Source: Escherichia phage HK639. Taken from it: a stretch of 49,576 nt of DNA. Made by a program: the position numbers and the translations under genes. The notes below the pieces were generated by a model. The model had not been told where the DNA came from, ran no database searches, and was given only the letters and a program-made list of their open reading frames with translations. Where the stretch lies: sequence record NC_016158.1; one strand, 5' to 3'. Shown here one piece after another: positions 1 through 49,576 of the stretch (position 1 is the first letter of the stretch; each line of letters starts with the position of its first letter).

Positions 1-50
1 ACGCTGTGGTAGCAGAATGGCATTCATCAAAAGCAACTACGGAGTGAGTA

Positions 51-701
51 ATGGCAAAACCGGACTGGGAGGCCATCGAGACGGCGTACCGGGCCGGAGT
101 GATGTCCCTCCGAGAAATAGCGTCACAGCACGGTATCAGTGAAGGCGCTATCCGTAAGCGTGCCAAGCGCGACGACTGGTCGCGTGACCTCAATGCGAAG
201 ATTCAGCAAAAGGCTGATGATCTGGTACGCAAACAGGAGGTACGCAAGCAGGTACGCAACGAAAGCACTTTGACCGAGCGCGTACTGATAGAGGCGACTG
301 CCGAGGTAATTGCCACGGTACGCATGGAGCACCGGGGAGACATCCGCCGGGCTCGTGAATTGACCAACACGCTATTCGATGAACTTGGTGCGCAGTGCGC
401 AGATGTAAGCGCGCTCGAGCAGTTGGGCGACATCATGTTTGATCCCGACGATAAAGGCCGGGACCGGCTCAATGAAATTTATCAGAAAGTGATCAGCCTG
501 CCTTCCCGCGTTAAATCCATGAAAGACCTGAGCGACAGCCTGAAGACGCTGATCGGCCTCGAGCGTGAGGCATACAGCATCGAGAATAAGGCTGAAACGA
601 AAGAGGTCACCCATAACGTCATGCTGGTGCCAACCAGTGACAACGTGGATGACTGGGAGGCGGCAGCGCAGAAACAACAGGACGGGGTGCTCGGTGGATG
701 A
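51..701 (+). CDS. phage terminase small subunit
   Basis: 216-aa ORF with N-terminal HTH-like segment (SLREIASQHGISEGAIRKRAKRDDW); stop overlaps the start of the large terminase; purine-rich RBS before ATG. Confidence 0.7.
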   Translation: MAKPDWEAIETAYRAGVMSLREIASQHGISEGAIRKRAKRDDWSRDLNAKIQQKADDLVRKQEVRKQVRNESTLTERVLIEATAEVIATVRMEHRGDIRRARELTNTLFDELGAQCADVSALEQLGDIMFDPDDKGRDRLNEIYQKVISLPSRVKSMKDLSDSLKTLIGLEREAYSIENKAETKEVTHNVMLVPTSDNVDDWEAAAQKQQDGVLGG

Positions 702-2269
702 ATTACAAAGCTGTATGGAAGCCACTGCCTGGATCTCAGTCCCTGGCGCTGAGCTGCCCGTGTAACGAAATCCTGTTCGAGGGCACTCGCGGACCGGGCA
801 AGACAGCTGCGCAGTTAGCCAGGTTCAGGCGTAATGTCGGCGTAGGTTATGGCTCGTTCTGGCGCGGCGTCATTTTCGACACCGAGTATAAAAACCTTGC
901 CGACATCATCACTCAGTCGAAGCGCATGTTTCGCCTGTTCAACGACGGTGCGCGCTATCTGTCATCTGCGAGCGAATTGCGATGGGTGTGGCCAACGGGC
1001 GAGGAGCTTCTCTTCCGCTTCGGCAAAGAGGCAGACGACTACTGGGATTTCCACGGTCAGGAATTCCCGTTTATCGGCTTTAACGAGCTGACGAAACAGC
1101 AGTCTCCAGAGTTCTATGAAATGATGTTCTCCTGCCGCCGATCATCGTTCAGGCCGGAAAACTACCCGCTGGAGAATGGCAAGTTATTGAGGCCAATCCC
1201 GCTGGAGACGTTCAGCACGACCAACCCGTTCGGCATCGGGCATACCTGGGTGAAGAAGCGCTTCATTGAGCCAGCGCCGCGCGGAACCGTGCAGCGCGAC
1301 CGGCAAATGGTGTTCAACCCTCAGACAGAACGAGAAGAGGAAATCACGCTGACCCGCGTGGCAATCCACGGCTCGTTCAAAGAGAACCCGTACCTCGATC
1401 CGCAGTACATCGCAACGCTGATGGCCATCAAAGACCCGAATCGCCGTAAGGCGTGGGTTGAGGGCTCGTGGGATGTTACCAGCGGCGGACGTTTCGACCA
1501 TCTGTGGAATGCCTCGCATCATGTCATCAAGCCATTCCGCATACCGGATAGCTGGACGGTCGACCGCTCGCATGACTGGGGCGAATCGAAACCGTTTTCC
1601 AACCTCTGGTGGGCACGATCCGACGGAACCGCCGCAGAACTGCCTGATGGCCGCCAGTTCTGCCCGCCTGCTGGGACGCTGATTCTTATTGGCGAGTGGT
1701 ACGGCTGCCCACCGGACGAGCTGAACAAAGGCCTGAATATGTCATCAACAAACGTCGCTAAGGGCGTTGCCTGGGTAGATAAACGACTGGTGGGCGATGA
1801 ACTTGCTGAGCCTGACGAAATCAAGCTTAACGGGGTGACGCAGGGGCAACTGAACATCATGCCTGGAATCTGTAAGAAGGTTACACCGGGCCCGGCTGAC
1901 AGCGCCATTTACAATACAGGCGATGATGAACTCTCCATTGCGCAGAAGATGGAGTCCCAGGGCGTTAAATGGCTTGAGGCAAACAAAAAGCCGGGATCTC
2001 GCGTTAACGGCGCCGCTCTGTTTGCCGATATGCTCGAAGCTGTCAATGAAGGTAAGAAACTGGAATCCGGCATCCCGGAGAAACCTGCATTTTACGTATT
2101 CGACTACTGCCGTGGCTGGATCAGCCGTGTGCCGGTACTCGTGCGCGACAGTAAAAACCCCGACGATGTAGATACCCAACAGGAAGATCACGACTGGGAT
2201 GCTACCCGATATGCCGTTCTGCATTCACCGCCGAAGAGAGTCGGCAAAGTCACCAATCTGAGGCTCTAA
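698..2269 (+). CDS. phage terminase large subunit (ATPase/nuclease)
   Basis: 523 aa; Walker A-like GTRGPGKT near N-terminus; acidic nuclease-like C-terminal half; position after small terminase. Confidence 0.8.
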   Translation: MNYKAVWKPLPGSQSLALSCPCNEILFEGTRGPGKTAAQLARFRRNVGVGYGSFWRGVIFDTEYKNLADIITQSKRMFRLFNDGARYLSSASELRWVWPTGEELLFRFGKEADDYWDFHGQEFPFIGFNELTKQQSPEFYEMMFSCRRSSFRPENYPLENGKLLRPIPLETFSTTNPFGIGHTWVKKRFIEPAPRGTVQRDRQMVFNPQTEREEEITLTRVAIHGSFKENPYLDPQYIATLMAIKDPNRRKAWVEGSWDVTSGGRFDHLWNASHHVIKPFRIPDSWTVDRSHDWGESKPFSNLWWARSDGTAAELPDGRQFCPPAGTLILIGEWYGCPPDELNKGLNMSSTNVAKGVAWVDKRLVGDELAEPDEIKLNGVTQGQLNIMPGICKKVTPGPADSAIYNTGDDELSIAQKMESQGVKWLEANKKPGSRVNGAALFADMLEAVNEGKKLESGIPEKPAFYVFDYCRGWISRVPVLVRDSKNPDDVDTQQEDHDWDATRYAVLHSPPKRVGKVTNLRL

Positions 2270-2273
2270 TTCC

Positions 2274-3674
2274 ATGCCTGACATTTCAACACCCAATCTG
2301 GACTATGGGAACATGGTCGAGGCGTGGGATATCAACGATGCCCTGATGGGCGGCACGCTCTATATGCGACAGCTGGGCGAGCAATATCTACCGCGCTGGC
2401 CGAAAGAAGACAAAGAGGACTACAAAAAACGCCTCGCCGTGGCCACGCTTCTGCCAGCCTACGAAGAGACCATTAAGCAAAACATCGGGCGTGTATTTGC
2501 TGAGCCCATTAAGCTTGCCGAGAATGTGCCGGATCAGCTGCGAGAGTATGCGAAAAACTTCGACCTTGAGGGGACGCGCCTGGACGTATGGGCGCAGGCA
2601 TTCTTCGGTCTGGCGATGCAGTATGGCCTCTCCCACGCGCTGGTGGATTATCCCAGGGTGGACACCGAAAAGGTGAAAACCAAAGCGGAAGAGAAAGCTA
2701 CTGGCGCGCGCCCATACGTCACCATGCTCAATCCCCGGCAGGTGATCGGATGGAAGTCGAAAATGGTAGACGGCAAAGTGGTGCTGACCGAGCTGCGTAT
2801 CAAAGAGGTAGTTATCGAGGACGGCGACGACTTCGGGCAGACAAAGGTCGAGCAAATTCGTTATCTGACACCTGGAATGGTGCAAATCTACCGCAAGTCG
2901 AAAGGTATCGATGGGGCGGCGAACTGGGAGAAGTTCGACGAATGGACAACATCTCGTAAGGACATAACACTGGTGACGCTCTACACCAAGCGCACCGGGT
3001 TTATGTGTGGTTCACCTCCACTGCTCAATATGGCTCTGCTGAACATCAAGCACTGGCAGAGTCAAAGCGAGCAGGACAACATTCTGCATGTCGCCAGGGT
3101 GCCGTTGCTCACGGTGTTCGGTTTGGAAGAGGGGCAAGAGCTGATAATTGGCTCGTCTTCAGCTACGTCGTTCACTGATCGGCAAAAGCAGGGTCTGGAA
3201 TACGTCGAGCATACAGGCTCCTCCATCGGTGCTGGTAAAGAGTCGCTGGCAGAACTTGTGGAGCAGATGCGCCAGGCTGGTGCGAAGCTGCTGCGTACGG
3301 AAAACACCTCTACCAAATCGGTAGACCAGACCTCCGAAGAGAAAATGCAGGAGCAGTCACCGCTCTACACCATGGCTACCAGCCTTGAAGATGCGATCGA
3401 CAACATTCTGCAAATCATGGCCGAGTACATCGGCGAGAAAGATGGTGGCAACGTTGATGTTCGCACCGAGCTGGATGTTGAGTCGAAAGAATTCAACCCG
3501 CCTGCTGCACTGGCTATTCAGTCCCTGCGCCAGGGCGGTGACCTTCGCCGTATCGATGCGATTAAAGCCCTGCAAAAACTCAACCTGATTGATGCCGATG
3601 CGGATCCTGATACGGTGCTGAGCGAGTTGCTGGCCGAGTCTGCGTCGCTGAGTGAACCACCGCCGGGGGTGTGA
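2274..3674 (+). CDS. portal protein
   Basis: 466 aa, directly downstream of large terminase and upstream of head morphogenesis gene; size and position typical of portal. Confidence 0.6.
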   Translation: MPDISTPNLDYGNMVEAWDINDALMGGTLYMRQLGEQYLPRWPKEDKEDYKKRLAVATLLPAYEETIKQNIGRVFAEPIKLAENVPDQLREYAKNFDLEGTRLDVWAQAFFGLAMQYGLSHALVDYPRVDTEKVKTKAEEKATGARPYVTMLNPRQVIGWKSKMVDGKVVLTELRIKEVVIEDGDDFGQTKVEQIRYLTPGMVQIYRKSKGIDGAANWEKFDEWTTSRKDITLVTLYTKRTGFMCGSPPLLNMALLNIKHWQSQSEQDNILHVARVPLLTVFGLEEGQELIIGSSSATSFTDRQKQGLEYVEHTGSSIGAGKESLAELVEQMRQAGAKLLRTENTSTKSVDQTSEEKMQEQSPLYTMATSLEDAIDNILQIMAEYIGEKDGGNVDVRTELDVESKEFNPPAALAIQSLRQGGDLRRIDAIKALQKLNLIDADADPDTVLSELLAESASLSEPPPGV

Positions 3675-3675
3675 A

Positions 3676-4782
3676 ATGGCCCGCTCCGTTAACGACCGCC
3701 TGCAGGACGAAACGATAGCGCACGGCCTGTATGTAAACCGCTACGGTACTGGCGTCGCTCGTCGGATGGTGGCGCTGCTCAGCAAGATGGATGCCGACCT
3801 GGCTGCCAAACTGCTGGTGCTGCTGGATGGTAAGCGTGCCGATACCTACAGCGCTCGCCGCTTGGCTTCGCTGCTGGCTGGTGTGCGCGTACTGAATCAA
3901 CAGGCCTATGAACCGGTGAATGCTGCGCTGGCACGTGAACTGACGCGCTACGTTGAGTATGAGGTCGGTTATCAGTTTGACCTTTTCAGCAACATCATTC
4001 CGAAGCAGATCCTCAGGCATGTACCGCTCCAGAGCATCGCGCCTGAGCAGGTTTACGCCTCAGCAGTGGCTCAGCCATTCCAGGGGCGCTTGCTGAAGGA
4101 GTGGGGCCAGAAGCTTGAAACGGATCGGCTGGATAAAATCACCAACGCTGTGCGCACCGGTTTCCTTCAGGGTGAAACGGTAGATCAGATCGTTAAACGC
4201 GTTGCCGGAACGCAGAAACTCAATCGTGAAGATGGGGTGATTAACGCCTCACGTCGCGACCTGGCGGTGGTGGCCCGCACGGCTGTAAATCACATGGCCG
4301 CTACTGCGCGTCAGGAGTTCGCACAGGGCAACAGCGATATCGTAAAGGCCAAACAGTGGTCCTCAACGCTGGACACTCATACCAGCCAGTGGTGCATTAT
4401 CCGCGACCGAAAGCTTTACACGCTCGACGGCAAGCCGCTGGGGCATGAAATTCCGTATCTGCGCGGACCCGGCAAAATTCATTTCTGCTGTCGCTCCGGT
4501 GAAATCCTGATTACCAAATCGTGGGAAGAGATGCAGATAGCCTCTGGCGAGCTGAGCATCGCCACGCGCGCCTCAATGGACGGACAGGTGCCATCGCATA
4601 CCAGCTATGCCGAATGGCTCGTCAGGCAACCGTACGCACGGCAGGAGCAGGTGCTGGGCGTTACTCGCGCGCGGATGCTGCGTGACGGCAAAATCACGGT
4701 ACCAGAGATGTTCAACGATGCCGGGGAGTTCCTTACCTTGGACGAACTGCGCCGCGTGGATGCGTCGGCGTTTGAGGGGTAA
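3676..4782 (+). CDS. head morphogenesis protein (Mu F / SPP1 gp7-like)
   Basis: ORF 3652..4782; start taken at ATG 3676 just after portal stop; position between portal and scaffold. Confidence 0.55.
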   Translation: MARSVNDRLQDETIAHGLYVNRYGTGVARRMVALLSKMDADLAAKLLVLLDGKRADTYSARRLASLLAGVRVLNQQAYEPVNAALARELTRYVEYEVGYQFDLFSNIIPKQILRHVPLQSIAPEQVYASAVAQPFQGRLLKEWGQKLETDRLDKITNAVRTGFLQGETVDQIVKRVAGTQKLNREDGVINASRRDLAVVARTAVNHMAATARQEFAQGNSDIVKAKQWSSTLDTHTSQWCIIRDRKLYTLDGKPLGHEIPYLRGPGKIHFCCRSGEILITKSWEEMQIASGELSIATRASMDGQVPSHTSYAEWLVRQPYARQEQVLGVTRARMLRDGKITVPEMFNDAGEFLTLDELRRVDASAFEG

Positions 4783-4784
4783 TC

Positions 4785-4901
4785 ATGCCTCAGATAATGG
4801 TTGGCTTGGTCTCGATTGCATTGGGGCTGGCGGCAATAGTCATATCCTCGCGAAGTATCTACGAAATGTGGCGCTTCATGAGGGAGCAAAAGAACAAATA
4901 G
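4785..4901 (+). CDS. small hydrophobic peptide (38 aa), putative membrane protein
   Basis: MPQIMVGLVSIALGLAAIVISS...; RBS GAGGGG upstream; followed immediately by an intrinsic terminator; below the ORF-track size cutoff. Confidence 0.3.
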   Translation: MPQIMVGLVSIALGLAAIVISSRSIYEMWRFMREQKNK

Positions 4902-4926
4902 GTCGCTTCGGCGGCCTTTTTTATGC
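4902..4926 (+). terminator. rho-independent terminator
   Basis: GGTCGC-TTCG-GCGGCC hairpin followed by TTTTTTAT. Confidence 0.6.
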
Positions 4927-5003
4927 CTGCCGTTGAGCGGATGCGACGCGGTGACCGGGTCGGATGACCTATTACCAATGGCCGGAAGGCTGGAGCAAAA
5001 ACA

Positions 5004-5756
5004 ATGAAACTGAAACTTGATGCTAACGGAAATGTGGTCGTTGAAAACGGTATGCCTGTGTACATCCATGATGACGGCAAAGAGATCCCGTTCGACGCAG
5101 CCGCAGCGATGACCAAAATCACCTCCCTGAACGGTGAAGCTAAAACTCACCGTGAAGCGAAGGAGGCGGCGGAAGCCAGTCTCGCGAAATTCTCTGGCAT
5201 CACCGACCCGGCCAAGGCGCTCGAAGCCCTGGAGATGATGACCAAAATCGACCAGAAAAAACTGATCGATGCTGGTGCCGTTGACCAGGTAAAGGCGGAG
5301 ATCACCAAAGTTTTCCAACAGCAACTCGAAGAGGCGAACAGCAAGACCCAGCAACTGGAAACTCAACTCTACGACGAGATGATCGGCGGCCGCTTCGGTG
5401 GCTCCAAATTCATTTCAGAGAAGATGGCGATCCCGGCTGAGTTCGTGCGTTCGTACTTCGGGCAGAACTTCAAAATCGAAGACGGCAAGGTCGTGGCCTT
5501 CGACGGTCAGGGCAATAAGGTGTTCTCTCGCACCAAGCCTGGCGAGCTGGCTAGCTTCGACGAAGCGCTGGAGTCACTGGTCGAGTCGCATCCGCAGAAA
5601 GATTACATCCTCAAAGCGTCCGGTAACAGCGGCGGCGGTTCTCACCAGTCGCAGCACCAGGCCGGGCAAAAAACCATGAAACGCGATGCGTTTGATGCAT
5701 TACCTCCAGCAGAGCAACAGGCTGTGATTGGCGGCGGCACAAGCATCGTTGATTAA
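5004..5756 (+). CDS. scaffolding protein
   Basis: 250 aa, Ala/Glu/Lys-rich coiled-coil-like composition, directly upstream of the major capsid gene. Confidence 0.6.
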   Translation: MKLKLDANGNVVVENGMPVYIHDDGKEIPFDAAAAMTKITSLNGEAKTHREAKEAAEASLAKFSGITDPAKALEALEMMTKIDQKKLIDAGAVDQVKAEITKVFQQQLEEANSKTQQLETQLYDEMIGGRFGGSKFISEKMAIPAEFVRSYFGQNFKIEDGKVVAFDGQGNKVFSRTKPGELASFDEALESLVESHPQKDYILKASGNSGGGSHQSQHQAGQKTMKRDAFDALPPAEQQAVIGGGTSIVD

Positions 5757-5773
5757 TCGAAAGGAATAAATAC

Positions 5774-6910
5774 ATGTCTAATACTTTGACTGGCCTGATC
5801 CCGACCATTTATACGGCGCTTAACCGCGTTTCACGTGAGCAGGTAGGTTTTATCCCGGCAGTGGCTCGTAACGCTAAGGCCGATGCCGCGGCCAAAGACC
5901 AAACCGTGACCGCACCGGTAGCACCAAAAACCACCACCGTTGATATCACTCCGGCGGCAACCGCGCCAAACGACGGTGATCAGAACATTGGTACCGTGGA
6001 TGTCAAAATCACCAAATCAAAAATGGCTCCGGTCAAATGGAACGGTGAAGAACAGTTGGCGATGGGGCCATCAGGTAACTACGACGTTATCCTTGCCGAT
6101 CAGTTTTCTCAGGCCTTCCGCGCGCTGAGCAACGAAATGGACGCAGACCTGGCTGCGCTGTTCTACAAATCTTCCCGTGCAGTTGGTTCACCAAAAGAGA
6201 CGCCATTCAGCATTAAAGACGATCTGTCTGATGCAGCGCTGGCGCGTCAGATTTTAGTGGATAACGGTGCACCGACTACCGACATGCGCATGGTGCTGGG
6301 CGGCGAAGCGATGGCCTCAATTCGCGGAAAACAGTCGGTTCTGTTCAAAGCGAACGAAGCAGGTACCGATCAGCTTCTGCGTGAAGGTATTATTGGCCGC
6401 GTGATGGGCTTTAACCTTCACGAATCCGCCAACATCAAGCGCACAGCGAAAAGTACGGCGGCGGGCTATACGGTCAACGGCGCGAAGCAGGAAGGCGATA
6501 TCATCATCGCTATCTCCACAGGTACCGGTGGTATCGCAGCAGGCACTGCGGTTAAGTTCGATGGCGACTTTAACCAGTATCTGGTTGTGGCCTCTACGGC
6601 CTCAAGCATCACTATCGCAGCACCGGGACTGCGCCAGGATCTGGCAGACCAGACAGCTATTACCGTTGTGAGCGAATTCACACCAAACATGGCATTCGAC
6701 CGCAATGCTTTCCTGCTGGCGTGCCGCACCCCGGCAATGCCAAAAGGCGGAGACACCGCCGACGATGTGATGAATGTTACCGACCCGGTGTCAGGCATCA
6801 CCTTCCAGATCGCGCTCTATCGCCAGTACCGTCAGGTGCGTTACGAGGTTGGCGTGGCATGGGGTGTGGCATCTGTTCAGCCTGAACACTCCACCATCAT
6901 CATGGGTTAA
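5774..6910 (+). CDS. major capsid protein
   Basis: 378 aa; RBS AAAGGA; follows scaffold gene; strong terminal codon usage consistent with highly expressed structural gene. Confidence 0.7.
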   Translation: MSNTLTGLIPTIYTALNRVSREQVGFIPAVARNAKADAAAKDQTVTAPVAPKTTTVDITPAATAPNDGDQNIGTVDVKITKSKMAPVKWNGEEQLAMGPSGNYDVILADQFSQAFRALSNEMDADLAALFYKSSRAVGSPKETPFSIKDDLSDAALARQILVDNGAPTTDMRMVLGGEAMASIRGKQSVLFKANEAGTDQLLREGIIGRVMGFNLHESANIKRTAKSTAAGYTVNGAKQEGDIIIAISTGTGGIAAGTAVKFDGDFNQYLVVASTASSITIAAPGLRQDLADQTAITVVSEFTPNMAFDRNAFLLACRTPAMPKGGDTADDVMNVTDPVSGITFQIALYRQYRQVRYEVGVAWGVASVQPEHSTIIMG

Positions 6911-6951
6911 CCCAGGGGGGGCTTCGGCCCCTTTGTTATTCAGGAGGCCCA

Positions 6952-7137
6952 ATGGCCGGATTAACCAAAGAGCAGCGCGCGCAGCGTGACGCGGAAAAGC
7001 TTGCAGCTCAGCAGGGTATTGAGCTGGTGGTCATGGTGCGTGACACCCCAGAGTTCCCCGGCGGCCCGCTGAGCGCTGAGGTTCACCATGACGAAGTGGA
7101 TAACTGGCAGGCGCTGGACTGGCGTCTGGAGGAATAA
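6952..7137 (+). CDS. small head-associated protein (hypothetical)
   Basis: 61 aa, RBS AGGAGG, tightly packed between capsid and connector genes. Confidence 0.45.
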   Translation: MAGLTKEQRAQRDAEKLAAQQGIELVVMVRDTPEFPGGPLSAEVHHDEVDNWQALDWRLEE

Positions 7138-7139
7138 CC

Positions 7140-7622
7140 ATGCTGGTTGCTGATCCCCACTCTCCAGACTTTAACAGCTACGCCAGCGCGTCCGACCTGC
7201 GGGTCTTTGCCGCCGCGCGCGGATACACCATACCTGCCGAAGATGGCGAGTGTAGCCAGATGCTGATGCAGGCAATGGACTTTCTGGAAGGGAAGGCCTG
7301 GCGCGGTCAGCGCTCCAGCGCATCTCAGCCTCTATCCTGGCCTCGCTCAGGCGTACGCTTCGATGGTGTGGAGCTGCAGGATGATGCTATTCCACAGCGC
7401 CTGATTGATGCCCAATGCCGCCTGGCTATTGAGTCGCAGGAGATTGACCTCACGCCGTCGGTCTCCGGTGGCGGCGCGGTCATAGCTGAGAGCGTACAGG
7501 GGGCCGTCTCTGTGCAGTACGAGCCGGGAACGAATAAGGCTACTCCATCATTCCCTTGGTTCTATTCCTCGCTGCGCGGGCTTGTGGTTGGCGGCAACCA
7601 GGTCCGGATCGAAAGGGGGTAG
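7140..7622 (+). CDS. head-tail connector / adaptor protein (putative)
   Basis: 160 aa ORF in head-tail joining block; RBS GGAGGAA. Confidence 0.45.
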   Translation: MLVADPHSPDFNSYASASDLRVFAAARGYTIPAEDGECSQMLMQAMDFLEGKAWRGQRSSASQPLSWPRSGVRFDGVELQDDAIPQRLIDAQCRLAIESQEIDLTPSVSGGGAVIAESVQGAVSVQYEPGTNKATPSFPWFYSSLRGLVVGGNQVRIERG

Positions 7623-7623
7623 C

Positions 7624-7977
7624 ATGGCAATCGACTATCGCCGCATGCGCGCCACGGCAACTCGGCTGCTGAGGGAGAATGGCAAGTCCTACCAATTGAC
7701 CCGCGGCGGCACTACCACTCGCGATCAGTTCGGGAAAGAGGTCACCACCCCGGCAATTACCGCGACCGTGACCGGAGTTATCACCGAATACTCCTCCCGA
7801 GAAATCGACGGCTCCATGATCGCCACCGGCGATAAGAAGCTGGCGGCCACATTCGAAACGGAAGTGCGCATTGATGACCGCATTGAAATCGACGGCAAAA
7901 AGTGGCGTGTGGTGCAGCCGAATCCGGTTAAGCCTGCTGATGTGCTTATCTCCTACAACATCCAACTGAGGGCGTGA
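7624..7977 (+). CDS. head-tail joining protein (putative)
   Basis: ORF track 7582..7977; start chosen at ATG 7624 preceded by GGGGG RBS, non-overlapping with upstream gene. Confidence 0.45.
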   Translation: MAIDYRRMRATATRLLRENGKSYQLTRGGTTTRDQFGKEVTTPAITATVTGVITEYSSREIDGSMIATGDKKLAATFETEVRIDDRIEIDGKKWRVVQPNPVKPADVLISYNIQLRA

Positions 7978-7979
7978 GT

Positions 7980-8579
7980 ATGGCCAGTACTGCTAATCAG
8001 CCGTTCCTGGCTGCCATTCAGTTGTTCGTGGATAGCTCAAAAGAGGAGGTGGATGAGGTGGTACGCAGGACGGGTATTAAAATCCTCGCTCAGTTGGTGG
8101 AGATGTCTCCAATTGGTAACCCCGACCTCTGGCAGGTGAACCAGACAGCATCGGCCTATAACGATGCAGTTCGGGAGCATAACGCGAACCTACGTGATAA
8201 TCCGGCTAACCTCACCAAAGCCGGGCGGCTCAAGCGCGGCCTGCGCGTAAACGACTCGATGGACATCAAAAAGCCTGAGGGTTATGTCGGTGGTCGGTTC
8301 AAGAACAACTGGTATGTCGGGTTCGATAGCCAGCCAACGGAGACGAACGATACCCCGGACGCTTCGGGGCAGGGTTCCAACTCCCGCGGGCTGGCGGTGC
8401 TCGAAGTGTTCCGGGTGGGGCAGGTGAACTCGATTTACTTTACCAATAACCTGCCATATGCGGCAGCGCTGGAAAACGGTCATTCCACCCAGGCGCCGGG
8501 CGGGATGGTGGGCATTACAGCTATCGACGCGGCGCAGCTATTCCGTGAGGCAATGAGCGAGGTGCGCAATGGCCGGTGA
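7980..8579 (+). CDS. tail completion / neck protein (putative)
   Basis: ORF 7974..8579; ATG at 7980; position in head-tail joining block. Confidence 0.45.
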   Translation: MASTANQPFLAAIQLFVDSSKEEVDEVVRRTGIKILAQLVEMSPIGNPDLWQVNQTASAYNDAVREHNANLRDNPANLTKAGRLKRGLRVNDSMDIKKPEGYVGGRFKNNWYVGFDSQPTETNDTPDASGQGSNSRGLAVLEVFRVGQVNSIYFTNNLPYAAALENGHSTQAPGGMVGITAIDAAQLFREAMSEVRNGR

Positions 8580-9018
8580 TCAGTCAATGCGTATCGCTGG
8601 CCTGCTGGAAGGTCGCGTCGCGGTTATCTGCTCCTCGCTCGGGCTGCCGCTGGCCTGGCCGAACATCGCGTTTACTCCACCGGATAATGCGCCGTACGGG
8701 CGTGTTTACGTTCTTCCGGCGCAAACCGTGGGGCAGGATCTGGAAGGTCAGTTGCGTACATATCAGGGGATCTTGCAGGTAAACATCATTACTCCCGCAG
8801 GCTCAGGCGTGAGCCAGGCGAGAGGGCTGGCCCAGTCGGTGGCAGATGCATTCCCTGAAGGACTGCCGCTGGTGGACGGTGATCTGACGGTTTACATCAA
8901 CGGGCCGCCGCAGGTGAGACAACCCATCCAGGACCGGCCAACCTCGGCGCCCAACGGGTCCAGTGGCTCCATAACCTACACCATTCCCGTCAGCATGCAG
9001 TACCGCGCTGACTACTGA
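8569..9018 (+). CDS. tail terminator-like protein (putative)
   Basis: 149 aa immediately upstream of major tail protein gene. Confidence 0.45.
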   Translation: MAGDQSMRIAGLLEGRVAVICSSLGLPLAWPNIAFTPPDNAPYGRVYVLPAQTVGQDLEGQLRTYQGILQVNIITPAGSGVSQARGLAQSVADAFPEGLPLVDGDLTVYINGPPQVRQPIQDRPTSAPNGSSGSITYTIPVSMQYRADY

Positions 9019-9064
9019 CCCGCCAGATGGCGGGTTTTTTATTAGCTAAATTCAGGAGAGTGCT

Positions 9065-9997
9065 ATGGCATTCGCAATCCCTAACGGCTCGCGTGTGAAC
9101 GTGGCCAAGGCCTATCAAGCCCCAATCACCTTTACCGCAGCCTCTAACGCGACGGAATGCGAACTGACCGTTGCATCGGCCTCCGGCATTCTGGCCGGTG
9201 ACGTAGTTCAGGTGAGTTCCGGCTGGTTAAAGCTCGATAACATGGTGCTGCGCGTAAAATCGGTGACCAGTAATAAAATCGTGCTGGAAGCACTCGATAC
9301 TACCGACACCACCAAATTCCCGGCAGGCACTGGCGCGGGAACGCTGCGCAAAATCGACTCATGGATCACCATGCCTCAGGTGATGACACTATCAACTGAA
9401 GGTGGTGACCAGCAGACCATCAGTGTGCAGTTCCTCGAAGATGACAAAGCGCGAACTATCCCAACGTTTAAAAACGCGGTGGTTCAGGTTTACACCTTTG
9501 CGCATGACCCTCAACTGGCGATCTACAAACGCCTCATTGACCTGGATGACTCCAGCGATACAACGGCGGTCTGGTTCCATAACCCACGCGGCAAAGCCGA
9601 TCGTTTCTACTCAGCCAAAGTATCGTTCCAGCGCGTACCGCGCACGGAAATCAACGCCGTGGAAAGTAACGAAGCGCGTATGAACTTCGAATCGGACATG
9701 CAGATTTACCCGATCGCCGATTCATCCGTGACGCCGCTGGCGTTCCTGACCGACCTGCCGGCCACCAAATCGGTTGCCACAGGCGCAGCGCTGGATCTGG
9801 CGGTGGTAATGAAGGGCGGCTCAGCACCTTACACCTACGTATGGAAGAAAGGCAGCACCGCTATTCCGGGCAAAACCGCATCGACGTTCAACATTTCGTC
9901 TGTCGCATCCGGTGATGCTGGCGTTTACACCTGTGAAGTCACCGACGCCGCGGGAAAAACCATCACCTCGGCTGCGTGTACTGTCACGGTCAGCTAA
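9065..9997 (+). CDS. major tail (tube) protein with C-terminal Ig-like domain
   Basis: 310 aa; RBS AGGAGA; C-terminal ~90 aa Ig-like segment (YTYVWKKGSTAIPGKTASTFNISSVASGDAGVYTCEVTDAAG); followed by terminator. Confidence 0.75.
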   Translation: MAFAIPNGSRVNVAKAYQAPITFTAASNATECELTVASASGILAGDVVQVSSGWLKLDNMVLRVKSVTSNKIVLEALDTTDTTKFPAGTGAGTLRKIDSWITMPQVMTLSTEGGDQQTISVQFLEDDKARTIPTFKNAVVQVYTFAHDPQLAIYKRLIDLDDSSDTTAVWFHNPRGKADRFYSAKVSFQRVPRTEINAVESNEARMNFESDMQIYPIADSSVTPLAFLTDLPATKSVATGAALDLAVVMKGGSAPYTYVWKKGSTAIPGKTASTFNISSVASGDAGVYTCEVTDAAGKTITSAACTVTVS

Positions 9998-10003
9998 CCA
10001 CTC

Positions 10004-10027
10004 GGGCCCGGTACGCCGGGCTTTTTT
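10004..10027 (+). terminator. rho-independent terminator after major tail gene
   Basis: CCCGG-TACG-CCGGG hairpin plus TTTTTT. Confidence 0.6.
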
Positions 10028-10140
10028 ATGCGCATCGCACGCGCACATCGAAGAAAGTCTTTCAGCTGTGAGCCTGGGCAAACCGTTAACTTTCGGCGGA
10101 TTTGCCGTGCGACAGGCTCACGTCTAAAAGGAAATGAGAA
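10015..10140 (+). promoter_or_regulatory. conserved leader element, copy A (duplicated at 47237..47378)
   Basis: About 130 nt alignable to the region upstream of the Rha gene: shared GGGCTTTTTTATGCGCATC-CACGCGCA, CTTTCAG, GAGCCTG...CAGGCTCAC inverted repeat and TCTAAAAGG immediately before ATGAAT. Confidence 0.6.
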
Positions 10141-19171: not shown

Positions 19172-22100
19172 ATGGAAGCGATCACTGGTGCAAAGGGTGG
19201 CAGCCAGAAGCAGCACACACCTGTAGAACAGCCCGATTCGGCGCAGTCAATGGCGCGCTGCCGCATGCTGCTGGCGCTCGGGGAGGGGGAGTTTGCTGGT
19301 GGCCTGGATGCGACCCGGATATTCCTGGACGGTACGCCGTTGGGAAACCCCGACGGAACGATGAATTTTGAAAATGTGTCATGGGATTTCCGGCCTGGCA
19401 CACAGACCCAGACACCAATACCGGGATTCCCTGCAGTCGAGAATGAAACTACGGTTGGCGTATCGCTGACAAAGGCCACACCATGGACGCGCGCGCTGAG
19501 TAATACCCAGATTGACGCGGTTCTCGTTCGTATTGGTATACCTGGATTGCAGCAGCAGGAAAACGACGGAGACATTGTCGGAACTACTGTCACATATCAC
19601 ATCGACATTGCGGTTGATGGCGGGGCATACCAGACAATGCTAACCAAAACGGTTACTGAAAAACTCAGTTCGCTGTATGAGCTGACCCATCGCATTAATC
19701 TTCCGAAAGCCAGTACGGGCTGGCAGATTCGCGTGGTACGCGACACTGACGACAGCACCAGCCAGATGTTGCAGAATAAAACGCAGGTACAGGCAATCAC
19801 TGAGGTGATTGATGCGCGCCTGCGCTATCCCCATACGGCGCTGCTGTATGTGTCGTTCAACGCCAAATCGTTCAACAATATCCCGAAGATTTCCTGTAAA
19901 CCGAAGGGGCGTATTATCCGCATCCCTTCGAATTACGATCCGATAGCCCGAACCTATAGCGGCACATGGGACGGGACATTTAAGTGGGGCTGGACGAATA
20001 ACCCAGCGTGGATCTGGTTCGATGTGCTCACTGAGCCGCGTTTCGGACTTGGCCGCCGTGTGACGCCAGAAATGCTCGATAAATGGGAGCTTTATCGCAT
20101 AGCGCAGCGCTGTGATCAGCTTGTACCAGATGGAAAAGGCGGTAGCGGTACAGAGCCGCGCTTCATGTTTGACGTGTACATTCAGGCGCAGGCCGACGCC
20201 TGGCAGGTGATCAAGGATATCGCCGCAGGCTTTAACGGCATGACGTTCTGGGGCAACAACATGTTCAATGTTGTCTCTGACATGCCGGCGGACACGTCGA
20301 AGCTGCAAATCCTTACCCGCGCTTCGGTGGTGGGCAAGCCGGTTTACTCGAGCGGCAGTGAAAAGACCCGCTTCTCCAGCGCGCTGATTAACTTCAGCGA
20401 CCCTGACAATCACTATCAGGACCGCACGACAGCGGTGATGTTCCCGGATCTGGTTAAGCAGTTCAAGTTTAAGCAGACGCAGATCACCGCAATCGGCTGT
20501 ACGCGCGAGAGCGAAGCGCAGCGCCGTGGCGGGTGGGCGGTGTATTCCAACTCACTCGACAGGATGATTACGCTACAGACCGGGCTTGATGGCTATGTCT
20601 ACGTGCCGGGTACCGTATTTGCATTTGCCGACGAACGCCTTTCAGGGCGTGTTTATGGTGGGCGCATCACCGAGTACAATTCCGGGATTAAGGCAGTGAC
20701 CACTGACCGCGGTACCAGCGCGGTGGCTGGCGATACACTGATGATTCGCACGCAGGGCGGTGCCGTTGAAAGCAGAGTGATTCAGGCCGTAAACGGCACG
20801 CAGCTGGTGGTTGCCACGCCTTTCACGGCAGAGCCGTTACCAAACGCTGTATTCGTCATCGATGCCGGGCAGTTGCGCCTGCAATACTTCCGCGTTACGA
20901 ACCTGAGATTTGATGATGAAGAAAACACCTTCACAATCACCGGGGCTGAGTATAACGCATCAAAATATGATGCGGTCGATAACAATGCCCGCCTGGATGC
21001 GCCGCCAGTCAGCCTGTTACCGACTGGTGTTGTAAGCCAGCCTGCCAACATCGCGGTAGCGAGCTATGACGCAGTACGCCAGGGGCAGCGAGTGGCCACC
21101 TTGACTGCATCATGGGATGCGCCGGTCGACAAGAACGGCAAACCACAGGCAGATGTCATAGCCTATCGCGTGCAGTGGAAGCGCGGCGACAATGAGTGGG
21201 TTAACGTGCCGGATACAGGGCTGCGCAATATCGAAGTTCCTGGCATCTTCGATGGTGATTATCTGGTACGTGTACGCGCCATCAACTCAGGAGGTGCGTC
21301 TAGCCTCTGGACAACGTCTGCTCTTACACACCTAAAGGGGCGCGCTGGTGACGTTCCAAAACCTGTAGGGCTAACAGCATCTGAAGATGTCGTTTTTGGG
21401 ATCAATATCACTTGGGGATTCCCTGCTGATACCTCAGACACATTAAGCACAGAGCTGCAATACAGCGTTACGGCTGACGGTTCAAATCCTATTTTGTTGG
21501 CGTCTGTACCTTATCCTCTAAAACTTTATCAGCAGATGGGCCTTAAGGCCGGTCAGGAATTCTGGTACCGCGCACAGCTGGTTGACCGAACCGGTAACGA
21601 ATCAGGATACACAGAATGGGTTCGTGGGCAGGCAAGTATAGATGTTTCTGATGTCTCCAGTGTGATTTTGGAGGACATGAAGGAATCTCAGACGTTCAAA
21701 GACCTGATCGAGAGCGCAGTGGACAGCAATGCAAAAATTGCTGGCATGGCTGATGATATCCTGCAGGCGAACAATCAGCTCGAACAGCAGGCGCTGGATA
21801 TTCAGGAAAATTCTGATGCTCTGGCGCAAGCTGCGGTGAAGATCGACGAAATGTCTGTCTCCATGGACGGCATGACGGGAGGCGTGAAGAACTCGGCCAT
21901 AGCTATCATCCAGGGCAACCTCGCACAGGTGGCAGCGCGTAAAACACTGACTGCGTCGGTCGCCGGTAACAGCGCGCAGCTTGACCGAATTGATGAAGTG
22001 ATCGTTAACGAGAAGGAGGCAACGGCGCGCGCTCTGCTGAGCCTGCAGACGGACGTTAACGGCAACAAGGCATCCATCAACAGCCTCAATCAGACGTTCT

Positions 22101-22636
22101 CGGATTACCAGCAGGCTATGGCCACGCAGGTAAACAGCATCACGGCGACCGTCAATGGCCACACTTCTGCGATCACCACCAACGCGCAGGCCATTGCCAA
22201 CGTCAACGGCGACCTGAAGGCGATGTACAACATCAAGGTTGGTGTCTCCAGCAACGGGCAGTATTACGCCGCGGGGATGGGGATCGGCGTGGAGAATACG
22301 CCATCCGGCATGCAGTCGCAGGTTATCTTCCTGGCTGATCGCTTCGCAGTCACCACGGCGGCCGGAAACAGCGTGGCTTTGCCATTCGTGATCCAGAACG
22401 GGCAGACATTCATCCGGGCCAGCTTCATTCAGGACGGCACCATTGACAACGCCAAAATCGGCAACTATATCCAGTCGAATAATTATGTGGCTGGATCTGC
22501 AGGCTGGAAGCTTGATAAGGGAGGGACGTTCGAAATTAACGGTGTGGCCGGGGGCGGGAGGATGCTGATATCCAGCACTCTCATTCGCATCTACGACAGC
22601 AACAACGTGCTGCGCGTCAGAATGGGGTTATGGTAA
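19172..22636 (+). CDS. J: tail tip / host specificity protein J
   Basis: 1154 aa; position after I; lambda J-like length and architecture with fibronectin-like repeats and C-terminal receptor-binding region. Confidence 0.85.
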   Translation: MEAITGAKGGSQKQHTPVEQPDSAQSMARCRMLLALGEGEFAGGLDATRIFLDGTPLGNPDGTMNFENVSWDFRPGTQTQTPIPGFPAVENETTVGVSLTKATPWTRALSNTQIDAVLVRIGIPGLQQQENDGDIVGTTVTYHIDIAVDGGAYQTMLTKTVTEKLSSLYELTHRINLPKASTGWQIRVVRDTDDSTSQMLQNKTQVQAITEVIDARLRYPHTALLYVSFNAKSFNNIPKISCKPKGRIIRIPSNYDPIARTYSGTWDGTFKWGWTNNPAWIWFDVLTEPRFGLGRRVTPEMLDKWELYRIAQRCDQLVPDGKGGSGTEPRFMFDVYIQAQADAWQVIKDIAAGFNGMTFWGNNMFNVVSDMPADTSKLQILTRASVVGKPVYSSGSEKTRFSSALINFSDPDNHYQDRTTAVMFPDLVKQFKFKQTQITAIGCTRESEAQRRGGWAVYSNSLDRMITLQTGLDGYVYVPGTVFAFADERLSGRVYGGRITEYNSGIKAVTTDRGTSAVAGDTLMIRTQGGAVESRVIQAVNGTQLVVATPFTAEPLPNAVFVIDAGQLRLQYFRVTNLRFDDEENTFTITGAEYNASKYDAVDNNARLDAPPVSLLPTGVVSQPANIAVASYDAVRQGQRVATLTASWDAPVDKNGKPQADVIAYRVQWKRGDNEWVNVPDTGLRNIEVPGIFDGDYLVRVRAINSGGASSLWTTSALTHLKGRAGDVPKPVGLTASEDVVFGINITWGFPADTSDTLSTELQYSVTADGSNPILLASVPYPLKLYQQMGLKAGQEFWYRAQLVDRTGNESGYTEWVRGQASIDVSDVSSVILEDMKESQTFKDLIESAVDSNAKIAGMADDILQANNQLEQQALDIQENSDALAQAAVKIDEMSVSMDGMTGGVKNSAIAIIQGNLAQVAARKTLTASVAGNSAQLDRIDEVIVNEKEATARALLSLQTDVNGNKASINSLNQTFSDYQQAMATQVNSITATVNGHTSAITTNAQAIANVNGDLKAMYNIKVGVSSNGQYYAAGMGIGVENTPSGMQSQVIFLADRFAVTTAAGNSVALPFVIQNGQTFIRASFIQDGTIDNAKIGNYIQSNNYVAGSAGWKLDKGGTFEINGVAGGGRMLISSTLIRIYDSNNVLRVRMGLW

Positions 22637-22932
22637 TGCCACAGGGTTTGCAGTGCTGGGACAGTGCAGGGCGGGTTGCAGTGGATTTAAGCGATTACGC
22701 GATCCGTTACATGGGCAGCGCAACGGTTTCGCTTGCTTCAGGAGAGACGTCAAAAAATGTCGCTTTTTCTGGCGCAACACAGGACGGGACGTTTGTCACA
22801 ATCGTTTCAACTGGAGTGACTGTAAACGAGTATTTTTGCCGCGCTTATAACGGCGGCTTTACTCTCTACTATCTCCCCACGGGTGGAAGTGCAGCAATCA
22901 CTCTCAATGTTGAGGTTTATAACTTTCAATGA
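22636..22932 (+). CDS. hypothetical tail-region protein with SAG motif
   Basis: ORF 22630..22932; ATG 22636 overlaps J stop (TAATG); motif QCWDSAGRVAVDL shared with next gene. Confidence 0.45.
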   Translation: MPQGLQCWDSAGRVAVDLSDYAIRYMGSATVSLASGETSKNVAFSGATQDGTFVTIVSTGVTVNEYFCRAYNGGFTLYYLPTGGSAAITLNVEVYNFQ

Positions 22933-23570
22933 GCGGATTCGAAGTTTACAACAGCGCCGGGAAACTGCTGGTGGACTCGCAAAACAGGTCGACCATGTTT
23001 TACGATCAGCGCGCGCTGGGGGCCGTAACCGACAAAGGCTTTTACCGTGTTGATAGCCCGTTTGGTGATGGCAGCACACTCGGCGGCACTCCTCAGGCAT
23101 TCTGGAATGACGGGCGCTTAAGGTGGCTGCAGCTGGGTACGAACAAATACGGTTTTCCTGGTGCTGATATGCTTGAAGATAATGCTGGAAGCATGATCCG
23201 AACAGCGCGAAATATTGGCATCCAGAGCGGCTATCTCGATGTGTTTGATAGCGCCGGCAGCCTTATCTGGAGTGCAGCATCAGCCTCTAAGATGCCGAGA
23301 GTTGTTGGGTTCTTTGACGTACCAGCGAACTATGACCTGCAGAACAATACCTTTTCAGTCAGTTTAAGCTTCAACCCCTGGATTTTGATAAACAACTGCC
23401 CGGGGAATCTCAGCGATGATGGCACGGTTGTCGGGTATTCAGGAGTGGTGCTCAAATGGACTGGCTCACAGCTGCAGGGCAGATATATATCAAAAAATCA
23501 GCGCAACTGGAGCCAGACGTTTCAGGGACGGGGCTTAAGAATCCCCATCGCTCAGTTTGTTGGAATTTGA
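22929..23570 (+). CDS. hypothetical tail-region protein with repeated SAG motif
   Basis: 213 aa; EVYNSAGKLLVDS and VFDSAGSLIWSA repeats. Confidence 0.5.
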   Translation: MSGFEVYNSAGKLLVDSQNRSTMFYDQRALGAVTDKGFYRVDSPFGDGSTLGGTPQAFWNDGRLRWLQLGTNKYGFPGADMLEDNAGSMIRTARNIGIQSGYLDVFDSAGSLIWSAASASKMPRVVGFFDVPANYDLQNNTFSVSLSFNPWILINNCPGNLSDDGTVVGYSGVVLKWTGSQLQGRYISKNQRNWSQTFQGRGLRIPIAQFVGI

Positions 23571-23897
23571 CACGGGAGGAACGCGTGGATAATGAGTCGC
23601 GATCATATCTTGTTTCACGCCCTTTGCTGAATTAAAGCGATAAACCACATCCAGCTTTTCCGTTTTTTTATAGCAAATATTACTTAACCGTTTATTAATA
23701 TGGCGGCTGAATATTCCGTTGCTACTGTCTGAAATAATATCCACCTCTCTGGTGGCGCAGTCGATATTTACATGAATATCACCACCCAGCGATAAACGAG
23801 CTGCATCAACCGGGTAATCCATCTGGAATGCGTTATCTGTGTGTGTGTTCGTACATCCAGCCACCAGCAAAAGCGCTGCAGCAAATAAAAGTTTCAT
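23535..23897 (-). CDS. lipoprotein (moron), candidate superinfection-exclusion protein
   Basis: 120 aa; MKLLFAAALLLVAGC lipobox signal; opposite strand to all flanking tail genes; AT-richer; RBS AGGAATG. Confidence 0.55.
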   Translation of the reverse strand: MKLLFAAALLLVAGCTNTHTDNAFQMDYPVDAARLSLGGDIHVNIDCATREVDIISDSSNGIFSRHINKRLSNICYKKTEKLDVVYRFNSAKGVKQDMIATHYPRVPPVSNSNKLSDGDS

Positions 23898-24023
23898 TTC
23901 AACATTCCTGTTTATGCGGGAACTTCCATTTTATTTGAGTTTAAAAAATAGTCAGATTGATATGAGCGATCAATTTTACACGATTGATCGCTTTTAACGA
24001 TCGTTATTATCGTGAGGTAGTTC

Positions 24024-25277
24024 ATGCTTTATAACACCGGCACCATCGCAATTAACGGAAATACCGCAACCGGCACCGGCACAAACTGGACAGCTCCCGC
24101 CAGCCAGGTTCGCTCTGGCCAGACAATTATCGTCATGTCTAACCCGGTGCAGCTGTTCCAGATTTCATCCGTGAACAGCGCCACGTCAATGACGGTTACG
24201 CCTGCCGCTTCCCCGGCGCTGAGCGGCCAGAAGTATGGAATTCTTGTGTCGGACATTATCTCAGTCGACGGCCTGGCACAGGCCATGTCGCAGCTCATCA
24301 AAGAGTACGACGAGAACATTGGCGCGTGGGAGACGTTCGCTACTACCTCAGCAAACCAGACCATCACCGTAACCATCAACGGCACCCCTGTAACGATCCC
24401 CGGCATCGGCAAACTAGCTCTGAAAGGGAGTAACGGTGCGCTGGCTGTTGCTGACGGCGGAACCGGAGCAACTAAGGCAGAAGACGCTCGCACAAACCTC
24501 GGTTTGGGAAGTAGCGCCACGAGGAACGCATACAGCTCCACCGGGGATATGCTTTCAGTAGGTGATTTTGGATTAGGATCGACAAGTGCTCCCGGACTTA
24601 ATGATGCTAATTTGGGACGTCAGACAGCTTTCTCTGCGGCTGGCGGTGCTGGTGCAGTTAACTTTTTCGATGCGTATTCTCCGTTGCTATCAATGGTAAG
24701 AACCACTTCAACAGCGGTACAGATGCAGATAACAGCAGCTGGTAAATCTGCAGTTAGAGGGTGTAATGCGGGGAACTGGACACCGTGGTACGAACTTTAT
24801 TCAACTCAAAATACAACGAAATCCAGCGATGGAACCCTTAAGGCTGCGTCTCCGGTTGCCCGTATCGTAGCGAGCCAGGAAGCCTGCCAGCGCGCCGATA
24901 TAGCGGAGGATGGCTTCTCCTGGTGCGGCTGTGGGACGGCGAACACTGAGGCGGAGGGAATAACCATTTCTCGCCTCGAGGTGGGCGTTTACGTGCTGGC
25001 AGGTTCGGCAGGCTTGGCGTCCGAGGGATGGCAGCTACTGCCACCAATGGACCCCGGCGGCATGGGAGAGCTGGGAGTGGTTGAGGCAGAGCAAACCGAT
25101 AGCGGCGAGCTGACAATCCGTCTTTTCAAGCGAAAATATATCCTGAGCGATGAAGGTGAGGTCATCAAAACCAAAGGTGAACCGATTGACGTCCCGGCGA
25201 ACAGCTGGATCGATGTTCGTCTGGATATGCCAGCGGATAGCATCTGGAACACCAAAGTTTCCGGTTCTTCTCTCTAA
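24024..25277 (+). CDS. side tail fibre protein
   Basis: 417 aa; conserved phage tail-fibre N-terminal region followed by Gly/Ala/Thr/Ser-rich repeats; RBS GAGGT. Confidence 0.7.
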   Translation: MLYNTGTIAINGNTATGTGTNWTAPASQVRSGQTIIVMSNPVQLFQISSVNSATSMTVTPAASPALSGQKYGILVSDIISVDGLAQAMSQLIKEYDENIGAWETFATTSANQTITVTINGTPVTIPGIGKLALKGSNGALAVADGGTGATKAEDARTNLGLGSSATRNAYSSTGDMLSVGDFGLGSTSAPGLNDANLGRQTAFSAAGGAGAVNFFDAYSPLLSMVRTTSTAVQMQITAAGKSAVRGCNAGNWTPWYELYSTQNTTKSSDGTLKAASPVARIVASQEACQRADIAEDGFSWCGCGTANTEAEGITISRLEVGVYVLAGSAGLASEGWQLLPPMDPGGMGELGVVEAEQTDSGELTIRLFKRKYILSDEGEVIKTKGEPIDVPANSWIDVRLDMPADSIWNTKVSGSSL

Positions 25278-25391
25278 CTCCAGTGACAACCTGCCGAAAT
25301 TCAGCCTTAAAAATTAATAGGCGAACCCAAATAGATCTACACCTCCTTTAATAGTACTGTATGTATAAACAGTGCTAAAGAGGTGCAGAAC

Positions 25392-25781
25392 ATGGGATTC
25401 CCATCTCCAGCAGCAGACTATGTTGAAGATCGCATATCGCTCGACAAACGGCTTATCGCGCATCCGGCAGCCACGTACATGATGATAGCGGGCTCTACAT
25501 ACCTGCGAGCTGGCATAATGAAGGGCGCAATGCTTATCGTCGACTCGTCGCTGACACCAAAAGACGGTTCTCTTCTGGTGTGCGCTATAGACGGTGAGTT
25601 CAGGATTATGCGTTACAGGACGCATCCGCAGCCTTGTCTGGAAAACCCTGAAAATGGAAGGAGGGAGTCGTTACCGTTGAAAGACGATGTGTCGGATACA
25701 TCGCGGCCGGTGTTTGGGGTGATCACCTACAGCATCAACGATGCGCGTTCTGGTGAGTTCGACGACTGCCCGGTGATGTAA
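25392..25781 (+). CDS. UmuD'-like protein (S24 LexA/UmuD fold, begins at position equivalent to UmuD cleavage site)
   Basis: [29 protein letters not shown] resembles E. coli UmuD residues from Gly25 ([28 protein letters not shown]); C-terminal VFGVITY resembles VFGVVIHV; GDSM and VKKL catalytic motifs not conserved (GSTY, IMRY). Confidence 0.65.
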   Translation: [129 protein letters not shown]

Positions 25782-25938
25782 TGGGGAAACTGCATAGCTA
25801 TGCCAGGCTGCATGGCTGTGCATTCTCTGTGTCACAGATGTGTCATGCATTAATGAGCAATAACGAAACGCGGAAGCATAGAACGACACGCAATGACACA
25901 AATCCGGCGCGAGCGCGGAAAAACTAATGATATTACAG

Positions 25939-26006
25939 TGTGTTAAATGGTGCTCTACGTTCTTCTAAGCCGTAGGTCGTAGGTTCGAATCCTACAGGGC
26001 GTGCCA
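25939..26006 (+). other. tRNA-Arg(UCU)-like 3' segment ending in CCA; candidate attP core
   Basis: Anticodon-loop-like CTTCTAA, T-arm GTAGG-TTCGAAT-CCTAC, acceptor AGGGCGT-G-CCA; no matching 5' acceptor strand upstream; 15 nt from int stop. Confidence 0.55.
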
Positions 26007-26021
26007 TTTAAAAACAGTCGC

Positions 26022-27185
26022 TTACGCCAGTTTCAAGCCAGCCTGATTTTCTCCTTGTGTCGTATTTGTGTCATGGTTGCCAAAAATGGCATCAATTTTC
26101 CGTGCGTGTTCGCTTAAGTGGTTCGGTGCCAGGTGAGCGTATCGACGTACCATTTCGATGGACTCCCAGCCGCCCATTTCTTGCAGAACTGACAACGGAA
26201 CGCCGGACTGAATTAACCAGCTCGCCCAGGTATGCCGGAGGTCATGAAAACGGAAGTCTTCTATACCCGCTCTTTCCAGTCCAATGCGCCAGGCGACATT
26301 GTCATCCACTCGCATTTTGCGGACAGCCGGAGTGACGGTTTTATCCGGGCGCGTTGATGGCTTCGTGTGAACGAATACCCACCTGGAACTTTTCCCGATC
26401 TGATCCCTTAACACCCTGCATGCGGTATCATTCAGAGCCACGCCGATAGCCTTGCCCGCCTTCGCGTTCTCCGGATTTACCCATGCAACCTTTCTCTGCA
26501 TATCGACCTGCTGCCACTCCAGATCAATGATGTTGGAGCGGCGCAGGCCGGTTGCCAGTGCAAATATCACCACCGGCTTTATCGACTCCGGCATGCAGGA
26601 GATAAGCCGTTCTGCCTCGTCCCTGGTCAGCCATCGGATGCGTTTGCTGATCGGCTTTTTCGTTTTTATAACCGGGGCCGTTTTAATCCAGCCCCAGTCA
26701 TTAGCCGCAGCCTTGAACAGAGATCGCATGAAAGAAAGGTGCTGACTCTTTGTGGCCTGGCTTACCGGTTTCTCAACATACGGAGGCGGTTCCTTCCCCC
26801 GGCGTATAGCCGCGTCCCTGCGCGACTCCCAGACCTGAATATGCTTACGGTTGACCATCTTCGAAACAGCCTCATGAACCTGATCAGCTGTGATGGTTGA
26901 AATATCCCGGCCGGAGAAATGCCGCAGGAAATATTCGATTTTGGTCTTATCGTCATCGAGTGACCGCTTATGCTCCTTCTCACGGAGCCACCTGATGCAA
27001 CATTCCTCAAACGTCCTCGTCGGTAGTTCCCCAATTTTATCCACCCGCCACGCTTCAGCCTTCAGCTTGTCGTGCAGCTCCTGCGCTTGTTTCTTGTCCC
27101 CCGTACCAAGAGATCGTCTAATTCTTTTCCCTGACGGCGTAACGAAATGACAGTGCCAGACGCCGCCTCTGAGGGTGATTGACAT
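26022..27185 (-). CDS. int: tyrosine integrase
   Basis: 387 aa; C-terminal catalytic signature [39 protein letters not shown] (R..H..R..Y). Confidence 0.9.
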
Positions 27186-27397
27186 AAAATTTCTCCTTTA
27201 TGTTCACCCGCGCTCGCAGGAACAGGATCGCGCGGGTCATGTAAATACGCAATACAGGCAACGTCGGTCGTGCGGTATTTGTTCCCGATCTTCTTCCCGG
27301 CCAGCTGCCCCGAATCGATAAGACGGTAAACAGTTCTCGGTGAGACTTTCAGGAGTTTCGCTGCCTTTTGCGCAGTGAGTGGCTCTGCTGTAACCAT
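27062..27397 (-). CDS. xis: excisionase (HTH)
   Basis: HTH segment [28 protein letters not shown]; immediately upstream of int; 3' end overlaps int start in another frame, so true stop/length uncertain. Confidence 0.65.
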
Positions 27398-27405
27398 CTC
27401 CCCTC

Positions 27406-27606
27406 CTATGACATTGTTTTATAAAACTGCGGGCCGTCGGGTGTGGCCGCGCGTAATTCGTTTTCCGCGTGCACTGAATAATTGCCGTCATCCCATCGCA
27501 CCCAGGCTTTCGGGTGATCGCCTTCCGGCTCCAGTTGACTATCAACCACGCCATGGATACCGCCGGTCTTCTTTTGGACTAATGCGCCCACATTAAAAGC
27601 AGCCAT
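27406..27606 (-). CDS. hypothetical small protein
   Basis: ORF 27406..27708; start at internal ATG 27606 preceded by GGAAGG RBS (66 aa). Confidence 0.4.
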   Translation of the reverse strand: MAAFNVGALVQKKTGGIHGVVDSQLEPEGDHPKAWVRWDDGNYSVHAENELRAATPDGPQFYKTMS

Positions 27607-27706
27607 TGCACACCTTCCGGTTCGTGAAGAAATGAGATTAGAGCGCCCAGCGCCATAAGTGCGGCGATGAGCCAGGTCATGGGGTTTTATTGCATGGTGA
27701 AATCCC

Positions 27707-27732
27707 AATAAAAAACCCGCCAGAGCGGGTTT
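27707..27732 (-). terminator. rho-independent terminator (minus strand)
   Basis: Minus strand reads AACCCGC-TCTGGC-GGGTT followed by TTTTTTATT. Confidence 0.55.
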
Positions 27733-27749
27733 AGAGGTGCGAGTAAATG

Positions 27750-27938
27750 CTATTCGTTTCGAGTGCTTGCTTCAGCCTCCCACTCGGTAAATGCAGTTTG
27801 CTTGTTGCGCGTTATGATGTTGAACTTTCTTTCTAAATCAAAAACAGACCATTCACCGTTGGGTTTCTCTTCACATCTGACTAGATATGAAACTCCATTT
27901 ACAACAATTCGTCTGTCAATCTGGATAAATTTTTTCAT
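27750..27938 (-). CDS. hypothetical small protein (AT-rich moron)
   Basis: ORF 27750..28016; start taken at Met27 (27938) preceded by GGGGTGA; 62 aa; locally AT-rich. Confidence 0.4.
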   Translation of the reverse strand: MKKFIQIDRRIVVNGVSYLVRCEEKPNGEWSVFDLERKFNIITRNKQTAFTEWEAEASTRNE

Positions 27939-28062
27939 TGTCACCCCATCAGAAAAGCAGAAATACTGTGTACATCGAATATTATTCCTGCATTCCAGCG
28001 AAACGGCAAAGTACATAATATTGTCTCACCAATAGCCAGCTCATAACTGGCTATCAGTTGCG

Positions 28063-28293
28063 TCAGTCGTCTTCATCTTCCTCCCAGTCCTCGTCGTAAT
28101 ATGGCGAGGCGAGAAGCGGATTGGTTGCGGATAGAACCTCTCCAGCGGCACCCTGCCGCTGAAGTCGACGAAGCGCTTCGTATAGCTCAAAGGCCTCGGT
28201 TCGCTCGTCACCTATATCGAGGGCGCATGCAACCTTGTGCGCCTCGGTGACTAGGGTTGATAGCTGGTTTCGGATGTCATGAATGGTGCTCAT
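28063..28293 (-). CDS. hypothetical acidic small protein
   Basis: ORF 28063..28515; start at ATG 28293 after GAGGAG RBS; 76 aa with acidic tail DEDWEEDEDD. Confidence 0.45.
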   Translation of the reverse strand: MSTIHDIRNQLSTLVTEAHKVACALDIGDERTEAFELYEALRRLQRQGAAGEVLSATNPLLASPYYDEDWEEDEDD

Positions 28294-28301
28294 AGTTCTC
28301 C

Positions 28302-28541
28302 TCATGCCGCGCGCTGGGCACGCAGCTTCTTCAGGTGTTCTGCTGTTTCGATTTCTTCGGCGATCCGCTCGGCCTGTGCTTTGGTCAGCGGTTCGAATTC
28401 GTGCTGAAAGCGGCCCATGCTGGCGATGCAGGTGCGGCCGTTGCGGATGTAGTGGATTACTTCGTGGGTAGCGCGAAGGATTTTGCAGGGCGCGCCGTGG
28501 GGATCGGCGTACCACGTATTAGGCTGGATTATCCTGAACAT
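28302..28541 (-). CDS. hypothetical protein
   Basis: 79 aa ORF in leftward early operon, tightly packed. Confidence 0.45.
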   Translation of the reverse strand: MFRIIQPNTWYADPHGAPCKILRATHEVIHYIRNGRTCIASMGRFQHEFEPLTKAQAERIAEEIETAEHLKKLRAQRAA

Positions 28542-28866
28542 TTGCTGACTCCTTCAAAAGAAGGTAGACGATTGCCACAGCGCGCAGAGGGTTACGGTGA
28601 GTGGAGCTGATGCCCGATTCGTGGGATGCCTGCCAGACGGTCTTACCTGATGGGGTGAGGCCGATCCGGTGCTTCTTCATTGCCGGGAATAGCTCTTCGG
28701 CACGACGCAGCGGGAAATAACCAGTGTTCTGCACCGTGTTAAACCAATTCCACGACAAATTGGCGCCGGTACTTTCATGCGGGTGAATGGTGGCGCTGTA
28801 TTTTGGCTTAAGGAAATAGGCCAGCCTGACGCTGATTTCCCCATCACTCAGCTTGCTGTAATCCAT
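28519..28866 (-). CDS. hypothetical protein
   Basis: ORF 28519..28893; start at Met10 (28866) with GGAGGAGGAG RBS. Confidence 0.45.
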   Translation of the reverse strand: MDYSKLSDGEISVRLAYFLKPKYSATIHPHESTGANLSWNWFNTVQNTGYFPLRRAEELFPAMKKHRIGLTPSGKTVWQASHESGISSTHRNPLRAVAIVYLLLKESANVQDNPA

Positions 28867-29060
28867 CACTCCTCCTCCACATACAGCGACCAACCACTGA
28901 TGGCGTCAACCCATCGCTTTGTTTTGCGCCCAAGGCCATGCGTCCCCATGCGAAGTACTGCCTCTTTCCCGGCAACATCGACAACTTTGTAGAGGAAGCC
29001 CCGCGGCGACTGCCAGATCTCGCCAACTTGGAAGCGCTCACCTTTAAGTACTTTCGACAT
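28866..29060 (-). CDS. hypothetical small protein
   Basis: 64 aa ORF, overlapping stop/start with neighbours. Confidence 0.4.
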   Translation of the reverse strand: MSKVLKGERFQVGEIWQSPRGFLYKVVDVAGKEAVLRMGTHGLGRKTKRWVDAISGWSLYVEEE

Positions 29061-29151
29061 AATCAGTGCTCCCTGAACTGTTCATTGATGCGGCTGACGG
29101 CAAACGCCAGCAAATGCAGGGGCCGCATTAGCGACCCGGTGATTTGTGCTG

Positions 29152-29811
29152 TCATGCGGCCTCCGTTTTGATCACGTCGATCGCGCATCCTGGCAGCAAC
29201 TGAACCGCCGACGTCGGGCACTGGTTGCCCCAATGATCCCACCCCGGCGCACCGCAACGACTGAACAACTCGATGCGCGGTACGTCGCCGTAGAGCAACT
29301 CAAGACGGTGGCGAACCTCCCACGGCTTTTCACTGTGGGCACCGAGCGGGCTGTAAACCACCTGCTTAATCCCGGCGTGCTGTCGCTCAAGCCCAGCGCC
29401 GCGGGTGGCAATCAGCAGGTCTTCGGTATTTGCACGGGTGTGGTTGCCGCCGTTCATGCGCGTCTCGGCGTTAAGCAGGTCGAGGAAGTCGTAAAAGTCG
29501 GTGATTTCACCCTCGGCCAGCGCCTTGTTGATGCGCATCTCGGCGTTCTGATTAAGCTTCACCCAGGTAAAGCCCTTCATCGTGCGAACGGTAAAGCCCC
29601 AGGCCTCGGCAAGTTCGATAGCCTCCTGGTTATGCGTGCCGGTGTACCACATCGCCAGCACCGAGTTTTCGGCGGCAAGCTCCCACACCGGCAGGCGCTT
29701 AATGTCGATTAGCTTCATGGTTGAGTAGTGATCGGCGGCAGCGCCGTTGCTGATGGTGTTGCCGTAAGACCAGGGCGGATCAGCGTAGATAAGAGCGTAT
29801 TTTCCGGTCAT
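29152..29811 (-). CDS. DNA N6-adenine methyltransferase, MT-A70 family
   Basis: 219 aa; N-terminal DPPW motif (LIYADPPWSYGN) characteristic of MT-A70/Dam-like phage methylases. Confidence 0.8.
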   Translation of the reverse strand: MTGKYALIYADPPWSYGNTISNGAAADHYSTMKLIDIKRLPVWELAAENSVLAMWYTGTHNQEAIELAEAWGFTVRTMKGFTWVKLNQNAEMRINKALAEGEITDFYDFLDLLNAETRMNGGNHTRANTEDLLIATRGAGLERQHAGIKQVVYSPLGAHSEKPWEVRHRLELLYGDVPRIELFSRCGAPGWDHWGNQCPTSAVQLLPGCAIDVIKTEAA

Positions 29812-29975
29812 ACATCCTCCCGCTCCGGATCGTTAACATCCCAGCCATTACGCTCAATATTGGTTTGCAGCCGCTTATCTCCTACCTCTTCAATGTTGCG
29901 GCCGGTAATCTCTGCGACCTCAGCGTTTGAGTGTCGCCATAGCAGTGCCAGCTCTTCGAGTGACCATGCTTTCAT
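29809..29975 (-). CDS. hypothetical small protein (55 aa)
   Basis: MKAWSLEELALLWRHSNAEVAEITGRNIEEV...; stop overlaps methylase start (ATGA); below ORF-track cutoff. Confidence 0.35.
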
Positions 29976-30400
29976 AGCACTGACTCCATTTCGTCGATGT
30001 AGAGGCCAGCGGCAATCAGGCGGCTACGGCGGGCGGCACGTTCTATGCACTCCTGCCGTCTGCCTTCTTGTGATTGCTCTATGGCGCGCCGGGTGAATAG
30101 CCGCGATTTACCCTGCGGCGTAATGACCTTTGGCTTGCTGGCCAGGCTAAATTTCCGGTCGCAGATGCCGTCCTCGTTGATCCATTTTTTCGACTCAACG
30201 ATCTGCGCTATCTGTCCGGAGCCGCGGGTAATGCCGTTGGCGACCCGGTTAAATTCGATGAGCGTTACGCCAAACTTCTCGGCGATTTCGCTACCGGTGA
30301 CCGGGCGGCCTCGCGTCTGAATCATCCAGATAACGCGTTCACGGAGGCCGGAGAATTGCCCGGTGCGCCCGGGCCTGCGGTAGAAGGGTGTGCGTTTCAT
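29972..30400 (-). CDS. hypothetical protein, possible HTH
   Basis: 142 aa, basic, in early-left operon. Confidence 0.45.
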   Translation of the reverse strand: MKRTPFYRRPGRTGQFSGLRERVIWMIQTRGRPVTGSEIAEKFGVTLIEFNRVANGITRGSGQIAQIVESKKWINEDGICDRKFSLASKPKVITPQGKSRLFTRRAIEQSQEGRRQECIERAARRSRLIAAGLYIDEMESVL

Positions 30401-30408
30401 GGCTGCAC

Positions 30409-30891
30409 CTACTTGATGATGAGTGAAGGTTTGCCGAGTTTTATTTGCGCGCCAGGTACATCCACGCCAGCTTCTATTTGGTGTTTGATAGCCAATTTGT
30501 CTGGCTTGATGCTCGTCTCGTATTCGACGAATTCAGGAGGAAGTGCGCTGGCATCTGTAATCTCTACTGACTTGGAAGGCGCGCGAACCGTTACCTGATG
30601 AATGCCTGCCTTCAGTGATTTCTTTCCTGCTGTTTCGAGGGAGGTGGCCACATAATCTTTCATGCTCGACACACGGTTTTCTGCGGCTTTTGCGCGCTCT
30701 GCAAGACGCTTGCTTTCTTCTCTCAGCGCCTCGGCATAAGCAGATTCGTTTTTGCAGACAGCAAGGATCTGCTCGACCTTTGCTTCCAGCTCCCACTCAA
30801 TGCCATCAAGGGTGTCGGCTATCATTTCAGGCTCCATGCCTGAATCAGTCAGCTTTGCGAAATCATTGGCGATCTGGTAAAGAGCTGTCAT
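30409..30891 (-). CDS. Gp157-like protein (siphovirus Gp157 family)
   Basis: ORF 30409..30921; start at Met11; coiled-coil-rich; adjacent to RecT as is common for this family. Confidence 0.5.
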   Translation of the reverse strand: MTALYQIANDFAKLTDSGMEPEMIADTLDGIEWELEAKVEQILAVCKNESAYAEALREESKRLAERAKAAENRVSSMKDYVATSLETAGKKSLKAGIHQVTVRAPSKSVEITDASALPPEFVEYETSIKPDKLAIKHQIEAGVDVPGAQIKLGKPSLIIK

Positions 30892-31808
30892 TGCGTAACC
30901 TCTTCGAATTTTGCTTTGCACTTGGCATAGACGGCCTGAACCTCTTGTTGAAGCTGCATTCCGACCGTCATTTTGTAAGCTGCCTGGAAGTGAGTTTTGA
31001 GAGCATGCATGTTTTTCGCCTGCTTCATGTCCTCACATAGTGACTGGATGGTGTTGATAAGTTCCTGTTTTGCGTTTTCTTCTGACTGGATGATTTCGCT
31101 TTCAGGGGTGTATGGCATAACTGGCTCGGTGTATATGCCTTCGCTTTCGTTGAGCACATCGACGGCATTATCCAGTCGGTCGGCACGCGGCCAGTATTTA
31201 TAGGCTCTCTTGACGATCGTCTTCCTGGCCATCTCAGACCAGAAGTTGACCCATGGGCCTTTTGGTGATGTTCCCGCTTTGCTCACTTTCCTGATTTCTT
31301 CTATCTCAGCGAGACTCATCTCTTCAGTGAGATAGTCGCCATCAGCGGTTTTAACTGTGCAGTAGCCACCGATAACGGCACCGCGAGCGTCAGGCGTGGC
31401 AAACGGGTTGTATTTATGAGCTGGCGCCTTATCGAGACCTAATGTCTCGTAGTCGTCGCTTGCATGAACTAGCTTGCACTGACCCCACTTGATGACGCCA
31501 GCCGACTGGGCGATGTGTAGAAGGCCCATATAGCTGATATCGAGGCAGACCATACCGTCGCGCGGAACCAGATAAGCCAGTTTGCTGGCAGGGTTCAGGC
31601 TAATGCCGACAGCTGCAACGTTGATAATCGCGTTCTGGGCGCTGGTGGGGTTGGCAATCGCCGTTTCTGCCAGTTTTTGATTGCGCTGGAATAACTGGAT
31701 GGCGAACTGGCATTCCTTTGCCCAAGTCAGAGACTGGTCGGTAAGGGCTCCGACAAAAAGCGGCTCCTGCTCCTTTACGAACTGAATCAGATCGAAGCTC
31801 ATAATCAC
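30888..31808 (-). CDS. recT: RecT-family single-strand annealing recombinase
   Basis: 306 aa; core AYLVPRDG...GLLHIAQ...KLVHASD resembling RecT/Bet family. Confidence 0.75.
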   Translation of the reverse strand: MIMSFDLIQFVKEQEPLFVGALTDQSLTWAKECQFAIQLFQRNQKLAETAIANPTSAQNAIINVAAVGISLNPASKLAYLVPRDGMVCLDISYMGLLHIAQSAGVIKWGQCKLVHASDDYETLGLDKAPAHKYNPFATPDARGAVIGGYCTVKTADGDYLTEEMSLAEIEEIRKVSKAGTSPKGPWVNFWSEMARKTIVKRAYKYWPRADRLDNAVDVLNESEGIYTEPVMPYTPESEIIQSEENAKQELINTIQSLCEDMKQAKNMHALKTHFQAAYKMTVGMQLQQEVQAVYAKCKAKFEEVTQ

Positions 31809-31811
31809 TCC

Positions 31812-32096
31812 TTAAAACGGGCAGCCGGTACGGTGTTCCCAGTCGTATTCCGCCTGGGCGTAAGCAACTGCCGAAATGAAATCGTTGTAGGCCTCGCCAG
31901 CTTTATCGCTGCGAAGTCCTTCGTATGGGCTGGAGTCAATCGGGACCGAGAAGTGGAAGAGGCCGGACGGCTCTTTTGGCATCATGTCGATGATTTTCTG
32001 CGCCCGGTCGTCGATCCACTTCTCTTTCTCGTCGTCGAGCTGCTGCTCAACCCAGCGCCGATTTTCGATTCGGTCGTAAGTGAGATATGCGTTCAT
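31812..32096 (-). CDS. hypothetical protein
   Basis: ORF 31812..32138; start at Met15 (32096). Confidence 0.4.
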   Translation of the reverse strand: MNAYLTYDRIENRRWVEQQLDDEKEKWIDDRAQKIIDMMPKEPSGLFHFSVPIDSSPYEGLRSDKAGEAYNDFISAVAYAQAEYDWEHRTGCPF

Positions 32097-32174
32097 GGCT
32101 GAACTCCTGAAATTTGGATGTGCAGATCCCGCCCGCAAAAAGCCAGGCCGATCGGTTGAATAGGGTGGTTAATA

Positions 32175-32381
32175 TCAGTGAACCATCGGCTCGCCGCGCT
32201 CATTCAGCAGCACAACGACGGAATCACTTTTGATGATGGTTTTTTCGAAGATGTTGAAGGCGTACAGGCCTTTCTCAACGTTCGCAGAGGCGCGATAAGT
32301 TTTGCCGTGGTGTTGCAGCATTGTGCCCGGTAAAACCTCGCTACGTGGCACTGATGCGGTGCCATAGTGCATTCCGATCAT
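32175..32381 (-). CDS. hypothetical small protein
   Basis: 68 aa ORF. Confidence 0.4.
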   Translation of the reverse strand: MIGMHYGTASVPRSEVLPGTMLQHHGKTYRASANVEKGLYAFNIFEKTIIKSDSVVVLLNERGEPMVH

Positions 32382-32536
32382 ACCTTCACCTCAACCTGTT
32401 TCAGGAGGCCAGCGATATGCATCTGCCAGCGGTTCAGCGTCAGCTTGTCGCGCGGTGTCGACACCGACGTCAGCTGCCATTCGTTATCGTTGAGCTTTTT
32501 GGCGGTGTACTGCTTGCCGTTGTGGGTGACTGTCAT
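32378..32536 (-). CDS. hypothetical small protein (52 aa)
   Basis: MTVTHNGKQYTAKKLNDNEWQLTS...; RBS GGGAGG; stop overlaps next start; below ORF-track cutoff. Confidence 0.35.
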   Translation of the reverse strand: MTVTHNGKQYTAKKLNDNEWQLTSVSTPRDKLTLNRWQMHIAGLLKQVEVKV

Positions 32537-33048
32537 GATGCCTCCCTGGCTTTGGCATTTGCCGCATTGATGGCGTCAATGTTCATCAGGCAGTAGATAG
32601 CGCATTCTGCGTCGTAATCACTCAGCCCGCCGCTTGCCAGCTTGTTAAGTGCAGTGCCAGTTAAGCCGATCTTGAAGCAGATAGAGCCGTGCTTAGGGCC
32701 ATATCCATAACGATGATCTTCACGCTGGTCGCTCCATTGGGCGTAGTTTTTAGTGCCAAAATAACGCTCGCTCAGGCGCGGAAACCCGGATGCAATGTCG
32801 TTAATCGCATCTTCAACACACCCGCGCCGCTCCATGCTTTGCTTCGGGTCTCCGAAATTAACGATCGTCATGCCATGCTGGACCATCTCAACCGTAAGGC
32901 CTTTATTGGCCTGGTTGATTCCTTCAGACACGGCAATCAACTCCTTTCCGATACGTGAGGTATCGTCAACAAACTTCGCCTTCAACTGAGCCAGCTCAGC
33001 TTCAATTGCCATTTTCTTTTTGGTCAATTCGATAAGAGTCATAATCAT
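32533..33048 (-). CDS. hypothetical protein
   Basis: 171 aa, N-terminal coiled coil. Confidence 0.45.
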   Translation of the reverse strand: MIMTLIELTKKKMAIEAELAQLKAKFVDDTSRIGKELIAVSEGINQANKGLTVEMVQHGMTIVNFGDPKQSMERRGCVEDAINDIASGFPRLSERYFGTKNYAQWSDQREDHRYGYGPKHGSICFKIGLTGTALNKLASGGLSDYDAECAIYCLMNIDAINAANAKAREAS

Positions 33049-33177
33049 CTCCGCGCTTAAGGCCGCGCCGCCGAACGTTAAACAAGACTTCTGCGCTTGT
33101 GCGAAAAATATGCTGGCGGTGGATGGCCGCCGGTTGTCATAAATGGGCAGACTCGAAAATCTGCCTATGTATGGCCG

Positions 33178-33202
33178 ATAAAAAACCCGCCGGAGCGGGT
33201 TA
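33178..33202 (-). terminator. hairpin with T-run (minus strand) at end of membrane-protein gene
   Basis: Minus strand AACCCGC-TCCGGC-GGGTT followed by TTTTTTAT; overlaps the gene stop. Confidence 0.45.
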
Positions 33203-33649
33203 CTTAATTAGTGAGGCTGCGTATTCGAGGAGATACAGTTTTGGGGCCAGCCAGATTTTTAGCCACGTCAGGTCAGATAAGATGACGAAGGCGATGACCG
33301 AATACAGGAACATAATGGTTCCAAAAAACACTGACGAAGCACTGATAGTGCCGTCTTTGTCCCAGACCAATGTTGGTCTATATTTTGGCTTGCCGCGTTC
33401 CCATGAATATCCCTCTTCGCCATAAACTCCGTCCTGCTCGCGCTTCATCATTACCCTGAAGAATTTAATCGCAACCGGGATAGTCGCCAGAATAACCAGC
33501 GTGAGCATCATGCTTTTGGTGAATTTCCATACCAGCAACTGATGCACAACCTCCGGGATCTGCGCTTGGCTAAATGACACCGCAGCATCGATGCCATTCG
33601 CCGCTTTCTGTAATAGATCAACGAGAATTTTGTTCGCTTGTTCGTTCAT
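33200..33649 (-). CDS. membrane protein (two predicted TM helices), possible exclusion-type protein
   Basis: 149 aa; hydrophobic stretches MMLTLVILATIPVAIKFF and VFFGTIMFLYSVIAFVIL. Confidence 0.5.
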   Translation of the reverse strand: MNEQANKILVDLLQKAANGIDAAVSFSQAQIPEVVHQLLVWKFTKSMMLTLVILATIPVAIKFFRVMMKREQDGVYGEEGYSWERGKPKYRPTLVWDKDGTISASSVFFGTIMFLYSVIAFVILSDLTWLKIWLAPKLYLLEYAASLIK

Positions 33650-33693
33650 AATTGCCCTCTGTCGTTACCCGCAGATGCGGGAGAAATGCTTTG

Positions 33694-33763
33694 TGGTGGA
33701 GTGCTCCGGATTCGAACCGAAGTTTTCATGGGTGATCAGTCCATGCAGGCCCAGCCACACCCC
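33694..33763 (-). other. tRNA-like element (T-arm, acceptor 3' strand, CCA) of non-canonical structure
   Basis: Minus strand reads GGGGTGT...TTCGG-TTCGAAT-CCGGA-GCACTCC-A-CCA; 5' GGGGTGT can pair with 3' GCACTCC via two G-U pairs; only 35 nt between, so no canonical D/anticodon arms. Confidence 0.3.
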
Positions 33764-33887
33764 ACTACAAAACATTCCAGTTATTGCCGGGGTATTTATC
33801 CGCGCCCGGCGCGCGCTTTCCCGCTATTCCCCAACAGCAAGAAATCGCTTACTCTTTAATCTCCCCAACAGTAGAAAGGATATATTC

Positions 33888-34109
33888 ATGCAAACCATGC
33901 GGACCGTGTGCCCTGACTGCGGAAGTGAGATGTTCAACCAGCCCGATGATTTTGACTTTGAGACAAATTTCACCGGCGTCAGTTGTGCTGACTGTGGTCG
34001 AGAAATCACTAAGGACGATGTTGTCAATCAGGCCACGGACACGGTCAAAAAACAGATCGACGACATGCTCAGGAATTCCCTGAAAGGAACTGGCTGGAAG
34101 TTCAAGTAA
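33888..34109 (+). CDS. zinc-ribbon protein (CxxC...CxxC), orientation uncertain
   Basis: 73 aa MQTMRTVCPDCGSEM...VSCADCGREI with RBS AAAGGA; antisense ORF 33849..34196 (113 aa, RBS GAGGGG) is an alternative reading. Confidence 0.35.
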   Translation: MQTMRTVCPDCGSEMFNQPDDFDFETNFTGVSCADCGREITKDDVVNQATDTVKKQIDDMLRNSLKGTGWKFK

Positions 34110-34236
34110 CCTTAAAAGCTCCCCGAACTGAGTAAGAACCTCACTGGCGTCTACGTTAAGCAGTAGTGGCGCCGTTTTTTTATCTGCCATACACACCCCT
34201 CTGTTTGTTTACCGTCAGCCCCTCGCAAAGAGCTGC

Positions 34237-34253
34237 TGGTAAATCGTTTAGCC
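34237..34253. promoter_or_regulatory. imperfect inverted repeat TGGTAAA-TCG-TTTAGCC
   Basis: Same half-site family as the perfect palindrome at 34744..34760. Confidence 0.35.
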
Positions 34254-34486
34254 ATAATTGCCGCTCTTCCTGAGCCCGCCTATGGTCCGACGCATGGTTT
34301 ACTGTCGCGCCGTTCGACTGACCGAATCTCCACTTCGCCGCTGGCTAACTTCCCTCAGCTATCGATGTTTCGTTTCGATGGATTAAAGATAACCTTAGTT
34401 ATGAGTGATGGCAATAACCTAATTTATAATATCAATCACATAAGTTATAAATTAATGATAACTAAATGAATTTATTTTTGTAAATC

Positions 34487-34723
34487 ATGAGTGCTATGCT
34501 CACAAAAACAGCAGGAGGGATGTGCATGGTTCTGGATGAAGAGCGTATAAGCATGAAAATTCAGGCGATGGGGCGGGCGGTGATGGAATTGTCACTGGCT
34601 GATTTACCCATGACCCAGCAAAACATCATCGACAAGCTGGAGCAGTACCGGAAGGAAACAGGAAACGTGATAGGGAAGGGCGTGAACAGGGATGCGGCTG
34701 AGATAGTGTGGAAAGGCTTATAG
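34487..34723 (+). CDS. hypothetical small protein (true start may be internal Met)
   Basis: 78 aa; preceded by very AT-rich promoter-like region; weak resemblance of C-terminal part to Hha/YmoA-like proteins, not verifiable. Confidence 0.4.
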   Translation: MSAMLTKTAGGMCMVLDEERISMKIQAMGRAVMELSLADLPMTQQNIIDKLEQYRKETGNVIGKGVNRDAAEIVWKGL

Positions 34724-34743
34724 ATGGTTAACGGTGTCACCAA

Positions 34744-34760
34744 TGGTAAATCGTTTACCA
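34744..34760. promoter_or_regulatory. perfect 17-bp palindrome TGGTAAA-TCG-TTTACCA (candidate operator)
   Basis: Followed by two more GTTTACCA copies at 34772..34779 and 34793..34800. Confidence 0.45.
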
Positions 34761-34926
34761 AGGATGACAGCGTTTACCAGAGGGATCGGGTTGTTTACCA
34801 GCTGGCGGGGAATAGACGCCGTTAATGCCAGCATCCCATAATATTCAATTGGTTACGCTGACGTGGTGGTGGTGGTCGAATGGGGATCGGCAGACACAAA
34901 AAACCCGGCGCGGGGCCGGGGAGGGG

Positions 34927-35325
34927 TTAGTTCATTGGAAGAGAAATTCCAGAAACTCCCGCTTGTGCAAGTAGGGTATCAGCGAAGAATTTAAAATAAG
35001 TTTTCATGAACGACGAAAAATACCATGTATTTTCAATAAGAAACGTTTCATCTACAGTTTTATCTTTTGGATATGTATAGACCATCTTCATATCTATTTT
35101 TAAAGAAAACACTTTTGTAGATTTATCAGGACCATAGCTATCAGCAAAGGGACTGGCATGAACGATAATCACTGATAGATCAGGGTTGGAAAGTAGAGTC
35201 CCGCCAGCCTCAAAATTTAAATCGCCATACTCGAAAGTAACCTCTCCGCCATAAGAGTCTCCTAAGCGCGAAATTGCGCTATTAGTTACTGATGCTTCAA
35301 TGAGTTGCAATTCGCTTAATAGCAT
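34927..35325 (-). CDS. hypothetical protein, third gene of Gp49/HigB-like operon
   Basis: 132 aa; start overlaps stop of upstream HTH gene; AT-rich; no recognisable domain. Confidence 0.5.
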   Translation of the reverse strand: MLLSELQLIEASVTNSAISRLGDSYGGEVTFEYGDLNFEAGGTLLSNPDLSVIIVHASPFADSYGPDKSTKVFSLKIDMKMVYTYPKDKTVDETFLIENTWYFSSFMKTYFKFFADTLLAQAGVSGISLPMN

Positions 35326-35750
35326 TTCGTTTGATATTCCGCATTGCTTGTTTTAATAGTAATTTTAATGGTCTGGCCCGGGTTATCGCTAACATCGGCC
35401 GCTTTCCATGAGAGTCGTTTCATATCTGGAATGATGGCATGCGAGACGTCCACTCCTTCTCTTAATATGACAACTTTCGCCACGGCCCCTAAAGCATAGG
35501 CCATATCAGAAAGGGTTTTGAGAGTCATATTCCGAGTGCCGTCGAGCAGCTGGCTTACATGACCTTTAGATTTACCCAATTTTTTAGCTAGCTCGGACTG
35601 AGAAATGTTCGCGTCCTGCATTGCTAAAAGAAGGTCTTCAGTTGTGTTAAAGATCAAGCGCTCACACGCCATCTCTCGCTCACTAACCTCCGGGAAATCA
35701 AAATTATCATCACTAAACAGATTGTTAGCAATCATCATGGCCTCGCTCAA
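35316..35750 (-). CDS. HTH XRE-family protein (HigA-like antitoxin candidate)
   Basis: HTH segment ISQSELAKKLGKSKGHVSQLLDGTRNMTLKTLSDMAYALG; overlaps upstream toxin-like gene. Confidence 0.65.
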   Translation of the reverse strand: MSEAMMIANNLFSDDNFDFPEVSEREMACERLIFNTTEDLLLAMQDANISQSELAKKLGKSKGHVSQLLDGTRNMTLKTLSDMAYALGAVAKVVILREGVDVSHAIIPDMKRLSWKAADVSDNPGQTIKITIKTSNAEYQTKCY

Positions 35751-36018
35751 TTCTTTCCCAATTATTTTTCACCTTTTGGACATCTGAGTCATCAAGTCGG
35801 TCAAAATCTTTGTATATGTAATGACTAATAAAAATCGTCATATCATGTCTGTCAGACTCCCAGTAGTAACCTCTAATCGGAATCTTCTTTATAGCCCAGA
35901 AATTCTTAGCTGGCTTTCCGTTAAACGATGGCAAAATTCCTTCTTTGCGAACACTCAAGTCAGGCGTCCTTTTGCCAGAAGCCAAGCGCTCAAGTTGCAG
36001 GATGAGTGATATCTGCAT
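35725..36018 (-). CDS. Gp49/HigB-like toxin candidate (RelE/ParE superfamily)
   Basis: Track ORF 35725..36129 begins at non-ATG codon; ATG at 36018 with AGAGG RBS gives 97 aa; C-terminal IPIRGYYWESDRHDMTIFISHYIYKDF fits recalled Gp49/HigB pattern. Confidence 0.5.
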   Translation of the reverse strand: MQISLILQLERLASGKRTPDLSVRKEGILPSFNGKPAKNFWAIKKIPIRGYYWESDRHDMTIFISHYIYKDFDRLDDSDVQKVKNNWERIERGHDDC

Positions 36019-36145
36019 ACTTTTCTGCCTCTTTGCAGGAGTAACGCTTTTCAGCGATTCGCTCAGGGATTTCAATGCTCCCTTACAATGCACTATCCGA
36101 TAACACTCACCCTGTATGGAGCCTTTCAATTTATCACCATCTAAG

Positions 36146-36165
36146 AGTTAATATATATATTAACT
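36146..36165. promoter_or_regulatory. 20-bp perfect palindrome AGTTAATATATATATTAACT (candidate operator/promoter of toxin operon)
   Basis: Between cI stop and the HigB-like gene; self-complementary across full length. Confidence 0.5.
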
Positions 36166-36291
36166 TGAAGGATACAAGTTAGTTTGACTTAAAATGCTTA
36201 TTAATATGTATGACTCTTCACACCGAGATGTGCCCTTCGATATTGTCACCAGCTATGCGCCGACCAGAACACCTTGCAGAAGCCCCAGCTG

Positions 36292-36981
36292 TCAAAGCTT
36301 GTTGTAAGCAATGGACTCATGGATCAGCGCCTTACCCATGATGTACAGCTGGTCCTGATTTTCTTCTGTCACATACCAGTCTTTGTACGCCGGGTTATCG
36401 GAAAGTACAGCCAACTGCAGACCCTGCATTTGCAGGCGCTTAACGTGGAAGTGCTGCCCGAAGACAAACGCATACACCCCGTCAACTTTGAAGTTCCTCA
36501 CTGAAACGTCAAAGAAGAGGCGATCGCCAGACTGTATTGTCGGGCACATGCTGTCGCCGTCTACGGTCATCACCTTCACATCATTTTGAGTGCGGTTCCC
36601 GAAAAGAGATCTGGCATGCTCAGTTGTGAACTCAATAGCATGCAGGACCTCAACAAATTCAGAAATCATAAAAGACCCCGGACCAGCGCTTACTTTCAGG
36701 TCTAAAACATCAACCCGAAAGACATCAATTGTTTCCGAGACCGGTTGGGCCGCCGATGGCACATTACCATCAATCCGCATTTCCCCCACTCCAGAACTAA
36801 GCCATTCCGGCCTTACACCCAGAGCATGAGCTAGCTCGACCATCTTACGGCTGCCGCTCGTTTTACCTGATGTCATCTTTTGAATTGCAGGCTGGGATAT
36901 ACCGACTTTATCAGCCAACTGTCCTTGAGATATGTCAGCGGCCGACATAGCCGCGTTCAGTCGTTCTGCAAATGTTTTCAT
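36292..36981 (-). CDS. cI: CI-type prophage repressor (HTH plus S24 peptidase domain)
   Basis: N-terminal HTH QGQLADKVGISQPAIQKMTSGK; C-terminal S24 domain with GDSM motif (VDGDSMCPTI) and conserved Lys region; divergent from cro. Confidence 0.85.
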   Translation of the reverse strand: MKTFAERLNAAMSAADISQGQLADKVGISQPAIQKMTSGKTSGSRKMVELAHALGVRPEWLSSGVGEMRIDGNVPSAAQPVSETIDVFRVDVLDLKVSAGPGSFMISEFVEVLHAIEFTTEHARSLFGNRTQNDVKVMTVDGDSMCPTIQSGDRLFFDVSVRNFKVDGVYAFVFGQHFHVKRLQMQGLQLAVLSDNPAYKDWYVTEENQDQLYIMGKALIHESIAYNKL

Positions 36982-36992
36982 CTTATCAATAT

Positions 36993-37056
36993 ATAACCGA
37001 GGTTATGTAGAGTAAAATAACAAAGGTTATGGACAATGCCCATAACTTGGGTTATC
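36993..37056. promoter_or_regulatory. oR-like operator region with ATAACC/GGTTAT half-sites
   Basis: ATAACC-GA-GGTTAT (36993..37006), lone GGTTAT (37025..37030), ATAAC-TTGG-GTTAT (37043..37055) in the cI-cro intergenic region. Confidence 0.55.
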
Positions 37057-37091
37057 TTTTCATTAATCCAGTAATCGGATAGGTAAAATCC

Positions 37092-37319
37092 ATGAACAAA
37101 GTTATTCAACGAGCTTTAGAAATCGTTGGCAGCCAGAAGCGACTCGCAGATATTTGCGGCGTTAGCCAGCCAGCGGTTCACAAGTGGCTTAACGGTGGTT
37201 CCGTATCTCCGGAAAAAGTAACAGCCATCGTAAACGCTACTGGTGGCGAGATTAAGGCACACGAAATTCGACCTGATCTTCCCGACCTGTTTCCACACCC
37301 AGAGAACCATGCCGCTTAA
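37092..37319 (+). CDS. cro: Cro-like HTH regulator
   Basis: 75 aa; HTH RLADICGVSQPAVHKWLNG; divergent from cI across operator region. Confidence 0.7.
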   Translation: MNKVIQRALEIVGSQKRLADICGVSQPAVHKWLNGGSVSPEKVTAIVNATGGEIKAHEIRPDLPDLFPHPENHAA

Positions 37320-37348
37320 CGGCGGCCCTAACCACGAAAGGGAAAGCA

Positions 37349-37894
37349 ATGCATTCACTTGCGTATCAACAAGGTAACAAATTTTCGCCAACGGCGATGA
37401 TTTACCAGAATCGCCGGGAGCCTGATTCCGCGGCGTTAAACATCGATGGGATTCGCGCAGCGGTTCGCGCCTGGGCAGCTGATTGCCGCAGCCGTGAATT
37501 TGTCGCCGCTCTGATTGTTGAAGAGTGGCGGGCAATCGGCGGCACCGGACTTGATATCCCGACTGACTCACACCGCCAGATGCAGAAGGTGTTCCGCTGG
37601 ATCGACGGGGACACCGAATATGCGGCCAACAACATTCGCCAGCTGGCACCGGCAATCATGGCCGTGCTGCCGCTGGAGTACCGCAACCGCCTGGCACCGC
37701 AGAACGACACGATGTCGCTAATCGCCTCTGCAATGAAAGAGTGTGCCGAGGCTAAACAGGCCGTGCTGCTGGACGCTCCAGAGCATCAGAAGCTGAAAGA
37801 GGTAAGCGAGGGTATAGCGTCGCTGTTCCGCCTCATGCCGGAGCAGGTAGGGCCGTTGATGACGATGGTGACGTCGATGCTGGGGGTTATGTGA
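37349..37894 (+). CDS. CII-like / YdaT-like regulatory protein
   Basis: 181 aa directly after cro; position and size consistent with CII-like family. Confidence 0.5.
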   Translation: MHSLAYQQGNKFSPTAMIYQNRREPDSAALNIDGIRAAVRAWAADCRSREFVAALIVEEWRAIGGTGLDIPTDSHRQMQKVFRWIDGDTEYAANNIRQLAPAIMAVLPLEYRNRLAPQNDTMSLIASAMKECAEAKQAVLLDAPEHQKLKEVSEGIASLFRLMPEQVGPLMTMVTSMLGVM

Positions 37895-37979
37895 GAGGCA
37901 CCAGAAAAGAAAAAGCCCTTGAAGCGGTCACTTCAAAGGCCTTCCAAACACTGTGTTACGCCAAGTAACGGGATTAATT

Positions 37980-38384
37980 ATGGCAGGACAAACAAAGCAA
38001 GTAAACACCGAGCTAAGGGCTGGTGACAGGTTCGAAACTGCATACCCATTTATCTATGTGTGCACAGATTACCAGTCATACGACGGCAACGTGCATACCG
38101 ATGAGCGTTGGATTGGCGGTTGCCACAAAAATTATGAGCCCGCTGACTGTGGGTATGGTGATCAGTGCTTTTACACCGCTGATGCTGAAGGAAAGCGAAT
38201 TCTTGAGGTTTTGGCTGTCGTGGAAATGCCAGGTAATTGGCAGAGAAGAATTATTTACGCCTGTCATCTCATAGAACCTGAAGGTAAGGAGAGGAAAGGC
38301 AGAAAGGCTTACACAGTAACTGAATCCAGATTCTTAAAAATGGCTTCTGGTTATTTTGCAGATTACGAATTGGAGGATGCCTAA
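37980..38384 (+). CDS. hypothetical Cys-rich protein (inserted between cII-like and O-like genes)
   Basis: ORF 37953..38384; 6 Cys plus His in 134 aa (YVCTDY, GGCHKNYEPADCGYGDQCFY, YACH). Confidence 0.45.
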   Translation: MAGQTKQVNTELRAGDRFETAYPFIYVCTDYQSYDGNVHTDERWIGGCHKNYEPADCGYGDQCFYTADAEGKRILEVLAVVEMPGNWQRRIIYACHLIEPEGKERKGRKAYTVTESRFLKMASGYFADYELEDA

Positions 38385-39247
38385 TGGCTCGCTCAAGAAA
38401 CATTAAGCCAGGCTTTTTCACAAATGACGAGCTTGCAGAATGCCAGCCACTGGCGCGCATCCTCTTCGCTGGCTTGTGGACTATCGCCGATAAAGAGGGG
38501 CGCCTGGATGACCGCCCTAAGAAAATTAAAGCCATGGTGCTGCCTTTTGATGATGTCGATTGTGACGCTTTGTTGCAGCAGCTGCATCAGCACAAATTCA
38601 TCAACCGTTACCAGGTAAAAGGCGATTCCTACATTCAAGTTTCTAACTGGAAAAAGCATCAGAACCCGCACTGCAAAGAAGCGGCAAGTGAGATACCAGA
38701 ACCATCTCAGAACCAAAATGGCACCGAACAAGAACAGTGCAATTCAGATGCAAAAGAGGAAAAGGAAGAAGAGGGAAAGCCTCAAGTAATTGAAAATAAT
38801 GAAGCACAAGAAAAGCACGGTGCTAGTAAGGTGCAAGAACAGGTTAAGAACAGTTTAAATCCTGCTGATTCCCTTAACCTGATTCCTGATTCCCCTATCC
38901 CTGATCCGGATTCCTTGGTTAACACCCAAGCCGCTGACGCGTCTTGCGAAGAGGCCAATGCAGATATTCATGAAATATCGAGTCGGTACGCATTCGAGGG
39001 CCAGATCGTACGGCTGAACCACAAGGACTACCAGGCATGGTTAAGCCTGTACCCGCTGATAGACCTGAATTACGAGCTTCAGAAGCTGGATATCGAGTTC
39101 ACTCATGAGAAGCCAAAAAATTGGTTTATCACTGCCAGCCAGAAGCTGAGTTATCAGAACAAGCAAGCGGCAGTGCGCTGCAAACCAGCCGCTAAGCCGG
39201 ATCTGGACTTCAACAACACCGACTGGGCTTATGGGGTGATTCGATGA
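38384..39247 (+). CDS. replication initiator (O-like, replisome organiser)
   Basis: 287 aa; immediately upstream of lambda P-like gene; contains internal iteron-like repeats; acidic linker. Confidence 0.65.
   Translation: MARSRNIKPGFFTNDELAECQPLARILFAGLWTIADKEGRLDDRPKKIKAMVLPFDDVDCDALLQQLHQHKFINRYQVKGDSYIQVSNWKKHQNPHCKEAASEIPEPSQNQNGTEQEQCNSDAKEEKEEEGKPQVIENNEAQEKHGASKVQEQVKNSLNPADSLNLIPDSPIPDPDSLVNTQAADASCEEANADIHEISSRYAFEGQIVRLNHKDYQAWLSLYPLIDLNYELQKLDIEFTHEKPKNWFITASQKLSYQNKQAAVRCKPAAKPDLDFNNTDWAYGVIR
38859..38926 (+). repeat. iteron-like direct repeats (candidate ori) inside O-like gene
   Basis: Four copies of CTGATTCC-like motif: CCTGCTGATTCCC, CCTGATTCC, TGATTCCCC, CCGGATTCC. Confidence 0.5.
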
Positions 39248-39933
39248 AATCTCTTGCAGAGCAGATGCGTAACCACGACCGCGAGCAGATGAGCCGCATG
39301 GCCCATAACCTGCCAGAGCAGTACCAGGAGCGTGCGCCGGTCGAACAAGTGGCGCAGGTATTCAACAAGCTGTTCAACGAGCTGCGCGCCGCTTTCCCGG
39401 CCAGTATGGCAAACTTCCGCACCCAGGATGACCTGAACGAATTCCGCCGTCAGTGGCTGCTGGCGTTTCAGGAGAACGGGATCCACACCATGGCTCAGGT
39501 CGATGCCGGCATGCGTGTAGCTCGCCGCCAGGAGCGTCCATTCCTGCCGTCTCCGGGCCAGTTCGTCGCCTGGTGCAAACAGAGCGGCGGCGCGCTGGGT
39601 ATCACCGTTGACCAGGTGATCACCGAATACTGGGACTGGCGTAATCGTTCGTTCGAATTCACCTCTAGCGAGCAATTTCCCTGGTCTCAGCCGGTCATGT
39701 ACCACATCTGCGTAGAACTGCGCCACCGCAGCACTGAGCGCCAGTTAACGCATGGTGAGCTGTCGCGCGAAGCAGGCGACCTGCTGGACATGTGGGAGAA
39801 GCGAGTCATGGAGGGTAAGCCAGTGCCGCCGGTACGCCGGGCAATTGCAGCGCCTGCCGCAGAGCATGGGCCTACGCCGATCCAGCTGCTCCAGGCGAAG
39901 TACAACCGCAACAAATCGAACGGGATGGTGTGA
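39244..39933 (+). CDS. P: replication protein P (DnaB helicase loader)
   Basis: Strong resemblance to recalled lambda P: MKSLAEQMRNHDREQMSRMAHNLPEQY..., RRQWLLAFQENGI, AGMRVARRQERPFLPSPGQFVAWC. Confidence 0.85.
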   Translation: MKSLAEQMRNHDREQMSRMAHNLPEQYQERAPVEQVAQVFNKLFNELRAAFPASMANFRTQDDLNEFRRQWLLAFQENGIHTMAQVDAGMRVARRQERPFLPSPGQFVAWCKQSGGALGITVDQVITEYWDWRNRSFEFTSSEQFPWSQPVMYHICVELRHRSTERQLTHGELSREAGDLLDMWEKRVMEGKPVPPVRRAIAAPAAEHGPTPIQLLQAKYNRNKSNGMV

Positions 39934-39934
39934 G

Positions 39935-40279
39935 ATGACCATAACAATCCGTGGGCAGATTCTTGCAGCCCTGCGTAATAACCCGGGCCTGAGCAGTGCT
40001 CGCATTGCCACCATGATCGGCATGACCACCAAAAAGATTTCCGGCCCGCTAAGCACATTGTTTGCAGACGGCCTGATCGAGTTCGAAGGCAAGCACGGCC
40101 AGCGGCTTTATCGGCTGACAAGCTACGGCATGAAATACGCACCGGAAACCATACCGGCCATGCCGAAGGGAAATTCGAAGCTGGTGCAGCGCACAGAGGC
40201 AAACGTGACCTGCCAGGAGTGCCGCAACAGTCCGGCGATGAGAAGGGTATTGATGGTTTGGGGGAGGGTAGGGGGATGA
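39935..40279 (+). CDS. hypothetical winged-helix-like protein
   Basis: ORF 39752..40279; start at ATG 39935 just after P stop; 114 aa. Confidence 0.45.
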   Translation: MTITIRGQILAALRNNPGLSSARIATMIGMTTKKISGPLSTLFADGLIEFEGKHGQRLYRLTSYGMKYAPETIPAMPKGNSKLVQRTEANVTCQECRNSPAMRRVLMVWGRVGG

Positions 40280-40815
40280 AATTATTTGAGATGGAAGGTT
40301 TTCTCCGTGGCAAGTGCATTCCACGCGATGTGAAGGTTAACGAAACCAACGCCGAGTATCTTGTGCGTAAATTTGCCGAAGCAGATGCCATGTGCGCGGC
40401 GCTGGCTGCGGAGAATGCGGGGCTGAAGGCGGTGTGTGAAGACCGTCGCGCGTTCATCATGAATGGGGTTCAGCTGGGTTATATCCAGGTTCCGACAGTG
40501 GAAACAGACCCGGCACTTGAAACCATTCGCGTTGCTGTGTCACCCCAAGAGCCAACCCCAGCAACCGACGCTTTCCTGGCTGAAGTGCGGGCTCAGGGTG
40601 TGGAAGAGTTTCTGAGAGATAGCCAATTACCTTATCAAATTGCAACTGTGTTGGCTGATTACGACGACGTCGATGATGCAACGCTCCAGACCGTTATTTG
40701 GTCTGGGCAGCCGCCAGAGCCTGATGGCGACGTTTGGCACCTCGAATATGTGTCTCGCGGTAACGCAATTGTGCGCGCTGTTTTGAAGGAGCTTCGCAAA
40801 GGAGTGCAGTCATGA
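40276..40815 (+). CDS. hypothetical protein
   Basis: ORF 40219..40815; start at ATG 40276 after GGGGG RBS. Confidence 0.45.
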   Translation: MKLFEMEGFLRGKCIPRDVKVNETNAEYLVRKFAEADAMCAALAAENAGLKAVCEDRRAFIMNGVQLGYIQVPTVETDPALETIRVAVSPQEPTPATDAFLAEVRAQGVEEFLRDSQLPYQIATVLADYDDVDDATLQTVIWSGQPPEPDGDVWHLEYVSRGNAIVRAVLKELRKGVQS

Positions 40816-41042
40816 GACTGAAAATGCACACGCCAGACGGATCGGTGATTGTCGAAAGTAACCTGGTAACGCAGTTTTACCCTGATTTCGAAAGCGGCGG
40901 CGAGCTGACCACCATCGAAACGGTATCGGCCACAGGAGAAACTTTCTCGGTGAAAGTAAAGCACTCGTTTATGCAGGTGACTGGAGCACTGGCTACAGCC
41001 TGGAGCGTTGACGAGAAGAAAGCAACAAGGGGCGCCCAATGA
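40812..41042 (+). CDS. hypothetical protein
   Basis: 76 aa, overlapping stop/start packing. Confidence 0.4.
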   Translation: MRLKMHTPDGSVIVESNLVTQFYPDFESGGELTTIETVSATGETFSVKVKHSFMQVTGALATAWSVDEKKATRGAQ

Positions 41043-41551
41043 GCAACATCGACAAACATGCCGTCCAAGCAGTTGCCGATTTGAAAGCTGGTTACACCCT
41101 CGGTCACGCTGATGTGGCAATCCTGAACGAGCTGGCGCGTATAGCACTGGCATCGCTCGAAGTGGAGGCTGTGGCGTGGCTACTGTCAGGCGGCGGCGCA
41201 AAAAACAACGTCAGCTTCGATAGTGGCAATGCTTATGCCGACCCGCTGCGAGAAGTAACGCCGCTTTACACCGCCCCGCCAGCGCCGGTATCTGTGCCCG
41301 CTGCGATGGAAATGGATGATGACTTTGACAGCGCGTTTGAACACGGAAAAGCTGTCGGCTGGAACGCCTATCGCGCAGCCATGCTTCAGTCGTTCGGTAA
41401 TTCCGAACAACTCAACTCTCCGGTGATTCCGGATGGTTGGGTGCTGGTGCCAGAAGAACCCACCCATGAAATGCTTGAGGCTGGTGATGAACAATTCGGA
41501 ACTTACGATGTGTATCGCCGGATGATAGCAGCATCACCGCAGCAGAAGTGA
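41039..41551 (+). CDS. hypothetical protein
   Basis: 170 aa, overlapping stop/start packing. Confidence 0.45.
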   Translation: MSNIDKHAVQAVADLKAGYTLGHADVAILNELARIALASLEVEAVAWLLSGGGAKNNVSFDSGNAYADPLREVTPLYTAPPAPVSVPAAMEMDDDFDSAFEHGKAVGWNAYRAAMLQSFGNSEQLNSPVIPDGWVLVPEEPTHEMLEAGDEQFGTYDVYRRMIAASPQQK

Positions 41552-41559
41552 TCTATAAT

Positions 41560-41585
41560 CCCCTCAAATAACCGAGGGGGTTTTA
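41560..41585 (+). terminator. hairpin with T-run
   Basis: CCCTC-AAATAACC-GAGGG followed by GGTTTTA. Confidence 0.4.
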
Positions 41586-41767
41586 TGTCTAACGAAGAAA
41601 TGACTCCAGCAGAAAAATATAAAGCTTCAATGAAAAGACATAAAAAGTTCTGGAGGAAATCACAAATTGCAAATGCGAAACGGTTTGATGCTGGAGAGGT
41701 TGAATCTGTTGATGGTTTTAGATCTCCTTATGAGACCAGAAAGAAGAGAGGGAGGACTGCTGACTAA
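41585..41767 (+). CDS. hypothetical basic small protein
   Basis: 60 aa, Lys/Arg-rich. Confidence 0.35.
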
Positions 41768-42009
41768 TGTCTGACTGGAACATTGCAGCAAAGCCGCAGG
41801 AAGACCGCGATAAGGTTAACGTTGACCTGGCAGCCTCCGGCGTGGCCTACAAAGAGCGCCTGAATATGCCGGTTATCGCCGAAGTGGTGATGCGTGAGCA
41901 GCCGGAGTATTTGCGTGATTACTTCCTTGAGCGCCTTAAGTTTTATCGTGAGAAGTCGATAACTTTGCCGAAAGGTAGCGATCCGGCTTACCTGAAACAG
42001 GATGACTAA
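41767..42009 (+). CDS. hypothetical protein
   Basis: 80 aa ORF. Confidence 0.4.
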
Positions 42010-42011
42010 AA

Positions 42012-42233
42012 ATGAAAGTTGCATTACTAAAGAACCCAAAAATCGTTATGGAAGCAGAATTCACTGACGGATCGCCGGAAAGGTTAGTTTTCCTCAAAGA
42101 CCAAGTCACGGAAGTCATTTTTGACGGCGCCGCTGATGATGAGCTGTTCGAGTTTATTTTCGATGAAAGAACAGCCAAGGGATTTTATTTCCATGACTTT
42201 GACGGAGAAAGATATACCTTCCTCGGAGAATAA
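42012..42233 (+). CDS. hypothetical acidic protein
   Basis: 73 aa ORF. Confidence 0.4.
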   Translation: MKVALLKNPKIVMEAEFTDGSPERLVFLKDQVTEVIFDGAADDELFEFIFDERTAKGFYFHDFDGERYTFLGE

Positions 42234-42420
42234 TCAGCCTTTGATTTTCTGGAATCAAACCGCCATAATCATGTCATCGGAGCCTGAACAACTCCGGTGA
42301 CTTCTGCGCATTTAAGGGGACTTAAATGCGACCACAATCTGAACTCCTCACCTTGTCACAGATGCAGAAATGCACCTGCGATTTTCTGCATTCTGCGTTT
42401 GACCTCTTCGGAGGTGAAGC

Positions 42421-42855
42421 GTGGCTGTAAAATTCCTGCTGCGCGACCAGCGCATCCGCCAAAACCTCATCGATTACATCAATCAACAGCCGCTGAATGC
42501 TGAGTTTCCTCTCGTCGTTTCTTTCTCAGACCCTGACCGGACATTGCCACAAAACTCACTCTTCCACGCGCTATGTGGCGACGTGTCAAAGCAACTGCAA
42601 TGGGCAGGGAAGCGCCGGAACCTCTCGGAATGGAAGGTTCTGTTTGTCTCCGGGCATGCGGTCGCAACTGGCAAACCCGGTGAAGTTGTGCCGGGTATTG
42701 AGGGAGAGTTCTGCGCCATCCGAGAAAGCACCTCGAAGATGGGCATTAAGCGCATGAACAGCCTGATTGAGTACACGCAGGCCTTTGCCGTAGGCAATGG
42801 CGTTCAGCTCCGCGAAGTGCGCTATTCGCTGGACTATTTCGGGAGGGTTGCATGA
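42421..42855 (+). CDS. ninB: NinB-like recombination protein
   Basis: Conserved blocks [20 protein letters not shown] and GKPGEVV...STSKMG versus recalled lambda NinB; track start is a non-ATG codon. Confidence 0.65.
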
Positions 42856-43022
42856 ACAGCCCTATCGCACGCGTCATCTCAAACGAAATCTTCCGCGTTC
42901 CGGCGCGCCGTCAGCGCAAGCCTGCGGTTAAGCCTTCCGACATCCCGACTTTCAAGGACTACACCGCCCGCCTGGTGGATCAGAAATGGCTGCGTCTCGC
43001 GGCACGGAGGAAACATGCGTAG
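42852..43022 (+). CDS. hypothetical small protein (56 aa)
   Basis: RBS GGGAGGG; [24 protein letters not shown]...; overlaps neighbours; below ORF-track cutoff. Confidence 0.35.
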   Translation: MNSPIARVISNEIFRVPARRQRKPAVKPSDIPTFKDYTARLVDQKWLRLAARRKHA

Positions 43023-43299
43023 CACCTACCGCAATAAAAAATGGCTAGCCGCAGTCGGCCAGATTGAGCAATGCGTCCTGTGCGGAGCGTGGGGCGTGCA
43101 GGTGGCGCACCGCAACGAGGGTAAAGGTATCGGAATGAAAACAGACGACTGCGCCACCGCTGCTATCTGCGTCACCTGTCATTCAGAGATTGATAACGGG
43201 AAGGGGCTGAGCCGTGACGAGCGCCGCCAGTTAATGGATCGAGCCATTGTCTTAACCGTTATCCAGATCGCCCGTCGTGGCCTAGTGGTGCCCGCATGA
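43015..43299 (+). CDS. Nin-region zinc-binding protein (Cys/His-rich)
   Basis: 94 aa; CVLCG...H...CVTCH motif. Confidence 0.5.
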   Translation: MRSTYRNKKWLAAVGQIEQCVLCGAWGVQVAHRNEGKGIGMKTDDCATAAICVTCHSEIDNGKGLSRDERRQLMDRAIVLTVIQIARRGLVVPA

Positions 43300-43655
43300 A
43301 TATTTACGATATCACTCCTGTCAGCAAGCCCCGTATGACACAACGAGATCGCTGGCATAAAAGACCTGCGACAGCGGCATATTGGGCTTTTAAAGCAGAA
43401 GTTAGCCTGCTTGGAATCAGCATTCCTGAATCCGGTTATCACATCACCTTCATCATTCCCATGCCAAAAAGCTGGAGCCAGAAGAAGCGTGCGCAACTTA
43501 ACGGCCAGGCTCATCAGCAGAAACCGGATAAAGACAACCTGGAAAAGGCGCTTCTCGATGCCATTTTCGACGACGACAGCCGCGTCTGGGATGGCCGGGT
43601 GACAAAACTTTGGGGAGAGAAGGGACAGATCATTATTGGGGAGTGCGCGCCGTGA
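43296..43655 (+). CDS. rusA: RusA-family Holliday junction resolvase
   Basis: 119 aa; KPRMTQRDRW, PDKDNLEKALLDAI and D..R.W motifs typical of RusA. Confidence 0.8.
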   Translation: MNIYDITPVSKPRMTQRDRWHKRPATAAYWAFKAEVSLLGISIPESGYHITFIIPMPKSWSQKKRAQLNGQAHQQKPDKDNLEKALLDAIFDDDSRVWDGRVTKLWGEKGQIIIGECAP

Positions 43656-43767
43656 CCAGAGACGAGATAACCCGGTACCAGGCCGAAAGCGTTAAGCGCG
43701 CCAACCTGCCGCCAGTAGCAAAGCACAGCCAGACCAAAACCAACCAGCCACATAAGGAAGCCGCATA

Positions 43768-44265
43768 ATGAAACTGGAATTAACCAACGACCAACATCAA
43801 TGGGTAGACCAGTGGCTCCAGTTGTGGGGCGCATGGTGCCAGACCGGCAAGATTGATAAAGCGATGATCAACATGATTGCCAGATTCATGGCTACCGTCG
43901 AGCCCCAGCAAGCATCACGGCCGGTATGTAGTGATGATGACGGAATGCTCATTGATGCTGTCATTCGCCACTACCTGAAGAATGTGGATGAAAATGCCTG
44001 GCGGGTTATCTTCGCCTACTATGTCTGCAACTCCAGCGAGATCCGAATTGCATCATGGCAGCATGCAGTAAGTAAGCCTCGCCTTATGAAGACGCGTGGC
44101 GGAAATCAGTACAAACACCCAAGCATCTCGACAATCCGTAGAGAGGTGAAGCAAATCATCAATGCTTCATTGTTCTGTTTATACCAACCGCTTCAAAATG
44201 CGTTTAACGATCGCGAAAATGTGAGGAAAGTTGCAAATAAATCACACAACGTGCTTGCAATTTAA
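43768..44265 (+). CDS. Q: late gene antiterminator Q-like protein
   Basis: 165 aa; last gene before tRNA/terminator region and lysis cassette; Cys/His residues. Confidence 0.6.
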   Translation: MKLELTNDQHQWVDQWLQLWGAWCQTGKIDKAMINMIARFMATVEPQQASRPVCSDDDGMLIDAVIRHYLKNVDENAWRVIFAYYVCNSSEIRIASWQHAVSKPRLMKTRGGNQYKHPSISTIRREVKQIINASLFCLYQPLQNAFNDRENVRKVANKSHNVLAI

Positions 44266-44330
44266 TGAACAAATGAGCAAACTAATTCGTATATGTTGCC
44301 ATTGTTGTGTGTAACATGAATAAATTCCAA

Positions 44331-44357
44331 GCCCCGCCATCGTGCGGGGCTTTTTCG
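44331..44357 (+). terminator. rho-independent terminator downstream of Q
   Basis: GCCCCGC-CATCGT-GCGGGGC plus TTTTT. Confidence 0.65.
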
Positions 44358-44362
44358 TTTCA

Positions 44363-44437
44363 GGGTCAGAAGCACAGCGGTTGTGCGTTCGGCTGTTAAC
44401 CGAATGGTCGAAGGTTCGAATCCTTCCTGTCCCGCCA
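44363..44437 (+). tRNA. tRNA-Asn (anticodon GUU), phage-encoded, one U-U mismatch in acceptor stem
   Basis: Manual fold: acceptor GGGTCAG/CTGTCCC, D-stem GCAC/GTGC, anticodon stem TTCGG/CCGAA with loop CTGTTAA, T-arm GAAGG-TTCGAAT-CCTTC, discriminator G, CCA. Confidence 0.6.
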
Positions 44438-44442
44438 ATTCT

Positions 44443-44517
<75 letters not shown>

Positions 44518-44703
44518 GTTTAAGCTTTTCGGTCTGCGATGATGGGGTCCCCGGAGTGACTGAAAAGCGACCTAGTTTTGAATGGGCGCTGCTTTTTGCA
44601 AAATTGCTGTGTGAAAATGCTGACCTTTGGGTTCAGCGCTCATCCAAAAGCATCTCGTTAAAATCCAGTTAACCTCGGGTGGTTTGTTGGGTGAGGTGCC
44701 TCA

Positions 44704-44728
44704 AATTCAAATAGCCTCGCTTCGGCGA
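44704..44728 (+). terminator. rho-independent terminator
   Basis: CCTCGC-TTCG-GCGAGG plus TTTTTTC. Confidence 0.65.
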
Positions 44729-44776
44729 GGTTTTTTCATTTGTAAGACAACCATCAGGAAGCAATGGCTAATCTCA

Positions 44777-44806
44777 TTGACTGCAGGAATAAGTTCGGCG
44801 TAATTT
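44777..44806 (+). promoter_or_regulatory. candidate late promoter (pR'-like): TTGACT-18 bp-TAATTT
   Basis: -35 TTGACT and -10 TAATTT resemble recalled lambda pR' hexamers; about 170 nt upstream of a strong terminator. Confidence 0.35.
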
Positions 44807-44952
44807 ATTTCTGTGGTGAATCCTTTCTAAGCGAAAGGGCGTTCCAGCCAACTGCTATCTGCAGGTATGCGCGCGACTTTGCTGGCTGGAGTAGAGTCAC
44901 CGGGAGGCACCCGGCACCATGACAACAACAATACAGTTTCAAATTCCTTGAG

Positions 44953-44981
44953 AGCCTGCCGTAAAAAGCAGGCCTTTTTTT
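44953..44981 (+). terminator. rho-independent terminator (tR'-like candidate)
   Basis: GCCTGC-CGTAAAAA-GCAGGC plus TTTTTTT. Confidence 0.6.
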
Positions 44982-45136
44982 ATGAAATTGCGAACTGCTG
45001 CTACGCTTGAAAAGTGGGTTGAAGATAACTGCCTGATGGTTCTCCTGAACCATAGTGAATCAGCCTGATACTGTCTCACTCTGGTCAGTTAGCAAAACTC
45101 ACGACTACCTACCTTACTTACTAATAGTCACTCATT

Positions 45137-45165
45137 AGCCCGCCTTCAAAAGCGGGCTTTTTTTA
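45137..45165 (+). terminator. rho-independent terminator upstream of holin gene
   Basis: GCCCGC-CTTCAAAA-GCGGGC plus TTTTTTT. Confidence 0.6.
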
Positions 45166-45216
45166 TCTCCCCTCAATTTTTCTGAGAGGATTCGCAGCAA
45201 TAACAGAGGGGGCGTA

Positions 45217-45606
45217 ATGTCCGATCCATTAACCGGCACTGGTGCAGTTCTCGGGGGCGGCCTGTTGGGCTCAGTCCTGTACGGTGTCTTTACTCATACA
45301 GATTTCGGCGTGGTGTTTGGAGCGTTTGGTGGTGCGGTGTTTTACGTCGCGACAGCTGCAAACCTTACGCGTGCTCGCCTGGCTGCATATTTTCTGACTT
45401 CATTCATTGTTGGAGTGCTAGGCGCCGGGTTTGTTGGCTCATGGCTAAATGCTGCCTCGAGTTATGAAAAACCACTGGATGCACTCGGAGCAGTGATTCT
45501 GTCTGCGCTGTGTATAAAAATCCTAACTTTTCTTAATAACCAGGATTTGAACAGCCTGTTCGGCTTTTTCTCACGGTTACGCGGAGGAGGGGGGAATGGT
45601 AATTGA
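45217..45606 (+). CDS. holin (multi-TM membrane protein)
   Basis: 129 aa with several Gly-rich hydrophobic helices; first gene of lysis cassette. Confidence 0.6.
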   Translation: MSDPLTGTGAVLGGGLLGSVLYGVFTHTDFGVVFGAFGGAVFYVATAANLTRARLAAYFLTSFIVGVLGAGFVGSWLNAASSYEKPLDALGAVILSALCIKILTFLNNQDLNSLFGFFSRLRGGGGNGN

Positions 45607-45874
45607 CCCGTCAGCTGTCTTTAATGCGTTTATCTGCTCGGTGATCGTCGTCGTTCTGATGTTCTACCAGCGCCATGGTGCCCGGCACCGTCCTTTCATC
45701 TCAATCCTGGCGTATATAACCATCCTGGTTTACGCCGTAATCCCGTGGCAATTCATCTTCGGCCTCTATCGTGACTCCAGTTGGCTGGTGGTGGTGGCAA
45801 ACCTCCTGATATGCGCAGCTGTTATGAAGGTCCGGGGAAATCTGGCGCGTCTGGTTGATCTTCTGAGGCACTAA
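45596..45874 (+). CDS. holin/antiholin-like membrane protein
   Basis: 92 aa, three hydrophobic segments; between holin and endolysin. Confidence 0.5.
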   Translation: MVIDPSAVFNAFICSVIVVVLMFYQRHGARHRPFISILAYITILVYAVIPWQFIFGLYRDSSWLVVVANLLICAAVMKVRGNLARLVDLLRH

Positions 45875-46503
45875 TGAACCAAATACTATTTCAAAAGGCG
45901 GCAGGTATAAGCGCCGGTCTAGCCGTGCGCTGGTTTCACTATATCGATGCTGCAATGAAGGAATTCGGCATAACCGCGCCGCTCGATCAGGCCATGTTTA
46001 TCGCGCAGATGGGCCACGAGTCCGGCGGCTTCACCCGGCTGGTGGAAAACCTGAACTATTCGGCAGAAAACCTGGTATCTACGTTTGGCAAGCATCGCAT
46101 TACTGCACAGCAGGCCGCCGCACTCGGCAGAACGGCAACGCAACCGGCAAATCAAAAAGCGATAGCCAATCTGGTTTATGGCGGTGAGTGGGGCAAAAAG
46201 AACCTGGGCAACCAGGTTGCTGGTGATGGCTGGAAATATCGCGGTCGCGGCCTGAAGCAAATCACCGGGCTCAGCAATTACCGCAACTGTGGCCACGCGC
46301 TGAAGTTGGACCTTGTAACCCAGCCTGAATTGCTGGAACAGGATGAATATGCTGCGCGCTCCGCTGCATGGTTCTATGTCTCGCACGGATGCCTGCTCCA
46401 TTCCGGCGACGTGGAGCGCGTGACGCTGCTTATCAACGGCGGCCGTAACGGGCTGGAACAACGGCGCACCCTGTTTAACCTGGCGAAATCTGTGCTGGTG
46501 TGA
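45874..46503 (+). CDS. endolysin, glycoside hydrolase family 19 (chitinase-like)
   Basis: FIAQMGHESGGF and YRGRGLKQITG motifs typical of GH19 phage endolysins. Confidence 0.75.
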   Translation: MNQILFQKAAGISAGLAVRWFHYIDAAMKEFGITAPLDQAMFIAQMGHESGGFTRLVENLNYSAENLVSTFGKHRITAQQAAALGRTATQPANQKAIANLVYGGEWGKKNLGNQVAGDGWKYRGRGLKQITGLSNYRNCGHALKLDLVTQPELLEQDEYAARSAAWFYVSHGCLLHSGDVERVTLLINGGRNGLEQRRTLFNLAKSVLV

Positions 46504-46510
46504 GGTCACT

Positions 46511-46786
46511 ATGGGGTTTGAAACTTTAATTGGTATTGCTGCAGCAGTCATTGCCGCCATCGCTGGCGCTTTCGGCCTGGGCCATATTCGCGGCTCAAGC
46601 AAAGCAGAAGCAAAAGCAGTTCAGCAGCGCACCGAAGATAACGCAGCTGCAACGGTCGCAGCAGCAGATCGCCGTGTAGAGACAACGAAAGAGGCCAGCA
46701 ATGTACAGCAAACTGTTAACCATATGTCTGGCGATGATGTTGATCGCGAGCTGCGCGAAAACTTCACCCGCCCCGGTGGTGATTGA
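46511..46786 (+). CDS. i-spanin (Rz-like)
   Basis: N-terminal TM helix (LIGIAAAVIAAIAGAF) then charged coiled-coil-like region; embeds o-spanin start in another frame. Confidence 0.6.
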   Translation: MGFETLIGIAAAVIAAIAGAFGLGHIRGSSKAEAKAVQQRTEDNAAATVAAADRRVETTKEASNVQQTVNHMSGDDVDRELRENFTRPGGD

Positions 46787-46928
46787 TACGGGCTGCCTGT
46801 GGACCCGGATTATCTATCTGACAAACCACGATATCGACGTTATGGACCGCCAGACGAAGAAAGACATCCTGGCGCATAACAAAGCGTGGCAGGCGAACTG
46901 TCAGAAACCAACAGAGAAAAAAATATGA
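46701..46928 (+). CDS. o-spanin (Rz1-like lipoprotein), overlapping i-spanin
   Basis: 75 aa; lipobox LIASC; starts inside Rz-like gene in +1 frame. Confidence 0.6.
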   Translation: MYSKLLTICLAMMLIASCAKTSPAPVVIDTGCLWTRIIYLTNHDIDVMDRQTKKDILAHNKAWQANCQKPTEKKI

Positions 46929-47206
46929 GCGAAGCTAAACCGCAGGACGGCACTACCGTTAAAGGCTATCGAACCTTATCGCCTGGTGATATTGAGCGTA
47001 TGAATCGCCTGAAGGGTGTCAGCCGACACTTCTGTAATTTACATGATACAGAACGTGAGCATGTCAACGATGAGTTATCTGCTACCGGCAACCACTCAGC
47101 TGAAGCAAACGAAGCTGCCCGCTGTCTCGCTATTGCGCGCACCAAAATGCAGGAAGCCTGCATGTGGGCATGTCGTGCCGTAGCCCGTCCAGACGCTGAC
47201 TGTTAG
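46925..47206 (+). CDS. hypothetical protein following lysis cassette
   Basis: ORF 46886..47206; ATG 46925 overlaps o-spanin stop (ATGA); 93 aa. Confidence 0.45.
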   Translation: MSEAKPQDGTTVKGYRTLSPGDIERMNRLKGVSRHFCNLHDTEREHVNDELSATGNHSAEANEAARCLAIARTKMQEACMWACRAVARPDADC

Positions 47207-47223
47207 CCAAAAAACAAACATAG

Positions 47224-47249
47224 AGCCTCGCAATAGCGGGGCTTTTTTA
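47224..47249 (+). terminator. rho-independent terminator
   Basis: GCCTCGC-AATA-GCGGGGC plus TTTTTT. Confidence 0.6.
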
Positions 47250-47378
47250 TGCGCATCTCACGCGCATCTCAACGAGAGCCTTTCAGTAAGCGAGCCTGAG
47301 AAATGCCGTTATAGGTGGCGACCTCTCTCGGGCGGCTTTTCTGTGAGACAGGCTCACTTTCTAAAAGGTAAAGACGCT
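47237..47378 (+). promoter_or_regulatory. conserved leader element, copy B (paralogue of 10015..10140)
   Basis: Alignable to copy A; contains direct repeat GCGCATCTCA x2 and inverted repeat GAGCCTG...CAGGCTCAC; ends TTCTAAAAGG before ATGAAT. Confidence 0.6.
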
Positions 47379-47903
47379 ATGAATAATCCGTCAGTTATTC
47401 CGGCCTTTGACTTCCGAGAAATGGTGCAAGCCAAAAACGGAGAGGTCGTTACCACATCCCGAAAAGTTGCCACGTACTTCGGAAAGCGACATGGTGATGT
47501 GCTCAGGAAAATCGAGCAGGTTAAGGCCGATTGCTCAAGTGAGTTTAGCCAACGCAATTTTGCGTCGGCCGATTATATCGATGAGCAGGGTAAGGTTCGC
47601 CCGATGTATAGCCTGACGAAAGATGGCTGGATCATGGTTGTGATGGGGTTCACCGGGAAAGCTGCTGCGGCTATCAAAGAAAGCTACATTTCAGCTTTCA
47701 ATTGGATGTCTGAGCAACTTAGCCGTCGCCTGGCCATGGGTGAAGAAATGCAGCACCGCTACGCCATCAAAGAAACGCGCTCAAAGTTGAAGGGCACGAT
47801 CGGCAGCCGGTTGATGAACGAGCGGAAGAAAGAGAAACGTGTTCTGGCTGTGGAGCATGAGCACATCATGCAGGTAACGCAGCCTGAATTGCTGATCGAA
47901 TAA
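47379..47903 (+). CDS. rha: Rha-family phage regulatory protein
   Basis: ORF 47343..47903 with start at Met13; N-terminal VVTTSRKVATYFGKRHGDVLRKIEQ signature of Rha domain. Confidence 0.7.
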   Translation: MNNPSVIPAFDFREMVQAKNGEVVTTSRKVATYFGKRHGDVLRKIEQVKADCSSEFSQRNFASADYIDEQGKVRPMYSLTKDGWIMVVMGFTGKAAAAIKESYISAFNWMSEQLSRRLAMGEEMQHRYAIKETRSKLKGTIGSRLMNERKKEKRVLAVEHEHIMQVTQPELLIE

Positions 47904-47958
47904 GCCATTACAGAAGCTCCTTAATAGAGAAAACCAGAGCCATGAAATAGCATGGCCT

Positions 47959-49029
47959 ATGCCGGTTTTATTTGAAATATTTATCATCGCTTGTGGTGCA
48001 ATTATGAAAGGCTTATTTATCCCTGGTGTGACTGAGCTTGGCGCATCATCAGATAGTTTTCCATCCGGCATAGTTATTCCCGGTGCTAATGTTATGACGC
48101 TGCCGCCTGGCGAGTGGGTTGACCTTAGCGATATCGATCTTACCTCCTCTGCACTGGATTATCGGGTTTCGTTCAGCTGCGCAAGCAACCATGCATACTA
48201 CTCAGCTGACGGAACTATTCAGTTCGCTGCACCTGACGTATGGCCGCTTGAGTACCGAAATGGTGTGGCAGTTGGAAGGCATGAGCCTGAAGTGCAGGCG
48301 ACCAACACCTACTATACGGGGGGGGTAGGGGCAGTGCGTGCGGCAATAAGTAATTCCGCAGAAAGAATACTGAATACCCCGACATTCAGGCTTACAGAAT
48401 CTAATTTGGAAGGGCAACACTACGCTGCATGTCCGCAGAAAGTTACGGCGGGAAAGAAGTACAGCTTTAGCGGTTTTATTCAAAAAACAGAGAAGTCGAG
48501 AGGGTATGCATTTATCCTTTTAGCGCACCAATTGATTGTTGATGCGCAGATTTTATCTGTAATAAATATCTCTGATGCGTCAGTGTCATTCACCGGTATT
48601 TCTGATGGACTCACTACAACCGCAGAGTTTATCTCTCCCGGCGTAATACGGTTTTCCGGGACTGTTATTGCGACAAAATCCGTAGAGTCACCTTCCTATA
48701 TAATCTATATGGGGCCATCAACCAGTATCACACCCGGTGGCGCAACCTACGTTGGAGATTCATCATATTCTCTGGAGTTTGCAGCACTGCAGCTTGAAGA
48801 TAATCCCTGTTCAACATCACCAATCATTGCATCCAGCGCTGCTGCAACACGATCCAAGGCTTTTGCGAACATCAAGAACCCCAGCAGAATTGCAACCTCT
48901 GTGCGTTTGCACTATAGCGACGCAACGACCAAGCAAATCGATTTTGGCGGTGCAGAAGAGGTTGAAATACCAGCATCAACGACTGACTGGGGTAAGCGCT
49001 ACATCCAACGAATCGAGTACATAAGATAA
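47959..49029 (+). CDS. hypothetical protein (356 aa; start may be internal Met at 48004), Ser/Thr/Gly/Ala-rich
   Basis: Long ORF after Rha, AT-richer 5' region, no clear RBS; composition reminiscent of fibre or surface-binding proteins. Confidence 0.4.
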   Translation: MPVLFEIFIIACGAIMKGLFIPGVTELGASSDSFPSGIVIPGANVMTLPPGEWVDLSDIDLTSSALDYRVSFSCASNHAYYSADGTIQFAAPDVWPLEYRNGVAVGRHEPEVQATNTYYTGGVGAVRAAISNSAERILNTPTFRLTESNLEGQHYAACPQKVTAGKKYSFSGFIQKTEKSRGYAFILLAHQLIVDAQILSVINISDASVSFTGISDGLTTTAEFISPGVIRFSGTVIATKSVESPSYIIYMGPSTSITPGGATYVGDSSYSLEFAALQLEDNPCSTSPIIASSAAATRSKAFANIKNPSRIATSVRLHYSDATTKQIDFGGAEEVEIPASTTDWGKRYIQRIEYIR

Positions 49030-49313
49030 TGAGCAGGCTGACATATTTACGATTCCCTGATGAGGCTACTGCGAGAGCAGCCACTGGTTGGTGGTCTGAG
49101 GGGGCTGGATGGGCAGTACCGACTAAGTCTATTCAGTTTTCTGTGCGGGGCGTTCTGTATAACAGTGACGGTGAATATGACGAGGCCGGAAATGTGATAA
49201 AGGAGCCGACCCTAAAGGACGGTTATCACATTGATGTTATCTATGGCCTCATACCTGAAGCTGCGCAGAAATTTATCATCAATCCATCAACACCTGAATA
49301 CGTACTGGCGTAG
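49029..49313 (+). CDS. hypothetical protein
   Basis: 94 aa; start overlaps preceding stop. Confidence 0.4.
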   Translation: MSRLTYLRFPDEATARAATGWWSEGAGWAVPTKSIQFSVRGVLYNSDGEYDEAGNVIKEPTLKDGYHIDVIYGLIPEAAQKFIINPSTPEYVLA

Positions 49314-49322
49314 GGGGGGCAC

Positions 49323-49559
49323 ATGGCAACAGAAAGAATGACAATCGGTAGTGAGCCAGTTCAGATAACTGACGGCACTAACAGCGCCCTAATTTCAGTT
49401 TTTGGCGGCTACCCTATCAGTTTTGCTGATTCAGATGTTGAGCCTGACAAATCAGTGGGCGACATCATCAGGGATAAGATGGTGGTAAACCCGCCATTAA
49501 AAGTTTGGCTGTGGTCTGATGGGCCAGGGCCTCATGAAGTTGCAGTAACCCGATGGTAG
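49323..49559 (+). CDS. hypothetical protein
   Basis: 78 aa ORF ending 17 nt before window end. Confidence 0.4.
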   Translation: MATERMTIGSEPVQITDGTNSALISVFGGYPISFADSDVEPDKSVGDIIRDKMVVNPPLKVWLWSDGPGPHEVAVTRW

Positions 49560-49576
49560 CCATGAGTGATACCACC

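Follow-up and report, generated by a model that had tools for sequence, protein, structure and literature searches.

Comparative evidence for an undescribed family of pseudoknotted leader RNAs before accessory genes of temperate enterobacterial phages

Introduction

The sequence of Escherichia phage HK639 (NC_016158.1) comprises 49,576 nucleotides, all of which were analysed here and are referred to as the window, and the whole window is a complete lambdoid phage genome. The terminase, head and tail genes occupy the left end of the map on the + strand. The Q antiterminator gene and the lysis genes, which lie downstream of Q and before a gene of the Rha family, share that strand, and a tRNA and an STnc100-type RNA, both passing the Rfam gathering thresholds, are found with Q and the lysis genes, again on the + strand.

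Immediately before the Rha gene is a region, 47224-47378, that consists of a terminator-like hairpin and a leader reaching the Rha ATG; the region stops one base before this ATG at 47379-47381. An earlier note on this DNA, made from the sequence alone, took the region for the second copy of a duplicated leader element whose first copy precedes a tail-associated gene. We refer to the copy before the tail-associated gene as copy A, to the copy before Rha as copy B and to the genes that follow them as cargo. The genes and signals of the two loci are:

9065-9997, + strand: tail tube gene (Pfam PF08813)
10004-10027, + strand: terminator-like hairpin and T-run upstream of copy A, flagged by the terminator scan
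10028-10143, + strand: copy A leader (covariance model, fold and sequence)
10141-10821, + strand: cargo gene of copy A, 226 aa, a lambda-J-like tail-tip fibre segment (Pfam PF09327, E 2e-9; phrog_29765)
10850-10873, + strand: terminator-like CCCGC/TACG/GCGGG with T-run, closing the copy A cassette (read from the sequence)
10887-11225, + strand: tail assembly chaperone gene (PF08748)
43768-44265, + strand: Q antiterminator gene (PF06530)
46925-47206, + strand: Acb2/Tad1-hairpin gene, the upstream neighbour of the copy B region
47224-47243, + strand: intrinsic-terminator-like hairpin AGCCTCGC-AATA-GCGGGGCT (read from the sequence)
47243-47248, + strand: T-run (six T) of the copy B terminator, directly upstream of the leader
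47249-47381, + strand: copy B leader, ending in the Rha ATG
47379-47903, + strand: Rha-family cargo gene of copy B, 174 aa (Pfam PF09669 Phage_pRha, E 5e-28)

Results

When the 49.6-kb window was searched with a covariance model drawn from 22 diverse relatives, the only full-length matches were two sites on its + strand, copy B at 47249-47381 (116 bits, E 2e-30) and copy A at 10028-10143 (112 bits, E 3e-29). No further site in the window scores above 24 bits, and the reverse strands reach at most 23 bits. Aligned with each other, the two copies are identical in 78% of columns, and with this identity and the two sites found by the model we can confirm that a second copy of a leader-type element lies before Rha. 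The earlier note was equally right in placing the leader after a terminator and directly before the cargo gene, since the hairpin and T-run at 47224-47248 are followed by the leader and then by Rha. Elements of this kind are approximately 115-135 nt long. The cargo of copy A is inserted between the genes for the tail tube (PF08813) and the tail assembly chaperone (PF08748). What does not survive is the statement that the two cargo genes are at opposite ends of the genome, an impression that the linear map creates: late transcription runs along the + strand, which carries both copies, and, read across the genome ends, the two would belong to a single late transcription unit with about 12 kb between them.

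The element folds into a short hairpin (P1), a linker and a long hairpin (P2-P5) with a small apical hairpin, and two long-range pairings (PK1 and PK2) connect these parts. The parts are listed below, with copy B given before copy A:

47250-47266, + strand: P1 hairpin of copy B, with arms TGCGC (47250-47254) and GCGCA (47262-47266) and a 7-nt loop (47255-47261), from the MFE fold
47256-47261, + strand: PK1 5' strand UCUCAC of copy B, in the P1 loop
47273-47278, + strand: PK2 5' strand CGAGAG of copy B, in the purine linker and abutting the anti-SD arm
47279-47369, + strand: long hairpin P2-P5 of copy B with small apical hairpin (MFE -46.8 kcal/mol, z -2.5)
47279-47283 with 47364-47368, + strand: basal P2 of copy B, CCUUU with AAAGG, extended by AG (47285-47286) with CU (47361-47362)
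47292-47298 with 47349-47355, + strand: P3 of copy B, GAGCCUG with CAGGCUC
47325-47330, + strand: PK2 3' strand CUCUCG of copy B, at the 3' end of the apical loop and abutting the GGCGGC arm
47343-47348, + strand: PK1 3' strand GUGAGA of copy B, a 6-nt bulge on the 3' side between P4 and P3
47364-47369, + strand: Shine-Dalgarno sequence (SD) AAAGGU of copy B, which is the P2 3' arm, 9 nt before the ATG
10029-10045, + strand: P1 of copy A, with loop UCGCAC at 10035-10040
10053-10058 with 10089-10094, + strand: PK2 of copy A, GAAAGU with ACUUUC
10058-10131, + strand: P2-P5 of copy A
10107-10112, + strand: PK1 3' strand of copy A, the bulge GUGCGA
10127-10131, + strand: SD AAAGG of copy A (ATG at 10141-10143)

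A consensus computed with RNAalifold on a plain MAFFT alignment was wrong and poor because the arms had been misaligned, and it was replaced by a hand-specified structure, the covariance model and alignments based on that model. Pairs were counted after 100 hits had been aligned to the model; 72 of the hits are distinct. Across the 72 distinct sequences, standard pairs fill 94.3% of cells, 28 of the 39 pairs have changed on both sides and none of 500 shuffles matches the observed pairing values; moreover, sliding the partner by 1-3 columns reduces pairing to 29-50%. Considered helix by helix, P1 is paired in 91.5% of cells (both sides changed in three of five pairs), P2 in 98.6% (compensatory changes in all five pairs) and helices 3-6, which make up the long hairpin, in 92-100% (compensatory changes in 20 of 28 pairs). 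The strong sequence conservation of P3 could come in part from recent horizontal spread. Pairs of U with G are frequent at columns 36-150, 75-103 and 76-102; the opposite strand would have A-C mismatches in their place, and the structured strand is therefore the mRNA sense.

Both long-range pairings covary. PK1 is paired in 98.3% of cells with compensatory changes in five of its six pairs. Of 117 elements, 113 have the bulge sequence matched by its exact reverse complement further upstream, and those that do not are truncated or decayed. At least 11 matched versions of PK1 exist, specifically UCGCAC/GUGCGA, UCUCAC/GUGAGA, UCACAC/GUGUGA, UCCCAC/GUGGGA, UCGUAC/GUACGA, UCGCAU/AUGCGA, CGCUC/GAGCG, CGCCC/GGGCG, CCGCA/UGCGG, CUGACAU/AUGUCAG and, with two G-U pairs, UUGUAC/GUGCGA. 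All four Watson-Crick pairs occur at its position 3, and the three most frequent versions are found on three different P3 backbones. For PK2, 131 of 139 distinct hits have an unbroken run of five or more pairs; the mean contiguous run is 6.1 with the element's own partner versus 4.2 with swapped partners, and none of 5000 permutations reaches the observed mean. Its linker and apical-loop strands read CGAUA and UAUCG in L092, CACAGAA and UUCUGUG in VT2-Sakai, CCCUAAG and CUUAGGG in L135, and CCACAGAG and CUCUGUGG in L078 (L numbers denote individual relatives).

Copies A and B differ in both pairings, with UCGCAC/GUGCGA (A) versus UCUCAC/GUGAGA (B) for PK1 and GAAAGU/ACUUUC (A) versus CGAGAG/CUCUCG (B) for PK2. 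By eye, PK1, PK2 or both usually differ between the copies of other multi-copy genomes as well (phi80, L018, L078, L110 and L147, besides the window); L128/L129 are exceptions, and L134 and L135 share PK1. Despite the mosaicism of the family, very few chimeras with a mismatched PK1 or PK2 exist (only L177, L007 and L156), which argues for selection on pairing and not on sequence identity. With regard to geometry, PK2, P5 and P4 together would give approximately 17-20 layers and P2 with P3 about 19, lengths that are compatible with two side-by-side stacks. The stacks of such an arrangement would be connected at either end, and the bulge and P1 would lie at one hinge. From these helix lengths we argue that PK2 and P2 could form together; were they to alternate, the element would be a switch.

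The distance from the SD to the ATG is fixed and short at 9-12 nt, and the pairing of P2 is kept in variants with a divergent SD (L041, L147:4363). ViennaRNA partition functions, in which pseudoknots are ignored, predict that the SD is paired per base to at least 71-99% over 25-45 C; specifically, at 37 C A47364 is predicted to be paired to at least 89% and the other four bases to more than 99%, and at 45 C the corresponding values, from the same pseudoknot-free predictions, are at least 79% and at least 97.6%. An RNA thermometer of the fourU or ROSE type, which would release the SD by melting at approximately 30-42 C, is unlikely because the SD is predicted to stay paired throughout this range, its core bases to 90-99% over 25-45 C. 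In a nested model without PK1 and PK2, opening the segment from -18 to +10 costs 9.2 kcal/mol for Rha and 4.5 kcal/mol for the copy A cargo. By this nested measure the opening costs are in the middle to low range among the genes of the window and the two cargo genes do not stand out, so that the lock provided by P2 alone is not exceptionally strong. The design would rather be that of a weak, A/U-rich SD helix on a rigid, doubly braced scaffold. As in leaders of the SD-sequestering class, the SD lies within a conserved, covarying helix (P2), and both pseudoknots (PK1 and PK2) are supported by covariation; this pairing suggests that the leader may repress translation.

We also considered a leader peptide. 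In copy A an open reading frame runs from an ATG in the P1 box to a TGA that overlaps the cargo ATG, and it is a chance ORF: the peptide was rejected because the start codon is not conserved, being CCG, CTG, ACG, CAG or TTG in relatives, and because the corresponding frame of copy B stops early.

A perfect direct repeat to which the earlier note had drawn attention, GCGCATCTCA twice, is indeed present in copy B at 47251-47260 and 47262-47271 (+ strand) with one C between the units. It is no functional addition, however, as its second half is not conserved in relatives. The first unit coincides with the P1 5' arm and loop and the second with the P1 3' arm and the first linker bases, and the repeat arises because the P1 loop and the first linker bases happen to match in copy B. 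Where copy B has the second TCTCA, relatives read TATTA, CATCA or other sequences, and the inverted repeat TGCGC...GCGCA is kept. The direct repeat is an incidental by-product of P1.

The element is widespread. By blastn it was found in 253 records of a phage collection, including phi80 (before rha and before ORF x171.28), HK620 (hkbK, KilA-N), HK106 and epsilon34 (GIY-YIG), SPN3UB, many Stx1 and Stx2 phages and phages of Salmonella, Klebsiella, Enterobacter, Citrobacter, Hafnia, Pantoea and Cronobacter. Two pattern scans of IMG/VR each returned at least 120 loci, and together with the 253 phage records these exclude a chance resemblance. The earlier note had asked for related phages to be searched, and a restriction of the element to this one genome can be dismissed, since the relatives have the covarying structure and its tie to cargo genes. 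Among 5426 complete E. coli genomes, 953 (about a sixth) match a copy B query and 226 match a copy A query, and no RNA feature is annotated under any of the matches listed in these genomes. The cryptic prophages DLP12, Qin and Rac of E. coli K-12 were found to have no copy, so that K-12 data sets are uninformative on the element. Two or three copies per genome occur in phi80, L018, L078, L110, L134, L135 and L147, the last of which has three tandem cassettes approximately 950 bp apart, after Rz.

Behind the ATG the cargo is highly diverse, with 53 or more different N-termini. Family searches identify the cargo as Rha, KilA-N (some with ORF11CD3), HNH, GIY-YIG/T5orf172, a 485-aa GT2-like glycosyltransferase and tail-tip-like proteins; in VT2-Sakai the cargo is Ant by record annotation and the cassette sits between R and Rz. 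Other cargo genes encode membrane proteins and J-like-segment proteins with a common C-terminus and varied N-termini.

Current catalogues do not appear to contain the element. When the window was searched with cmscan against Rfam 15 at gathering thresholds, only the tRNA and STnc100 passed, neither of them at the element, and at permissive E-values the best matches on the two copies score 12-19 bits versus thresholds of 37-86. These best sub-threshold matches fall on the terminator or on the A-rich SD. The Stx-phage type and eight other loci likewise had no Rfam 15 family match at permissive E-values, and the Rfam classes without a match include C4 antisense RNA, isrK, isrJ, pistol, twister, hatchet, RNA thermometers and riboswitches. 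Full-text literature searches retrieved no description of the element. By the comparative evidence and the tools used here, an undescribed RNA family is strongly supported as real.

Terminators are a regular companion of the element. A terminator-like hairpin with T-run lies just upstream of it in 127 of 157 distinct contexts (about 80%), and in the remaining approximately 20% of distinct contexts the element directly follows a stop codon. In the window, the consensus terminator scan did not flag the hairpin upstream of copy B. Weak partial Rfam matches at 47224-47248 correspond to the terminator ends of RsmY, isrJ and STnc100. Downstream of Rha there is only a hairpin without an adjoining T-run. 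A scan for consensus sigma-70-like promoters over 46800-47600 and 9700-10400 found none at either copy on either strand. A promoter inside the element was also considered and rejected: there is no consensus match, and the -10-like hexamers TATAAT and TATTAA of some relatives are not conserved.

Discussion

On balance, we think that the element is probably a portable and self-contained 5' leader RNA that controls the translation of accessory, or moron, genes in the late operons of temperate enterobacterial phages. We propose that the upstream terminator would silence the cassette unless RNA polymerase that has been modified by Q, and is thereby resistant to terminators, passes through it, and that by this gating the cargo would be made only late in lytic growth; Q and the lysis genes do lie upstream of copy B on the same strand. 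Within the transcript, the rigid scaffold braced by PK1 and PK2 would hold the RBS in a defined and mostly closed helix, and this closed RBS would both limit and standardise translation of the cargo, whatever sequence flanks the cassette. Limited translation would suit cargo that is often harmful, for example nucleases and anti-repressor-like proteins, and that sits in an operon transcribed very strongly. Henthorn and Friedman reportedly observed in 1995 that transcription of phi80 rha depends on IHF status, and this dependence is not explained by the leader model.

The earlier note had gone on to propose that the two cargo genes of HK639 are co-regulated. A type of control common to both is supported by our analysis. 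What cannot be maintained is that these two genes form a singled-out pair, because the same leader precedes at least 53 cargo N-termini and PK1 and PK2 differ between the copies. Co-regulation is therefore only partly supported, in that A and B share a type of control and the sharing of a leader does not by itself demonstrate a common regulator.

Several other readings of the same fold have to be weighed. It may tentatively be seen as a new class with an active mechanism, either a switch or a catalytic RNA, in which PK1 and PK2 are short 'address codes' that match within a copy and vary from copy to copy; several cassettes would then fold or respond independently of each other, whether they share one late transcript or belong to prophages in the same cell. 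A conformational switch as such (riboswitch-like, protein-responsive or kinetic), in which PK2 and P2 would exclude each other and the SD would be freed or not by a ligand, by a protein or by the order in which the nascent RNA folds, fits the weak, A/U-rich P2 of a scaffold that is rigid elsewhere, a PK2 5' strand that runs straight into the anti-SD arm, with U10058 common to both in copy A, and two covarying long-range pairings of the kind typical of switch aptamers. It is nonetheless rather doubtful, as nearly all nucleotides are helical and few conserved unpaired positions are left for a ligand pocket, cargo of such diverse function does not suit a metabolite signal, none of the Rfam riboswitch families matches and the matched helix lengths let all helices form together. 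We hold it to be unlikely that the element is a processing site at which RNase III or another host RNase cuts the hairpin, separates the cargo mRNA from the long late transcript and frees or stabilises its RBS, as happens at the lambda N leader and at the intercistronic repeat sites of T7. The long helix with its asymmetric 3' bulge, the repetition of the element between genes of one polycistronic phage transcript and the three tandem cassettes of L147 would all fit such a site, but the bulge is occupied by PK1, and the fixed coupling of P2 to the SD, together with the covariation, points to control of initiation and not to cutting alone.

The compact fold with two long-range pairings, which is multi-copy, phage-borne and without a single gene association, also brings to mind a self-cleaving ribozyme of a new class that would act as a natural insulator of the cargo mRNA; twister, pistol and hatchet share these traits, and the pairing of the P1 loop with an internal loop recalls pistol. 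In pistol, however, the pairing partner sits on the other strand of the internal loop, no Rfam ribozyme family matches and the invariant unpaired nucleotides are few for a catalytic core, and we consider a ribozyme most improbable. If the element instead worked at the level of DNA, as a recombination joint or as a single-stranded structure that mobilises cassettes (attC-like or a modular 'linker') and has no RNA function, one could understand why mosaic boundaries fall exactly at the P1 5' edge and at the ATG, why cassettes occur in tandem in L147 and why identity is very high between unrelated flanks. Against this very unlikely reading stand the strand-specific U-G pairs, an SD that is part of a covarying helix at a fixed distance from the start codon, the rarity of mismatched PK chimeras in spite of the mosaicism and the lack of a dedicated recombinase linked to the element. 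An integron attC-type site in particular, an imperfect palindrome at the 3' end of a cassette that an integron integrase recognises, was rejected, as the element is 5' of the ORF and includes its SD and the U-G pairs speak for RNA; homologous exchange inside the element is likely to occur passively, as a side effect. Finally, the locus could hold an antisense small RNA gene, whose minus-strand RNA would cover the cargo RBS, or a promoter belonging to the cargo. Anti-repressor genes are classically under antisense RNA control, as with sar, which covers the P22 ant RBS; the minus strand of copy B also folds well (z -4.8), and its upstream terminator is followed by T-rich minus-strand sequence. 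The minus-strand T-run is absent from copy A, though, the U-G pairs and the reverse-strand covariance scores of at most 23 bits favour the + strand, and neither strand of either copy has a sigma-70-like promoter or -10-like hexamers that are conserved in relatives, so that we rate antisense RNA and a cargo promoter as extremely doubtful. A search for a trans partner within the same phage gave no further copies of the P1 box and, for the arm and SD motifs, only scattered one-mismatch 9-mer matches without a pattern; duplex energies of the STnc100-like RNA with the leaders are no better than those of shuffles, global duplex folding of long RNAs being a weak test.

The portable leader that we favour would matter for several reasons. 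What looks like a large and well-supported family of structured RNAs has escaped the catalogues although phi80 and HK620, both classic models, and Shiga-toxin phages carry it, and it provides a concrete handle on the old question of how accessory genes of late operons avoid harmful or wrong expression. The leader controls, or at least precedes, genes of the anti-repressor type (Rha, Ant, KilA-N) and nucleases, which bear on prophage induction and on phage-phage conflict. Moreover, a compact and modular fold with two reciprocal pairings around an RBS could interest RNA structural biology and may offer synthetic biology a natural 5'-UTR insulator.

Comparison with known systems

The system nearest in logic is the IsrK/orf45-anrP leader of Gifsy-1, in which a structured, conserved RNA follows a terminator and precedes an anti-repressor gene, on a transcript that starts downstream of Q (PMC4825925). 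Its read-through mRNA is translationally inactive by default with the RBS paired, the nucleotide sequence of the orf45 region is conserved and the possible 'peptide' is not, and control by IsrK involves a short RNA in trans together with a coupled upstream ORF (PMC4825925). Both leaders thus have a terminator before them, a paired RBS and an anti-repressor gene after them, and they differ in that no trans RNA was found in our phage and the leader ORF of copy A is a chance ORF that is not conserved. With the covariance model (R1), the whole Gifsy-1 genome gave no match at E up to 10, the isrK-orf45 region has no motifs in common with the element, and Rfam isrK has no match in the window; the element is not homologous to the Gifsy-1 leader.

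Extra genes of this kind are known as morons, a term defined for HK97 and HK022, and a classical moron carries its own promoter. The cassettes described here resemble those morons in placing an extra gene with its own bounding signals between neighbouring core genes, and copy A has both the insertion and the 3' terminator of a classical moron, with no sigma-70 promoter of its own by consensus scan. They differ in starting with a terminator and a structured leader and without a detected promoter. The c4-ant system of P1 and P7 and the sar-ant system of P22 exemplify antisense control of phage anti-repressors. Here too short complements diverge between phages and yet stay matched, and targets are of the anti-repressor type; in contrast to those systems, both partners are in one leader on the same strand, approximately 60-90 nt apart, there is no separate small RNA gene, Rfam C4 has no match and the cargo extends beyond anti-repressors.

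The double pseudoknot of the E. coli alpha (S4) operon and the leaders of T4 gene 32 and S15 bind the product of their own operon. They are likewise pseudoknotted leaders that include the RBS, and they control initiation. Their topology is different, that of the present element consisting of two reciprocal loop-to-strand pairings, there is no sequence relation, and autogenous control is impossible here because the cargo is unrelated from case to case. Lastly, T7 has repeated RNase III sites and the lambda N leader has a hairpin that occludes the RBS, and the element shares with them the form of conserved irregular hairpins, repeated between the genes of a long phage transcript; what sets it apart is that the bulge is engaged in a pseudoknot and that the hairpin is tied by two extra long-range pairings.

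Co-resident copies of the leader

When genomes that carry more than one copy of the leader element were compared by eye, it was found that PK1 (the pairing of the P1 loop with the 6-nt bulge), PK2 (the purine linker with the apical loop) or both usually differ between the co-resident copies. This is the case in the window and in the relatives (loci designated by L-numbers) L001 (phi80), L018, L019/L020, L078, L095, L110, L111 and L149/L150. The locus L147 carries an array in which each cassette has its own version of PK1, namely UCUCAC, CCGCA and UCACAC:

L147 3375-5450, - strand of the locus: three tandem leader-plus-cargo cassettes, directly after an Rz-like gene

In contrast, the copies in L134 and in L135 have PK1 in common and differ in PK2, while those of L128/L129 are identical, although this 96 kb contig may hold two prophages. 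The differences in pairing code between co-resident copies hint at selection against cross-pairing, with lineage as a confounder.

Six further copies are decayed or truncated and could serve as natural mutants in comparisons; among the defects are replacement of the 5' part, deletion of the bulge, loss of the 3' arm and PK1 strands that do not match:

L012:1623-1729, decayed/truncated element
L130:1169-1296, decayed/truncated element
L156:10145-10259, decayed/truncated element
L183:1616-1728, decayed/truncated element
L177:8383-8495, decayed/truncated element
L136:1071-1158, decayed/truncated element

Cargo and genomic context

Many cargo proteins of the copy A type share a lambda-J-like tail-tip segment (PF09327; window 10141-10821, L001, L024, L054, L078, L056, L080 and others), and the phi80 homologue is ORF x171.28. 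Their C-terminus is conserved (...RESDLF..LQ..I.AQ....GLQQA......A..NALKPGGLLY.R), whereas their N-terminal halves are unrelated to one another.

Where no terminator precedes the element, a small gene often has its stop codon ~10 nt or less upstream of it; the product of this gene ends ...SELSDELTN(I/T)(A/T)YE.SW (L018, L007, L025, L040, L067, L032, L097 and L160). Copy B has a terminator, directly preceded by a gene of the late operon, downstream of the lysis genes, and from its domain match the product is likely to be a nucleotide sponge acting against CBASS/Thoeris:

46925-47206, + strand: Acb2/Tad1 hairpin-domain protein gene, 93 aa (PF24729, E 2e-17)

Phages with non-enterobacterial host labels also carry the element, at 78-96% identity to the E. 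coli type, which may reflect host mislabelling or coliphage contamination:

PP818812.1, labelled Actinobacillus
MH178096.1, labelled Aeromonas
OM284015.1, labelled Elizabethkingia

The window has two RNA features in the interval from the Q gene to the holin, the region in which lambdoid phages produce a short pR'-tR' RNA:

44363-44434, + strand: tRNA (64 bits)
44780-44985, + strand: match to the Rfam family STnc100 (52.6 bits against a threshold of 47)

A weak test for duplex formation between the STnc100-like Q-holin RNA and the two leaders gave no signal.

A short ORF in copy A

Copy A contains a 38-codon ORF (10028-10144, + strand) that starts at the P1-box ATG and whose TGA stop overlaps the cargo ATG (ATGA). 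We regard it as a chance ORF because its start is not conserved in relatives. The same ATGA arrangement is found in orf45, in the IsrK/anrP leader of the Salmonella prophage Gifsy-1, where orf45 is functional (PMC4825925).

Follow-up and report, generated by a model that had tools for sequence, protein, structure and literature searches.

The region studied here, positions 47379-49576, forms the end of the sequence record of the temperate Escherichia phage HK639 (NC_016158.1; 49,576 nt, one strand), and the whole of that record is called the window below. The + strand of the region carries four open reading frames, of 174, 356, 94 and 78 aa. The original prediction placed these genes (47379-49559) between the spanins and the small terminase of a circular map, and it was made to depend on contiguity with the terminase end. 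The arrangement was confirmed in the related IMG/VR contig L011, where the last base of the window directly precedes its first base (...gtagccatgagtgataccacc joined to acgctgtggtagcagaatgg...). Read across this junction, the distance from the stop codon of the 78-aa gene to the ATG of terS is 67 nt; the first 17 nt of this + strand spacer are positions 49560-49576, and the spacer continues at positions 1-50. It contains just an imperfect inverted repeat (GATACCACC/TGTGGTAGC); nothing was found in it that speaks for or against the cos/pac region suggested to lie there. The integrase gene and an att-like tRNA fragment are located mid-window; therefore, the window follows the gene order of the virion genome, not that of a prophage. 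Upstream of the region, Q (43768-44265) is followed by an STnc100-like pR′ region and then by the lysis genes. A consensus scan of the + strand from 44200 to 49576 found no sigma-70 consensus promoter.

The first gene of the accessory stretch (46925-47206, + strand) encodes a 93-aa protein that matches the Pfam model PF24729 (Acb2_Tad1_hairpin) with 63.1 bits (cut-off 27), and in the PDB it matches 8h2j ("p26", E 3.9e-8) and T4 Vs.4 (7uq2, E 7e-6). The similarity to these anti-CBASS sponges (PDB 8H2J, 7UQ2) covers the full length of the protein, with no difference noted, and by this homology the protein is a new member of the Acb2 family of cyclic-nucleotide sponges. The gene was overlooked in the original prediction; it is part of this accessory stretch, a short distance upstream of the coordinates 47379-49576. 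An intrinsic-terminator-like hairpin follows it at 47224-47248 (+ strand) and can be read in the sequence as GCCTCGC-AATA-GCGGGGC plus six T; an automatic terminator scan missed this hairpin because of a G-T pair in the stem.

The next gene (47379-47903, + strand) encodes a 174-aa Rha-family phage regulatory protein, as had been predicted. The family models were matched above their curated cut-offs, with 97.8 bits for Phage_pRha (PF09669; cut-off 29.9, 5.4e-28) and 114.9 bits for TIGR02681 (cut-off 45.95, 1.7e-33), and phrog_518 was matched at 1.3e-77. At the DNA level, the gene shares 79% identity with phi80 rha and 92% with its counterparts in phages phiv205-1 and 2B8. The original phenotype of rha, described in phi80 and P22, is the inhibition of phage growth in IHF-deficient hosts. 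The sequence ahead of the gene is indeed duplicated: 47236-47386 is 72% identical to 10015-10148 over 151 nt (E 3.7e-14), and the second copy is also preceded by a similar terminator-like hairpin, near 10005-10028 (repeat family D2). The further proposal that this element drives rha was not supported, and its candidacy as a promoter was dropped after the consensus scan found none; the element is a structured 5′ leader.

In the RNAalifold consensus, this leader (47251-47378, + strand) contains a short hairpin (GCGC/GCGC) followed by an imperfect one of approximately 90 nt (47278-47369), at the base of which CCUUUCAG pairs with CUAAAAGG, the Shine-Dalgarno region. The minimum free energy of the single sequence is -48.2 kcal/mol (z -2.4). 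A covariance model identified 22 copies in the window and related loci, with compensatory changes at 16 of the 24 pairs compared with 7.7 in shuffles, and 91% of cells are paired compared with at most 58% in slid controls. Rfam searches with the leader matched no family, whether judged by gathering scores or extended to E<=10. On the strength of this covariation, the leader is identified as an RNA hairpin that sequesters the ribosome-binding site of rha. By hiding this site, the long hairpin probably keeps Rha from being made until it is unfolded or cleaved, by analogy with the RNase III processing of the lambda N leader.

Downstream of rha is an AT-rich spacer (47904-48003, + strand) in which a hairpin is found at 47938-47957. 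Its G+C content is 39% compared with 52.5% window-wide, in agreement with the predicted AT-rich start region of the large gene. The 98% DNA identity to E. coli prophages starts at the Rha stop codon, and the sequence comparison identifies the spacer as the left recombination boundary of a cassette whose first gene encodes the large protein. This reading frame is open from 47959 (47959-49029, 356 aa). It was correctly noted that no clear ribosome-binding site precedes 47959, but the start appears to have been misplaced. The protein most likely begins at the Met codon at 48004, which agrees with the family consensus and the RefSeq gene calls, and would then have 341 aa (48004-49029, + strand). 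The reported Ser/Thr/Gly richness is present but mild (27.2% vs. 22.7% in other structural proteins). A lipoprotein signal, MPVLFEIFIIAC, was considered for the 356-aa frame and ruled out: the apparent lipobox is within the upstream extension, which is unconserved beyond near-identical DNA, and the family starts with MKGL. At the conserved start codon, neither a signal peptide nor a transmembrane segment was found.

The large protein had been listed as unknown, and this no longer holds after profile and fold searches. Positions 26-307 of its profile align with residues 165-455 of Sf11 gp17 (PDB 9occ, E 1.5e-41), a distal-tail-protein appendage, and the profile also matches Rcc01080, the head-spike fibre of RcGTA (6tb9_F3, E 5.6e-12). 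NCBIfam NF048003 matches residues 116-299 of the 356-aa frame with 46.8 bits (cut-off 36). In the 341-aa protein, N-terminal G-L-x-I-P-G...L-G peptide repeats are followed by a Gly/Ser linker and a conserved frame (residues about 40-100 and 260-341) enclosing a variable central domain. The N-terminal motif M-K-G-L-F-I-P-G-x-x-x-L-G is conserved in the family and is duplicated in many members, and the invariant residues of the frame include R54, E83, Y84, G87, G91, R92, H93, P95 and E96. The central domain resembles the beta-jelly-roll of the CBM4/16/22/29 type, and we consider it a predicted carbohydrate-binding fold with moderate model confidence (pLDDT 40-85 in the central domain).

Two small genes follow the fibre gene. 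The 94-aa gene (49029-49313, + strand; phrog_18574) overlaps it at TAATG and is translationally coupled to it. Homologues of the 94-aa protein are 64-99% identical; the gene occurs in 13 of the 48 standalone-fibre loci and is limited to a subfamily in which the fibre carries the N-terminal motif only once. Searches of Pfam, NCBIfam, PDB and PADLOC returned no match to this protein. The 78-aa gene (49323-49559, + strand) has a strong ribosome-binding site, GGGGGGG, and belongs to a family of 27 cluster representatives in all, every one of 75-84 aa. PDB profile searches with both small proteins gave noise alone, such as the TPR repeats of kinesin light chain, and an AF2 model of the 78-aa protein built from four sequences had a pLDDT of 41. 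Neither small protein resembled an RcGTA-type base in sequence: neither had an NCBIfam match at E<=0.01, including to the base family NF048002, on which the positive control scored 66 bits, and hhalign of a Rcc01079-like family, based on a gene recovered from R. capsulatus SP108, against both families gave probabilities of <1%.

The three genes, which the original prediction listed as unknowns in another cargo hotspot, do lie in such a hotspot, but the comparison of loci indicates that they are one conserved, co-inherited cassette that moves between otherwise unrelated phages. A gene of the 78-aa family (75-84 aa) directly follows the fibre gene in 38 of 48 standalone viral loci and in none of the three loci with a fused fibre. 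Five TerL types are represented among the loci in which the cassette separates the lysis genes from the terminase genes, and the terminase/portal types downstream of it number at least five. The 78-aa protein is itself divided: residues 1-25 travel with the fibre cassette and residues 26-78 with the terminase/head module. The C-terminal part is 100% identical within a TerL type and 50-58% identical between types, a range that holds for all 16 cross-type pairs. The window and L011 share a TerL type and identical 78-aa proteins, and the middles of their fibres are just 27% identical; the window and L009 have fibre middles that are 97% identical, different TerL types, and 78-aa C-termini that are only 50% identical. 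The binding domain of the fibre assorts independently of the terminase/head type. Since the 78-aa gene borders directly on the head module, the association of its C-terminus with TerL could reflect nothing more than physical linkage.

The contents of the stretch between the spanin genes and terS differ among related phages, as expected of the variable hotspot that had been proposed. L012, L013 and L048 contain both Acb2 and Rha with its leader; L010, L011 and L015 have neither, and in these three the spanin genes lead directly to the fibre gene. Rha, KilA-N, an SDH protease or glycosyltransferases occupy the site in other related phages. Acb2, Rha and the fibre trio would represent three independent mobile modules of a late-operon hotspot. 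Lambdoid phages carry morons, a concept reportedly due to Hendrix and co-workers, at the lysis/cos junction, for example bor in lambda and rha in P22 and phi80. The present stretch resembles these in its genomic position, in its presence or absence among relatives, and in its terminator-bounded units within a late operon; a terminator-like hairpin lies upstream of the leader. The fibre trio differs from these morons: it falls within a family of virion proteins instead of being a host-fitness gene, and it lacks any promoter of its own that could be detected. No cultured lambdoid phage in the phage collection has the fibre cassette.

Three known systems place homologues of the fibre on virus particles. 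The RcGTA head spike consists of the base Rcc01079 and the fibre Rcc01080 (PDB 6TB9; Bardy et al., 2020, PMC7296036; PMC10218006). The N-terminal residues 2-10 of the fibre are anchored to a pentamer of the 84-aa base, and the fibre binds the capsule; the spikes are located at capsid vertices, and glycan binding raises adsorption (PMC7296036; PMC10218006). The fibre domains are homologous, as the NF048003 and profile scores indicate, and the proteins are of similar size (325 aa in RcGTA vs. 341 aa here, with partners of 84 aa vs. 78 aa). Both fibres have a short hydrophobic/Gly N-terminal peptide, a flexible linker and a lectin-like beta domain, and the genes of both stand apart from the main structural ones. 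However, the RcGTA motif is (I/L)-G repeated five times instead of G-L-x-I-P-G...L-G, the conserved N- and C-terminal frame segments of the present family are missing from Rcc01080, the gene order is reversed, the 94-aa gene is additional here, and Rcc01079 has no detectable similarity to the present partner proteins. 

The closest homologue over the whole conserved length is the appendage of Sf11 and the Kagunavirus phages, with 24-29% identity to Kagunavirus proteins. Residues 165-455 of Sf11 gp17 (PDB 9OCC) form a large appendage that projects from the distal-tail-protein ring, and the authors declare its function unknown (PMC12724387). This appendage is exposed on the virion and is fused to the ring domain and to a tailspike-adaptor helix, with no 78-aa gene after it. 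In contrast, the present protein has no distal-tail ring domain and begins at the appendage; it is free-standing, has an N-terminal peptide of its own, and is encoded together with small partner genes upstream of terminase. Genes of the Sf11 gp17 type directly follow the tape-measure gene; here, the fibre gene is found on the stretch from rha to terS, and 33 kb separate it from the tape-measure gene.

In virions of the Pantoea phage vB_PagS_AAS23, LC-MS/MS detected ORF83 by 10 peptides (35% coverage) and ORF82 by 3 peptides (38%) (PMC8004638). The product gp83 is a standalone fibre homologue of 291 aa (phrog_11600; BFVD E 2.5e-18), and its gene is directly followed by that of the 81-aa gp82, which has the same position as the 78-aa protein and reaches only a marginal score against its profile (E 0.018, from a small search). 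Both genes are remote from the structural cluster and adjoin the genome end that abuts the packaging genes. AAS23 differs in being a lytic T1-like phage without the 94-aa gene and without a Rha or lysis context. Distant homologues of both the fibre and its small partner have been found in purified virions.

We consider it probable that the trio is an accessory virion module that adds a lectin-type fibre to the particle and is housed in a hotspot with Acb2 and a hairpin-led Rha. The basis of this reading is the homology, fold class, synteny, mosaic pattern and genome contiguity described above, and from these we infer the virion association in the present phage. Although the region as a whole is a cargo hotspot, the trio within it is most likely an accessory module of the virion that is expressed late, rather than cargo of a miscellaneous kind. 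The original prediction would have been refuted if these proteins were conserved core structural components; the large protein does belong to a virion-protein family, which touches on this condition, but the trio appears to be accessory and not core. The 341-aa protein, which lacks a signal peptide and is encoded downstream of Q and pR′ in the same orientation, would be made late with the structural proteins. It would be a monomeric or oligomeric fibre in which the conserved frame carries an exchangeable jelly-roll that may recognize a host surface polysaccharide. Docking would occur through the short, repeated hydrophobic/Pro/Gly N-terminal peptide together with the 94-aa and 78-aa proteins, and the latter may act as an adaptor, with its N-terminal 25 residues matched to the fibre and its C-terminal 50 to the particle type. 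Attachment might be at the capsid vertices, as in RcGTA, or, as in Sf11, at the tail tip. Phages with head proteins that are not detectably homologous carry this same fibre (98% DNA identity), which is awkward for a specific capsid-binding role. In the E. coli prophage with the same fibre, the head genes are non-homologous and the tail tip is 35-50% identical, a comparison that discriminates neither the head nor the tail-tip site. By analogy with RcGTA head spikes, reversible glycan binding may raise adsorption or shift host preference.

A bolder form of this reading is possible, and we advance it tentatively: the trio might be a plug-and-play adsorption module in which the 78-aa adaptor, its N-terminal third matched to the fibre and its C-terminal two-thirds to the particle type, places lectin fibres, whose glycan-binding domain can be exchanged, on structurally unrelated particles. 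Recombination inside the adaptor gene would then transfer the fibre among lambda-like, HK97-like and other temperate phages of Enterobacterales. If true, this would be the first enteric-phage counterpart of the RcGTA head spike and would account for the Sf11/Kagunavirus appendage and the orphan AAS23 virion proteins gp82 and gp83.

The trio may instead be non-virion cargo, that is, a moron made late or in the lysogen and acting on the cell, either as a polysaccharide-binding or polysaccharide-modifying factor that works with neighbouring glycosyltransferases or in superinfection exclusion or defence. We regard this alternative, with its variants taken together, as unlikely. Consistent with it, Acb2, Rha/KilA-N, the SDH protease and glycosyltransferases use the same site, the cassette is portable across non-homologous head types, most relatives lack it, and it is rare in E. 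coli, being carried by 6 of 5426 complete genomes. The cassette has a 485-aa glycosyltransferase and a 196-aa "glucosyltransferase" as neighbours in 10 loci or more; these genes stand on either side of it and are absent from the window, and they are therefore separate modules. All homologues of known location are virion proteins, the conserved start has no export or membrane signal, the lipobox falls in the unconserved extension, and the cassette has no detected promoter of its own. PADLOC gave no match for the five proteins of the stretch, and the idea of a defence system was dropped.

It is also conceivable, although we consider it improbable, that the 341-aa protein is a virion fibre and the 94-aa and 78-aa proteins are its folding or assembly chaperones, like tail-fibre assembly proteins. 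Small, translationally coupled genes directly after a fibre gene are the usual fibre-chaperone arrangement, the partners do not resemble the RcGTA base, and, in the 78-aa protein, the 25 conserved residues at the N-terminus accompany the fibre. However, AAS23 gp82 is found in virions with 38% coverage, and a chaperone would have no obvious reason for a C-terminal two-thirds that tracks the terminase/head type and ignores the variable domain of the fibre. Finally, it is very improbable that the cluster is a functionless set of decaying tail-gene remnants at a recombination hotspot, with chance or pseudogene reading frames: the fibre gene is fragmented in L031 and L062, and RefSeq leaves the 94-aa and 78-aa frames uncalled in E. 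coli YZMc10-2, but the frames here are intact, tightly packed and coupled, conservation at the protein level persists down to 25-35% identity, with invariant residues, and the gene order is maintained in dozens of loci across different phage lineages.

If the virion module does decorate the particle with a swappable lectin, it would be a compact determinant of host range or adsorption that, being encoded outside the tail gene cluster, would be overlooked by host-range prediction and phage engineering. The cassette connects three observations for which separate papers gave no explanation: the Sf11 appendage, AAS23 gp82/gp83 and the label "head spike fiber domain" that RefSeq gives to prophage genes of enterobacteria. 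The split 78-aa protein provides a testable model for the transfer of accessory virion parts among phages whose particles differ. The rha leader, a structured RNA with good support and no Rfam family, stands ahead of regulator genes at the hotspot. On the other side of the junction, TerL has no match in Pfam or NCBIfam, and its nearest relatives, at approximately 50% identity, are lytic siphophages of other genera.

The window holds the whole genome of a temperate phage and begins near its small terminase gene, terS (51-701), which is followed by TerL (698-2269) and the portal gene (2274-3674). The 3′ end of a tRNA is copied over 35 nt at 25975-26009, next to a minus-strand ORF of 387 aa (26022-27185) assumed to encode an integrase; the two are probably attP and the integrase gene, and their position in mid-window indicates that the gene order is that of the virion. 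The Q antiterminator gene (43768-44265) is followed by tRNA-Asn (44363-44437, +), an STnc100-type element (44780-44985, +; Rfam match of 52.6 bits, above gathering) and the lysis cassette (45217-46928), which comprises two holins, a GH19 endolysin and spanins. The pR′/late-leader region between Q and the holin, where the tRNA and STnc100 lie, also carries several terminator-like hairpins, and a second tRNA gene, tRNA-Ile (33694-33763, −), is located in the early region. On the same strand, 3′ of the lysis cassette, are found in order the Acb2 gene, a terminator-like hairpin, a structured RNA leader, rha, an AT-rich spacer, the fibre ORF and two genes of 94 and 78 aa. In the IMG/VR viral contig L011, the final bases of the window run straight into its first bases; therefore, in the real molecule 67 nt separate the 78-aa gene from terS. 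The original prediction placed these genes between the spanins and the small terminase provided that the window is contiguous with its terminase end, and the direct junction in L011 bears out both. Nothing in the 67-nt spacer identifies either cos or pac, so the proposal of a cos/pac region at 49560-50 gains no support.

The region is indeed a cargo hotspot, and it holds three separable modules: Acb2, the leader with Rha, and the trio of fibre, 94-aa and 78-aa genes. The trio had been predicted to be cargo; it does form a module of the hotspot, but the best explanation for it is a portable accessory virion module that is expressed late and consists of a lectin-type fibre and small proteins that would dock it. 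The fibre ORF (47959/48004-49029, +) starts at the Met encoded at 48004 according to the family consensus and the RefSeq gene calls, which gives 341 aa. The proposed profile and fold searches were productive for this large protein, which scores above the cut-off of NCBIfam NF048003 ("phage head spike fiber domain"). Moreover, a profile of 46 fibre sequences matches residues 165-455 of PDB 9OCC chain C, Shigella phage Sf11 gp17 (E 1.5e-41), and the RcGTA head-spike fibre Rcc01080 (E 5.6e-12). In gp17, a distal tail protein, the authors modelled residues 3-165 only, and the remainder is a large appendage of a function unknown to them (PMC12724387). In Kagunavirus the homologous region forms the C-terminal part of a 463-aa protein whose gene comes immediately after that of the tape measure; in Pantoea phage LIET2 it is the C-terminal end of a protein with a structural annotation. 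In the AF2 model of the fibre (pLDDT 76), the frame (residues ~40-100 and 260-341) is confidently predicted and the central beta domain less so; in the family alignment the frame is conserved and the middle variable, as is usual for a receptor-binding protein.

The known relatives provide experimental data. In RcGTA, an 84-aa jelly-roll base protein forms a pentamer on the capsid pentons that holds residues 2-10 at the N-terminus of a single 325-aa fibre, and the fibre binds the capsule (PMC7296036; PMC10218006). Furthermore, virions of Pantoea phage AAS23 contain gp83 (10 peptides, 35% coverage) and the 81-aa gp82 (3 peptides, 38% coverage), both encoded outside the structural cluster (PMC8004638). 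We found that gp83 is a standalone fibre homologue and that gp82, the product of the next gene, is only a weak match to the 78-aa profile (E 0.018). The trio shares a related fibre domain with the RcGTA head spike and the Sf11 appendage, and differs from them in its partners and architecture. We believe that the trio is rather probably virion-associated and glycan-binding.

The 94-aa gene (49029-49313, +) overlaps the fibre stop codon (TAATG), and the 78-aa gene (49323-49559, +) has a G7 ribosome-binding site. The fibre gene stands alone in 48 of 56 IMG/VR loci; a 78-aa-family gene lies directly 3′ of it in 38 of these 48, and the 94-aa gene is also present in 13, whereas the fused or long fibre versions (n = 3) have neither. 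Presence of the 94-aa gene coincides exactly with a single G-L-x-I-P-G...L-G motif at the fibre N-terminus; where the gene is missing, the fibre has an additional I-x-x-P-x-x-P-[VMI]-I-G repeat at its N-terminus. The 78-aa family has few members: 1.84 billion proteins yield 27 cluster representatives, each 75-84 aa long and none of them fused. Searches with the two small proteins gave no Pfam, PDB or PADLOC match and, in sequence and profile comparison, no detectable relationship to the RcGTA base. Weak tblastn matches of the 94-aa protein (32-37% identity, E 1e-5 to 4e-4) occur in the T4-like cyanophages S-TIM54 (166791-166976) and S-WAM2, well beyond the cassette's enterobacterial range. In two viral contigs (L031, 594-1734; L062, 7908-8835) the fibre gene is split into several ORFs, which suggests occasional cassette decay or sequencing errors.

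The cassette lies between the lysis and terminase genes of five TerL types: that of this window, lambda Nu1/A, two HNH/Terminase_4 types and a Kyle-like type. Among seven close, non-redundant loci, the first 25 residues of the 78-aa protein are 84-100% identical throughout, whereas residues 26-78 show no difference between loci that share a TerL type and drop to 50-58% identity in each of the 16 cross-type pairs. The fibre central domain assorts independently of TerL type: it is 27% identical between the window and L011, which share a type, and 97% (window and L009) or 100% (L012 and L013) identical between loci of different types. In addition, four E. coli prophages share 98% DNA identity with the window over a stretch that begins at the rha stop codon and ends at codon 38 of the 78-aa gene. 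In the E. coli prophage compared outside this stretch, the head genes have no detectable similarity to those of the window, and the tail tip (M, L, K, I, J) is 35-50% identical. The sequence pattern of the 78-aa protein, with a conserved N-terminus and a type-specific C-terminus, fits an adaptor whose two ends would face different partners; linkage to the neighbouring head module could also account for the match between the C-terminus and TerL type. We hold the adaptor model in full only tentatively.

The rha gene (47379-47903, +) scores beyond the curated cut-offs of both family models and is 79% identical in DNA to phi80 rha. It was predicted to be driven by a duplicated leader. The duplication is real: the 128-nt leader (47251-47378, +), between the terminator-like hairpin and rha, has a copy at 10015-10148 (72% identity). 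However, no sigma-70-like promoter was found in the leader, which instead folds into an imperfect ~90-nt hairpin whose predicted basal helix pairs CCUUUCAG with CUAAAAGG, the Shine-Dalgarno region. Eight copies served to build a covariance model, which detected 22 copies, two in the window and 20 in related loci (L001-L063), 5′ of Rha, KilA-N and other genes. In an alignment that had been fitted to this model, compensatory double changes are seen at 16 of 24 pairs, compared with 7.7 in shuffles (none of 500 reaches the observed value), and 91% of cells are paired against ≤58% with partners slid. No Rfam family matches the leader. We read it as a translational-control or processing element and not a promoter; the basal helix would sequester the Shine-Dalgarno sequence, and RNase III or a protein factor are candidates for opening the hairpin. 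Many unrelated phages, HK620, HK106 and Salmonella S107 among them, share parts of the leader at 97-98% identity. The second leader copy in the window (10015-10140) precedes a 226-aa gene (10141-10821, +; phrog_29765) with a lambda-J-type tail-tip domain (Phage_Tail_Tip, PF09327, 2.2e-9), inserted behind a terminator and this leader between the major tail protein and tail chaperone genes; this gene, too, resembles a moron-like insertion.

Rha and Acb2 each add an ordinary new member to a known family. Directly 3′ of the o-spanin gene, the Acb2 gene (46925-47206, +) encodes a 93-aa protein that its sequence identifies as an anti-CBASS cyclic-nucleotide sponge of the Acb2/Vs.4 family; the mechanical ORF opens at GTG 46886, and ATG 46925 is the likely start. 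At the same hotspot in the prophage of E. coli YZMc10-2 (L001, 5917-7742), an SDH-family Clp-fold serine protease and a KilA-N protein, with a divergent leader copy in front, replace Acb2 and Rha. Two genes absent from the window, for a 485-aa glycosyltransferase (phrog_1579) and for a 196-aa "glucosyltransferase" (phrog_854), recur beside the fibre cassette, on either side, in other loci (L004, L013, L032, L037, L042 and L049-L051).
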